A stretch of DNA of 46,669 nt, from the NCBI GenBank assembly GCA_964422775.1, contig CAYRCO010000002.1:1-46669 (forward strand). Reading direction: 5' to 3'. The translations under genes and the position numbers were made by a program. The notes under the pieces were generated by a model. The model was not told the origin of the DNA and did not search any database. It was given only the letters and a program-made list of their open reading frames with translations. Positions within the stretch are counted from its first letter, which is position 1. Each line of letters opens with the position of its first letter. Origin of the DNA: an uncultured Rhodovibrio sp. (lineage in GTDB: Bacteria; Pseudomonadota; Alphaproteobacteria; Kiloniellales; Rhodovibrionaceae). Positions 1 to 46,669 of this stretch are shown piece by piece.

Positions 1-31
1 ACGTGATTCCACGTTTCAGCATCTTGCCCTA
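1..31 (+). repeat. Truncated right arm of CIR-like palindromic intergenic repeat
   Basis: ACGTGATTCCACGTTTCAGCATCTTGCCCT matches 45358-45387 with one mismatch; GATTC at the hairpin apex. Confidence 0.85.
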
Positions 32-174
32 AAGAGTGGTTCCGGAAGGCTTTTCGCCAGCCGGCCGGGGGTTGGAGCGGAAATACGGCGAATCCAGAGG
101 GTTGAAACCCGCGCGCCCGGCGGACATGCTGACCCGACGCTGACGGGCGCGCACCCGCCGTGCGGCCCGCCGAT

Positions 175-290
175 CTCCAAGACATCCGCACGACGCCGGC
201 GCCTTCGAGCAAGAATGCTGCTCGTATTTCGTGAAACGAGGGCAGGACGTACCTGAAACGTGAAGCCACGTCTCGGCCTCTTGCCCCCGG
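175..290 (+). repeat. Degenerate CIR-like repeat copy
   Basis: AGGGCAGGACGTACCTGAAACGTGAAGCCACGTCTCGGCCTCTTGCCCC aligns to the right arm of the 45273 copy; left arm eroded; apical GANTC lost (GAAGC). Confidence 0.7.
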
Positions 291-357
291 CTGCCGCCGT
301 CCGCGTGCCCCCGGGGTTGTCGATCCGACGGCCCGTCCAGCAGAAGGCGAACGTCCA

Positions 358-1497
358 ATGAGCGATCCCTCAGGTCCGTCCGGCGGTACCCGAAGCGCCG
401 GCGGCGAGACCCGGACGACCCGCGCCATGGCCGGGCTGAAGCGCCGGCTCGGGACCGTCGTCGGGCCGAAGCGCGAGCGCGCCGTGCTCGCCTTAGCGGT
501 TCTGGCGGCGGGCGCGATGGCGGTGACCGTGATCCTGGGCGGCCCGGTGACACGGCACGCCAGTGTGGAATACAGCCCCCAGGTTCTGGAACTGCTGGAC
601 GCTGAAGGGCTGGCGCGCCGGACGGAAAATGCCGACGGTCAGACCTGGGCCGTGGTGCGGCTGCCGGACGGTCCGCAGCCGCTCGCCAACTACTTCGCCA
701 CGATGAACTATACCGTCGACAGCGTGCGCGAGGGCGGCCCGGAAGTGCCGCGCGTGTTCGTCGAGGACCTGCCCGAGGGCCTCAGCGACTTCGCCCCGGT
801 GGACGCGAAGAAGGAGCTGTTCGTCCGGCTGATGCTGCCGCTGGTGTTGAAGGCGAACGAGCGCGTACTGGCCGAGCGGGAGCGCATCCGCAGCCTGCGC
901 AACCGCCTGGATCGCCTGAACGCAAATGAGCGGACCTGGCTGATGGAGACGGCGGCCAAATACCGTGTCGAGGCCGAAAAGCCGCAACAGATCGACTTCG
1001 TCCAGCTGTTGACCCGCGCCGACGTGGTGCCGCCGTCGCTCGCGATCACACAGTCGATCCTGGAGAGCGGCTGGGGCACCTCGCGCTTCGCCCGACAGGG
1101 CAACGCCCTGTTCGGCCAGCGCACCTGGAGCGCCGACACGCCGGGTATGAATCCGCAGAAGGCCAAGGGCTTCAAGGTGCGCGCGTTCGACAGCCTGCTG
1201 CAGTCGGTCGAGGCGTACGTGCGCAACCTCAACACGACCGGCGCCTACGCCGGCCTGCGCCAGCAGCGCGCGCAGATGCGCGCCCAGGACCGCCGGATCG
1301 ACGGCTATCAACTGGCCGGCACCCTGACCAAGTATTCCGAGGAAGGGGCGCTTTACGTGCGCAAGCTGCGCGGGCTGATGCAGCACAACGGGCTGCGCGC
1401 GTTCGACGGCGCCCGCCTGCGCCGGCAGACGATCGCCCAGCGCGTGATCCCGGATGCCGAGGTGGACGCGATCAAGGTCGCGCTCGCGCGGAACTAG
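358..1497 (+). CDS. Bax-like glucosaminidase-domain (GH73/FlgJ-related) peptidoglycan hydrolase with N-terminal membrane anchor
   Basis: Motifs KKELFVRLMLPLV, LAITQSILESGWGTSRFARQGNALFGQ, YVRNLNT, LTKYSE; hydrophobic segment near residues 42-60; start could be 427. Confidence 0.85.
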   Translation: MSDPSGPSGGTRSAGGETRTTRAMAGLKRRLGTVVGPKRERAVLALAVLAAGAMAVTVILGGPVTRHASVEYSPQVLELLDAEGLARRTENADGQTWAVVRLPDGPQPLANYFATMNYTVDSVREGGPEVPRVFVEDLPEGLSDFAPVDAKKELFVRLMLPLVLKANERVLAERERIRSLRNRLDRLNANERTWLMETAAKYRVEAEKPQQIDFVQLLTRADVVPPSLAITQSILESGWGTSRFARQGNALFGQRTWSADTPGMNPQKAKGFKVRAFDSLLQSVEAYVRNLNTTGAYAGLRQQRAQMRAQDRRIDGYQLAGTLTKYSEEGALYVRKLRGLMQHNGLRAFDGARLRRQTIAQRVIPDAEVDAIKVALARN

Positions 1498-1611
1498 AGC
1501 AGGATCGATGATAGCCTAAGACGGCTTGCATCGTGAGCTTTGCTCTAACTTCCTGAGGCGAGGGCACGATTGATCTGTAAGGTGAGTCCGCCTTCCAGCA
1601 TCTTTCCCCAG
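1494..1611 (+). repeat. CIR-like two-armed palindromic repeat overlapping the TAG stop of the upstream gene
   Basis: CTAGAGC...GCTCTAA-CTTCCTGA-GGCGAGGGCA...GTGAGTCCGC...CAGCATCTTTCCC; same architecture as the 45273 and 46577 copies. Confidence 0.8.
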
Positions 1612-1735
1612 CGGCGGTCCCGTCGGCGCGGCGCGGGCCTGCGTTTCGCCGCCGGCCGCGGGCCGCGGCCGGCAGGGTGCCGGCTCGACTGAACGGACTG
1701 CGCGCCGCCTGCGTATAAGCGGGAAAGATCGTTCC

Positions 1736-3253
1736 ATGACCGAGGGCCAAAGGGCCCGCTTCCCGATGTGGCCGCGTTATCTTCTGCTGATGGCGGGCAC
1801 CGCGCTCGTCGACCTCGGCTTCACGGGCGCGTTCATTCTGGTTTCCGGCAACCTGGACGCCTGGGCGCTCGCGATCTTCTGGAACGTCGGCTTCCTGATC
1901 GTGGTCAACCTCTTCGGCGCCGCCGTGATCGCGCGGCCGGTCGCCCGGGCGCTTGCCACCGGCGACGCCCGCGATCGCGACCGCGCCCGCGACCGGCTGG
2001 ACCGTCTGCCGGCGCTCTCGGTCGGCTGGGTCGGCCTGGTCACGCTCGCCTACTGCACGGCCGTCTTCTTCTCCGGCGTATTCGTGCGCGACGCCGACGC
2101 GTTCCGCGCGCTGGGGGCGGACGAACGCACGCTGGCGACCGTCTGGTTCACGTTCGTCTATCTGTTCTATTTCGGCTTCTACGCGTTCTTCGCCGCCAGC
2201 GACGCCGCGGCGGAGGGGCGCCGGGCGCTCGGTCTGGACGCGCGAGCGGTCCCTGGGACCGCCGGCACGCTCCCGGCCAAGCTGGGTCTGGTCGCGCTTG
2301 CGCTCGCCGTGGTGCCGACGGCGCTGGTGCTGCTCGACGTCTCGCTGCTGGCGAAGGTGCGCGCCGCCCAGGGCCTGGACACCGAAGGCGCGGTCGCGCT
2401 CGATATGATCGGCAGCCTGGTCGCCGCCGGCATCGCCGGGGCGTTCGTGCTGCGCACCCTGCTGCGCCCGGTGGACCAGCTGGTCGCGGGCTTCAAGGCG
2501 GTGCAGGCGGGCGACCTGGAGGTTCGGTTGCCGGCCGTCTCGGACGACGAACTGGGCAGTCTCAGCCGGCCGTTCAACGCCATGGTGGCAGGCCTGCGCG
2601 AGCGCCGGCGAATCGAGGACATGTTCGGCAAGTACGTCACCCAGCCGGTGGCCGAGACGCTGATCGCTAGGGGCAGCGACGGCCGGATCGCCGGCGAGAC
2701 GCGCACCGCGACCATCCTGTTCACCGACATCGCCGGATTTTCCGCGCTCGCCGAGCGGATGACGCCGGAGGCGACGATCCAGCTCTTGAACGAGTACTTC
2801 GAACTGGTCGCCGAGCCGATCACCCAGCACGGCGGCACGATCGTGAACTTCATCGGCGACGGCGTGCACGCCGCCTTCAATCTGCCGGTGGAGCAGGCCG
2901 ACCACGCCGCCCGCGCGCTGCGCGCCGCCTTGGAGATCCAGGCCCGGCTGGCGGCACGGGAGATCGGCGACGGCGTCCGCTTGACCACCCGGATCGGGGT
3001 GCACACCGGGACCGTCGTCGCCGGGTCGGTCGGCTGTCAGGACCGGCTCAGCTACACCGTCTACGGCGACGCGGTGAACGTCGCCGCCCGGCTGGAACGC
3101 CTGAACGTGGAGGCCGGCACCACCGTGCTGGCCAGCCGCGCCACGATCGACGCCGCGGGCGGCGTGATCCCGCACGGCACGCAACTGCGCGTGCTCGATC
3201 CGGTCCAGCTGCACGGCCGGCGCGAGCCGGTGCACCCGGTGGCCGTGCGGTAG
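1736..3253 (+). CDS. Membrane-bound class III adenylate/guanylate cyclase (about 6 TM + HAMP + cyclase domain)
   Basis: HAMP (GDLEVRLPAVSDDELGSLSRPFNAMV); ILFTDIAGFS, NFIGDG, RIGVHTG, GDAVNVAARLE. Confidence 0.92.
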   Translation: MTEGQRARFPMWPRYLLLMAGTALVDLGFTGAFILVSGNLDAWALAIFWNVGFLIVVNLFGAAVIARPVARALATGDARDRDRARDRLDRLPALSVGWVGLVTLAYCTAVFFSGVFVRDADAFRALGADERTLATVWFTFVYLFYFGFYAFFAASDAAAEGRRALGLDARAVPGTAGTLPAKLGLVALALAVVPTALVLLDVSLLAKVRAAQGLDTEGAVALDMIGSLVAAGIAGAFVLRTLLRPVDQLVAGFKAVQAGDLEVRLPAVSDDELGSLSRPFNAMVAGLRERRRIEDMFGKYVTQPVAETLIARGSDGRIAGETRTATILFTDIAGFSALAERMTPEATIQLLNEYFELVAEPITQHGGTIVNFIGDGVHAAFNLPVEQADHAARALRAALEIQARLAAREIGDGVRLTTRIGVHTGTVVAGSVGCQDRLSYTVYGDAVNVAARLERLNVEAGTTVLASRATIDAAGGVIPHGTQLRVLDPVQLHGRREPVHPVAVR

Positions 3254-3369
3254 GAGCGCGCGCGTTCTCGGCGGCGACGGTCCGGCACACGGGCGCTCGC
3301 GGGCGGGGCGCACGTCTCGCGACGTCCGCACGCCCGCGCGCGGTTCACAACACTCCGAGCCCAATACAG

Positions 3370-3406
3370 AAAAAGGCCGCACCGGGCGCACCGGTACGGC
3401 CTTTTC
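3370..3406. terminator. Bidirectional intrinsic terminator between convergent genes
   Basis: AAAAAGGCCGCACCGG-GCGCA-CCGGTACGGCCTTTTC hairpin with A and T tracts on either side. Confidence 0.8.
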
Positions 3407-3456
3407 ATCGGAGTCCACCCGAGCGGGCGGACGGATCCCGCGATGCGGGTCGATGC

Positions 3457-3735
3457 TTACTTCTGCATCGACTTCTGCATCATCCGCTGGCTCTTCTCGT
3501 TCGCGGACTCAGCGGCGCGCTGGGCCTGCTCGGCGTTCTGCTGAGCCTGCTCGGCCGCCTCGCGGGCGGCGCGGGCCTCTTCCAGCGCCTGCTGCGCGGT
3601 CGACTGCGCGTTCTGCGCGGTCTGGGTGTTGCTCTCGACCTGGGACTGCATGTCCTCGTTGGTCTGGGCGCAGCCGGCCACGAGCAGTGCCGGGACGGCC
3701 ACGATGCCGAGCGTCTTGGCGATACGGAATGTCAT
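3457..3735 (-). CDS. Lpp/OprI-family alanine-zipper lipoprotein (92 aa)
   Basis: SD AAGGGGG before ATG 3735; lipobox LVAGC; Ala/Gln-rich coiled coil; C-terminus ANEKSQRMMQKSMQK resembles the OprI end and finishes in Lys. Confidence 0.8.
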   Translation of the reverse strand: MTFRIAKTLGIVAVPALLVAGCAQTNEDMQSQVESNTQTAQNAQSTAQQALEEARAAREAAEQAQQNAEQAQRAAESANEKSQRMMQKSMQK

Positions 3736-3960
3736 GATTGTAACCCCCTTCTGTTCAAGGCAGATGTTTGCAGCTGACGGTGCGATATCTAAGCCGCCGC
3801 GCGCGGCCCCGTCCAGGAATACCCGCGCGGCAGTTAAGCACAGTCGCGACGCCAGCATAGAAAGCTGACGGGATAAAGACCAGCGGGTATGCGTCGCGCG
3901 ATTGACACAACGCCGTGGCCCACGCGCGACCGTCGCCGACGGCCCGGCCGGTGGCGGAGC

Positions 3961-4518
3961 TCACTCGTCGCCCAGGTTGGCCCGGTTGAAGCGCAGCTGC
4001 TCCGGGCTCAGCACCAGCCCGACGTAGATCGTGTAGGCGTCCGTCGCCGCACCCTGCGCGAGCGGGATGGTCGGCGACAGATACTGCGCGGTGGCGACCC
4101 GCGTCTGGTTGCCGGGCAGCTCGATCTCAAGCTCGAAGGTCCGGCGGCTCAGGACCTCGCCGTCCGGGCCGACGACGGCGACGTAGTAGCGCCCGGTCGC
4201 CAAGCCCTCCCGGTTGGCGGGCCCCTTCTCGGCGGTGAAGCGCACGCCCAGTTCGGCCTCCAGCGTGCGTTCGTCGTCATCCCGCTCCAGCCCGCAGGTC
4301 ACGGCGACGTCGGTGACCTGCAGGTCGTAGCGCACGTCGGTGAGGTCGCGCCCGCCGCCCTGAAAGGCGACCAGCTGCGCGCTCTCAGCGGGGATCTCCG
4401 CGGGCGGGCAGACCAGGCGGGCGGGCTCGTCGCTGGCGCAGCCGGCGAGCACGAGCAGGGCGCTCAGGCCCGCGAAGGCCGGCGCGGCCAGGGGTCGGCG
4501 GGGAATGAAGCGCGGCAC
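3961..4518 (-). CDS. Hypothetical lipoprotein
   Basis: Lipobox VLAGC, CP motif, beta-rich acidic body, codon usage typical of the window. Confidence 0.75.
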   Translation of the reverse strand: MPRFIPRRPLAAPAFAGLSALLVLAGCASDEPARLVCPPAEIPAESAQLVAFQGGGRDLTDVRYDLQVTDVAVTCGLERDDDERTLEAELGVRFTAEKGPANREGLATGRYYVAVVGPDGEVLSRRTFELEIELPGNQTRVATAQYLSPTIPLAQGAATDAYTIYVGLVLSPEQLRFNRANLGDE

Positions 4519-4605
4519 GCGCGGTCGACCTCTCGTGACAGGCGGGAAGGCTGGAAAGCGCGCCGGACCGGCGCGCTTGCGCGGGCAACCGGATTGCGCG
4601 GGCGG

Positions 4606-4845
4606 TTAAAGCTTCGAGTGGCTGCCGTCGCAGAACGGCTCGTCGCCGGTCTGCTTGCAGCCGCAAAGCGCGGCGGTGCGGCTCTCCTCGGCCTTGAACA
4701 CCTTGGGCGCCAGGCCAGTTCCGGAATGCGACCCGTCGCAGAAGGGCTGGTTCGCCGACCGGCCGCAGGCACACCAGGCGTAGGTCTTGCCGGCTTCAAG
4801 CTGGACGGAAAAGGGCGCCTTCTGGGCAGCGATGCGGTCGGCCAT
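4606..4845 (-). CDS. CDGSH iron-sulfur protein with two CDGSH motifs (MiNT/CISD3-like)
   Basis: WCACGRSANQPFCDGSH and LCGCKQTGDEPFCDGSH; SD GAAGGA. Confidence 0.93.
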   Translation of the reverse strand: MADRIAAQKAPFSVQLEAGKTYAWCACGRSANQPFCDGSHSGTGLAPKVFKAEESRTAALCGCKQTGDEPFCDGSHSKL

Positions 4846-5032
4846 GCGGGGTTCCTTCCGGCGGCGGTGTTGGGTTACTGTCCACGCGGTAGGCGATCGC
4901 GCGTTGGACGCGGCGCGACTTTAGGAAAGGGACTGGGCGCGCACAAGGCTCGCGACGGCCCGCCCGCAATCGCCGCGGTCGATCGACCGCACGCTGTTCG
5001 ATCCGCGGCAAACGAGGATACGCAGCCACGCC

Positions 5033-6007
5033 ATGAGCAAACCGCCGCTGACCATCTACCTCGCCGGCCCGCGCGGCTTCTGCGCCGGCGTCGAGCGCGC
5101 CATCGACATCGTCGAGCGGGCGCTGCAGAAGTACGGCGCGCCGGTCTACGTCCGCCACGAGATCGTCCACAACCGCTACGTGGTGGAACAGCTGGAGAAG
5201 AAGGGCGCGATCTTCGTCGACGAGCTGGACGAGGTGCCGGTCGACAAGCCGGTGGTGTTCTCCGCCCACGGCGTGCCCAAGGCGGTGCCGCAGGAGGCCG
5301 AGCGGCGGAAGATGTTCTACCTCGACGCCACCTGCCCGCTGGTCTCCAAGGTCCACCGCGAGGCCGAGCGCCAGCACAACAAGGGCCGGGTGGTGATCCT
5401 GATCGGCCACGCCGGCCATCCGGAGGTCGAGGGCACGATGGGCCAGCTGCCCGACGGCGCGATCAAGCTGGTACAGGACACCGCCGAGGCCGAGCGGCTG
5501 GAGGTCGAGGACCCGGACAACCTGTCGTTCGTCACTCAGACCACGCTCTCGGTCGACGACACGGCCGACATCGTGCAGGTGCTGCAGCGCCGCTTCCCGA
5601 ACATCTCGACGCCCAAGCAGGAAGACATCTGCTACGCCACCACCAACCGGCAGGAGGCGGTCAAGACGATCGCCGGCTCCGCCGAGGCGCTCTTGGTCGT
5701 GGGCGCGCCCAACTCCTCGAACTCGCAGCGTCTGGTCGAGGTCGGCGAGCGGCGCGGCTGCAAGCCGTCGTTCATGGTTCAGCGGGCGCGCGACATCGAC
5801 TGGTCGAAGCTGGACGGGGTCCACAGCCTGGCTATCACCGCCGGCGCCAGCGCGCCCGAGATCCTGGTCGACGAGGTGATCGCCGCCTGCCGCGAGCGCT
5901 TCGAGGTGACGGTGGAAGAGGTGCGCGTCACCGACGAGAACATCCAGTTCAAGCTGCCGCGCGCGCTCACCGACACCGAACCGGTCGAGGCGTCCCAGGC
6001 GCGCTAG
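5033..6007 (+). CDS. ispH: 4-hydroxy-3-methylbut-2-enyl diphosphate reductase
   Basis: [59 protein letters not shown]. Confidence 0.98.
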
Positions 6008-6124
6008 GCGGCGTCTGCCGGCTCCGGCGTCCCGCAGGTTGCCCCGACGGGCGCGCGCATGCGCCCGGGCTCACGCCAACGATTCCCATACCCTTCCGTA
6101 CCCTACCCTCCCGACCGGGCACGC

Positions 6125-7087
6125 ATGGCCGTCTACACCGAAGTCACCGACGACGACGTCGCGGCCTTTCTGCAGCAGTACGACCTCGGTGAGGTGGTCT
6201 CCATGAAGGGGATCGCCGAGGGGGTGGAGAACTCCAACTTCCTGCTCTCCACCACCACCGGCACCTACATCCTCACCCTCTATGAAAAGCGCGTGAAGCG
6301 CGACGACCTGCCGTTCTTCCTGGGGCTGATGGAGCATCTGGCCGAGCGCGGGATCCGCTGCCCGACACCGATCCACGGGCGCGACGGCGCGGCGCTGCGC
6401 GAACTCTGCGGCCGGCCGGCGGCGATCGTCACCTTCCTGCAGGGGATGTGGCCCAAGCGCATCGACGTGAACCACTGCCGCAAGCTGGGCCGGGCGATCG
6501 CGGAGATGCACGAGGCTGGGCGCGACTTCGCGCTGCACCGGCCGAACGACCTCAGCGTCGACGGCTGGCGCCCGCTCCTGGAGGCCTGCGGCGACCGCGC
6601 GGACGAGGTCGAGCCCGGCCTCGCCCGGGAGCTCAACACCGAACTCGACGTGCTGGAGCAGGCCTGGCCGCGCGACCTGCCGGAAGGCGTGATCCACGCC
6701 GACCTGTTCCCGGACAACGTGTTTTTCCACAAGGGCGAGGTGTCGGGCTTCATCGACTTCTACTTCGCCTGCAACGACCAGCTGGCCTACGACCTCGCGG
6801 TCTGCCTGAACGCCTGGTGCTTCGAGCCCAACAACGCGTTCAACGCCACCAAGGCGCGCGCGCTGTTGCAGGCCTACCAGGAGGTGCGCCCGTTCTCTCA
6901 AGCCGAGCTGCAGGCGATCCCCACGCTTGCCCGCGGCGCGGCGATGCGCTTCCTGCTGACCCGTCTGTTCGACTGGCTGAACCACCCCGAAGGCGCCTAC
7001 GTCGCCCCCAAGGACCCGCGGGAATACCTGCGCAAGCTGCGCTTCCACCGCGATGCCCGCGGACCGGGGGCCTACGGGCTGACGTGA
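6125..7087 (+). CDS. thrB: Homoserine kinase type II
   Basis: [48 protein letters not shown]; canonical ispH-thrB-rnhA order. Confidence 0.96.
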
Positions 7088-7567
7088 GCGACTGAAAGTC
7101 GCGCGCGCTCTGGCCTGGGTGGCAGAGCGCATCGGCGGGTTCCCTCTCCGGATACCGGGGCATGCTCGGGCAACCCCGGCCCCGGCGGCTGGGGCGCGAT
7201 CCTGCGCTGGCGCGGGCACGAGAAGGAGTTGTCCGGCGGCGAACCTGAGACCACCAACAACCGCATGGAGCTGATGGCCGCGATCCAGGTGCTGGAGGCG
7301 ATCAAGGGGGAGAACCGGCGGGTGAAGATCGTCACCGACAGCAACTACCTGCGCCAGGGCATCACCCAGTGGATCCACGCCTGGCGGCGCAAGGGCTGGA
7401 AGACGGCCGACAACAAGCCGGTTAAGAACAAGGACCTGTGGCAGCGCCTGGAAGCCGCGCTCAAAACCCATCAGGTCGAATGGGCCTGGACCAAAGGCCA
7501 CGCCGGCCATCCGGAAAACGAACGCGCCGACGACCTCGCCCGCCAAGCGCTCAAGCAGCACAAGTGA
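7084..7567 (+). pseudogene. rnhA: Ribonuclease HI with disrupted 5' end (no in-frame ATG/GTG before [11 protein letters not shown]; first catalytic Asp missing)
   Basis: From 7157: [46 protein letters not shown]. It is preceded by ...RVPSPDT instead of [IV][FY]TD. The coupled GTG at 7084 reads V-S-D-stop. Confidence 0.7.
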
Positions 7568-7572
7568 TTGTT

Positions 7573-7795
7573 TTCACCACCAAGACACCAAGACACCAAG
7601 ACACCAAGGAGGGGATTCCACCACGGAGGGCAGAGAGAGCACAGAGATGGCACATACAAAGGAATTCTTGCGCGCGCGGCTCGCGTTTGAGGTTGCTTTA
7701 CCAGCGCGCGAAGTCCGCTTGAATGCTTCTCAGTGCCCTTTGTGACCTCTGTGGTGAAACACCCTCTCTTGGTGTCGTCGGGTCTTGGTGGTGAA
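7573..7795. repeat. Nested long inverted repeat (MITE-like) with tandem CAAGACAC x3
   Basis: Outer arms TTCACCACCAAGACACCAAG.../...CTTGGTGTCGTCGGGTCTTGGTGGTGAA; inner arms CACCACGGAGG...CACAGAGA / TCTCAGTG...CCTCTGTGGTG. Confidence 0.85.
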
Positions 7796-7803
7796 CCTCT
7801 CCC

Positions 7804-8013
7804 TTACCCGCCGCGCCGGCGTAGGTAGAGCAGCCAGCCGAGCGGGCCCAGGATCACGACGATCACCAGCCAGCCGACGCGCGGGCCGAACGGGCAGCGG
7901 CTGCCGGGCGGCGGGGTCCAGGGACCGCTGAGCCGCGAGGCCGCGACGTGCGCCAGCGGCAGCACGAATCCGAACAACAGGATGGCCCAGGCCAGGAGCT
8001 GATCGCCGGTCAT
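7804..8013 (-). CDS. Small two-TM membrane protein (PLDc_N-like C-terminal helix)
   Basis: Two hydrophobic helices, WLVIVVILGPLGWLLYL, basic tail; start 8013 or 8025. Confidence 0.65.
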   Translation of the reverse strand: MTGDQLLAWAILLFGFVLPLAHVAASRLSGPWTPPPGSRCPFGPRVGWLVIVVILGPLGWLLYLRRRGG

Positions 8014-8207
8014 GATGGCCGCCATCCTGGCGCGCTCGGGCGCCCGCGCCAAGCCCCGTCGGCTGGCCCCCTCGTCGACGCGCCGCCCGTCCACGCCCTC
8101 GATTGCCGAGCCGGGCGGCAGCCGCTATCACCGGACGGAAAACCGGTTGCGGGGCGCAGGTGTTGCGCCGCGGAGCCGCCTGCATGCGCGATCAAGGAGA
8201 GACTTCC

Positions 8208-8990
8208 ATGCTGCAAGGCAAGACGGCGCTGGTCACCGGCTCGACCAGCGGGATCGGGCTCGGCATCGCCCGGACGCTGGCCGCGAAGGGCGCCAACGTC
8301 GTGCTCAACGGCTTCGGCGACCCGCAAGAGATCGAACAAATCCGCAAGGAGATGGCGGAGACGAACGGCGTCACCGTGACCTACTCCGACGCCGACATGT
8401 CCAAGCCCGACCAAATCCAGCAGATGGTCGACGACGCGATCCGGCAGTTCGGCAGCGTCGACGTCCTGGTCAACAACGCCGGCATCCAGCATGTCGCGCC
8501 GGTCGACCAGTTCGACCCGCAGAAGTTCGAACAGGTGGTGCAGATCAACCTGAACCACTGCTTCCACACCATCCACGCCGCGCTGCCGAAGATGCGCGAA
8601 CAGGGCTGGGGCCGGATCATCAACATCGCGAGCGCGCACGGCCTGGTGGCGTCGAAAGGCAAGGCCGCCTACGTCGCCGCCAAGCACGGCGTGGTCGGCC
8701 TGACCAAGGTGACCGCGCTCGACACCACCCAGACCGGGATCACCTGCAACGCGATCTGCCCCGGCTGGGTGAAGACCCCGCTGGTCCAGCAGCAGATCGA
8801 GAAGAAGGCCGAGGAGCAGAACTGCACGGTTGAGCAGGCCGAGCACGACCTGCTGGCGGAAAAGCAGCCGGCGCTGGAGTTCGTCACGCCGGAGCAGATC
8901 GGCGCCTACTGCGTTTTCCTGTGTCAGGACGAGGCGCGCACCATCACCGGTGCCGAGCTCAAGATCGACGGCGGCTGGACGGCGCAGTAA
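8208..8990 (+). CDS. bdhA: D-3-hydroxybutyrate dehydrogenase (SDR family)
   Basis: SD AAGGAG; TGSTSGIG, NNAGIQH, IASAHGLVAS, YVAAKHG, ICPGWVKTPLV, EKQP, DGGWTAQ. Confidence 0.93.
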   Translation: MLQGKTALVTGSTSGIGLGIARTLAAKGANVVLNGFGDPQEIEQIRKEMAETNGVTVTYSDADMSKPDQIQQMVDDAIRQFGSVDVLVNNAGIQHVAPVDQFDPQKFEQVVQINLNHCFHTIHAALPKMREQGWGRIINIASAHGLVASKGKAAYVAAKHGVVGLTKVTALDTTQTGITCNAICPGWVKTPLVQQQIEKKAEEQNCTVEQAEHDLLAEKQPALEFVTPEQIGAYCVFLCQDEARTITGAELKIDGGWTAQ

Positions 8991-9036
8991 GGCGACCTTT
9001 AGCCCGAAGGCAGGTTCGGCCCTGGAGCAGGTCGCG

Positions 9037-9795
9037 CTAATACCAGATCTCCATGCGCAGGCCGCGGGCGTCGCGCTCGGGCGTTTCCTCCGGCACGCGC
9101 TGGGCGCGGCCGCGCAGCAGGTCCCGGGCGACCAGCGCGCAGACGGCGGCGTCCAGGACGTCGTCCGGCTTCGCCTGGGCGCGCGGGTGCGCGGCCAGCA
9201 GTTGGTCGATGCCGGTGAGGCCGGCCGCCGCCACGAGGTCCCGTCGGGCGGTCCGTCCGGCCGGGTCCGCCTTGCGCGGCAGCGCGGCGCCGGCGTTTAG
9301 GCGATGGAACGCCAGTTCGGGGTGGGTCTCCAGCACCCGGTCCTGATCGGCCGGGCCCAGGGCGGCGTCCAGCTCGGCGATCTTGGGCATGATGTTGTAC
9401 GCCTGGATCGACAGGCCGGCGTCGCCGCGGTCCCGGGCGGCCGTGCGCACTCCGTCGTACGACAGGCCCAGCATGTAGCGGCGCGGCGGGGCGAACACGC
9501 TCGACTTGCGCGGCCCCGGCAGCACCACCCGCGCCGCCCGGTCGCACGGCCGCGCGCCCGCATCGACCAGGCCGATCGGCATGTCGACGCAGATCCGGGC
9601 GGCGTTCGTCAGTCCCTGGGTGAGCGTCGACCAATCCGGATAAATCGCGCTCGCCGCGGTCCGGCCGTCGACCGCGAGCCGGACCGCGATCCAGCCGGCC
9701 CGGCAACCGTCGACCCCGGCCACGACCCCCGGGCCGGGCCGACCGCCGCCCAGATTCGTTAACGGCGCGGGATTTTTCTTCGTGCTGTTAACCAT
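9037..9795 (-). CDS. DUF429 family protein (predicted RNase H-fold nuclease)
   Basis: GVDGCRAGW, VDMPIGL, ETHPEL, DDVLDA, GLRMEIWY; true start probably nearer 9723-9753. Confidence 0.85.
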   Translation of the reverse strand: MVNSTKKNPAPLTNLGGGRPGPGVVAGVDGCRAGWIAVRLAVDGRTAASAIYPDWSTLTQGLTNAARICVDMPIGLVDAGARPCDRAARVVLPGPRKSSVFAPPRRYMLGLSYDGVRTAARDRGDAGLSIQAYNIMPKIAELDAALGPADQDRVLETHPELAFHRLNAGAALPRKADPAGRTARRDLVAAAGLTGIDQLLAAHPRAQAKPDDVLDAAVCALVARDLLRGRAQRVPEETPERDARGLRMEIWY

Positions 9796-9802
9796 TGGTT
9801 AG
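9787..9802. promoter_or_regulatory. CtrA-binding box
   Basis: GTTAACCATTGGTTAG; minus strand reads CTAA-N7-TTAAC (consensus TTAA-N7-TTAAC, one mismatch); extra GTTAAC at 9758. Confidence 0.65.
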
Positions 9803-9821
9803 GCGGGCGTAGTTTACAACC

Positions 9822-9972
9822 GAAAGTGCGCGCGGGGTTTCTCCCTCCCCTCAACCCCGAAGCCGCCGGTCCATCGGCATCCCCTCCCCGCTGCGGACCG
9901 GTGGCGCGCGCCTCTTGAGTGAAGCCTCCCTGTCCTTGCCGCCGGTGCGCCTCCACGCACCGGCGGACTTTT
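9822..9972 (+). ncRNA. Putative sRNA-1 with anti-SD C/U-rich loops (cuckoo/alpha-r14- or AbcR-like)
   Basis: Hairpins 9833-9859 (loop UCUCCCUCCCCUC) and 9862-9905 (loop AUCCCCUCCCC); linker CCUCCCUGUCCUU; terminator CCGCCGGTGCG-CCTCCA-CGCACCGGCGG-ACTTTT; no credible ORF. Confidence 0.7.
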
Positions 9973-10059
9973 CGTCTGCCCGGGACGACCGCGACGCGCC
10001 GCAGCGGTTTGCGTGACCGACCGGTGAGCGCTACGTCGTTTGATCCGAACAGCTGCGAC

Positions 10060-10088
10060 TTGACTGCATAGCTGGTGCCCCGTACCGT
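10060..10088 (+). promoter_or_regulatory. Putative sigma70 promoter of sRNA-2
   Basis: TTGACT-N17-TACCGT. Confidence 0.5.
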
Positions 10089-10094
10089 CGCGGC

Positions 10095-10180
10095 TGACAG
10101 GGCAAGTTGACAGGGTAGGCTCACGTCAACGCAAAAACAAAAGGACCGCGGCCGCGACCCGGCCGACGGTCCTTTTTTTT
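10095..10180 (+). ncRNA. Putative sRNA-2 (about 85 nt) complementary to sRNA-1
   Basis: Lies between a promoter-like motif and a T8 terminator; two GACAGGG copies; GTTGAC/GTCAAC hairpin; 10101-10124 can form 21 bp with 9919-9940. Confidence 0.55.
10133..10180. terminator. Bidirectional intrinsic terminator
   Basis: AAAAACAAAAGGACCGCGGCC-GCGACCC-GGCCGACGGTCCTTTTTTTT. Confidence 0.85.
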
Positions 10181-10251
10181 GCTCATGATTGCGTCGCCCG
10201 GAGGCCGCCGCCCGCAGGCCGACGCCCACACCCCCGCTCGCTATCCGCGGG

Positions 10252-11631
10252 TCAGTTGGTCGGGCCGGCGAAGTTGGACGGGGCCGGGTCGGCCACCTGA
10301 TGCCCCTCGGACGTCACCCGCATCACGGCGTAGCCGCGCTGGACCAGCCCATCGGGGGTCAGGCGGAACAGGCCGTTGACCCCGGCAAAGCCGTTGCGCT
10401 GGGTCAGGGCCTCGTCGGTGAACACCTGGAACGGCGGCGTGCCGTCCCGCGCCGCCCGCTTGGTCATCAGTCCGGCCAGCGCCGTCGCGTCGTAGGCCAG
10501 CCCGGCGATGTCCGGCGGCGTGCTGGCGTGGATGTCGCGGTAGCGCTGCTGGAAGCGCGACAGGCTCTCCGGCGGCGGGGCCGGGTACAAGGCGCCCTGC
10601 AGGGTCGGATCGCTGGACAAGTCCATGTCCGCCCATTGCGCGGTCCCCAGGAACTGCACCTCGTCCGGATCGATGTCGTAATACGGCAGCGTGGGCGCCA
10701 GTTGCCGCAGCTTATTGCCGCCGATCGGCAGCAACACCGCGTCGAACGGCGCCTTGCCCAGCGCGTCCAGGTTGCGCAGCCGCCGCAGTTCCTGCTGCGC
10801 TTGCGACCCCCCCTGGTTCTGCAGCTCGGCGATCCGGCGCTTGAGCTCCTGTTGCCGGCGGTTGTAGGCGGCGAGCGCCTTCACCGGCTCGGAGATGTCG
10901 CGGGCATCGGGATCGAACAGACGGCTGTCGGCCAGCTCGACGTCGTGCTTGTCGGCGGCCTCTTGCATCGCCTGCACGATCAACTCGCCATAGCCGTTGT
11001 TCGGCGCCAGCACGGCGAAGCTCTGGTTGCCCTGCGCCGCGGCGTAGCCGACGACCCGGTCGACTTGTTCGCCCGGCAGCAGGCCGGTGATCCAGACGCC
11101 CGGGCGGGCCACCTGACGGTTGTTGGAAAATGCGACGACCGGGACCCGGCCGCCTTCGGCCACCGGCGCGACCGCGTCGACCGAGGTCGAGAAGACCGGC
11201 CCCAGCAGCAGGTTGGCGCCCGCGGCGATCGCGTCCTGCGCGGCCCGGCGCGCGCCCTCGGGCGTGCCCTTGGTGTCGCGCACCACCAACGCGAACCGCT
11301 CGTCGGCGACGTCGAACAGAGCCATCTCGGCGGCGCGCAGCATCGCTTGCCCAAGGTCCGCGCGCGACCCGGACAGCGGCAGCAGCAGCCCGACGCGGTA
11401 CCGGGGCAGGCCCTCCGCCTCGGGCGGGCTCAGCTGGAGTTCCTCCGGCGCGGCGAGCGCGTCCGCCAGGATCTCCTCGGCGCTGACCTGCGGCTCGGCC
11501 GGTTGTTCGGCCGCGGCGTCCGTGTCTTGCGGCGCCTCGCCCGGCGGTGCACCCTCTTGCACCTGCTGGGCGCAAGCGCCCAGCAGCAGCAGCGCGGCCA
11601 CGCCCGCTGCGCTCAGGACGCCACGCAGCAT
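10252..11631 (-). CDS. LppC/LpoA-family penicillin-binding protein activator lipoprotein
   Basis: Lipobox LLGAC; VGLLLPLSG, AAEMALFD, LLGPVFS, LAYDA, FAGVNGLFRL; divergent from rsmI as in the yraL/yraM arrangement. Confidence 0.85.
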   Translation of the reverse strand: MLRGVLSAAGVAALLLLGACAQQVQEGAPPGEAPQDTDAAAEQPAEPQVSAEEILADALAAPEELQLSPPEAEGLPRYRVGLLLPLSGSRADLGQAMLRAAEMALFDVADERFALVVRDTKGTPEGARRAAQDAIAAGANLLLGPVFSTSVDAVAPVAEGGRVPVVAFSNNRQVARPGVWITGLLPGEQVDRVVGYAAAQGNQSFAVLAPNNGYGELIVQAMQEAADKHDVELADSRLFDPDARDISEPVKALAAYNRRQQELKRRIAELQNQGGSQAQQELRRLRNLDALGKAPFDAVLLPIGGNKLRQLAPTLPYYDIDPDEVQFLGTAQWADMDLSSDPTLQGALYPAPPPESLSRFQQRYRDIHASTPPDIAGLAYDATALAGLMTKRAARDGTPPFQVFTDEALTQRNGFAGVNGLFRLTPDGLVQRGYAVMRVTSEGHQVADPAPSNFAGPTN

Positions 11632-11654
11632 CCAAAAGGGCCCGTCGTCACGGC

Positions 11655-12698
11655 ATGTCGCGTCAAGCACGGTTGGCTGCTCCACAGGGTCGTTCGGACG
11701 CGTCGGCGCCGCCGCACCCAGCGGGCCCGGCAGCGTCCGGCGAGCGTATCCGGGGGGCCGAAGGCTCGCAACCGGACAGCACCGCGCCGGCCGCGACCGC
11801 GCCGCGCCCCGTTCCCGGCCGTGCAGGTCGGCAGGGCGACGGCGGCCGGCTGCCGGGCGGGCTGTACGTGGTCGCCACGCCGATCGGCAACCTGGGCGAC
11901 CTGACGCATCGCGCGGCCGATCATCTGGGCCGCGTCGACGCCGTATTGTGCGAGGACACGCGGGTGACCCGCCGGCTGATGGACGCCTACGGCCTGCGCC
12001 CGCCGCTGGTATCCTATCACGAGCACAACGCCGAGCAGCGCCGGCCGGAGGTGCTGCGCCGGCTCGCCGAAGGACAGGCGCTGGCGCTGGTATCGGACGC
12101 GGGCACGCCGCTGGTGTCCGATCCGGGCTACAAGCTGGTGCGCGACGTCCAGGACGCCGGCTTCCCCGTCCGCGCGCTGCCGGGCGCGAGCGCGGCGCTG
12201 GCGGCGCTGGCGATCGCCGGCCTGCCGACCGACCGCTTCTTCTTCCAGGGCTTCCTGCCCTCGAAGCAGGGCCAGCGCCGGTCGGTGCTGGCCGAGCTGA
12301 GCGGCCTCAAGGCCAGCCTGGTGTTCTACGAATCGCCGCAGCGCCTGAGCCGCAGCCTGGCCGACATGGCCGACGTGCTGGGCGCGCGCGACGCGGCCGT
12401 CGGCCGGGAGCTGACCAAGCGGTTCGAGGACCTGGTGCGCGCGCCGCTGCCCGAATTGGCGGCGCGCTTCCGCCAGGCGCCGAAGGGCGAGATCGTCGTG
12501 GTCGTCGGCCCGCCGCCAGAGGATGCGGGCCTCGCCGACGCCGCCGAGGTCGATGCCCGGCTCGCCGAAGCCCTGCGGACGCTGAGCGTGCGCGACGCCG
12601 CCGCCGAGGTGGCGGCCGAAACCGGCTGGAAGAAGAAGCAGGTCTACGACCGCGCCCTGCAGCTAAAGCGGGACGGCGCGCCCGGAGGCGATCGGTGA
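11655..12698 (+). CDS. rsmI: 16S rRNA (cytidine1402-2'-O)-methyltransferase
   Basis: LYVVATPIGNLGD, CEDTRVT, VSDAGTPLVSDPG, FYESP, RELTKRFE; start uncertain. Confidence 0.95.
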   Translation: MSRQARLAAPQGRSDASAPPHPAGPAASGERIRGAEGSQPDSTAPAATAPRPVPGRAGRQGDGGRLPGGLYVVATPIGNLGDLTHRAADHLGRVDAVLCEDTRVTRRLMDAYGLRPPLVSYHEHNAEQRRPEVLRRLAEGQALALVSDAGTPLVSDPGYKLVRDVQDAGFPVRALPGASAALAALAIAGLPTDRFFFQGFLPSKQGQRRSVLAELSGLKASLVFYESPQRLSRSLADMADVLGARDAAVGRELTKRFEDLVRAPLPELAARFRQAPKGEIVVVVGPPPEDAGLADAAEVDARLAEALRTLSVRDAAAEVAAETGWKKKQVYDRALQLKRDGAPGGDR

Positions 12699-13093
12699 AC
12701 CGACCGGCCGAGTCGCGCCGGGCGGCCGAACGGCGCGGCCGCGGCGCGGAAGCGGCGGCGGCCTGGCTGCTGCGGCTGAAGGGCTACCGGATCCTGGCGC
12801 GCGACCTGCGCACGCCGGTCGGCGAAGTCGACCTGATCGCGCGACGCGGGCGGGTACTGGCGCTGATCGAGGTAAAGACCCGCGCAACTCGGGATCAGGC
12901 CGCCGCCGCGATCAGCCCGCGCCAGCGCCAGCGGATCGCGCGCGCCGGGGAGGCGTTCCTGGCGCGACGGCCCGATCTGGCCGGACTGGACGTGCGGTTC
13001 GACGCGCTGCTGCTGGCGCCGGGGCGCTGGCCGTATCATCTCGTCGACGCCTGGCGGCACGAAGAAGGCGGCGGCGATCGCTTGCGGGTGTGA
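12695..13093 (+). CDS. yraN: YraN family (UPF0102) predicted endonuclease
   Basis: GRGAE, GYRILAR, GEVDLIA, IEVK, VRFD; GTGA overlap with the rsmI stop. Confidence 0.92.
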   Translation: MNRPAESRRAAERRGRGAEAAAAWLLRLKGYRILARDLRTPVGEVDLIARRGRVLALIEVKTRATRDQAAAAISPRQRQRIARAGEAFLARRPDLAGLDVRFDALLLAPGRWPYHLVDAWRHEEGGGDRLRV

Positions 13094-13220
13094 CCCGGCG
13101 GTGACGGCCGCCGTCGCGCGCGACCGCCGGCCTTCACAGCTTCGCCGCTTGGCGCGACGCGACCGGCACGGGTAAACCGTATCCGTGACAGTCCTCGAAT
13201 CCCGCGGAGACCCGACCGCC

Positions 13221-13997
13221 ATGACCCGTGCCATCGCCCGCGCTCGTCCGCGCTCGCGCCTGAAGTTCGCCGCCGTGCTGTGCCTCGCCGCCCCGCTGGG
13301 GCTGGCCGCCTGTTCGCCCGCCGGCATGGCCGTCGGCGCCGGGGCGACGGTCGGCGTTGCCAGCTTCCAGGAACGCGGCCTGGGCGGCGCGATCGAGGAC
13401 AGCCGCATCCGTATCCAGATCAACGATCTATGGCTGAAGGAGGACGAGATCCTCTACCGCAAGGCCGGGCTTCAGGTGCAGAACGGCCGTGTCCTGGTCA
13501 CCGGCGTGATGCCGTCCGAAGACATGCGCGCCAAGTCGATCGAGCTCGCCTGGCAGGCCGACGGCGTCAAAGAGGTGATCAACGAGGTGCAGATCGGCGA
13601 CGGCTCGTTCGGCGACTACTCAAAGGACACCTGGATCTCCACCCAGCTCAAGGCCGACCTGTTGCTGGACGCTGAGGTCAGCTCGATCAACTACTCGATC
13701 CAGACGGTCCGCGGCGTCGTCTATCTGATCGGCATCGCGCAGAGCGACCAGGAGCTCGAGCGGGTGCTGAACCACGCCCGCGGGCTCGCCAACGTGCGCA
13801 AGGTGGTGAGCTACGTGCAGGTCAAGACCGAGCCGCGCGAGCCCAGCCTGCAGGAGTCGGGTGCGGGTGCGACCGACGAAGGCGACGGCGAGTCACCCTC
13901 GACCGACGGCGACGCCGCTCCAAGCTCTTCCGGGTCGGACGGCGGCAACTCGCCGTCCGACCCGGACTCCGTGAGCGAAACCGAACTGGACGCATGA
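13221..13997 (+). CDS. Dual BON-domain lipoprotein (YraP/DolP-like) with acidic C-terminal tail
   Basis: Lipobox LAAC; two BON repeats (GRVLVTG...GVKEVINEV; DTWIST...GVVYLIG). Confidence 0.88.
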   Translation: MTRAIARARPRSRLKFAAVLCLAAPLGLAACSPAGMAVGAGATVGVASFQERGLGGAIEDSRIRIQINDLWLKEDEILYRKAGLQVQNGRVLVTGVMPSEDMRAKSIELAWQADGVKEVINEVQIGDGSFGDYSKDTWISTQLKADLLLDAEVSSINYSIQTVRGVVYLIGIAQSDQELERVLNHARGLANVRKVVSYVQVKTEPREPSLQESGAGATDEGDGESPSTDGDAAPSSSGSDGGNSPSDPDSVSETELDA

Positions 13998-14027
13998 GCG
14001 ATGCCAACGCATGAGTGATCCCAAGGC

Positions 14028-14864
14028 ATGAGCGATTTGGCGGAAGCGCAAGGCATCCTGCGCCGGGCCGGCGGCCGGCCGGACCGGGACGTCGAGCTGG
14101 CGGAGACCGCGCTCGCGCTGGGCGCGCTCGACGTACCGGACGCCCGCCTGAACCGCTACCGCCATCATCTGAGCCTGCTGACCCGCGACGTCGCGGAGGC
14201 GTCGGACGCGGCCGGCACCGACGATCTGGCGGCGCGCGCCCGGGCGCTCGCCGAGGTGCTGGTCGAGCGCTACGGCTACCAGGGCGACCGCGAGACCTAT
14301 AACGACCTGCAAAACGCCAACCTGCTGCGGGTGATCGACCGCCGCAAGGGTCTGCCCGTCGCGCTCGCGATCCTGTTCATCCATGCCGGCCGGGCGCAGG
14401 GCTGGCAGATCGACGGGCTGAACTTCCCGGGCCATTTCCTGATCTCGATGAGCCTGGGCCAGGAGCGCGCGGTGCTGGACCCGTTCGACGGCCTGCGCCC
14501 GATGGGCGCGCACGATCTGCGCCAGCTGTTGAAGGCGATCGAGGGCGCGGACGCGGAACTCTCGGCGGAACATTACGCGCCGCTCGGCAACCGGGCGATG
14601 CTGCTGCGCCTGCAGAACAACCGCAAGGTCCGGCTGCTGCACGACGAGCACCGCGAGCTCGCCGTTCAGACGCTGGAGGCGATGCTGATGATCGCGCCCG
14701 CCGAGCCCAGCCTGTGGCACGAGGCGGGCCTGCTGCACGCGCACCTGGGCAACCTGCGCGCCGCCGTGCTGGCGCTGGAACAGGTGATGCAGCTCTCCAG
14801 CGACCCGTACAGCCAGCGCGACGTCGCCCATCTGCTCAAGCAGCTGCGCGGGCGGATCAATTGA
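14028..14864 (+). CDS. SirB1/YchA-family protein (transglutaminase-like core + TPR)
   Basis: GYQGDRETYNDLQNANL, DRRKGLPVAL, GLNFPGHFL, LDPFDG, C-terminal TPR-like helices. Confidence 0.9.
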   Translation: MSDLAEAQGILRRAGGRPDRDVELAETALALGALDVPDARLNRYRHHLSLLTRDVAEASDAAGTDDLAARARALAEVLVERYGYQGDRETYNDLQNANLLRVIDRRKGLPVALAILFIHAGRAQGWQIDGLNFPGHFLISMSLGQERAVLDPFDGLRPMGAHDLRQLLKAIEGADAELSAEHYAPLGNRAMLLRLQNNRKVRLLHDEHRELAVQTLEAMLMIAPAEPSLWHEAGLLHAHLGNLRAAVLALEQVMQLSSDPYSQRDVAHLLKQLRGRIN

Positions 14865-14869
14865 GGCGT

Positions 14870-14980
14870 TTATCCCTCTCCTCCACTGGGGGGAGAGGGC
14901 CGGGGAGAGGAGGTTGCCCGCAGCGTGCGTGCCCGTGGTCCCTCCTCCCCTTGCCCCTCCTCCCAGCGGAGGAGGGGAAT
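14870..14980 (+). repeat. CCCTCTCC/GGAGAGGG-family palindromic repeat
   Basis: Nearly the reverse complement of 32873-32985; two terminal hairpins around a spacer. Confidence 0.85.
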
Positions 14981-15070
14981 AATGACCGCACCCCGTTGCC
15001 ATCCGATCCGCCCGGGCATTAGGTAGATGCGAGCACTTCGACCTCCGAGAAGCCAGCAGGACCGCCCGCC

Positions 15071-16138
15071 ATGGCCGAACATCCCAGACAGGCCCAGCAA
15101 ACCACCGGCGTCACCCCGGCGCAGCGCGAAAGCGCGACCACCCAGGAGCCGCTGTCGCCGCGGATGGACCGGCCCTCGGCGCTCGCCGTCGCCTTCCAGA
15201 TGGACGATCTGACCGGCATCGACATCGACGCCGACAGCTCGTTCGCGCTGGCCCTGGAAGCCCAGCGCCGCGGCCACGGCCTGTACCACTACACCCCCGA
15301 CGCCCTGAGCCTGCGCGACGGCCGGGTCTACGCCCGCGGCCGGCCGATGACCCTGAAGCGGGACTACAGCCAGCATTTCGAACTGGGCGACTGGGAGACG
15401 CTCGACCTGGCGGCGCTGGACGTCGTGATGATGCGCCAGGACCCGCCGTTCGACATGGCCTACATCACCGCCACCCACCTGCTGGAGAAGCTGCACCCGG
15501 GCACCCTGGTGGTGAACGACCCCGCCCACGTGCGCAACGCGCCCGAGAAGCTCTACGTCACCCACTTCGCCGAGTTCATGCCGCCGACCCTGATCTCCAG
15601 CGACCGCGACGAGATCCGCCGCTTCCGGCGGGAGCACAAGGACATCATCCTGAAGCCCCTGTTCGGCAACGGCGGCGCCGACGTCTTCCGGATCACCGAG
15701 ACGGACGAGAACCTGAACGCGCTTTTGGAGATGTTCACCCGGCTGTACCGCGAGCCGATCATGGTCCAGGCCTACCTGCCGGAGATCCGCCAGGGCGACA
15801 AGCGGATCATCCTGATCGACGGCGAGCCGGTGGGCGCGGTCAACCGAATCCCGCCACAGGGGGAGTCGCGCGCCAACCTGCACGTCGGCGGCCGCGCCGA
15901 GCGCGCCGAGCTCTCCGAGCGCGACCGCCAGGTCTGCCGCGCGATCGGCCCGGCGCTGCGCGCGCGCGGGCAGGTCTTCGTCGGGATCGACATGATCGGC
16001 GACTACCTGACCGAGATCAACGTGACCTCGCCCACCGGCATCCAGGAGATCGACCGGCTGGACGGGGTCAGCCTGGAGGCGCAGGTCTGGGACGCGATCG
16101 AAAGCCGGGTCGACGCCTCCGGCCACGTCCCGGAGTAG
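15071..16138 (+). CDS. gshB: Glutathione synthetase
   Basis: [49 protein letters not shown]; start may be 15164. Confidence 0.96.
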
Positions 16139-16145
16139 CCCGCCC

Positions 16146-17177
16146 GTGCAGATCGTCTTTTCGCCGGACCACGTGCACCAGCACGGCCGCGGCGAACTGA
16201 CCGACGGCCGGCTGATGCCGGTGGTGGAGCAGCCCGCGCGCGCGGAAATGGTGCTCAAGCGCGCGCAGGAGGTCGGCCTGGGCGACGTCGTGCCGCCGCG
16301 CGACTTCGGGGCGCACGCGCTGGCGCGCATCCACCGGCCGGACTACCTGGCCTTCCTGGAAACCGCGTGGGGCGAGTGGGAGGCCGAGCGGGGCGGCGAG
16401 ACCGATTGCCTGCCGCTGATCTGGCCGGTGCGCAACCTGCGCCCGATCTGCCCCGCGCACATCGACGGCAAGGTGTCGTACTACGCGCTCGACGCCGGCA
16501 CGCCGATCACCCCCGGTACTTGGCGCGCGGCGACCGCCAGCGCGAACGTGGCCCTGACCGCGGCCGAGCTGGTCGCCGACGGCGCCGGCAGCGCGTTCGC
16601 GCTCGGCCGGCCGCCGGGCCACCACGCCACGGCCGACCAGCTGGGCGGCTACTGCTTTCTGAACAACGCCGCGCTCGCCGCGCAGCGGCTGCTGGACCGC
16701 GGCGCCGCGCGGGTGGCGGTGCTCGACGTCGACTACCACCACGGCAATGGCACCCAGGCGATCTTCGACGACCGCTCGGACGTCCTGTTCTGCTCCCTGC
16801 ACGCCGACCCCAGGCAGGAGTTCCCGTACTTCCTGGGCCATGCCGACGAAACCGGCGTCGGGGCCGGCGAGGGCTATACCGTGAACGCCCCGCTGCCCTG
16901 GGGTACGACGGCGGACGCCTGGATGGACGCGCTGGAACGGCTGTGCGCCCGGATCGCCGAGTATGGGCCCGACGCGCTCGTCGTCTCGCTCGGCGTCGAC
17001 ACCTACAAGGGCGACCCGATCTCCCGCTTCGCCCTGGACACCCCCGACTTCCCGCCGATCGGCGCGCGCCTCGCCCAGCTCGCCCTGCCCACCGTGTTCG
17101 TCATGGAAGGCGGCTACGCGGTCGACGAGATCGGCCGCAACGCGATCGGCGTGCTGCAGGGCTTCGAGGGGGGCTAG
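16146..17177 (+). CDS. Histone deacetylase family acetylpolyamine amidohydrolase
   Basis: RPPGHH, GGYCFLNNAA, LDVDYHHGNGTQ, SLGVD, MEGGY. Confidence 0.92.
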   Translation: MQIVFSPDHVHQHGRGELTDGRLMPVVEQPARAEMVLKRAQEVGLGDVVPPRDFGAHALARIHRPDYLAFLETAWGEWEAERGGETDCLPLIWPVRNLRPICPAHIDGKVSYYALDAGTPITPGTWRAATASANVALTAAELVADGAGSAFALGRPPGHHATADQLGGYCFLNNAALAAQRLLDRGAARVAVLDVDYHHGNGTQAIFDDRSDVLFCSLHADPRQEFPYFLGHADETGVGAGEGYTVNAPLPWGTTADAWMDALERLCARIAEYGPDALVVSLGVDTYKGDPISRFALDTPDFPPIGARLAQLALPTVFVMEGGYAVDEIGRNAIGVLQGFEGG

Positions 17178-17183
17178 GCGTTC

Positions 17184-17326
17184 GGCGGGTTGCTTCGCGA
17201 ACCCACCCTACGGGCGCCAGAAAACCCGGTTCCGTAGGGTGGATTCGCCGCGCAAGCGGCAATCCACCATCGCGGCGTGCGGGATGGGCACGTCGTTCGG
17301 CGGGTTGCTGCGCGAACCCACCCTAC
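17184..17326. repeat. Cluster of three GTAG-type REP elements (orientations -, +, -)
   Basis: GTAGGGTGGGTTCGCG..GCAACCCGCC on the minus strand at 17184-17211 and 17299-17326; GTAGGGTGGATT...AATCCACC on the plus strand at 17234-17268. Confidence 0.85.
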
Positions 17327-17364
17327 GAGCGCCGCCGAACTGAGCGGACGGGGAGCCCCGCCCG

Positions 17365-18279
17365 CTACCGCTTGCGGATCAGCGTGCCCACGCCGCGGTC
17401 GGTGAAGGTCTCCAGCAGCAGGGCGTGGGGCACCCGGCCGTCCAGGATGACCGAGGCGTCGACCCCCTCCTCGACCGCCTTCAGGCAGGTCTCGACCTTG
17501 GGGATCATGCCGCCGGCGATCGTGCCCTGATCGATCAGCTCGCGGGTCTGTTCGACGGTCAGGTCCGGGATCAGCTGCTGGTCGCCGTCGAGCACGCCGA
17601 TCACGTCGGTCAGCATCAGCAGGCGCGAGGCGCCGAGCGCGCCGGCGACCGCGCCGGCGGCGGTATCGGCGTTGATGTTGAAGGTCTCGCCGTTGGGCCC
17701 CCAGCCGATCGGCGCGATCACCGGAATCATGCCCGACTGCTCCAGCGAGGAGAGGATGTGCGGGTTGACCTGCGCCGGCTCGCCGACGAAGCCGAGGTCG
17801 ACCAGCTTCTCGATGTTGCTGTCGGGATCGCGCCTGGTCCGGCGCAGCTTGCGCGCCTGGATCAGCCCGCCGTCCTTGCCCGACAGGCCGATCGCGGTGC
17901 CGCCGACGGCGTTGATCGAGCTTACGATCTGCTTGTTGATGGTGCCGGAGAGCACCATCTCGACCACCTCGACCGTCTCCTGGTCGGTCACCCGCAGGCC
18001 GTCGACGAACTGCGACTGGACCTGCAGCTTCTCCAGCATGCGCCCGATCTGCGGCCCGCCGCCGTGGACGATCACGGGGTTGATGCCGACCTGCTTCATC
18101 AGCGCGATGTCGCGGGCGAACAGATCGGCCAGATGAGAGTCGCCCATCGCGTGGCCGCCGTACTTGATGACGATCGTGCGCCCCGCGTAACGGCGCATGT
18201 AGGGCAGCGCCTCGGTGATCGTCCGGGCGGTGCGCAGCCAGTGCTTGGTTTCGCCGAAATTGCGGGGCTGCTGGGTCAT
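17365..18279 (-). CDS. argB: Acetylglutamate kinase
   Basis: [37 protein letters not shown]. Confidence 0.97.
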
Positions 18280-18283
18280 CGCT

Positions 18284-19042
18284 CTAGGCTCCCTGGTAGG
18301 GCGTCTCGCTGGCCAGCGCGGCGAGTTCCGCGCGCAACTCCGCGATCCCGGTATCCTTCTGGGCGCTGGTCGCGGCGATCCGCGGGTGCAGGGCGACGTG
18401 CTTGGGCCGCAGGTGCTGCGTGGCCTCGATCACCCGCGCCAGCTCCGGCTGCTTCACTTTGTCCGCCTTGGTCAGCACCAGCTGATACGACACCGCGGCG
18501 GTGTCGAGCGCGCGCATCACCTCCTGGTCGGTGTCGCGCACGCCCCGGCGGGCGTCGATCAAGAGGCAGACCCGGCGCAGCGTGGGCCGGCCGCGCAGGT
18601 AGTCCTGGGTTAGCTCGGTCCAGCGCTTGATCTCGCTTTTCGGGGCCTTGGCGTAGCCGTAACCCGGCAGGTCGACCAGCAGAAGCCGGGAGCCGAGGTC
18701 GAAGAAGTTCAGCTGACGGGTGCGCCCGGGGGTGTTGGAGGTGCGCGCGAGCGTGTTCTGACCGGTCAGCGCGTTCACCAGCGAGGACTTGCCGACGTTC
18801 GACCGGCCGGCGAAGGCGACCTCCGGCAAAGCGAACTCCGGCAGTTGCGCCATCGACTGCACGCCGGCGACGAAGCCGCACTGCTGGGCGAACAGCCAGC
18901 GCCCCTGCTCCCGGTCGGGCAGCTCGGGCTCGCTCTCCGCCGGCGCGTGCGTCAGCGGCAGGTCGTCGTCCTCGGCGTCCCCGGCAGCGTGCTTGAGGGC
19001 GTCCTTGGGCGGCGCGTCTTCGCCGGGATGCGGTGGGGTCAT
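18284..19042 (-). CDS. yihA: Ribosome biogenesis GTPase YihA/YsxC (EngB)
   Basis: [26 protein letters not shown]. Confidence 0.96.
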
Positions 19043-19143
19043 CTTACAAACACGCCTTTTTTGGCGCCGAGCGGAGCCTGGCGCCGAGCCGCGGAGTACC
19101 GGCTGGGCCGTGGACGGGGCCGGGCAGGCGGCGGGCGGACCGG

Positions 19144-21375
19144 TCAGCGCCGGTTGCCGCCGCCCTTCTTGCCCTTGGACTGGCCGCCGCCCTTGCGCTT
19201 GGCCGCCGGGTTGCTGGAGCCGCTGCGCTGCTGGCCGGAACGGCTGCGCTGGCCGCCGGACGCCTTGCCGGACGCGGCCTTACCGCCGCCGGAGCCGCCG
19301 CCCGCGGAGGCCTGCTGAGCGCTGCCGGCGGCCTGCTTGGCGCCCGCCTGCTGCTGCGCGCCATCGCCCGCGCTGCCGTCGCCCGCGCCATCTTCGCCGT
19401 CGCCGTTGGCCTGGGCGGTGACGTCGGTCGCCTCACCCTCCAGCGTCGGGCCGTCGTGCCCGGCCGCGGCCTGTGCGCCTTCGGGCGCCTGATCGCCCTT
19501 CTGGCCGCCGGACTGCTTGCCGCCCTTCTTGCCGCCGGACCCGTCATCGCCGGACCCGTTGCCGCCCGCCTTGGGCGAGCTGTCGGTCGACCCGGCCGGC
19601 GAGGGCTGCTTGCCGCCGATCTGCATGCCGGCGCGCTTCATGATGATGTACTGCTGGGCGATCGTGAAGATGTTGTTGGACGTCCAGTACAGCACCAGGC
19701 CGGCCGGGAACTGCGACAGGATGAAGGTGAACACCACCGGCAGCAGCTGGAAGATGCGCTGCTGCATCGGGTCCGCCGGCTGCGGGTTCAGCATCTGCTG
19801 GCCGTACATCGAGATCCCCATGACCAGGGGCAGGAACCCGATGTTGAGGATGTTGAGCGGGCCCAATTCCGGCACGCCCCAGGGCAGCACCCCGAACAGG
19901 TTCAGGATCGAGGTCGGATCCTTCGCCGACAGGTCCTGCAGGTAGCCCACGAACGGCGCGTGGCGCATCTCGATGGTGACGAACAACACCTTGTAGAGCG
20001 CGAAGAAGATCGGAATCTGCAAGAGGATGGGCAAACAGCCGGAGGCCGGGTTCGCGCCCTCGCGCTTGTAAAGCGCCATCATCTCCTGGTTCAGGCGCTG
20101 CTTGTCGTCGGCGAAGCGCTCGCGCAGCTTGACCATCTCCGGCTGCAGGTTCCGCATCTTGGCCATCGAGCGGTAGGACTTGTTGGCCAGCGGGAACAGC
20201 AGGATCTTCAGGATCACCACCAGGATCAGGATGGCCACGCCGAAGTTGCCGGTAACTTCCGCGAAGAAGTGCAGGGCCTGGAAAATCGGCTTGGTCAGGA
20301 AGTAGAACCAGCCGAAGTCGACCGCCTTGTCGAAATTCGGGATGCCGTACTGCTCGGCGTAGTTGTCGAGCAGCGTGACCTCCTTGGCGCCGGCGAACAG
20401 GCGCGTGGTGTTGGACACGCTGCCGCCCGGCTGGACCTGCATGCTGTCGTACAGCACGTCGGCCTGGTACTTGGCGACGCCCGCCTGCGACTGGTTGTGG
20501 ATGAAGCGCGCGTTGACCTGCTTGTCCTGGTCCGGGACCAGCGAGACCAGCCAGTACTTGTCGGTGATGCCGATCCAGCCGCCGGTGGTCTGGTAGGCGA
20601 GCGGCCCGTCATCCTGCACGTCGTCGTAATCGACCTCGTTCAGCGTGCCGTCGAACACGCCGATCGGGCCTTCGTGCAGGATGTAGTAGCCCAGCACGTC
20701 CGGCGTGCCGCGCCGGTTGACCAGGCCGTAGGGCGCCAGGCTGACCGGCTCGCCGGTCTCGTTCACCACCGTCTGCTCGACGGTGAACATGAAGTCCTCG
20801 TCGACCGAGAAGGTCCGCTTGAACGTCAGACCCTCGCCGTTCGACCAGCTCAGTGTGACCGGGTTGTTCTGGGTCAGCGGGCCGCCGCTGTCGACCTGCC
20901 AGGTGGTCTTGTCGTCGGGCAAAGTGAGCCCGGCGCGCGCGGCGTTCGCCCAGCCGAAGTCGGCGTAATACGACCGCTTCGCGCCTTCCGGCGACAGCAA
21001 GTCGATGCGCCCGCTGTCCTGATCGACCTGCTGGCGGTAGTTGCGCAGGGTCAGGTCGTCGATCCGCCCGCCTTGCACGTTGATGGAGCCAATCAGGGAG
21101 GGTGTGTCGATCTCCACCCGCTCGGTGTCGTCCAGCACGTCCGCCCGGTCCAGCGCCCCGGCCTGGCCCGGTGCGGCGCCCGGGACGCCGCCGCCACCGC
21201 CTTCCGGGCTGGGCGCGGTGGAACTCGAGCCGCCGGCCTGGTCCTGCTGCGTCGTCTGCTGTTGGGTGGCCTGCTGGGCCTGGCGCTCGCGCTCGGGCGC
21301 GTTGTAGAGCAGCTCGAAGCCGAGCAGGATGGCGATCGAGGCGACGATCGCCAGGATCAGGTTGCGCTGTTCCAT
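19144..21375 (-). CDS. yidC: Membrane protein insertase YidC with long low-complexity C-terminal tail
   Basis: DFGWFYFLTKP, YRSMAKM, GCLPILLQIPIFFALYKVL, EMRHAPF, FPAGLVLYW. Confidence 0.97.
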   Translation of the reverse strand: MEQRNLILAIVASIAILLGFELLYNAPERERQAQQATQQQTTQQDQAGGSSSTAPSPEGGGGGVPGAAPGQAGALDRADVLDDTERVEIDTPSLIGSINVQGGRIDDLTLRNYRQQVDQDSGRIDLLSPEGAKRSYYADFGWANAARAGLTLPDDKTTWQVDSGGPLTQNNPVTLSWSNGEGLTFKRTFSVDEDFMFTVEQTVVNETGEPVSLAPYGLVNRRGTPDVLGYYILHEGPIGVFDGTLNEVDYDDVQDDGPLAYQTTGGWIGITDKYWLVSLVPDQDKQVNARFIHNQSQAGVAKYQADVLYDSMQVQPGGSVSNTTRLFAGAKEVTLLDNYAEQYGIPNFDKAVDFGWFYFLTKPIFQALHFFAEVTGNFGVAILILVVILKILLFPLANKSYRSMAKMRNLQPEMVKLRERFADDKQRLNQEMMALYKREGANPASGCLPILLQIPIFFALYKVLFVTIEMRHAPFVGYLQDLSAKDPTSILNLFGVLPWGVPELGPLNILNIGFLPLVMGISMYGQQMLNPQPADPMQQRIFQLLPVVFTFILSQFPAGLVLYWTSNNIFTIAQQYIIMKRAGMQIGGKQPSPAGSTDSSPKAGGNGSGDDGSGGKKGGKQSGGQKGDQAPEGAQAAAGHDGPTLEGEATDVTAQANGDGEDGAGDGSAGDGAQQQAGAKQAAGSAQQASAGGGSGGGKAASGKASGGQRSRSGQQRSGSSNPAAKRKGGGQSKGKKGGGNRR

Positions 21376-21528
21376 CGTGGTCGCCGTTCCTCGAGCGAAG
21401 GGCCCGCATGCGCTTTCGCCGATGACGCGGGCGGGCGCGGGGGCGCGGTCAGTTGGGTCGGTCGTGGAGGCCTTCCGGCATCCAGCGGTTCGGTCGGTCG
21501 CCGGCGGGTCGGCTCCGGTCGGGCGCGT

Positions 21529-21891
21529 TTAGCGCGCCGTGCGTCGTCCAGCCGGACGGTCGTGTCGCGCGTGGCCGCAACCCCGGTGCGCGTCTTCCGC
21601 CGGGGGGACGGGATCGACGCCGAACCCGCCGCCCGGCCGGCAGCGCAGGATGCGCCTGACGGTCAGCCAGCCGCCGGCGGCAGCGCCGTGCACCCGGACC
21701 GCCTCCAGGCCGTAGGCCGAGCAGCTCGGCTCGAACCGGCAGGCGCCCTTGGGGAACACCGAGGCCACGCCCTGGTAGACGTAGATCAGCGCGATCACCG
21801 CGCCGCGCGCCAGCCGCGCCCTCGCGCCGCCCGGGCGCGCGGCCTCCGGCGACCGATCCATGCGCTGGCGATGCGGCTGCTGGCTAGCCAT
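21529..21891 (-). CDS. yidD: Membrane protein insertion efficiency factor
   Basis: [25 protein letters not shown]; ATG overlaps the end of rnpA. Confidence 0.93.
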
Positions 21892-22390
21892 CGGCTTGCT
21901 TCCCGTCGCTGCCCGACCGCGGATCACCGCTGGAACCGCCGGTCCGTCGGGGTCGGGACTGGCCTTTGGGCTTGCCCGGCCGGTTCAGCTTGTCGACCGC
22001 CTGCTTGAGGTCGGCCAGCAGGTCGGGATAGGCGCGGTCCAGGGTGCCGGCGCGGCCGATCAGCACGTAATCCATGCCGGGCGCCCCAACCGCCGGCAGG
22101 GCCTCGCGCGCGGCCGCGCGCAGGCGTCGCCGGGCGCGATTGCGTTGCACCGAGTTGCCCACCTTGCGCGAGACGGTGATCCCCACGCGCGGCGGTCCCT
22201 GGGTATCGGTCGCGGCCGCCCCCTCAGACGCATTCAGCGCCGCAGCGGCCGAAGCCGGCGGCGCCTCGTCTCGGGATCGGGCCTGGACGACCATGCCTGG
22301 GGTGACCCATTTCCGCCGACCGGCCGCGACTCGCAGGAATTCCGGGCGCTTGGTCAGCCGCCCGACCCGGGTCTGGCGGCCGGCCGGCAT
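21884..22390 (-). CDS. rnpA: Ribonuclease P protein component (with internal and C-terminal extensions)
   Basis: [39 protein letters not shown]. Confidence 0.95.
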
Positions 22391-22407
22391 GGGACTCCGG
22401 CCGGCGC

Positions 22408-22542
22408 TTACGCGCTCAGACGCTTGCGGCCCTTGCGGCGGCGGGCGTTGATCACCCGGCGGCCGCCCTTGGTCGCCATGCGCGCGCGGAACCCGTGGCG
22501 GCGCTTCCGGACCAGCACGCTCGGCTGAAAAGTGCGTTTCAC
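22408..22542 (-). CDS. rpmH: 50S ribosomal protein L34 (not in the supplied ORF track)
   Basis: GTG start; translates to [44 protein letters not shown]. Confidence 0.98.
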
Positions 22543-22591
22543 GGCCCTGTCTCCGTCTTTCTATAAGGCTGTCGAGGTCGGTTGCGTCGGG

Positions 22592-22620
22592 GGTATAAGC
22601 GCCGCCCCGCCCCCTGTCAA
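22592..22620 (-). promoter_or_regulatory. sigma70 promoter of the rpmH operon
   Basis: Minus strand TTGACA-N17-TATACC. Confidence 0.75.
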
Positions 22621-22868
22621 CGACGCCTGGCGCGCGCCCGGCGCGACGCCGGTGCGGCCGGTCGTCCCGGACGGCCCGGGCAACGGCCCAAGCGGGTCAG
22701 CCAGGCGCAGCTGCCGGCGCCGTCGCAAGCCGCCTCTCACGGCCATGTGACCCGGTTGTCATTGGTGCCGAAGGTGCTGCGCGGCTATATGCGAAGGATC
22801 GGCGGCGGTGCGCGCGGGCCGCCGAACGCGACGCTGTAGGCGCAACCGCTGGGGAGGCGGCAGAAGCG

Positions 22869-23681
22869 ATGACCGGCAACACCACGAGCGACACGCAGGC
22901 GCGTCACGGCCCCGCCGAACCGGGCCAGCAGGCGGCCGGCATGTCCCCCCGGCGGCCGATCTGGCGCCGGGTCTGGCCGCTGGTGCTGCTGCTCGCCGGC
23001 CTCGGCCTGTTCTTCGCCCTCGGCCTCGACCGCTACCTGAGCTTCCAGGCGCTCGCCGACCATCGCGACTGGCTGATGGCGCAGGTCCGCGAGGTGCCGG
23101 TGCTGGCCGCGCTCGCCTACATCGCCGCCTACGCCGCCGTCGCTGCCTTCTCGATCCCGGGCGGGGCGGTGCTGACCATCCTGGGCGGCTTCCTGTTCGG
23201 CGTCTGGCTCGGCACCGCCTACGCCGTGACCGGCGCGACGCTGGGCTCGATCGCGGTGTTCCTGGCCGCGCGCACCGCGCTCGGCGACGCCATGCGGGCG
23301 CGCGCCGGCGGCGCGGTGCAGCGGATGCGCCAGGGCTTCCAGGAGAACGCGCTCTCCTACCTCCTGTTTCTGCGGCTGATCCCGGTGTTCCCGTTCTGGC
23401 TGGTCAACCTGGTGCCGGCGCTGGTGGGCGTGCCGCTCGGCACCTACGTGCTCGGCACCTTCGCCGGGATCATCCCGGGAACGTTGGTCTACGCCAGCGT
23501 CGGCAACGGGCTGGACGCGCTGGTGACGGCGGGCGGCACGCCCAGTCTCGGGATCATCTTCCAGCCGGCGATCCTGGGCCCGATCGTGGGCCTGGGGCTG
23601 CTGTCGCTGCTGCCGGTCGGCTACAAGAAGTGGAAGGCACGCCGGGCGGGCGCCGGCGACCGGCCGGAGGGGTCCGCATGA
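22869..23681 (+). CDS. TVP38/TMEM64 (DedA/VTT superfamily) membrane protein
   Basis: SIPGGAVLTILGGFLFG, LRLIPVFPFWLVNL, GIIPGT. Confidence 0.92.
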   Translation: MTGNTTSDTQARHGPAEPGQQAAGMSPRRPIWRRVWPLVLLLAGLGLFFALGLDRYLSFQALADHRDWLMAQVREVPVLAALAYIAAYAAVAAFSIPGGAVLTILGGFLFGVWLGTAYAVTGATLGSIAVFLAARTALGDAMRARAGGAVQRMRQGFQENALSYLLFLRLIPVFPFWLVNLVPALVGVPLGTYVLGTFAGIIPGTLVYASVGNGLDALVTAGGTPSLGIIFQPAILGPIVGLGLLSLLPVGYKKWKARRAGAGDRPEGSA

Positions 23682-25108
23682 CCGAGACCCTGACCCCGGA
23701 TCTGTGCGTGATCGGCGCCGGCTCGGCCGGGCTGGCGGTCGCCGCCGGCGCGCAGCAGATGGGCGCGCAGACCGTCCTGATCGAAAAGAACAAGATGGGC
23801 GGCGACTGCCTGAACACTGGCTGCGTGCCCTCGAAGGCGCTGCTCGCCGCGGGCAAGGCGGCCCAGCTGGACCGGCTGGCGGCCAAGTACGGCGTCAGCT
23901 ACGCCCCGCCCAGGGTCGACTTCGCCGCCGTCAACCGGCACGTCCACGACGTCATCGCCGGGATCGCGCCGCACGATTCGGTCGAGCGGTTCGAGGGTCT
24001 GGGCGTACGCGTGGTGCAGGCCGCCGGCCAGTTCGATGACGCGCGTACGCTCACCGCCAACGGCGTACGCGTACGCCCGCGGCGGTTCGTGCTCGCCACC
24101 GGCTCGACCGCGGCCGTGCCGCCGATCCCGGGGATTGACCGCACGCCGTATCTCACCAACGAAACGGTGTTCGACCTGACCGAGCGGCCGGAGCACCTGA
24201 TCGTGCTCGGCGGCGGGCCGATCGGCACGGAACTGGGCCAGGCGTTCGCGCACCTGGGCGCGCGCGTCTCGATCGTGGAGATGGCGAGCCTGCTGCCGCG
24301 CGACGATCCGGACATGGTCGCGGTGCTGCGCCAGCAGCTGCGCGCCGACGGCGTGGAGCTGTACGAGGGCGCGCGCGTCACCGGGCTAAGCCCGGAAGGC
24401 AACGGCGTCGCCGTCGACATCGCGCGCGACGGCCAGGCGGAGCGGCTCAGCGGCAGCCACCTGCTGGTCGCCGCCGGGCGCAAAAGCACGCTCGACGGCC
24501 TGGGTCTGGAGAACGCGGGGATCGGGCGGGGCGAGCACGGCCAGCTCAAGGTCGACCACCGGCTGCGCACCACCAACCGCCGCGTGTTCGCCGCCGGCGA
24601 CGTCGCGGGCGGGCCGCAGTTCACCCACGTGGCCGGCTACCACGCCGGGATCGTGATCAAGAACGCGCTGTTCCGCATCCCGGCCAAGGCCGACCACACG
24701 GCGGTGCCGCAGGTCACCTACACCAGCCCCGAGATCGCCAGCGTCGGCCTGAGCGAGACGGCGGCGCGCGACCGCCACGGCGACCGGGTGCGCGCGCTCA
24801 CCTGGTCGTTCGCCGAAAACGACCGCGCCCGCGCGGAACGCGCCACCGAAGGGTTGATCCGGGTGGTGGTCGACCGCAAGGGCCGGGTGCTGGGCGCGGC
24901 GATCGCGGGCGCCCACGCGGGCGAGCTGATCTACCCCTGGATCCTGGCGGTGCAGCGGCGCGAGAAGGTCGGCGGGATCGCGCAGATGATCGCCCCCTAT
25001 CCAACCTTCGGCGAGGTCTCGAAGCGCGCGGCCGGCAGCTTCTACACCCCGAGCCTGTTCTCCGAGCGCACGCGCACGATCGTCCGGCTGCTGGCGAAGT
25101 TGGGGTGA
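23678..25108 (+). CDS. Class I pyridine nucleotide-disulfide oxidoreductase (LpdA/MerA-like, no C-terminal Cys pair)
   Basis: VIGAGSAG, GGDCLNTGCVPSK, LGGGPIG, AAGD, APYPT; ATGA overlap with the upstream gene. Confidence 0.9.
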   Translation: MTETLTPDLCVIGAGSAGLAVAAGAQQMGAQTVLIEKNKMGGDCLNTGCVPSKALLAAGKAAQLDRLAAKYGVSYAPPRVDFAAVNRHVHDVIAGIAPHDSVERFEGLGVRVVQAAGQFDDARTLTANGVRVRPRRFVLATGSTAAVPPIPGIDRTPYLTNETVFDLTERPEHLIVLGGGPIGTELGQAFAHLGARVSIVEMASLLPRDDPDMVAVLRQQLRADGVELYEGARVTGLSPEGNGVAVDIARDGQAERLSGSHLLVAAGRKSTLDGLGLENAGIGRGEHGQLKVDHRLRTTNRRVFAAGDVAGGPQFTHVAGYHAGIVIKNALFRIPAKADHTAVPQVTYTSPEIASVGLSETAARDRHGDRVRALTWSFAENDRARAERATEGLIRVVVDRKGRVLGAAIAGAHAGELIYPWILAVQRREKVGGIAQMIAPYPTFGEVSKRAAGSFYTPSLFSERTRTIVRLLAKLG

Positions 25109-25241
25109 GCGGCGAGCCGCCCGGGCCGGCGCCACCCTTTCGCGTCCCGCGGTGTGAAACGCGGCAGGGCGATAGGGCGCAGACCCGTGGATCGTCCGAC
25201 GCCGTGCCCGGCAAATCGCGCCCGGGGGCAAACGCCTACCG

Positions 25242-26543
25242 TTAGGCCGCCTCTCCCTTCGGCGCCGGGACGCGCCAGAGCAGCGCTAGGCCGACCACGA
25301 AGAACAGCAGGATGGTGGCCATGCCGGCGCGCTGGCTGTCCGCCCAGAGGGTGACCCAGCCGACCAGCGCCGGCCCAATCCAGGCGGTCGCCTTGCCCGA
25401 CAGGGCGTACAGGCCGAACATCTCGGTCTGCAGGTGGGCGGGCGCCATGCGCGCCATCATCGAGCGGCTGGCGGCCTGCGCCGGGCCGATGAAAAGGCCG
25501 AGGCCGCAGCCGGCGATATAGAGCGCGGTCACCGTGTCGGCCGCGAGCGCGGCGACGCCAAAGCCGATCAGGCCGACCAGCGACATGATGATCGTGCGCT
25601 TCGGCCCCAGCCAGTCGTCCACCCAGGCGAACGTCAGCGCGCCCAGCCCGGCGGCGACGTTGAGCACGATCCCGAAGATCAGGATCTCGCGGAAGCCCAT
25701 GCCGAAGGTGCCGGCCGCGTAGACCCCGCCGAAGGTGAACAGCGTGTTCAGCCCGTCGGTGTAGATCATCCGCGCGATCAGGTAGTGCGCGATCTCCCGG
25801 TGGTCCGGCCAGATCCGCTTCAGGCTGGCGATCAGCTGCACCAGCCCCGCGCGCGCCGCCGCGCCCATCTTGAGGCCGCTCGCCGGCCGGTCCGGGACGA
25901 ACAGGAAGAACGGCAGGCTGAACACGGCGAACCAGCCGGCGACGACGAGCGCGCTCGCCCGCACGGGCTCCGCCGCGGCGGCATCCAGGCCGAACAGCGG
26001 CGGCTCCGGGAACACCAGCAGCACGAGGCAGGTGCTGAGACACGTAAGCCCGCCCGCGTAGCCGAGCGCCCAGGCCCAGCCCGACACGCGCCCCAGCTTC
26101 CCCGCGGGTGCGATCTCGCGCAGCATGGCGTTGTAGAACACCTGGCTGAGCTCGAACACCGCCGTGCCGAGCGCGATCAGCACGCTTGCCTGCAGCAGGA
26201 GATCCGCTTCCGGCGCGATCGTCCAGAGCAGCCCCGCGACCGCCACAGTTAGCACCGTGAACGCACCGACCCAGGGTTTGCGCCGGCCGGACCGGTCGGC
26301 GATCGCGCCCAACAAGGGGCTCAACAGCGCCACCACGATCCCGGCGATCGCGGTCGATGTGCCCCACCAGGCGGTGCCCACCTCGGGGGTGGGGGCGACC
26401 TCGCGGGTGACGTAGGCGGCGAACACGAAGCTCGAGATCACGGTCGGCCAGGCGTTGCTCGCCCAGTCATAGAGGCACCAGGCCGCGACCGCGCGGCGGT
26501 CGGCGGGTGGGGCGCTTGCGTATGCGGCGGCAGGCTCGGCCAT
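25242..26543 (-). CDS. MFS transporter, Atg22/BtlA (UMF1) family
   Basis: WCLYDWASNA, SPLLGAIAD, VFYNAML, GWALGYAGG, QAASRS, FGLYALSGK; about 12 TM. Confidence 0.9.
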   Translation of the reverse strand: MAEPAAAYASAPPADRRAVAAWCLYDWASNAWPTVISSFVFAAYVTREVAPTPEVGTAWWGTSTAIAGIVVALLSPLLGAIADRSGRRKPWVGAFTVLTVAVAGLLWTIAPEADLLLQASVLIALGTAVFELSQVFYNAMLREIAPAGKLGRVSGWAWALGYAGGLTCLSTCLVLLVFPEPPLFGLDAAAAEPVRASALVVAGWFAVFSLPFFLFVPDRPASGLKMGAAARAGLVQLIASLKRIWPDHREIAHYLIARMIYTDGLNTLFTFGGVYAAGTFGMGFREILIFGIVLNVAAGLGALTFAWVDDWLGPKRTIIMSLVGLIGFGVAALAADTVTALYIAGCGLGLFIGPAQAASRSMMARMAPAHLQTEMFGLYALSGKATAWIGPALVGWVTLWADSQRAGMATILLFFVVGLALLWRVPAPKGEAA

Positions 26544-26698
26544 GACCGGCAGGGTAGGGGCTGAGTTTGACAATCCAAACCGGTTTCCTCGGGCGCTTTG
26601 CGCGTGCGCCCCGCGCCACAGGCCCGCCACACCGTTTTCCACATTTCCGCCGCATTGCGGGCCAACTTCGGTCACAGCCCGGCGCGATCCTCAAACTC

Positions 26699-26892
26699 CA
26701 CGGAGATCCCCTCTCTGTGACGGAGGTTCCCAGCCGGCCTCCAAGGTGCCCCCACACCTCTGACACGGCTGGCGGAAGGGCGGCGGTCTCCTCCCCCCGG
26801 ACCCGTCGCCCGGCTAGACGTACACCGCGTGTGTACCAGCGTGTGTGTCTCGGCCGCGGCCCCTGCCCCCCAACAGGTGCCGCGGCCGTTTT
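26699..26892 (+). ncRNA. Putative multi-hairpin sRNA with C-rich loops
   Basis: Successive hairpins with loops UCCCC, CCCCCA, UCCUCCCCCC and CCCCCCAA; the last is a GC stem followed by TTTT. Confidence 0.55.
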
Positions 26893-27046
26893 CCGTTGCG
26901 CCGTCTCCAAAGCGCGCCCCGTGGCGTTCCGCCGCGGCGCGCCTGCCGCGTTGACGCCGGGCCGGGCCGCGTGCTTTTTCGTGCGGCCACCTGGCGGCGC
27001 GGGGCGCCGTCTGCAGCAACCCTCGCGCAACCGTGTCCGCATCCCC

Positions 27047-27775
27047 GTGGCTGCCGCCGATCTCCGTCCGCATGTTCACGATCGCCCGCCCGCGTCCGGG
27101 CGGTCCGAGGCCGTGCGTTTCGCCGGGCGCGATCTCGGCTGCGTGCGCGGCGACCGGGCAATCTTCGCGGGCCTGGACTTCGACCTCCAGGCCGGCGGCG
27201 CGCTGGTCCTGAGCGGGCCCAACGGCAGCGGCAAGTCGTCGCTGCTGCGCGTGCTCGCCTCCCTGCTGCCGCCGGCGGCGGGGCAGCTGCTGTGGGACGG
27301 CCAGGACGTCGCCGCCGATCCCGAAGCGCACCGCGCGCGCCTGCACTACCAGGGCCATCACGAGGCGCTGAAGCCGGAGCTGACGGCCGCGGAGAACCTG
27401 GGCTTCTGGGCCGGGCTGCAGCAGCCGTCGGGCGGCGCCGTGCAGGACGCGCTGAACCGCTTCGGCCTCGCCGATCTGGCCGACCAGCCGGTGCGCCTGC
27501 TCTCCGCCGGGCAGCGCCGGCGGCTGTCGTTGAGCCGGATCCTGGCGGCCGCGGCCCCGCTGTGGCTGCTGGACGAGCCCAGCGTGGGGCTCGATGCCCG
27601 CTCGGTGCGCACGCTGGAGGCGGAGATCGAGGCGCACCGTGCCGCCGGCGGGCTGGTCGTGCTGGCGACCCACCAGCCGCTCGACCTCGCCGAGCAGCAG
27701 GAACTGTCGGTCGCCGACTTCCCGCCGGCCCCGGTCACGGCCGACGACGACCCGTGGGCGGGGGCGTTGTGGTGA
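27047..27775 (+). CDS. ccmA: Heme ABC exporter ATP-binding protein
   Basis: GPNGSGKSS, LTAAENL, LSAGQRRRL, WLLDEP, ATH; start GTG 27047 or 27113. Confidence 0.93.
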   Translation: MAAADLRPHVHDRPPASGRSEAVRFAGRDLGCVRGDRAIFAGLDFDLQAGGALVLSGPNGSGKSSLLRVLASLLPPAAGQLLWDGQDVAADPEAHRARLHYQGHHEALKPELTAAENLGFWAGLQQPSGGAVQDALNRFGLADLADQPVRLLSAGQRRRLSLSRILAAAAPLWLLDEPSVGLDARSVRTLEAEIEAHRAAGGLVVLATHQPLDLAEQQELSVADFPPAPVTADDDPWAGALW

Positions 27776-28509
27776 GCGGCGAGGCGCGCATGCGCGAGAC
27801 GGCCGTCCACCCGGCCGCGGCGGGCGATCCCGGGCCGGGGCTGCTGCGCGGCTTCGCCCGGGTGGTGGCGCGCGACCTGCGGCTCGCCCTGCGCCAGCGC
27901 GGCGACGCGCTCTTGGCCGTGCTGTTCTTCGTGCTGACCGCGATGCTGTTCCCCTTCGGCATCGGACAGGAGCCGAACCTGCTGCAGCGGATCGCGCCCG
28001 GCGTGGTCTGGGTGACCGCGCTGCTCGCGGTGCTGCTGTCGCTGGAGCGCCTGTTCCTGCGCGATTACGAAGACGGCTCGCTGGAGTTGATGGCGCTGTC
28101 GCCGGTGCCGCTGCCGGTGATCGTGCTCGCCAAGGTGACCGCGCATTGGCTGACCACAGGGCTGCCGCTGCTGGCGGCGGCCCCGATCATCGCGCTGATG
28201 TACGGCCTGCCGGCGGAAGGCTACGGCATCCTGCTGGGGGCGATGGCGCTCGGCACGCCGACCCTGAGCCTGATCGGCGCGGTCGGCGCGGCGCTGACCC
28301 TGGGGGCGCGCCGGGGCGGGGTGCTGATCCCGCTCTTGGTGCTGCCGCTCTACATCCCGGTGCTGATCTTCGGCGTCTCCGCGGTCGACGCGGAAATGGC
28401 GGGGCTGAGCGCCCGGCCGCAACTGCTGCTGATGGGGGCGGGGCTGTTGGCGGCGATCGCGCTCGCCCCCTGGGCGGCGGCCGGCGCCGTGCGCCAGGCG
28501 GTCGAATAA
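27772..28509 (+). CDS. ccmB: Heme exporter protein B
   Basis: RDLRLA, LFPFG, DYEDGSLE, AKVTAHW, LPLYIPVLIFG. Confidence 0.96.
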   Translation: MSGEARMRETAVHPAAAGDPGPGLLRGFARVVARDLRLALRQRGDALLAVLFFVLTAMLFPFGIGQEPNLLQRIAPGVVWVTALLAVLLSLERLFLRDYEDGSLELMALSPVPLPVIVLAKVTAHWLTTGLPLLAAAPIIALMYGLPAEGYGILLGAMALGTPTLSLIGAVGAALTLGARRGGVLIPLLVLPLYIPVLIFGVSAVDAEMAGLSARPQLLLMGAGLLAAIALAPWAAAGAVRQAVE

Positions 28510-28634
28510 GGCGCGCCACGCCGCCCGATGGCGTGGAAACCTGCCGGTGCGCCCTTTTGTCCTAGTCGACTTTGGGCTATTGAGGAAATAGCGCCGACTG
28601 GCCATCTGATGACACAGGACGATGTAAGGGTGGA

Positions 28635-29435
28635 TTGACGGTGAGTACCCAGGCGGCCGCACCGCGGAAGACGCGCTCTCTGCACCGCTTCGCCAACCCC
28701 GGGCGCTTCCTGCGCCTGGCGGATGCCACCCTGCCGTGGCTTTGGATGGCCTGCGCGGTGGCGCTAGCGGTCGGCCTGTTCGGCGCGTTCAGCGCCCCGG
28801 TCGACTACCAGCAGGGCACCAGCGTGCGGATCATGTACGTCCACGTGCCGGCCGCATGGCTGTCGATGTTCATCTACACCACGATCGCGGTGGCAAGCGC
28901 GGTGGCGCTGGTCTGGCGGCATCCGCTGGCCGACCTGGCGGCGCGTGCGGCCTCGCCGGTGGGCGCGTCGTTCACCATGCTGTGTCTGATCACCGGCTCG
29001 CTCTGGGGCAAGCCGATGTGGGGCACCTGGTGGGTCTGGGACGCGCGCCTGACGAGCGTGCTGGTGCTGTTCTTCCTGTACCTCGGCCACATGGCGATCG
29101 CCAACGCCTTCGACGACGCCGGCCGCGGCCGCCGGGCGGCAGCGATCCTAGCGCTGGTCGGCTTCGTCAACGTGCCGATCATCAAGTTCTCGGTCGACTG
29201 GTGGAACACCCTGCACCAGACCGCCAGCGTCAGCCGGATCGGCACGCCGGCGATCCACCCCTCGATGCTCTGGCCGCTGCTCACCATGGCGCTCGGCTTC
29301 ACGCTGTTCTTCGCCGCGATCCTGCTGGTGCGAATGAAGAACGAACTCTACGGCCAGCGCCTGCGCAACCTGCGCGCGGCCAGCCTGCAGCGCGGCGGCG
29401 CGGCTGCCGGCCGGCCGGCGCACGCGGAGAGCTAG
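28635..29435 (+). CDS. ccmC: Heme exporter protein C
   Basis: YVHVPAAW, WGKPMWGTWWVWDARLTS, WWNTLHQ; start TTG 28635 or GTG 28641. Confidence 0.97.
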   Translation: MTVSTQAAAPRKTRSLHRFANPGRFLRLADATLPWLWMACAVALAVGLFGAFSAPVDYQQGTSVRIMYVHVPAAWLSMFIYTTIAVASAVALVWRHPLADLAARAASPVGASFTMLCLITGSLWGKPMWGTWWVWDARLTSVLVLFFLYLGHMAIANAFDDAGRGRRAAAILALVGFVNVPIIKFSVDWWNTLHQTASVSRIGTPAIHPSMLWPLLTMALGFTLFFAAILLVRMKNELYGQRLRNLRAASLQRGGAAAGRPAHAES

Positions 29436-29439
29436 GGCC

Positions 29440-29646
29440 ATGGGCGTCGAACTGTTCGGCCAATACGCGGAATACGTCTGGCCGTCCTACGGCCTGACGC
29501 TCTTGGTGATGGGCGGGCTGCTGGCGTTCAGCCTGACCCGGCTGAAGCGCCTGAAGCGCGAACTGCGCGCGCTGGAGCAGGCCCAGGGCGGCCGGCGCCG
29601 CCGCCGGTCGGGCGGCACGGACACGGCCGACGATGAGGAGGCGTAA
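29440..29646 (+). CDS. ccmD: Heme exporter protein D
   Basis: YAEYVWPSYGLT, one TM, basic tail; lies between ccmC and ccmE. Confidence 0.9.
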   Translation: MGVELFGQYAEYVWPSYGLTLLVMGGLLAFSLTRLKRLKRELRALEQAQGGRRRRRSGGTDTADDEEA

Positions 29647-29652
29647 GAGATC

Positions 29653-30144
29653 ATGAGGTCGCGCAAGAAGAAGCGGCTCTCCCTGCTCGCCTGCGGTATG
29701 CTGGCGCTCGCCGGTGCCGCGGCGCTGACGCTGTCGGCGTTCGAGGACAACATCGTGTTCTTCCACGGGCCGACCGAGGTGGCGCAGAAGGAGATCCCGC
29801 TGGACCGCCGCTTCCGCATGGGCGGCTTGGTGAAGGAGGGCTCGGTCAAGAAGATCGACGACGGGGCCACGGTCAGCTTCAAGGTGACCGACGGGGCGCA
29901 TGCGGTCCCGGTGCGCTATCGCGGCATCCTGCCCGACCTGTTCCGCGAAGGGCAGGGCGTGGTCACCCACGGTACGCTCAACCCGCAGGGCGTGTTCGTC
30001 GCCGATGAGGTGCTGGCCAAGCACGACGAGAACTACATGCCGCCCGAGGTCGCGCAGGCCCTGAAGGATTCCGGCCAGTGGGAGGGCGACGGCCCGATGC
30101 CGGAGGCCGCGAGGTCGGGCGTGTCCACGAGTTACAGCAACTGA
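29653..30144 (+). CDS. ccmE: Cytochrome c maturation heme chaperone
   Basis: RMGGLV, GILPDLFREGQG, LAKHDENYMP. Confidence 0.97.
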   Translation: MRSRKKKRLSLLACGMLALAGAAALTLSAFEDNIVFFHGPTEVAQKEIPLDRRFRMGGLVKEGSVKKIDDGATVSFKVTDGAHAVPVRYRGILPDLFREGQGVVTHGTLNPQGVFVADEVLAKHDENYMPPEVAQALKDSGQWEGDGPMPEAARSGVSTSYSN

Positions 30145-30172
30145 CGCGCAGTCCCGCGCGATTGAGCCCAGC

Positions 30173-30787
30173 ATGACCAGCGAGCAGGACACCCGGACCG
30201 GCGGCGAGGCCGGCAGCAACGAGGACGGCGGCTCCCAGTGGGGCAAGCGCCTGTTGTTCCTGCTGCCGGTGATCGTGTTCCTGATCGTCGCCGGCTACTT
30301 TGCCTGGGGCCTCCTGTCCGGCCGCGACCCGAGCGAGGTGCCGTCGGCCCTGATCGACAAGCCGGTGCCGCAGTTCGACCTGCAGCCGGTCGAGGGGCTG
30401 GACAGTCCGGGCCTTAAGACCGCCGATCTGACCGGGGCCGACAAGCCGGTGCTGCTCAACGTCTGGGCCAGCTGGTGCGTGCCCTGCCGGGCCGAGCACC
30501 CGATCCTGATGCGTCTCGCCGAACGCGACGGGGTCACCGTCCACGGCATCAACTACAAGGACAAGCCAGCGGACGCGCAGCGGTTCATCGGCAACCTGGG
30601 CAACCCCTATACCCGGATCGGCGCCGACCCCACCGGGCGCGCGGGCATCCAGCTGGGCGTCTACGGCGTGCCGGAGACGTACGTGATCGGACCCAGCGGC
30701 AAAATCCGCTACAAGCACACCGGCCCGATCGACAGCAAGGCGCTCAACGAGAAGATCCTGCCCCTGCTGGAACGCCTGGGCGGGTAA
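30173..30787 (+). CDS. ccmG: Thiol:disulfide interchange protein CcmG/DsbE
   Basis: PSALIDKP, NVWASWCVPCRAEHP, GINYKD, GVYGVPETY. Confidence 0.95.
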   Translation: MTSEQDTRTGGEAGSNEDGGSQWGKRLLFLLPVIVFLIVAGYFAWGLLSGRDPSEVPSALIDKPVPQFDLQPVEGLDSPGLKTADLTGADKPVLLNVWASWCVPCRAEHPILMRLAERDGVTVHGINYKDKPADAQRFIGNLGNPYTRIGADPTGRAGIQLGVYGVPETYVIGPSGKIRYKHTGPIDSKALNEKILPLLERLGG

Positions 30788-30814
30788 TTTTTCGACGACG
30801 CCCCACCGCGTTCG

Positions 30815-31010
30815 CATCGTGTGAAGAGCGTCTCAGCGGTTCCTCTCCCTTGAGGGAGGCTTTTGCGCGGCTGTGCCGATACCCGTCTGGGATCCCGCGA
30901 GACGCCCCGATGCGCGGGGTTCCTCAGGATGAAGCTTCAGGGTTTTTCAGTAAGATAACAATAGCTTCATGGTAACGAGCGGCCTGACAAGGCCGCGTCG
31001 CGCGAAGCAT
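30815..31010. repeat. Degenerate CGTC-type palindromic repeat remnants
   Basis: ATCCCGCGAGACGC...TCCTCAGGATGA (30892-30932) and an opposed TCATGGTAACGAGCGGCC...GGCCGCGTCGCGCGAAGCA (30967-31009); family assignment from recall. Confidence 0.45.
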
Positions 31011-31215
31011 CCCTGACGGGTGGTGAGGCGCCAGTGCAACCCTCCTCCCCTCCAGGGCGAAGGGACGATCCCCGCGGCCCATGCATGGCTCCTGTTTTCG
31101 CTTTGCATGGCTGCGCCGTGGGGACTAGCCTCGCACGCGGTTAAGGGGCTTGTTCCAAGAGGCAAGGGAGGCCGCGCGCACGTTGGCGCAGCAGCAGGCG
31201 GAGGCAGTGGCCCGG

Positions 31216-31992
31216 ATGCCGGGCTCGGACACGCAGGCCCTCGACATCCGGGAGGTGCACAAGCGCTTCGGGTCGCTGGAGGTGCTCAAGGGCGTCTCGC
31301 TGACCGCGCGCAAGGGCGACGTGACCGCGCTGATCGGCTCGTCCGGTTCGGGCAAAAGCACCTTCCTGCGCTGCATCAACCTGCTCGAGGTCCCCGACCA
31401 GGGCCGGATCGTGGTCGCCGGCGAGGAAGTTCAGCTCAGCACGGACAAAAAGGGCCAGGCCGCGCCCGCCGACTGGGCGCAGGTCAACCGCATCCGCACC
31501 CGCCTCGGCATGGTGTTCCAGAACTTCAACCTCTGGACCCACATGACCGTCCTGGAGAACCTGATCGAGGCGCCGGTCCATGTGCAGAAGCGCGACAAGG
31601 CCGAAGCCACCCAGCGTGCGCACGAACTGCTCGCCAAGGTGGGCATCCCGGAGAAGGCGCACCACTTCCCCGCCCACCTGTCCGGCGGCCAGCAGCAGCG
31701 CGCCGCGATCGCCCGCGCGCTCGCCATGGAACCTACGGTGATGCTGTTCGACGAGCCCACGAGCGCGCTCGACCCCGAGCTGGTCGGCGAGGTGCTGCGG
31801 GTGATGCGCCAGCTGGCGGACGAAGGGCGCACGATGGTGATCGTCACCCACGAGATGAGCTTCGCACGGGAGGTCGCCTCCGAGGTGATCTTCCTGCACG
31901 AAGGGCGGGTCGAGGAACGCGGCCCGCCGAGCCAGGTGTTCGACGCGCCGAAGTCCGAGCGCTGTCGACAGTTCCTGCAATCCACCGGCTGA
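31216..31992 (+). CDS. Polar amino-acid ABC transporter ATP-binding protein (HisP/AotP-like)
   Basis: GSSGSGKSTFLRCINLLE, MVFQNFNLW, LSGGQQQR, LFDEPTSALDPE; start may be TTG 31183. Confidence 0.95.
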   Translation: MPGSDTQALDIREVHKRFGSLEVLKGVSLTARKGDVTALIGSSGSGKSTFLRCINLLEVPDQGRIVVAGEEVQLSTDKKGQAAPADWAQVNRIRTRLGMVFQNFNLWTHMTVLENLIEAPVHVQKRDKAEATQRAHELLAKVGIPEKAHHFPAHLSGGQQQRAAIARALAMEPTVMLFDEPTSALDPELVGEVLRVMRQLADEGRTMVIVTHEMSFAREVASEVIFLHEGRVEERGPPSQVFDAPKSERCRQFLQSTG

Positions 31993-32060
31993 GCGGTGTC
32001 GCCACCGCGCGCAGACCGGAAAGACGCGTCAAAGACAGAGAAGACAGGGAGAGCGAAACC

Positions 32061-32852
32061 ATGCGCACCAAGCTGACGGCGGTCGCCGCCGCCTGCGCGA
32101 TGGCCTTTACCGCCGGCACCGCGAGTGCCGCGATCGAGGGCTGCCCGGATCAGATCACGGTCGGTACCGAGGGCGCCTATCCGCCGTTCAACTACATCGA
32201 CGAGAGCGGCGATCTGCAGGGCTTCGACATCGATATCGCGAACGCGCTGTGCGAGGAGATCGGGGCGGACTGCACCTTCAAGACCCAGGACTGGGCCGGC
32301 ATCATCCCGGGCCTCCTGGCGAAGAAGTACGACGCCATCATCGCCTCGATGTCGATCACCGAGGAGCGCGCCAAGAAGGTCGACTTCACCGAGAAGTACT
32401 ACCAGTCGCCCGCACGCTTCATCGGTCCCGAGGGGATGGACGTCGAGATCTCCGAGGAGGGTCTCGAGGGCATGACCGTGGGCGTGCAGCGCGCCACCGT
32501 GTCCGAGAACTTCCTGCGCGGCGAGTTCGAGGACGTGGTCGACATCCGCACCTACGACACCCAGGAAGAGGCCACGCTCGACCTGACCAGCGGGCGCGTC
32601 GACCTCGTGGTCGCCGACGCGATCAAGCTGTCCGAGGGCTTCCTGTCGTCCGACGCGGGCGATGCCTACGAGTTCAAGGGCCCGTCGTTCGCCCAGGAAA
32701 AATACTTCGGCAAGGGCATCGGCATCGCCGTGCGTCCGGGCGAGGACACCCTGCGGCAGTGCTTCAACACGGCGATCGACAACATCCGCGAGGATGGCAC
32801 CTACGACGCGATCAGCCAGGAGCACTTCGGCATGAACATCTACGGCGGCTAA
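32061..32852 (+). CDS. Basic amino-acid ABC substrate-binding protein (HisJ/ArgT-like)
   Basis: Signal peptide; TEGAYPPF, GFDIDI, ASMSITEER, VDFT; SD AGGGAG. Confidence 0.95.
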   Translation: MRTKLTAVAAACAMAFTAGTASAAIEGCPDQITVGTEGAYPPFNYIDESGDLQGFDIDIANALCEEIGADCTFKTQDWAGIIPGLLAKKYDAIIASMSITEERAKKVDFTEKYYQSPARFIGPEGMDVEISEEGLEGMTVGVQRATVSENFLRGEFEDVVDIRTYDTQEEATLDLTSGRVDLVVADAIKLSEGFLSSDAGDAYEFKGPSFAQEKYFGKGIGIAVRPGEDTLRQCFNTAIDNIREDGTYDAISQEHFGMNIYGG

Positions 32853-32872
32853 CCGCCGGTTCGTGTTAGCTG

Positions 32873-32985
32873 ATTCCCCTCCTCCACTGGGAGGAGGGGC
32901 TAGGGGAGGAGGGACCACGGGCGTTCGCGCCGCGGGCAACCTCCTCTCCCTAACCCTCTCCTCCCAGGTGGAGGAGAGGGGATAA
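32873..32985 (-). repeat. CCCTCTCC/GGAGAGGG-family palindromic repeat
   Basis: Inverted near-copy of 14870-14980. Confidence 0.85.
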
Positions 32986-33027
32986 GTTGGCGCCCGTTTC
33001 TCGCCTCATCGAGCGGGCCTGCCGCGA

Positions 33028-33156
33028 TCCCCTCTCCCTCGATGGGAGAGGGGGCCCGCGGACCGCAGGTCCGTGTGAGGGTGGGGGTGGGACTCCCGGG
33101 CGCGCGCCGAGGAATCCCACCCTCACCCTAGCCCTCTCCCCTCGAGGGAGAGGGAA
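33028..33156. repeat. Related palindromic repeat subfamily
   Basis: CCCCTCTCCCTCGATGGGAGAGGGG...GTGAGGGTGGG...CCCACCCTCAC...CCCTCTCCCCTCGAGGGAGAGGG. Confidence 0.8.
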
Positions 33157-33219
33157 CCCGCCGCGACGCCCGTTTCCTGTCGACACGCTCCCGCCATCCA
33201 TCCGTCAGAGCCGCACCCG

Positions 33220-33909
33220 TTGTTCGATCTGCAAGACTACGGACCGCTGCTGCTGGAAGGCTTCAAGCTGACCGTGCTGGTCGGCGTGGCCTCGATGGCG
33301 CTTGCGATCCTGCTGGGGATCGTCGGCGCCTGGGCCAAGGTGACGCCGGTGCGCGCGGTCAACTGGATGGCGGGCGTCTACACCACGGTGGTGCGCGGCG
33401 TGCCCGAACTGGTGCTGATCCTGCTGGTCTATTACGGCGTGCCCACCCTGATCCAGGACGCGGCGACCGGGCTCGGCTACGACATCCGGGTCGACCTGAA
33501 CCCGTTCGCCTCGGGCGTGCTCACCATCGGGTTCATCTACGGCGCCTTTTCGACCGAGGTATTCCGCGGCGCCTACCTCGCCGTGCCGGCGGGGCAGATG
33601 GAGGCGGCGCGCGCCTGCGGCATGACCCGGCTGATGGCCGCCCGGCGGATCCTGCTGCCGCAGATGTGGCGCTACGCGATCCCGGGGCTGGGCAACGTCT
33701 GGATGGTGCTGATCAAGGCGACCGCGCTGATCTCGGTGATCGAGCTGCAGGAGCTGATGCGCGCGGCCCAGGTGGCAGCCCAGGCGACCCGCCTGCCGTT
33801 CACCTTCTTCGCCGCCGCGGCCGTGCTGTACCTGCTGCTGACGATCGTCTCGATGGCGCTGCAGCAGCGCCTGGAGACCTGGGCCAACCGCGGCGTGCAG
33901 CGGGCATAG
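33220..33909 (+). CDS. Amino-acid ABC permease (HisQ-like)
   Basis: RGVPEL, EVFRGA, GQMEAA, PGLGN, KATAL; TTG start. Confidence 0.93.
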   Translation: MFDLQDYGPLLLEGFKLTVLVGVASMALAILLGIVGAWAKVTPVRAVNWMAGVYTTVVRGVPELVLILLVYYGVPTLIQDAATGLGYDIRVDLNPFASGVLTIGFIYGAFSTEVFRGAYLAVPAGQMEAARACGMTRLMAARRILLPQMWRYAIPGLGNVWMVLIKATALISVIELQELMRAAQVAAQATRLPFTFFAAAAVLYLLLTIVSMALQQRLETWANRGVQRA

Positions 33910-33918
33910 GGGCGGGCG

Positions 33919-34635
33919 ATGGACTGGCAGGTCATCATCGATTCGCTCCCGGAACTGATGGGCGGGATGTGGCTGACCATCCAGATCACCGCGCTGTCGG
34001 TCATGATCGGGCTGGTGATCGCGGTGCCGCTCGCGATCCTGCGCCTGCACCCGAACCCGGCGATCTGGACCCCGATCTACGCCTTCATCTTCTTCTTCCG
34101 CGGCACGCCGCTGCTGGTCCAGCTGTTCCTGATTTACTACGGTAGCGGCCAGTTCTCCGCCGAGCTGCGCGCGGTCGGCCTGTGGACGTTCTTCCGGGAA
34201 GCCTACTTCTGCGGCGTGCTCACCCTGACGCTCAACACCGCGGCCTACACCGCGGAGATCCTGCGCGGTGCGATCCAGGGGGTTCCGAGGGGCGAGGTCG
34301 AGGCCGCGCGCGCCTGCGGCATGAGCGGCCGGCTGCTGTACCGCCGGATCATCATGCCCAAGGCTTTCCGGCTGGCCTGGCCCGCCTATACCAACGAGGT
34401 CATTTTCCTGTTGCAGGCGACCTCGCTCGTCTCGGTGATCACGTTGATGGACATCACCGGCGTCGCCAGCAAGATCGCCGCCAGCACCTTCGCCTTCTAC
34501 GAGCTGTACCTGACGGCCGCGGCGCTCTACCTGGTGCTGGTCTACGGCCTGCTCGCGGTGTTCAAGCGGATCGAGTACCGCCTGTCCGGCCACCTGCGCG
34601 CGGCCAAGGATACGCAAGGCCCGGCGCTGCGCTAG
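33919..34635 (+). CDS. Amino-acid ABC permease (HisM-like)
   Basis: FRGTPLLVQLFLIYYG, NTAAYTAEI, GEVEAA, PAYTNE. Confidence 0.94.
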   Translation: MDWQVIIDSLPELMGGMWLTIQITALSVMIGLVIAVPLAILRLHPNPAIWTPIYAFIFFFRGTPLLVQLFLIYYGSGQFSAELRAVGLWTFFREAYFCGVLTLTLNTAAYTAEILRGAIQGVPRGEVEAARACGMSGRLLYRRIIMPKAFRLAWPAYTNEVIFLLQATSLVSVITLMDITGVASKIAASTFAFYELYLTAAALYLVLVYGLLAVFKRIEYRLSGHLRAAKDTQGPALR

Positions 34636-34657
34636 CGCAGCCGGCCCACCCCGCGCC

Positions 34658-35434
34658 ATGCCCGACACGATCGTCATCCAGAGCCACGCGCCCGACCCGC
34701 CGGCGTGGCTCGCGGCCTGCCTGGACAGCGTCGCGCACTGGGCGGCCGGCGCCGGGGTCGCGCACCGGGTGGCGGGCGACGATTTCCTGGCCCGGGTGCC
34801 GGCCGACCTCAGCCGCAAGGCCCAGGGCCGCACGCAGGTGGTGGCCGACCTCGCCCGGCTGGACTGGATCGCCGAACTCTTGGGCGAAGGCTGGGCGCGG
34901 GTGATCTGGCTCGACGCCGACGTGCTGGTGTTCGCGCCCGACCGGCTCAGCGACGCGCTGGCGCTGCCCGCCTCCGGCTATCTGTTCGGGCGGGAGGTCT
35001 GGGTCCAGCCAGACGCGCAGGCACGGCCGCGGGGCCGGCGCAACCTGCACAACGCCGTGCTGGCGTTCGCGCCCGGCAATCCGGTCCTGGACTTCTACCG
35101 GCACGCCGCCCAGCGCGTGCTGGCCCGCCACGACGGCCCGCCGGTGCCCCAGCTGATCGGGCCGAAGCTGCTGACCGCGCTCGACAACATGATCCAGCTG
35201 GACGCCACCTGGGCGGTCGGTATGGCGAGCCCGATGGTCGTGCGCGACCTTGCCGCCGGCGGCGGGCCGGCGCTGACGTGCCTCAAGGCAACCGCGCCCA
35301 CGCCGCCGGCCGCGCTCAACCTTTGCGCGTCCCTGGCGGGGCGGGAGGCCGATGGGATCACGCTCAGGGACGGCGACCTGGCGGATGCGGTGCGTGCGTT
35401 ACGTCGGACGGGCGATGTCTTGCTGGCCGGCTAA
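34658..35434 (+). CDS. Hypothetical protein, possible GT-A glycosyltransferase (DXD motif)
   Basis: ADLARL followed by VIWLDADVLV, HNAVL and GPKLLT, a pattern resembling GT32-like DXD enzymes. Confidence 0.55.
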   Translation: MPDTIVIQSHAPDPPAWLAACLDSVAHWAAGAGVAHRVAGDDFLARVPADLSRKAQGRTQVVADLARLDWIAELLGEGWARVIWLDADVLVFAPDRLSDALALPASGYLFGREVWVQPDAQARPRGRRNLHNAVLAFAPGNPVLDFYRHAAQRVLARHDGPPVPQLIGPKLLTALDNMIQLDATWAVGMASPMVVRDLAAGGGPALTCLKATAPTPPAALNLCASLAGREADGITLRDGDLADAVRALRRTGDVLLAG

Positions 35435-35523
35435 CGCTTTCGCCTGCACCTGATCCGGGATGCCACAAGCTGTTCACGGGCTCGCCTCTACTACGCCCGT
35501 TTTACCGGTATATATTGCAGCCC

Positions 35524-35907
35524 ATGAGCACGCATGTCCTTTTGGTCGAAGACGACAGCGACTTCGCCGAGTCGGTGAGCGCCAACCTGGAATACGCCGG
35601 CTACGGCGTGACCGGGATCGCGCGCACCGGTCTCGATGCGTTTCAGCTGTGCGAGAAGCGCAAACCCGACATCGCCCTGATCGACATCGGGCTCGAAGGC
35701 GCCTTCGACGGCATCTTCCTGGGCGAGCAGCTGGCCGAACGGGGGATCGCCGTGATCTACCTGACTGGCCGGTTCGACCGGGCGCTGAAGGAAGGGCGCG
35801 AGCACGCTGCCGGGCTGCTCGCCAAGCCCTGCTCGCTGGCCGACCTGACGGCCGCGATCGATAGCGCGATGGCGCCGCGGTCGCACGAACAGCGCGCGTC
35901 CAACTAA
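35524..35907 (+). CDS. Single-domain response regulator
   Basis: VLLVEDD, PDIALIDI, DGI, IYLTG, KP. Confidence 0.9.
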   Translation: MSTHVLLVEDDSDFAESVSANLEYAGYGVTGIARTGLDAFQLCEKRKPDIALIDIGLEGAFDGIFLGEQLAERGIAVIYLTGRFDRALKEGREHAAGLLAKPCSLADLTAAIDSAMAPRSHEQRASN

Positions 35908-35992
35908 CCCGCGCCGCCTCGGGCCGGCTGACCGCCCGGAATCGCGGGCGGCCCCCTCGCGTCTATGCGTGCGTTTGGCTATAACCCGCGCC

Positions 35993-37489
35993 ATGTCCGG
36001 CGCCGAACGCAAGCACCCGAAAGATCCCGAGGCGATCAAGGCGCGCGCGCAATCGCTGCTCGCCCGCTACAAGCCGTTGATCGGCGACTGGGACGCGTTC
36101 CTGGACGTCCTGGTCCGGCCCAAGCCCACCTGCATCGTCGCCAACGCCGCGCGCCTGGATCGCGACCGGCTGGCGGCGCTGCTGGCCGACGGCCCGGCCG
36201 ACCTGACGCCGGTCCCCTGGGACCAAGCCGCCCTGCGCGTGCCCGCCGACGCCAGGCCCGGCACTTGGTGGGCCTTCCTGGCCGGCCTGTATCAGGTGCA
36301 GGAGGAAGCCTCGCTGCTGCCCACCGCCATGCTCGACCCGCAGCCCGGCGAGCGGGTGCTCGACCTCTGCGCGGCGCCCGGCGGCAAGGCCGCGCGGATC
36401 GCCATGGCGGTCGGGCCTGAGGGCACGGTGATCGCCAACGAGAAGGAGCCCCGGCGGCTGTCGGCCGTGCGCGACAAGATGAAGCGCCTGGGGCTGACCA
36501 ACCTGACCTCGACCGTGCACGACGGCGGCGACTACCCGCTGGAGGCGGGCGCCTTCGACCGCGTGCTGGTCGACGCGCCCTGCACCAGCGAAGGCACCAA
36601 GTTCCGCCAGGGCGCGGGCTACCAGGGCTCGGAACCGGAGTTCCTGTCGTGGATCGCCGGCCAGCAGGCAGCATTGCTGCGCCGGGCGGCGCAGCTGGTC
36701 AAGCCGGGCGGCCGAGTGGTCTACGCCACCTGCTCCTTCGCGCCGGAGGAGAACGAGGCGGTGGTCGACCGCGTGCTGGGCGAGCTGGACGGCGCGCTGA
36801 CGCCCGTCGCCGTGCGCCCGACCGGCCTCGACCCAGCGGCGCCGGTCGCGAGCTGGGGCGGGCGCAGCTTCGACGCGGGCGTTCAGGCCGGCATCCGGCT
36901 GTGGCCGCACACCCACGGCACCGGCGGGTTCTTCGCCATCGCCTTCGACAAGCCGGTCGACGCGGCTGGGCCCGCCGCCGAGCCGACCCGCCACGTCGAT
37001 CCCTGGTCGGGCGACCCGCAAGAATGGATCGCGCCGGTCCTGGCGAAATTCGATATCGCGGGCGACCCGCTGGCCGGCCTTCGGGTGATCGAGCGCGGCG
37101 ACGACCTGCAGCTGGTGACAGAGCGGCACAGCGCCCCCGCCAGACCCGCGCCGGTCTCCACCGGCGTGCCCGCGCGCCGGGCGCGCAACCGCACGCCCAA
37201 GCCGTCGACGGCGCTCGCGCTGATGGTGGGGGCGCACGCCCGGGCCCGTGTGGTCGAGGTGACGGCCCAGCAGCGCGACGCCTACCAACGCCGGCAGCCG
37301 GTCCAACCGTCGGCCGATCAACTTGCAGCCTGTCAAGACCACGACCACCTGTCGGACGGCGGCACTGGCGCGCCGGCCCAGGGCTTCGTGATCCTGCGCT
37401 ACCGCGGCGTGCCGCTCGGAGTCGGCTTCCTGCGCCCGGGCCCGCCCGCTGAAATCGAAAGCCAGTATCCGCGCGCCTGGAAGCTCTGA
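35993..37489 (+). CDS. RsmB/NOL1/NOP2-family RNA m5C methyltransferase (RsmF-like, C-terminal PUA-like region)
   Basis: QEEAS, DLCAAPGGK, VDAPC, YATCSFAPEENE, GFF. Confidence 0.9.
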   Translation: MSGAERKHPKDPEAIKARAQSLLARYKPLIGDWDAFLDVLVRPKPTCIVANAARLDRDRLAALLADGPADLTPVPWDQAALRVPADARPGTWWAFLAGLYQVQEEASLLPTAMLDPQPGERVLDLCAAPGGKAARIAMAVGPEGTVIANEKEPRRLSAVRDKMKRLGLTNLTSTVHDGGDYPLEAGAFDRVLVDAPCTSEGTKFRQGAGYQGSEPEFLSWIAGQQAALLRRAAQLVKPGGRVVYATCSFAPEENEAVVDRVLGELDGALTPVAVRPTGLDPAAPVASWGGRSFDAGVQAGIRLWPHTHGTGGFFAIAFDKPVDAAGPAAEPTRHVDPWSGDPQEWIAPVLAKFDIAGDPLAGLRVIERGDDLQLVTERHSAPARPAPVSTGVPARRARNRTPKPSTALALMVGAHARARVVEVTAQQRDAYQRRQPVQPSADQLAACQDHDHLSDGGTGAPAQGFVILRYRGVPLGVGFLRPGPPAEIESQYPRAWKL

Positions 37490-37544
37490 GCCGGTACGTT
37501 CTGGACCCGATACATCTGACCAGGAAAGGACCGAAAAGATCGCC

Positions 37545-39263
37545 ATGCGCGACCAGCGGACGTTCAAGCGCGGCGAGCTGGAAGCCGCGCTCAAGCGGAT
37601 CGATGGCAAGGGCTACAAGGCCTACAAGGACATCGTCGGCCGCTACGGCTTCGACCGTTTCACCCTGTCGGTCGACCACGTGCAGGGCGACCCGTTCGGC
37701 AGCCCGTCGCGCCTGCGCGTGTTCGTCCCGGCCGAGACCGCCGGCTTCCCCGACGACTGCTTCGAGAGTGCGAGCCGGGTGGTGGCGCTGCGCGATTACC
37801 TGGCGCGCGCGTTCGCCGCCCGCGCCAAGCAGATCGCCAAGCCGCGCGGCTCCGGCTCCTCCGGCCTGCTGGCGATGGACGCGCCGGGGCAGGAGATCCT
37901 GGAGCGCACGGCCGTGCTCGCCAGCCGCGACGGCGGGATCGAGGCGCGCTTCGTCGCCGGCCTGCCGGCGCGCGGGCGCAGCGTGCTGGGCCGGGAGGCG
38001 CAGCAGATGCTGTTGCACGATGTGTCCGACTTGGTGAAACAGACCCTGCTCGCCGAGGCGCACGACGAGGCCCGGCTGCTCGACCACGTGACCAGTGCGG
38101 AGGATGCCGACGCCCTGCGCGCGCAATTGCGGGACAACGGTCTGGTCGCGTTCATCGCGGACGGTGCGGTGCTGCCGCGGCGCTCCGGCGTCGACGACCG
38201 GCCGATGGCGAACGGCGCGGTCGCGTTCGAGGCGCCGGAGAGCCTGGCGGTCACGCTCCACCGGCCGAACCGGGGGGCCATCCGCGGCCTGGGCGTGCCG
38301 CAGGGGATCACGCTGATCGTCGGCGGCGGCTACCACGGCAAGTCGACGCTGCTGCAGGCGATCGAGCGGAGTGTCTACAACCACCTGCCGGGCGACGGGC
38401 GCGAATGGGTGGTCGCCGATCCGTCGGCGGTGAAGGTCCGCGCCGAAGACGGCCGCGCGGTCACGGACGTCGACATCTCGCCGTTCATCCAGGGCCTGCC
38501 CGGCGGCAGCGACACCCGCCGCTTCTCCAGCGAGAACGCCTCCGGCTCGACCTCTCAGGCCGCCAACATCGTCGAGGCGCTGGAGGCGGGCGCCCGGGTC
38601 ATGATGATGGACGAGGACACCTCGGCCACCAACTTCATGATCCGCGACCGGCGGATGCAGGCGCTGATCGCCAAGGACCGCGAGCCGATCACGCCCTACA
38701 TCGACAAGGTCCGACAGCTCTACGACGACCTCGGCGTCTCGACCACGCTGGTGATCGGCGGCTCCGGCGACTACCTCGACAAGGCCGACACCGTGATCGC
38801 GATGGAAGCGTTCCGCGCGTACGACGTGACCGCCCGGGCGCGCGCGGTGGTCGACGCTCACCGCACCCAGCGCGCGGAAGAGGGCGGCGAGAGCTTCGGC
38901 CGGCCGGGCGCGCGCACGCTCAAGGCGACCGGCATCACCGGCAAGGGGGACAAGCCGCCCAAGGTGAAGGTGCCGCACCGCAAGGCGATCGGGATCGGTC
39001 AGGACGATCTGGACCTGGGCGCGGTCGAGCAGCTGGTCGACGAAAGCCAGACCCGGGCGGTCGCGGAAGCGCTGATGCGCCTGACCGACGACCGGCAGCT
39101 GCACGGCAAGACGGTGCCGGAGCTGCTGGACACCTTGGAGCAGGCGACAGCCGCGCGCGGCCTGGACGCGCTCACCCGCACGCCGCGCGGCGACCTCGCC
39201 CGCTTCCGTCGCTTCGAACTCGCCGCCGCGCTGAACCGGCTGCGGGCGCTCAAGACCGGCTGA
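37545..39263 (+). CDS. Stand-alone ABC-class ATPase (COG3044/ABC_ATPase family)
   Basis: DHVQGDPF, LPRRSG, GGGYHGKSTLL, RAEDGR, ASGSTSQAA, DEDTSATNFMIRD, RRFELAAALNRLR. Confidence 0.9.
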   Translation: MRDQRTFKRGELEAALKRIDGKGYKAYKDIVGRYGFDRFTLSVDHVQGDPFGSPSRLRVFVPAETAGFPDDCFESASRVVALRDYLARAFAARAKQIAKPRGSGSSGLLAMDAPGQEILERTAVLASRDGGIEARFVAGLPARGRSVLGREAQQMLLHDVSDLVKQTLLAEAHDEARLLDHVTSAEDADALRAQLRDNGLVAFIADGAVLPRRSGVDDRPMANGAVAFEAPESLAVTLHRPNRGAIRGLGVPQGITLIVGGGYHGKSTLLQAIERSVYNHLPGDGREWVVADPSAVKVRAEDGRAVTDVDISPFIQGLPGGSDTRRFSSENASGSTSQAANIVEALEAGARVMMMDEDTSATNFMIRDRRMQALIAKDREPITPYIDKVRQLYDDLGVSTTLVIGGSGDYLDKADTVIAMEAFRAYDVTARARAVVDAHRTQRAEEGGESFGRPGARTLKATGITGKGDKPPKVKVPHRKAIGIGQDDLDLGAVEQLVDESQTRAVAEALMRLTDDRQLHGKTVPELLDTLEQATAARGLDALTRTPRGDLARFRRFELAAALNRLRALKTG

Positions 39264-39305
39264 TCCCGGGCGCGCCCCGCGTCGGGCGCGCCGTGCGACC
39301 CGGCT

Positions 39306-41471
39306 CTAACCTTGCGCCGCGGCGGCTTGGCAGGTCGGCGTTGCGACCGCCTGCTCCAGCCGGTCGGCGGGCAGGGTGATCCGCACGCGCGTCCCCTGGC
39401 CGTGCGCGCTGTCGAGCTTAAGCGTGCCGCCGTGCAGTTCGCTCAGCTGCTTGCACAGGGCGAGACCCAGGCCGGTGCCCTCGTGCTCGCGGGTCAGCCA
39501 ATTGTCGGCCTGGCCGAACGGGGCCATGGCCTTCTCGATGTCGTCCTCGGCGATACCGATCCCGGTGTCGGCGACCTCGAGCCACAGCCCGTCGGGCCCG
39601 GCCTCGGCGCGCACCGTCACACGGCCGTTTTCCGGGGTGAACTTGATCGCATTGGTCAGCAGGTTGAGCAGGATCTGCTTGACCCCGCGCTGGTCGGCGA
39701 ACACCCGCGGCAGACCGTCCGCCGGCAGGACGTCCAAGTGAACCCCGCGGTCGTGCGCGCGCTCGCGCACCAAGCGCACGGTGCCGTGGATCAGCTCGGC
39801 GAGCCGCAGCCATTCCTCGTGCAGCTCACGCCGGCCGGCCTCGATCTTGGCATGGTCCAGGATGTCGTTGATCAGGCTGAGCAGGTGCTGCCCGCTCTCC
39901 CGGATGTCGCTGGCGTAGGCGCGGTAACGCGGGTTGCCGATCTCGCCCAGCAGCTGGCCCTCGATCACCTCGGCGAACCCAATCACGGCGTTCAGCGGCG
40001 TGCGCAGTTCGTGGCTCATGTTGGCCAGGAACTCGGTCTTGGATTTGTTGGCGAGCTCGGCCTTCTCGCGCGCGGCGATCAGTTCGCGTTCCTGGCGCTT
40101 CAGTTCGTCGATGTCCGACAGGGTCCCGGCGATCCGCACGGCCCGACCGTCGGCGTCGCGCTCGGTCTCCGCGCGCAGGCGGAACCAGTGCACGGCCGGC
40201 TCGTCCGCGGCGTCCCGGTGCGCCGCGGCGGGGCCGACCTGCATCCGCACCTCGATGTCGTACGGTGTGCCGCGCTTGATGTTGTCGGCGATCGTCTGGC
40301 GCAGTTTGGCGCGGTCCTTCGGGATCACGCGCTGGATGAACGCCTCCGCCTGCGTGCCGAGCGCTTCGGCGTCCACGCCGAGCAGTTCGCCGCAGCGCTC
40401 GGTGTAGTAGATCGTGTCGGTGCCGAGGTCGTAATCCCAGACGCCGTCGCGTGAGCCGCGTACCGCCCGCTCGTAGCGGTCCTGCTGCATGCGCAGCTTG
40501 GCCTCGGCGTCCTTCAGCCGGCTGATGTCGGTCAGCAGGCCGTTCCAGACGACGACGTCCGGCCCCTCGGAACGCGCCACCGCCTGGGCGCGGATCCATT
40601 TCACCTCGCCGTTCACAACGATCCGGTGCTCGAACTGGAAGTTGTGGCCGTTCCTGTAGGCGGCCTCGATCTCGGCGTCGAGCGCCGCGCGGTCGTCGGG
40701 GTGGACTTTCGCCAACAGGGCATCGACGTCGTAGGCCTGGACCTTCTCGACGCCGTACAACGCCTCGATGCCGGCGGAGACGAAGGTCATGTGCAGGCCG
40801 TCGGCGTCGCGGCGGACCTGGTAGACCGCGCCCGGGATGCTGTCGGTCAGATCGACCAGCTGGCGCTGGGCGGCGCGTGCCGCCTCTTCGGCCATGAACT
40901 GGGCGGTCACGTCGCTCGCCACGCCGCGGTAGCCGTCGAAGGCGCCGTCCTCGTCGAACACCGGGACGCCGCTGAGCCGCACCCAGATCAGCCGGCCGTC
41001 GGCGCGCCGGCTCTTGTACGTGAAGTCGCGAAACGCCCGCTGGGCGCGCAGATCGGCCATGTGCTCCGCGACCTGCGCGGGATCGTTTTCTGCGCTCATC
41101 AGGGCGTCGCGCCGTTTGCCGATCGCCCGGCTGGGCGGGAAGCCGAAAGCGGTCTTGAACTTCGCCGACAGATGGGTGAACCGCAGGTCGCGGTCCATCG
41201 CCCAGGTCCAGTCGGTCGACGCGTCGGCGATATGCTCCAGCTGAGCGGCACGGCTCGCCTGCTGGGTGGCCTGCGCGCGCGCCTGGTAGGCGATGATCGT
41301 GGCGGTGAGCGCCGCGCCGAGGGCGATCAGCGCGCCCAACGCCTGGCCGCCCGCCGGCTCGCCGGTCACCGCGTAGACACCGGACAGCGCCGCAAGCGCA
41401 CCCAGGGCCGGCGGTGCAACGGCACTGCGCAGCGTCTTCAAGGCGGCCTTGCTTGGACGGCGGTTCGGCAT
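39306..41471 (-). CDS. Sensor histidine kinase with 2 TM and 3 PAS domains, PleC/DivJ/PdhS family
   Basis: KTEFLANMSHELRTPLNAVIGFAE, NLLTNAIKF, DTGIG, FGQ, GTGLGL; three PAS/PAC repeats. Confidence 0.92.
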   Translation of the reverse strand: MPNRRPSKAALKTLRSAVAPPALGALAALSGVYAVTGEPAGGQALGALIALGAALTATIIAYQARAQATQQASRAAQLEHIADASTDWTWAMDRDLRFTHLSAKFKTAFGFPPSRAIGKRRDALMSAENDPAQVAEHMADLRAQRAFRDFTYKSRRADGRLIWVRLSGVPVFDEDGAFDGYRGVASDVTAQFMAEEAARAAQRQLVDLTDSIPGAVYQVRRDADGLHMTFVSAGIEALYGVEKVQAYDVDALLAKVHPDDRAALDAEIEAAYRNGHNFQFEHRIVVNGEVKWIRAQAVARSEGPDVVVWNGLLTDISRLKDAEAKLRMQQDRYERAVRGSRDGVWDYDLGTDTIYYTERCGELLGVDAEALGTQAEAFIQRVIPKDRAKLRQTIADNIKRGTPYDIEVRMQVGPAAAHRDAADEPAVHWFRLRAETERDADGRAVRIAGTLSDIDELKRQERELIAAREKAELANKSKTEFLANMSHELRTPLNAVIGFAEVIEGQLLGEIGNPRYRAYASDIRESGQHLLSLINDILDHAKIEAGRRELHEEWLRLAELIHGTVRLVRERAHDRGVHLDVLPADGLPRVFADQRGVKQILLNLLTNAIKFTPENGRVTVRAEAGPDGLWLEVADTGIGIAEDDIEKAMAPFGQADNWLTREHEGTGLGLALCKQLSELHGGTLKLDSAHGQGTRVRITLPADRLEQAVATPTCQAAAAQG

Positions 41472-41540
41472 CGCCCACTCGCGCTGGAAAAATCGAAACG
41501 ACGGCATAGACCCCGACATTCGTGTGATAACTGATTTCCC

Positions 41541-41578
41541 ATAATAAATCGTTAACACACGCGTTAAACGCGATTTAT
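41541..41578. promoter_or_regulatory. Pair of inverted CtrA-like boxes upstream of the kinase
   Basis: ATAA-N7-TTAAC at 41541-41556 (+) and at 41578-41563 (-), inside an AT-rich island. Confidence 0.6.
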
Positions 41579-41738
41579 TTGACTTAAAACACCCATGACT
41601 GGCGCTCACCGTAACTTGACCGCCGGCCTTCTCCGGACGGCCGCGCCGCGCGCGACGGGCCCCTGGTCGGCGCATGCGCGGTTCGCCATGTTGCGGACAG
41701 GACGGTGCTAAGCCGCCGCAATCAGCCCGGGGATCCGA

Positions 41739-43049
41739 ATGCCGACCACCGACCTCTGGAACCAGCCGGCCAGCACCGACAGCCGCGACGCAGTCCAGGC
41801 TTATGAGCGCGCGGTGCTGGCCACGCTGGAATACCGGTCGAGCGCGAACGACCACGTCAAGGCGGCGCTCGAGGCCGACCCCGAGTTTGCTCTGGCTCAC
41901 TGCTTCAAGGGCTACCAGTACCTGCTGCTCGGCACCCAAGGGACGGTCGCCAAGGCCCGCCAGGCGGCCGAAGCCGCGAAGGCCCGCCACGACCGCCTGA
42001 ACGACCGGGAGCGCGGGCACGTCGCGGCGCTGGCCAGCTGGGCGGAGGGGGACGTCGCCGGCGCGGCTGCGATCTGGCAGCGGATCGTGCGCGCCTACCC
42101 GCACGACCTGCTGGCGCTGCGGCTGCATCACCTGAACGCCTTTTGGCGCGGGCGCGACGACGAGCTGATCGAAGGTCCCGCGGAGAGCCTGCACGCCTGG
42201 ACGCCCGACCTGCCCGGCTACGGCAGCGTGCTCGGCATGCTCGCCTTCGGGCTGGAGGAATCCGGCGAGCGGCGGCGGGCGGAGGACTACGCCCGGCAGG
42301 CGATCGGCCACGCGCCCGACGACCTGTGGGCGCTGCACGCGCTGGCGCACGTCCTGGAGATGGACGAGCGCTTCCAGGAAGGCTGCGACCTGATCCCCCT
42401 GCACGAACCGGCGTGGGACGACCGCAACCCGTTCAAGAACCACGTCTGGTGGCACCGCGCGCTCTACGCGGTCGAGCTCGGCCGCGACCCGGAGGTGCTG
42501 CGGCTCTACGACGACCACCTCGCGCCGGGCGCGCGGCCGTTCTACCTGGACGTCCAGAACGCCGCCTCCCTGCTCGCCCGGCTGCAGTTCCTGGGGATCG
42601 ACCCGGAAGCCCGCTGGCAGGCGCTGGTCGAGCCGGTGCGCGCGCTCGCCGACGACTTCAACGGTGCCTTCACCGAGCCGCACAAGGTCCTCGCGCTCGC
42701 CGCCGCCGGCGAACTCGCGGAGGCCGAGCGGCTGGCCGACGGCACGCTATCCCGGATGCGCCGGACCGGCCGGCGCGACCCGGCGCTGGCGCAGGTGCTG
42801 GACGGACTGTGCCGGGCGATCGTCGCCTTCTACCGCGGCGACGCGGAGGACGCTTTGGAACTGCTGGGTCCGATCCGCGGCGAGCTGTGGCGGCTGGGCG
42901 GCAGCTGGGCGCAGCGCGACGTGTTCGAGCAGCTCACGATCGAGGCCGCGCTCAAGGCCAACCCGCAGATCGACGGCCGCGCCCTGCTCGCCCGCCGCGA
43001 GGTGCTGCGCCCGAACAGCCGGCTGGTGCGCACAGCAGGCGCGCATTAA
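41739..43049 (+). CDS. TTC38-like tetratricopeptide repeat protein
   Basis: YPHDLLAL, GMLAFGLEE, WALHALAHV, NHVWWHRAL, GGSWAQRDVF. Confidence 0.85.
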   Translation: MPTTDLWNQPASTDSRDAVQAYERAVLATLEYRSSANDHVKAALEADPEFALAHCFKGYQYLLLGTQGTVAKARQAAEAAKARHDRLNDRERGHVAALASWAEGDVAGAAAIWQRIVRAYPHDLLALRLHHLNAFWRGRDDELIEGPAESLHAWTPDLPGYGSVLGMLAFGLEESGERRRAEDYARQAIGHAPDDLWALHALAHVLEMDERFQEGCDLIPLHEPAWDDRNPFKNHVWWHRALYAVELGRDPEVLRLYDDHLAPGARPFYLDVQNAASLLARLQFLGIDPEARWQALVEPVRALADDFNGAFTEPHKVLALAAAGELAEAERLADGTLSRMRRTGRRDPALAQVLDGLCRAIVAFYRGDAEDALELLGPIRGELWRLGGSWAQRDVFEQLTIEAALKANPQIDGRALLARREVLRPNSRLVRTAGAH

Positions 43050-43085
43050 CGCGGTCGCGGGTGAACTGTTCCGCGGGGCGTGAAA

Positions 43086-43114
43086 TCTTAACCATGCCGT
43101 CATCGCGGCGTAAC
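43086..43114 (+). promoter_or_regulatory. Putative Pho box
   Basis: Heptads at an 11-bp period (TCTTAAC/CCGTCAT/GCGTAAC) resembling CTGTCAT, upstream of phoX. Confidence 0.45.
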
Positions 43115-43239
43115 TGCGCCGGGGCGTACTGGGGCCGCGAACGTGACGACGCGCAAGAGGCGGCCCCGCACAAGAGCCGTAAGCGCACCTTTCTCGCGTT
43201 CGCCCGTGTCCCAGTTCGCTCGAGAGAGGATCGACTGCC

Positions 43240-45246
43240 ATGTTCCGCACCCCCCGTCCCCTTTTCGCGCCCGAAGACCACACCTTGGGCGGCCCCAACC
43301 AAGGTCGCCCGAGCGGCCCCAGTCGCTCGCAGCGCGCCGAGATCGCAGAGGACACGCCGTCCTCGCCTCTGGACCGCCCGACCATTGGCGAGGTGATCGG
43401 CAAGCGCTACGGCCGGCGCGACGTGCTGCGCGGCGCGCTCGGCGTCACCGCGATCGCCGCGCTGTCCGGCGGCGTCGCCGGTGCGGCGCTGCGCGCCGGC
43501 ACGGCCGAGGCGGCGCAGCCCAAGGCGTCGTTCGACTTTGACGAGCTGAAGGCCGGCTTCGACGAGACCCACCACGTCGCCCCGGGGTATGACGCCGATA
43601 TCCTGATCCGCTGGGGCGACCCGGTCGTCCCGGGCGCCCCCGCCTTCGATCCGGCGAACCAGTCCGGCGACGCGCAGGAGATGCAGTTCGGCTATAACAA
43701 CGACTATATCGGGTACGTCGCGCTCGACCCCGCCGAAGACGGCGCGCCGCGCGGGCTGCTCTGCGTCAACCACGAGTACACCAACGAAGAGCTGATGTTC
43801 CCGAACTACCAGGGGGCGACGGCCGAGACGGTGGCGATCGAGATGGCCGCGCACGGCCACAGTGTGATCGAGGTGCGCCAGGGCGCCGACGGCAAGTGGG
43901 TCACTGTACCCGACAGCCCGTATAACCGCCGCTTCTCCACCCGCTCCACGCCGATGACGATCTCCGGCCCGGCGGCCGGCCACGACCGGCTGAAGACAAG
44001 CGCGGACCCATCGGGCACGCGGGTGATCGGCACGGTCAACAACTGCGCGGGTGGAATGACGCCCTACGGAACGGTGCTGATCGCCGAGGAGAACTTCCAC
44101 GGCTACTTCAAGGGCGAGGTCGCCGACGGCCCGGAAAAGACGAACCACGACCGCTACGGCGTGCCGGGCGCCTGGTACGACTGGGCCGACTACGACCCGC
44201 GCTTCGACGTGAGCCAAGAGCCGAACGAGCCCAACCGGTTCGGCTGGATGGTCGAGTTCGACCCCTACGACCCCGACTTTACGCCGGTGAAGCGCACCGC
44301 GATGGGCCGCTTCAAGCATGAGGGTGCGGAGACCGTCCTGAACCCGGATGGCCGAGTCGTTGCGATGATGGGCGACGATCAGCGCTTCGACTACATCTAC
44401 AAGTTCGTCAGCCACGGCCGGGTCGATCCGCACGACCGGGCGGCCAACTTCGGCCTGTTGGATAGCGGCATCCTGTACGTCGCGCGGTTCGACGCGGACG
44501 GCACGGTGGCGTGGCTGCCGCTTACCTTCGGCAGCGGCCCGCTGACCGAGGCCAACGGCTTCAAGAGCCAGGCCGACGTGCTGATCGAGACCCGCCGCGC
44601 GGCTGACCTGTTGGGCGCGACCCCGATGGACCGGCCGGAGGACCTGTCGACCGATCCGGAGGCGGGCAAGGTCTACTGCATGCTGACCTCCAACGATAAG
44701 CGCAAGGCCGACGCGATCGACGCCGCCAACCCGCGCGCGGCCAACTCGGCCGGCCATGTCCTGGAGATCTCCGTTACCGGCGGCGATTTCGCCCAGACCC
44801 GCGACACCTGGGACGTCCTGCTCCTGGCCGGCGATCCGAAGGACGAATCCGCAGGCGCCAAGTGGGGCCCGGCGACCTCGGAGGACGGCTGGTTCATCAA
44901 CCCGGACAACTCCAAGGTCGACGGCTCGGGCCGGCTGTGGATCTCCACTGACGGCAACAGCCCGGAGAAGAGCGGGCGCACGGACGGTCTGTGGGCGATC
45001 GAGACCGAGGGCGAGCTGCGCGGCTCCAGCAAGCACTTCTTCCGCTGCCCGGTCGGGGCGGAGCTGTGCGGCCCGTACTTCGTTGCCGGCGACGAGACGC
45101 TGTTTGTCGCCGTGCAGCACCCGGGCGACGTCGACGGCGCGAGCTACGAGGAGCCCGCCACCCGCTGGCCCGACTTCGACGCCAGCCTGCCGGTCCGCCC
45201 GTCGGTGGTCGCGATCACCAAACAGGGCGGCGGCAAGATCGGCTGA
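43240..45246 (+). CDS. phoX: PhoX-family alkaline phosphatase, Tat-exported
   Basis: RRDVLRG twin-Arg motif; GYNND, VNHEY, NNCAGG, EEN, GRFKHE, MDRPE, NPDN, GAELCG, VQHPG. Confidence 0.95.
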   Translation: MFRTPRPLFAPEDHTLGGPNQGRPSGPSRSQRAEIAEDTPSSPLDRPTIGEVIGKRYGRRDVLRGALGVTAIAALSGGVAGAALRAGTAEAAQPKASFDFDELKAGFDETHHVAPGYDADILIRWGDPVVPGAPAFDPANQSGDAQEMQFGYNNDYIGYVALDPAEDGAPRGLLCVNHEYTNEELMFPNYQGATAETVAIEMAAHGHSVIEVRQGADGKWVTVPDSPYNRRFSTRSTPMTISGPAAGHDRLKTSADPSGTRVIGTVNNCAGGMTPYGTVLIAEENFHGYFKGEVADGPEKTNHDRYGVPGAWYDWADYDPRFDVSQEPNEPNRFGWMVEFDPYDPDFTPVKRTAMGRFKHEGAETVLNPDGRVVAMMGDDQRFDYIYKFVSHGRVDPHDRAANFGLLDSGILYVARFDADGTVAWLPLTFGSGPLTEANGFKSQADVLIETRRAADLLGATPMDRPEDLSTDPEAGKVYCMLTSNDKRKADAIDAANPRAANSAGHVLEISVTGGDFAQTRDTWDVLLLAGDPKDESAGAKWGPATSEDGWFINPDNSKVDGSGRLWISTDGNSPEKSGRTDGLWAIETEGELRGSSKHFFRCPVGAELCGPYFVAGDETLFVAVQHPGDVDGASYEEPATRWPDFDASLPVRPSVVAITKQGGGKIG

Positions 45247-45272
45247 CGCTGGCCCACGTCGGCCACACACGC

Positions 45273-45389
45273 CTAGAGCGACATGCGCAAAGGCCGAGAC
45301 GGCCTTGGGTCTGAATGTCGCTCTAACTTCCTGAAGAGAGGGCAAGATTCAGCTGAAACGTGATTCCACGTGTCAGCATCTTGCCCTGG
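45273..45389 (+). repeat. Complete CIR-like repeat (about 116 bp)
   Basis: Arm 1 CTAGAGCGACAT...ATGTCGCTCTAA, core CTTCCTGAAG, arm 2 AGGGCAAGAT...ATCTTGCCCT; two GATTC sites. Confidence 0.88.
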
Positions 45390-45396
45390 CGAAGGG

Positions 45397-45425
45397 TCCC
45401 TCTCCTCCGCCGGGAGGAGAGGGGG
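45397..45425. repeat. Single-hairpin remnant of the CCCTCTCC family
   Basis: CCCTCTCCTCC-GCCG-GGAGGAGAGGG. Confidence 0.65.
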
Positions 45426-45432
45426 TGCCCGC

Positions 45433-46500
45433 TCACGCCGCCACGCCGCGGGCGCGCGGGCGGCCGGTGTCGGCTTCCGGCAGGTCGACCGCGTAAACGG
45501 CGAGGCTTTCCGCCTTGCCGCGGATCGCGGCGTGCGGCAGCGCGCGCACGCGAAGCTCGGCGGGCGGGTCGAGCCGGTCCAGCACCGTCTGGCTCACCAC
45601 CAGATCGCAGTCCTGCTGGCGCGCGGTCTCCTCCAGCCGGGCGGCGGTGTTCACCGTGTCGCCCAGGAACACGATCTCGCGCTTCATGTCGCCCATCTTG
45701 CCGGTGACCACCGGACCCGCGTGGAGCGCGTAGCGCAGCCGCGGCGCCGTCCCATAGACGGCTTCGAAGTGCCGGGCGCGCTGATGTGTCAGCAGGGCGC
45801 AGGCGCGCACGCAGGCGAGCGCCCGCGCGATCGCCCGGCCGTCGCCGCGGTCCTTCCAGGTCACGATCACCTCGTCGCCGACGTAGCGGTAGATCCGGCC
45901 GCGGTGACGGGTGATCGGCTCCGCCAGTTCGCAGAACAGGTCGTCGAGATAGCGATGGAAGGCGAGGTCGCCCAGCCGCTCGGCAAGCGCAGTCGAGCCC
46001 GCGAGGTCGGCGAACAGGAACACCCGGCGTTCGGCGTGCGGGGTCAGGTAGCGGCCGGTGAAGATGCCCAGCAGCACCTCGTGCCCGACCATCCGGTCGA
46101 GCGCGGTGACGGCCACGAACACCGCGGAGATCGCGAGCGAGAACAGCACGTCGGCGAGCCCGATCGTCCGGTCGACCGCGTGGCCGGCCGCCCAGCCGCC
46201 CGTGATCTCCCCGACCTGCAGGGCCGCCAGCACCACGGCAAGGCTGCCGGCGATCGCGAGGGCGAGGTGCAGCGCGACCGGAGCCCGGCGCAGGCGCCGG
46301 CGCACACCCCCGGCGAGGTCGAACAGCTGCACCGAGATCAAGGTGCTGCAGATCAGCGTGCCGACCACCCCACCGTCGGCGAGCGCGACCCAGAAGGTGC
46401 GCGCGTGCAGCAGGCTGTAAACCGTCCCCACCACCGCCGCCGCCGGCACCGCAACGGCGATCGTGCGCAGCTGGCTGAGGCGGCGCTGGCTCAGGCGCAT
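45433..46500 (-). CDS. Membrane-bound class III adenylate/guanylate cyclase-family protein (about 4 TM)
   Basis: FLFADLAGSTALAE, YVGDE, ALHAGPV, GDTVNTAARLE, IRGK. Confidence 0.9.
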   Translation of the reverse strand: MRLSQRRLSQLRTIAVAVPAAAVVGTVYSLLHARTFWVALADGGVVGTLICSTLISVQLFDLAGGVRRRLRRAPVALHLALAIAGSLAVVLAALQVGEITGGWAAGHAVDRTIGLADVLFSLAISAVFVAVTALDRMVGHEVLLGIFTGRYLTPHAERRVFLFADLAGSTALAERLGDLAFHRYLDDLFCELAEPITRHRGRIYRYVGDEVIVTWKDRGDGRAIARALACVRACALLTHQRARHFEAVYGTAPRLRYALHAGPVVTGKMGDMKREIVFLGDTVNTAARLEETARQQDCDLVVSQTVLDRLDPPAELRVRALPHAAIRGKAESLAVYAVDLPEADTGRPRARGVAA

Positions 46501-46576
46501 CCGGGCCCTCCCGCAGGCGGCCAAACCGGGGCGCCGCCTGTCGGCGGCCAGCCTAACCGGCTGCACGAGAGTGGGG

Positions 46577-46669
46577 CTAGAGCGACATGCTCGAAGGCCG
46601 AACCGGCCTTCGGACTGAATGTCGCTCTAACTTCTTGAAGAGAGGGCAAGATTCAGCTGAAACGTGAGT
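46577..46669 (+). repeat. CIR-like repeat truncated by the window end
   Basis: Near-identical direct repeat of 45273-45365. Confidence 0.88.

What the first reader, a model, noticed from the sequence alone, without database searches (positions are those of the whole stretch)
9919..10180. Candidate sRNA-sponge pair: an adjacent second small RNA complementary to the seed region of the first
Seen: 9919-9940 (GTGA-A-GCCT-CCCTGTC-CTTGCC) and 10101-10124 (GGCAAG-TT-GACAGGG-T-AGGC-TCAC), both on the + strand, can form 21 Watson-Crick pairs in four helices separated by small bulges. A terminator (9939-9972) separates them. The second segment has its own TTGACT-N17-TACCGT promoter-like motif and T8 terminator, carries GACAGGG twice, and displays AGGGUAGGCUCAC in a GTTGAC/GTCAAC loop. 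Established: sRNA sponges exist (e.g. SroC for GcvB). Inference: this is a tandem, non-overlapping module of an anti-SD sRNA and its own SD-mimic decoy, or an RNA-RNA toxin/antitoxin-like pair. I do not recognise it as a described locus.
Basis: partly seen in the sequence, partly recalled or inferred. Interest (0 to 1): 0.82.

Follow-up and report, generated by a model that had tools for sequence, protein, structure and literature searches.

The report
Conserved sponge for sibling small RNAs
A short non-coding element, found in most genomes of this bacterial order and in several other alphaproteobacterial families, stays complementary through evolution to both its neighbouring small RNA gene and a distant sister gene, so it likely acts as an RNA sponge that switches off a whole family of regulatory RNAs.

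Summary
The 21-pair complementarity is real and conserved. RNA-2 (about 10095-10180) has no Rfam match; my model finds it in 121 of 127 genomes of the window's order and in other alphaproteobacterial families. RNA-1 is a divergent BjrC1505-type sRNA behind a CtrA-type box (74 of 80 upstream regions). Across families RNA-2 co-varies with both siblings (cognate better than non-cognate, permutation p<1e-5 each; 1 of 720 in an unbiased subset), and it persists where RNA-1 is distant or not found. It is no intact SD mimic: 0 of 59 variants pair uninterrupted with CCUCCC. Best reading: an undescribed multi-target sponge working like Caulobacter CrfA on SisA-D, not CrfA itself. Expression and sponging are untested; a metY-leader role is the main rival.

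The parts
9037..9795 (-). DUF429 gene, divergent upstream neighbour (true start probably downstream of 9795)
   Evidence: ORF; PF04250 E 1e-46; upstream of the module in 14 of 75 loci, bdhA in 26 of 75
9788..9802 (+). CtrA-type box TTAA-N7-TTAG at the -35 position of the RNA-1 promoter
   Evidence: at least 7 of 8 matches in 74 of 80 distinct upstream regions versus 8.8 expected, 1 of 51 for the unlinked sibling; motif and -35 position from PMC4287350 passages
9815..9820 (+). predicted -10 element of RNA-1
   Evidence: TA exactly 11 nt after the box in 54 of 75 box-bearing regions; start about 9826 is inferred
9826..9973 (+). RNA-1: predicted ~148-nt sRNA, divergent BjrC1505-type; two C-rich hairpin loops, single-stranded seed, terminator
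   Evidence: fold z -4.8; alignment; relatives score 26-37 bits to RF02356 in 10 of 20 loci; own model R1 34.7 bits
9919..9940 (+). RNA-1 seed and pairing region (anti-SD CCUCCC plus 3' extension into the terminator base)
   Evidence: largely unpaired in the ensemble
9939..9973 (+). RNA-1 intrinsic terminator
   Evidence: 11 pairs, U-run
10060..10088 (+). sigma70-type promoter of RNA-2 (TTGACT, 17 nt, TACCGT)
   Evidence: TTGAY-N-17-TAnnnT in 7 of 7 blastn homologues; in six loci found by pairing, not by promoter, TTGAC in 6 of 6 and TAnnnT 17-19 nt later in 5 of 6 (read)
10095..10180 (+). RNA-2: predicted ~86-nt sRNA, candidate sponge; no Rfam family
   Evidence: fold z -4.8; no Rfam hit at gathering score, only chance-level hits; model R2 in 121 of 127 order genomes
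10101..10127 (+). RNA-2 pairing domain, complementary to RNA-1 and to the unlinked sibling at G000:C37:4556-4626, interrupted opposite CCUCCC
10139..10180 (+). RNA-2 terminator hairpin, also terminator-like on the - strand for the convergent gene
   Evidence: 81% of cells paired, 9 of 12 pairs with two-sided changes over 25 sequences
10252..11685 (-). LppC/periplasmic-binding-fold lipoprotein gene, convergent; neighbour only in the window's genus
   Evidence: 4 of 75 loci

Best explanation
RNA-2 is a conserved, separately promoted element whose 5' part is complementary to the shared seed of two or more sibling small RNA genes, and it likely acts as a sponge that base-pairs with and inactivates them. 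Shown: complementarity, conservation, covariation with both siblings, own promoter and terminator motifs. Inferred: RNA-1 (predicted CtrA-driven) and the unlinked sibling behind trxB-lysR would repress translation of mRNAs with an ACAGGGAGG-type ribosome-binding site (several encode TRAP/ABC solute-binding proteins here); RNA-2 would capture them on Hfq through the 15-nt stretch 3' of the seed, cover the seed and reach the base of their terminator stems, so de-repressing those mRNAs. The invariant break opposite CCUCCC would keep RNA-2 from being an SD-like site for ribosomes or for other CCUCCC sRNAs such as suhB.
For: Conservation: 53 of 57 alphaproteobacterial-type pattern hits have the RNA-1 seed upstream on the same strand, 2 are cut by contig ends, 2 lack it nearby; R2 model in 121 of 127 order genomes, 30 of 44 in another order. 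Covariation, one genome per family: adjacent sibling n=13, cognate -36.3 vs non-cognate -29.0 kcal/mol; unlinked sibling n=15, -37.6 vs -32.7; permutation p<1e-5 each; RNA-2s found by the model only, n=6, 1 of 720 permutations; unlinked sibling without G000, 0 of 100000. Best trans partner in the genome is the C37 sibling (-49.7, rank 1 among 5544 prefiltered windows apart from RNA-2's own antisense strand; RNA-1 -38.2, rank 11); with opening costs -21.8 and -22.2, 0 of 300 shuffles each. Action in trans: RNA-1 3.7 kb away in G007, on another contig in G219, not found upstream in the 9 loci read from genus g12, where the 3 genomes searched hold the unlinked sibling. A partner change predicted for G388 before the search was found in part, with G-U pairs, plus a third sibling. 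suhB copies pair weaker than the best cognate sibling in all 4 genomes compared. Hfq present. Known seed-sharing sRNAs repress transporter mRNAs (SorY-takP, PMC4615379 passages).
Against: No expression or interaction data. Complementarity does not give direction: the siblings could equally control RNA-2. metY follows RNA-2 co-directionally in 47 of 75 loci and a strict own promoter was seen in only 15 of 47 spacers. G159 adjacent RNA-1 ranks 13 of 13 and G061 unlinked sibling 14 of 15; no cognate advantage among 6 close loci in G169's order (p 0.18); within the window's order the advantage is about 1 kcal/mol. Five RNA-2s were first found by pairing, which favours the adjacent test; related families are not independent. 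ctrA was not found in the G000 assembly (95% complete), though present in G001 and G013. ACAGGGAGG is near an ATG ORF in 9 of 18 sites, no more than CAAGGGAGG (13 of 25), so the target list is weak.
Confidence: 0.7

Rival explanations
1. RNA-2 is the 5' leader of metY (O-acetylhomoserine sulfhydrylase): the sibling sRNAs bind it and set read-through of its terminator; it survives rearrangement because its hairpin also ends the convergent gene.
For: metY co-directional downstream in 47 of 75 loci, including loci without adjacent RNA-1; spacers of only about 43-64 nt with no promoter motif in L013, L015, L071, L006, L016, L130.
Against: 20 of 75 loci, the window included, have a convergent gene instead (16 Hsp20, 4 LppC) yet keep promoter and pairing domain; a separate promoter motif precedes metY in 15 of 47 spacers versus 3.3 expected; RNA-1 relatives without RNA-2 also precede metY (L083, L084); no consistent anti-terminator emerged (inconclusive).
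Confidence: 0.13
2. RNA-2 is itself an mRNA-targeting sRNA and the siblings are its antagonists, or the three titrate each other mutually.
For: Own promoter, A-rich linker and U-tail typical of Hfq clients; CrfA and SisA lower each other's levels (PMC12559287 section 7).
Against: RNA-2's only conserved single-stranded sequence follows changes in the siblings, leaving little room for a fixed mRNA seed; its strongest genome match is an sRNA.
Confidence: 0.1
3. One read-through RNA in which the match is an intramolecular long-range stem.
For: The 355-nt region folds with that stem.
Against: Conserved terminator and promoter between the two; seed-to-core distance varies 93-266 nt over 65 loci; separation by kilobases or contigs; covariation with an unlinked gene.
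Confidence: 0.03
4. Non-functional relic of an inverted duplication, or chance.
For: A local inverted copy explains the origin of complementarity to the neighbour.
Against: Presence in 121 of 127 genomes, covarying terminator, tracking of an unlinked gene, and a systematic break opposite the seed (0 of 59 uninterrupted).
Confidence: 0.02
5. Type I toxin-antitoxin-like pair.
For: Tandem small RNAs with long complementarity.
Against: ORFs of 12 or more codons occur in 10 of 50 RNA-1 and 4 of 50 RNA-2 sequences, with no shared peptide across genera; single-copy chromosomal setting.
Confidence: 0.02

Closest known systems
CrfA sponge of SisA-D (alpha-r8/suhB family), Caulobacter crescentus (PMC12559287; abstract and sections 6, 7, 12 read)
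   Same: One independently transcribed RNA complementary to the shared anti-SD core of several sibling sRNAs with unrelated promoters; alphaproteobacterial host; Hfq present.
   Different: Different target family (seed continues CCUCCCUGU, not UUUCCUCCCU); RNA-2 is usually encoded directly behind one target; pairing centres 3' of the seed and is always broken opposite CCUCCC; found across many families with visible covariation.
BjrC1505 sRNA family (Rfam RF02356)
   Same: Same 3' seed and terminator and same upstream TTAA-N7-TTA box in the alignments; 4 of 7 above-threshold members sampled have an RNA-2 behind them.
   Different: Window RNA-1 does not reach the model; longer 5' part with two extra C-rich loops; no antagonist mentioned in the passages seen.
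SorY (RF02651) and SorX (RF02784), Rhodobacter sphaeroides
   Same: Rfam consensus shares the CCUCCCUGUU seed and following stretch; SorY represses the TRAP-binding-protein mRNA takP with Hfq (PMC4615379 passages).
   Different: All scores below threshold; SorY has an RpoH promoter and SorX comes from a 3' UTR; no sponge in the passages read.
QrrX-Qrr, SroC-GcvB (PMC13501541 passages)
   Same: sRNA sponges, QrrX acting on a sibling set.
   Different: Unrelated hosts and targets; SroC is an mRNA fragment.
AbcR1/2 locus behind trxB-vtlR/lsrB (PMC7486931 passages)
   Same: The unlinked sibling occupies the same position behind trxB and a LysR gene.
   Different: No alpha-r15 hit; the LysR's identity as VtlR/LsrB rests on synteny and recall, not on a profile.

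Membership tests
BjrC1505 (RF02356) for RNA-1 | Covariance-model score at or above 50 bits | tested here: not met
   Not listed at E<=10 for the window; order relatives 26-37 bits in 10 of 20 loci
BjrC1505 (RF02356) for RNA-1 | 3' GCCUCCCUGU seed followed by a GC-rich terminator | tested here: met
   model R1 scores window and above-threshold members alike
BjrC1505 (RF02356) for RNA-1 | Upstream TTAA-N7-TTA box seen at the 5' end of the Rfam consensus | tested here: met
   9788-9802; 74 of 80
BjrC1505 (RF02356) for RNA-1 | Expressed as a discrete sRNA | not testable with these tools
   no RNA run was listed
alpha-r8/suhB/MmgR/Sis (RF00519) for RNA-1 | 10-mer UUUCCUCCCU core (PMC12559287) | tested here: not met
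   RNA-1 reads AGCCUCCCUG; true suhB copies are separate loci
alpha-r8/suhB/MmgR/Sis (RF00519) for RNA-1 | Score at or above 41 bits | tested here: not met
   25-33 bits in 5 of 20 relatives
alpha-r7 (RF02342) for RNA-1 | Score at or above 60 bits | tested here: not met
   22.9 bits; not seen in relatives
CrfA-type sRNA sponge for RNA-2 | One RNA complementary to the shared core of several sibling sRNAs | tested here: met
   (in silico)
CrfA-type sRNA sponge for RNA-2 | Complement of the alpha-r8 10-mer (being CrfA itself) | tested here: not met
   0 of 59 uninterrupted; suhB duplexes -20 to -29 kcal/mol
CrfA-type sRNA sponge for RNA-2 | Own promoter and terminator | tested here: met
   motifs conserved; activity untested
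CrfA-type sRNA sponge for RNA-2 | Hfq-dependent pairing that lowers partner level or activity in vivo | not testable with these tools
   only the hfq gene was shown
SorY/SorX for the unlinked sibling | Score at or above the family threshold (111 / 46.6 bits) | tested here: not met
   SorX 23-41.5 bits in 7 relatives, G000 copy not listed
Type I toxin-antitoxin | Conserved small toxic ORF on one RNA | tested here: not met

The most novel reading that the evidence does not exclude
RNA-2 is an ancient bacterial bulged target mimic: one short RNA that has co-evolved with a whole seed superfamily (BjrC1505-type, the trxB-lysR sibling, SorX/SorY-like RNAs), grips them 3' of the seed and keeps an obligatory break opposite the anti-SD hexamer so that ribosomes and suhB-type sRNAs ignore it, thereby wiring CtrA cell-cycle output and VtlR/LsrB signalling into one switch over nutrient uptake.
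Probability: 0.3. Interest if true: 0.85.

Novelty: new variant of a known kind. Interest (0 to 1): 0.7.

Why it matters
Bacterial sRNA sponges have mostly come from interactome experiments in single model species. Here one is visible from comparative sequence alone, in most genomes of two orders and in scattered families across Alphaproteobacteria, with compensatory changes between separately encoded RNAs. It ties together Rfam families treated as unrelated (BjrC1505, SorX, SorY) as seed-sharing siblings, exposes an uncatalogued, highly conserved sibling behind trxB-lysR, and gives exact, testable pairings, promoters and candidate targets in cultured genera named (Kiloniella, Rhodovibrio, Tistlia, Pelagibius).

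Tried and rejected
Rfam at gathering score over the window: 0 hits; the alpha-r7 and alpha-r14 hints did not hold in relatives. My first idea that RNA-1 is an alpha-r8/suhB member was dropped (10-mer absent, true suhB copies elsewhere). EcpR1 and GspR/SmelC776 were read up and do not fit (overlapping antisense, other loci). Sequencing runs: no RNA holder listed. No match among plasmid records or viral contigs. R2 model: 1 of 73 genomes in G070's order, terminator part only; G162's order held 1 genome, no match. Six of 63 pattern hits (Paenibacillus x2, Psychrobacter, Thiodictyon, Coleofasciculus, Eubacterium) lack RNA-1 and were dropped as chance; five loci identical to earlier ones were dropped before counts. 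Anti-terminator test inconclusive. The original BjrC1505 paper is not held. Earlier-finding look-ups gave one unrelated note and two blanks. Ten paper searches showed no description of this element; subscription papers and supplements were not covered.

Full report
Observation. They sit in the gap between a divergent DUF429 gene and a convergent LppC-like gene. A terminator-like hairpin closes the first element; the second has a TTGACT-N17-TACCGT motif, a long hairpin and eight Ts. Each predicted RNA folds better than all 200 shuffles. Within this genome the match is unusual but not overwhelming (1 of 2000 shuffles). The duplicated GACAGGG and the GTTGAC/GTCAAC hairpin are confined to the window's genus (2 and 4 of 51 distinct loci).

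Conservation. blastn found the region in 6 relatives of the same family, all with the same order: box, RNA-1, terminator, promoter, RNA-2, terminator. A promoter-plus-core pattern over the species-representative genome collection gave 63 loci, mostly titled Kiloniellales; the closest named records are Rhodovibrio. Six were unrelated bacteria lacking RNA-1 and were dropped; of the other 57, 53 have the RNA-1 seed upstream, 2 are cut by contig ends, 2 lack it nearby. A covariance model of RNA-2 with its promoter (25 sequences) hits 121 of 127 genomes of the order, mostly once, 30 of 44 in G169's order, and only a terminator fragment in 1 of 73 in G070's order. In 150 genomes spread over the class, all 9 hits with E<1e-8 lie directly behind a hit of the RNA-1 model; 6 were training sequences, 3 were new, and 2 weaker new ones are adjacent too. 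The tallies, and probably 34, include the unpublished genome G099; no other claim rests on it. The promoter was part of the pattern and model, so its conservation there is circular; in six loci found by pairing alone, TTGAC recurs in 6 and a TAnnnT 17-19 nt later in 5 (read). The terminator stem co-varies.

What RNA-1 is. Rfam gives nothing at threshold. Relatives score 26-37 bits against BjrC1505 in 10 of 20 loci (threshold 50) and share its seed and upstream box. Of 7 above-threshold BjrC1505 members found in 131 genomes, 4 have an RNA-2 behind them and 3 do not. A TTAA-N7-TTA box is matched at 7 or 8 of 8 positions in 74 of 80 upstream regions (8.8 expected), with a TA 11 nt later in 54 of 75; this is the geometry of CtrA-activated promoters (PMC4287350, passages). 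ctrA is present in G001 and G013 but was not found in the window's 95% complete assembly, and LysR-type regulators bind a similar TTA-N7/8-TAA box (PMC7486931, passages), so CtrA control is inferred. RNA-1 is not an alpha-r8/suhB member; those are separate loci. I file it as a divergent BjrC1505-type RNA, not a threshold member.

The third partner. The RNA-1 model found a second locus in the genome, G000:C37:4556-4626, about 410 nt behind trxB and a LysR gene, the position AbcR1/2 hold in Agrobacterium. It shares the seed, is almost invariant across the genomes read, follows the same LysR gene in 7 of the 14 other loci tested, which included 2 of another type, and resembles SorX below threshold. 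It is the best trans match to RNA-2 in the genome (-49.7 kcal/mol, first among 5544 prefiltered windows after RNA-2's own antisense strand; RNA-1 is eleventh at -38.2). With opening costs the two are equal (-21.8 and -22.2; 0 of 300 shuffles each).

Covariation. With one genome per family, cognate duplexes beat non-cognate ones for the adjacent sibling (n=13, -36.3 vs -29.0) and the unlinked one (n=15, -37.6 vs -32.7), p<1e-5 by permutation after double-centring. Five RNA-2s had been found by pairing to the neighbour and one by eye; with only the six found by the model, 1 of 720 permutations is as good; the unlinked test had no such selection (0 of 100000 without G000); both hold on the core alone. 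Exceptions: G159 adjacent rank 13 of 13, G061 unlinked rank 14 of 15. Inside the window's order the gain is about 1 kcal/mol (31 genomes, p 0.002 and 0.0007; core fixed by my pattern; unlinked better in 18 of 31), and among 6 loci of G169's order none (p 0.18). Kin are not independent, so p values overstate. A change predicted in advance for G388's partner appeared in part, with G-U pairs, along with a third sibling. RNA-2 persists 3.7 kb from RNA-1 (G007), on another contig (G219), and with no RNA-1 seed upstream (9 loci of genus g12; G122, G171, G190).

The break. In 0 of 59 distinct RNA-2 pairing regions does the complement run uninterrupted through CCUCCC; one to three extra or mismatched bases, or loss of the distal helix, always intervene. 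These bases were outside my search pattern. suhB copies pair at -20 to -29 kcal/mol, weaker than the best cognate sibling in each genome compared.

Mechanism. Most likely RNA-2 is a sponge as CrfA is for SisA-D (PMC12559287, abstract and sections 6, 7, 12). The siblings would repress SD regions; among 15 candidate genes I chose from 71 motif-bearing starts, 3 encode DctP, 1 OpuAC and 1 NMT1-like binding proteins, recalling SorY-takP (PMC4615379, passages), but the motif is not more start-enriched than a control. hfq is present. Main rival: a metY leader; metY follows in 47 of 75 loci, a convergent gene in 20; a separate promoter motif precedes metY in 15 of 47 spacers (3.3 expected) while six spacers are short and promoter-less. 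No conserved ORF supports a toxin-antitoxin reading.

Novelty. Sponges are known, so the kind is not new. RNA-2 has no Rfam family, ten paper searches showed no account of it, and the scan's index held nothing on it. Other papers seen as passages only: PMC4414408, PMC5928217, PMC3927594, PMC13501541, PMC8959179, PMC5546546, PMC7143759, bioRxiv 2022.01.24.477521; PMC3346310 part 2 of 6. The original BjrC1505 paper was not held; no supplements were read, and interactome or sRNA tables in them might list a homologue under another name. Verdict: real, conserved, new variant of a known kind; interest 0.70; sponge mechanism 0.70, untested in cells.

Noticed in passing
G000:C37:4556-4626 (+), L146:1501-1571: Highly conserved sRNA-like element behind trxB and a LysR gene, found across many alphaproteobacterial families, below every Rfam threshold (SorX-like seed); deserves its own family.
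   Followed up: partly
Rfam RF02356 alignments: The first ~40 model positions of BjrC1505 coincide with the TTAA-N7-TTAA box and -10 element, so the model appears to include the promoter.
   Followed up: partly
window 9834-9905: Two extra hairpins with CCCUCCCC loops in RNA-1 of the window's family; RNA-2 does not cover them, so RNA-1 might keep some activity when bound.
   Followed up: no
G000 whole assembly: No ctrA orthologue found (best 37% identity) although the same-genus G001 has one; assembly gap or loss.
   Followed up: partly
L012, L022, L033, L040, L041 (Kiloniella-type loci): RNA-2 carries an inserted extra hairpin before the terminator and has lost the helix distal to the seed.
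   Followed up: no
L282 (G261:C1:6946679-6946749): Tandem repeats of a 13-nt unit running into a seed-like element and terminator.
   Followed up: no
L350, L352 (G388); L281, L290 (G011); L090 (G061): Further unlinked siblings with the same seed, up to three per genome.
   Followed up: partly
L086, L135: RNA-1-type genes followed directly by the bidirectional terminator of a convergent Hsp20 gene, as if RNA-2's promoter and pairing domain had been deleted.
   Followed up: no
L075, L078, L089, L113, L007, L047: RNA-1-type genes often lie just upstream of a DUF1465/RcdA-like gene (name recalled), which would fit a CtrA-linked neighbourhood.
   Followed up: no
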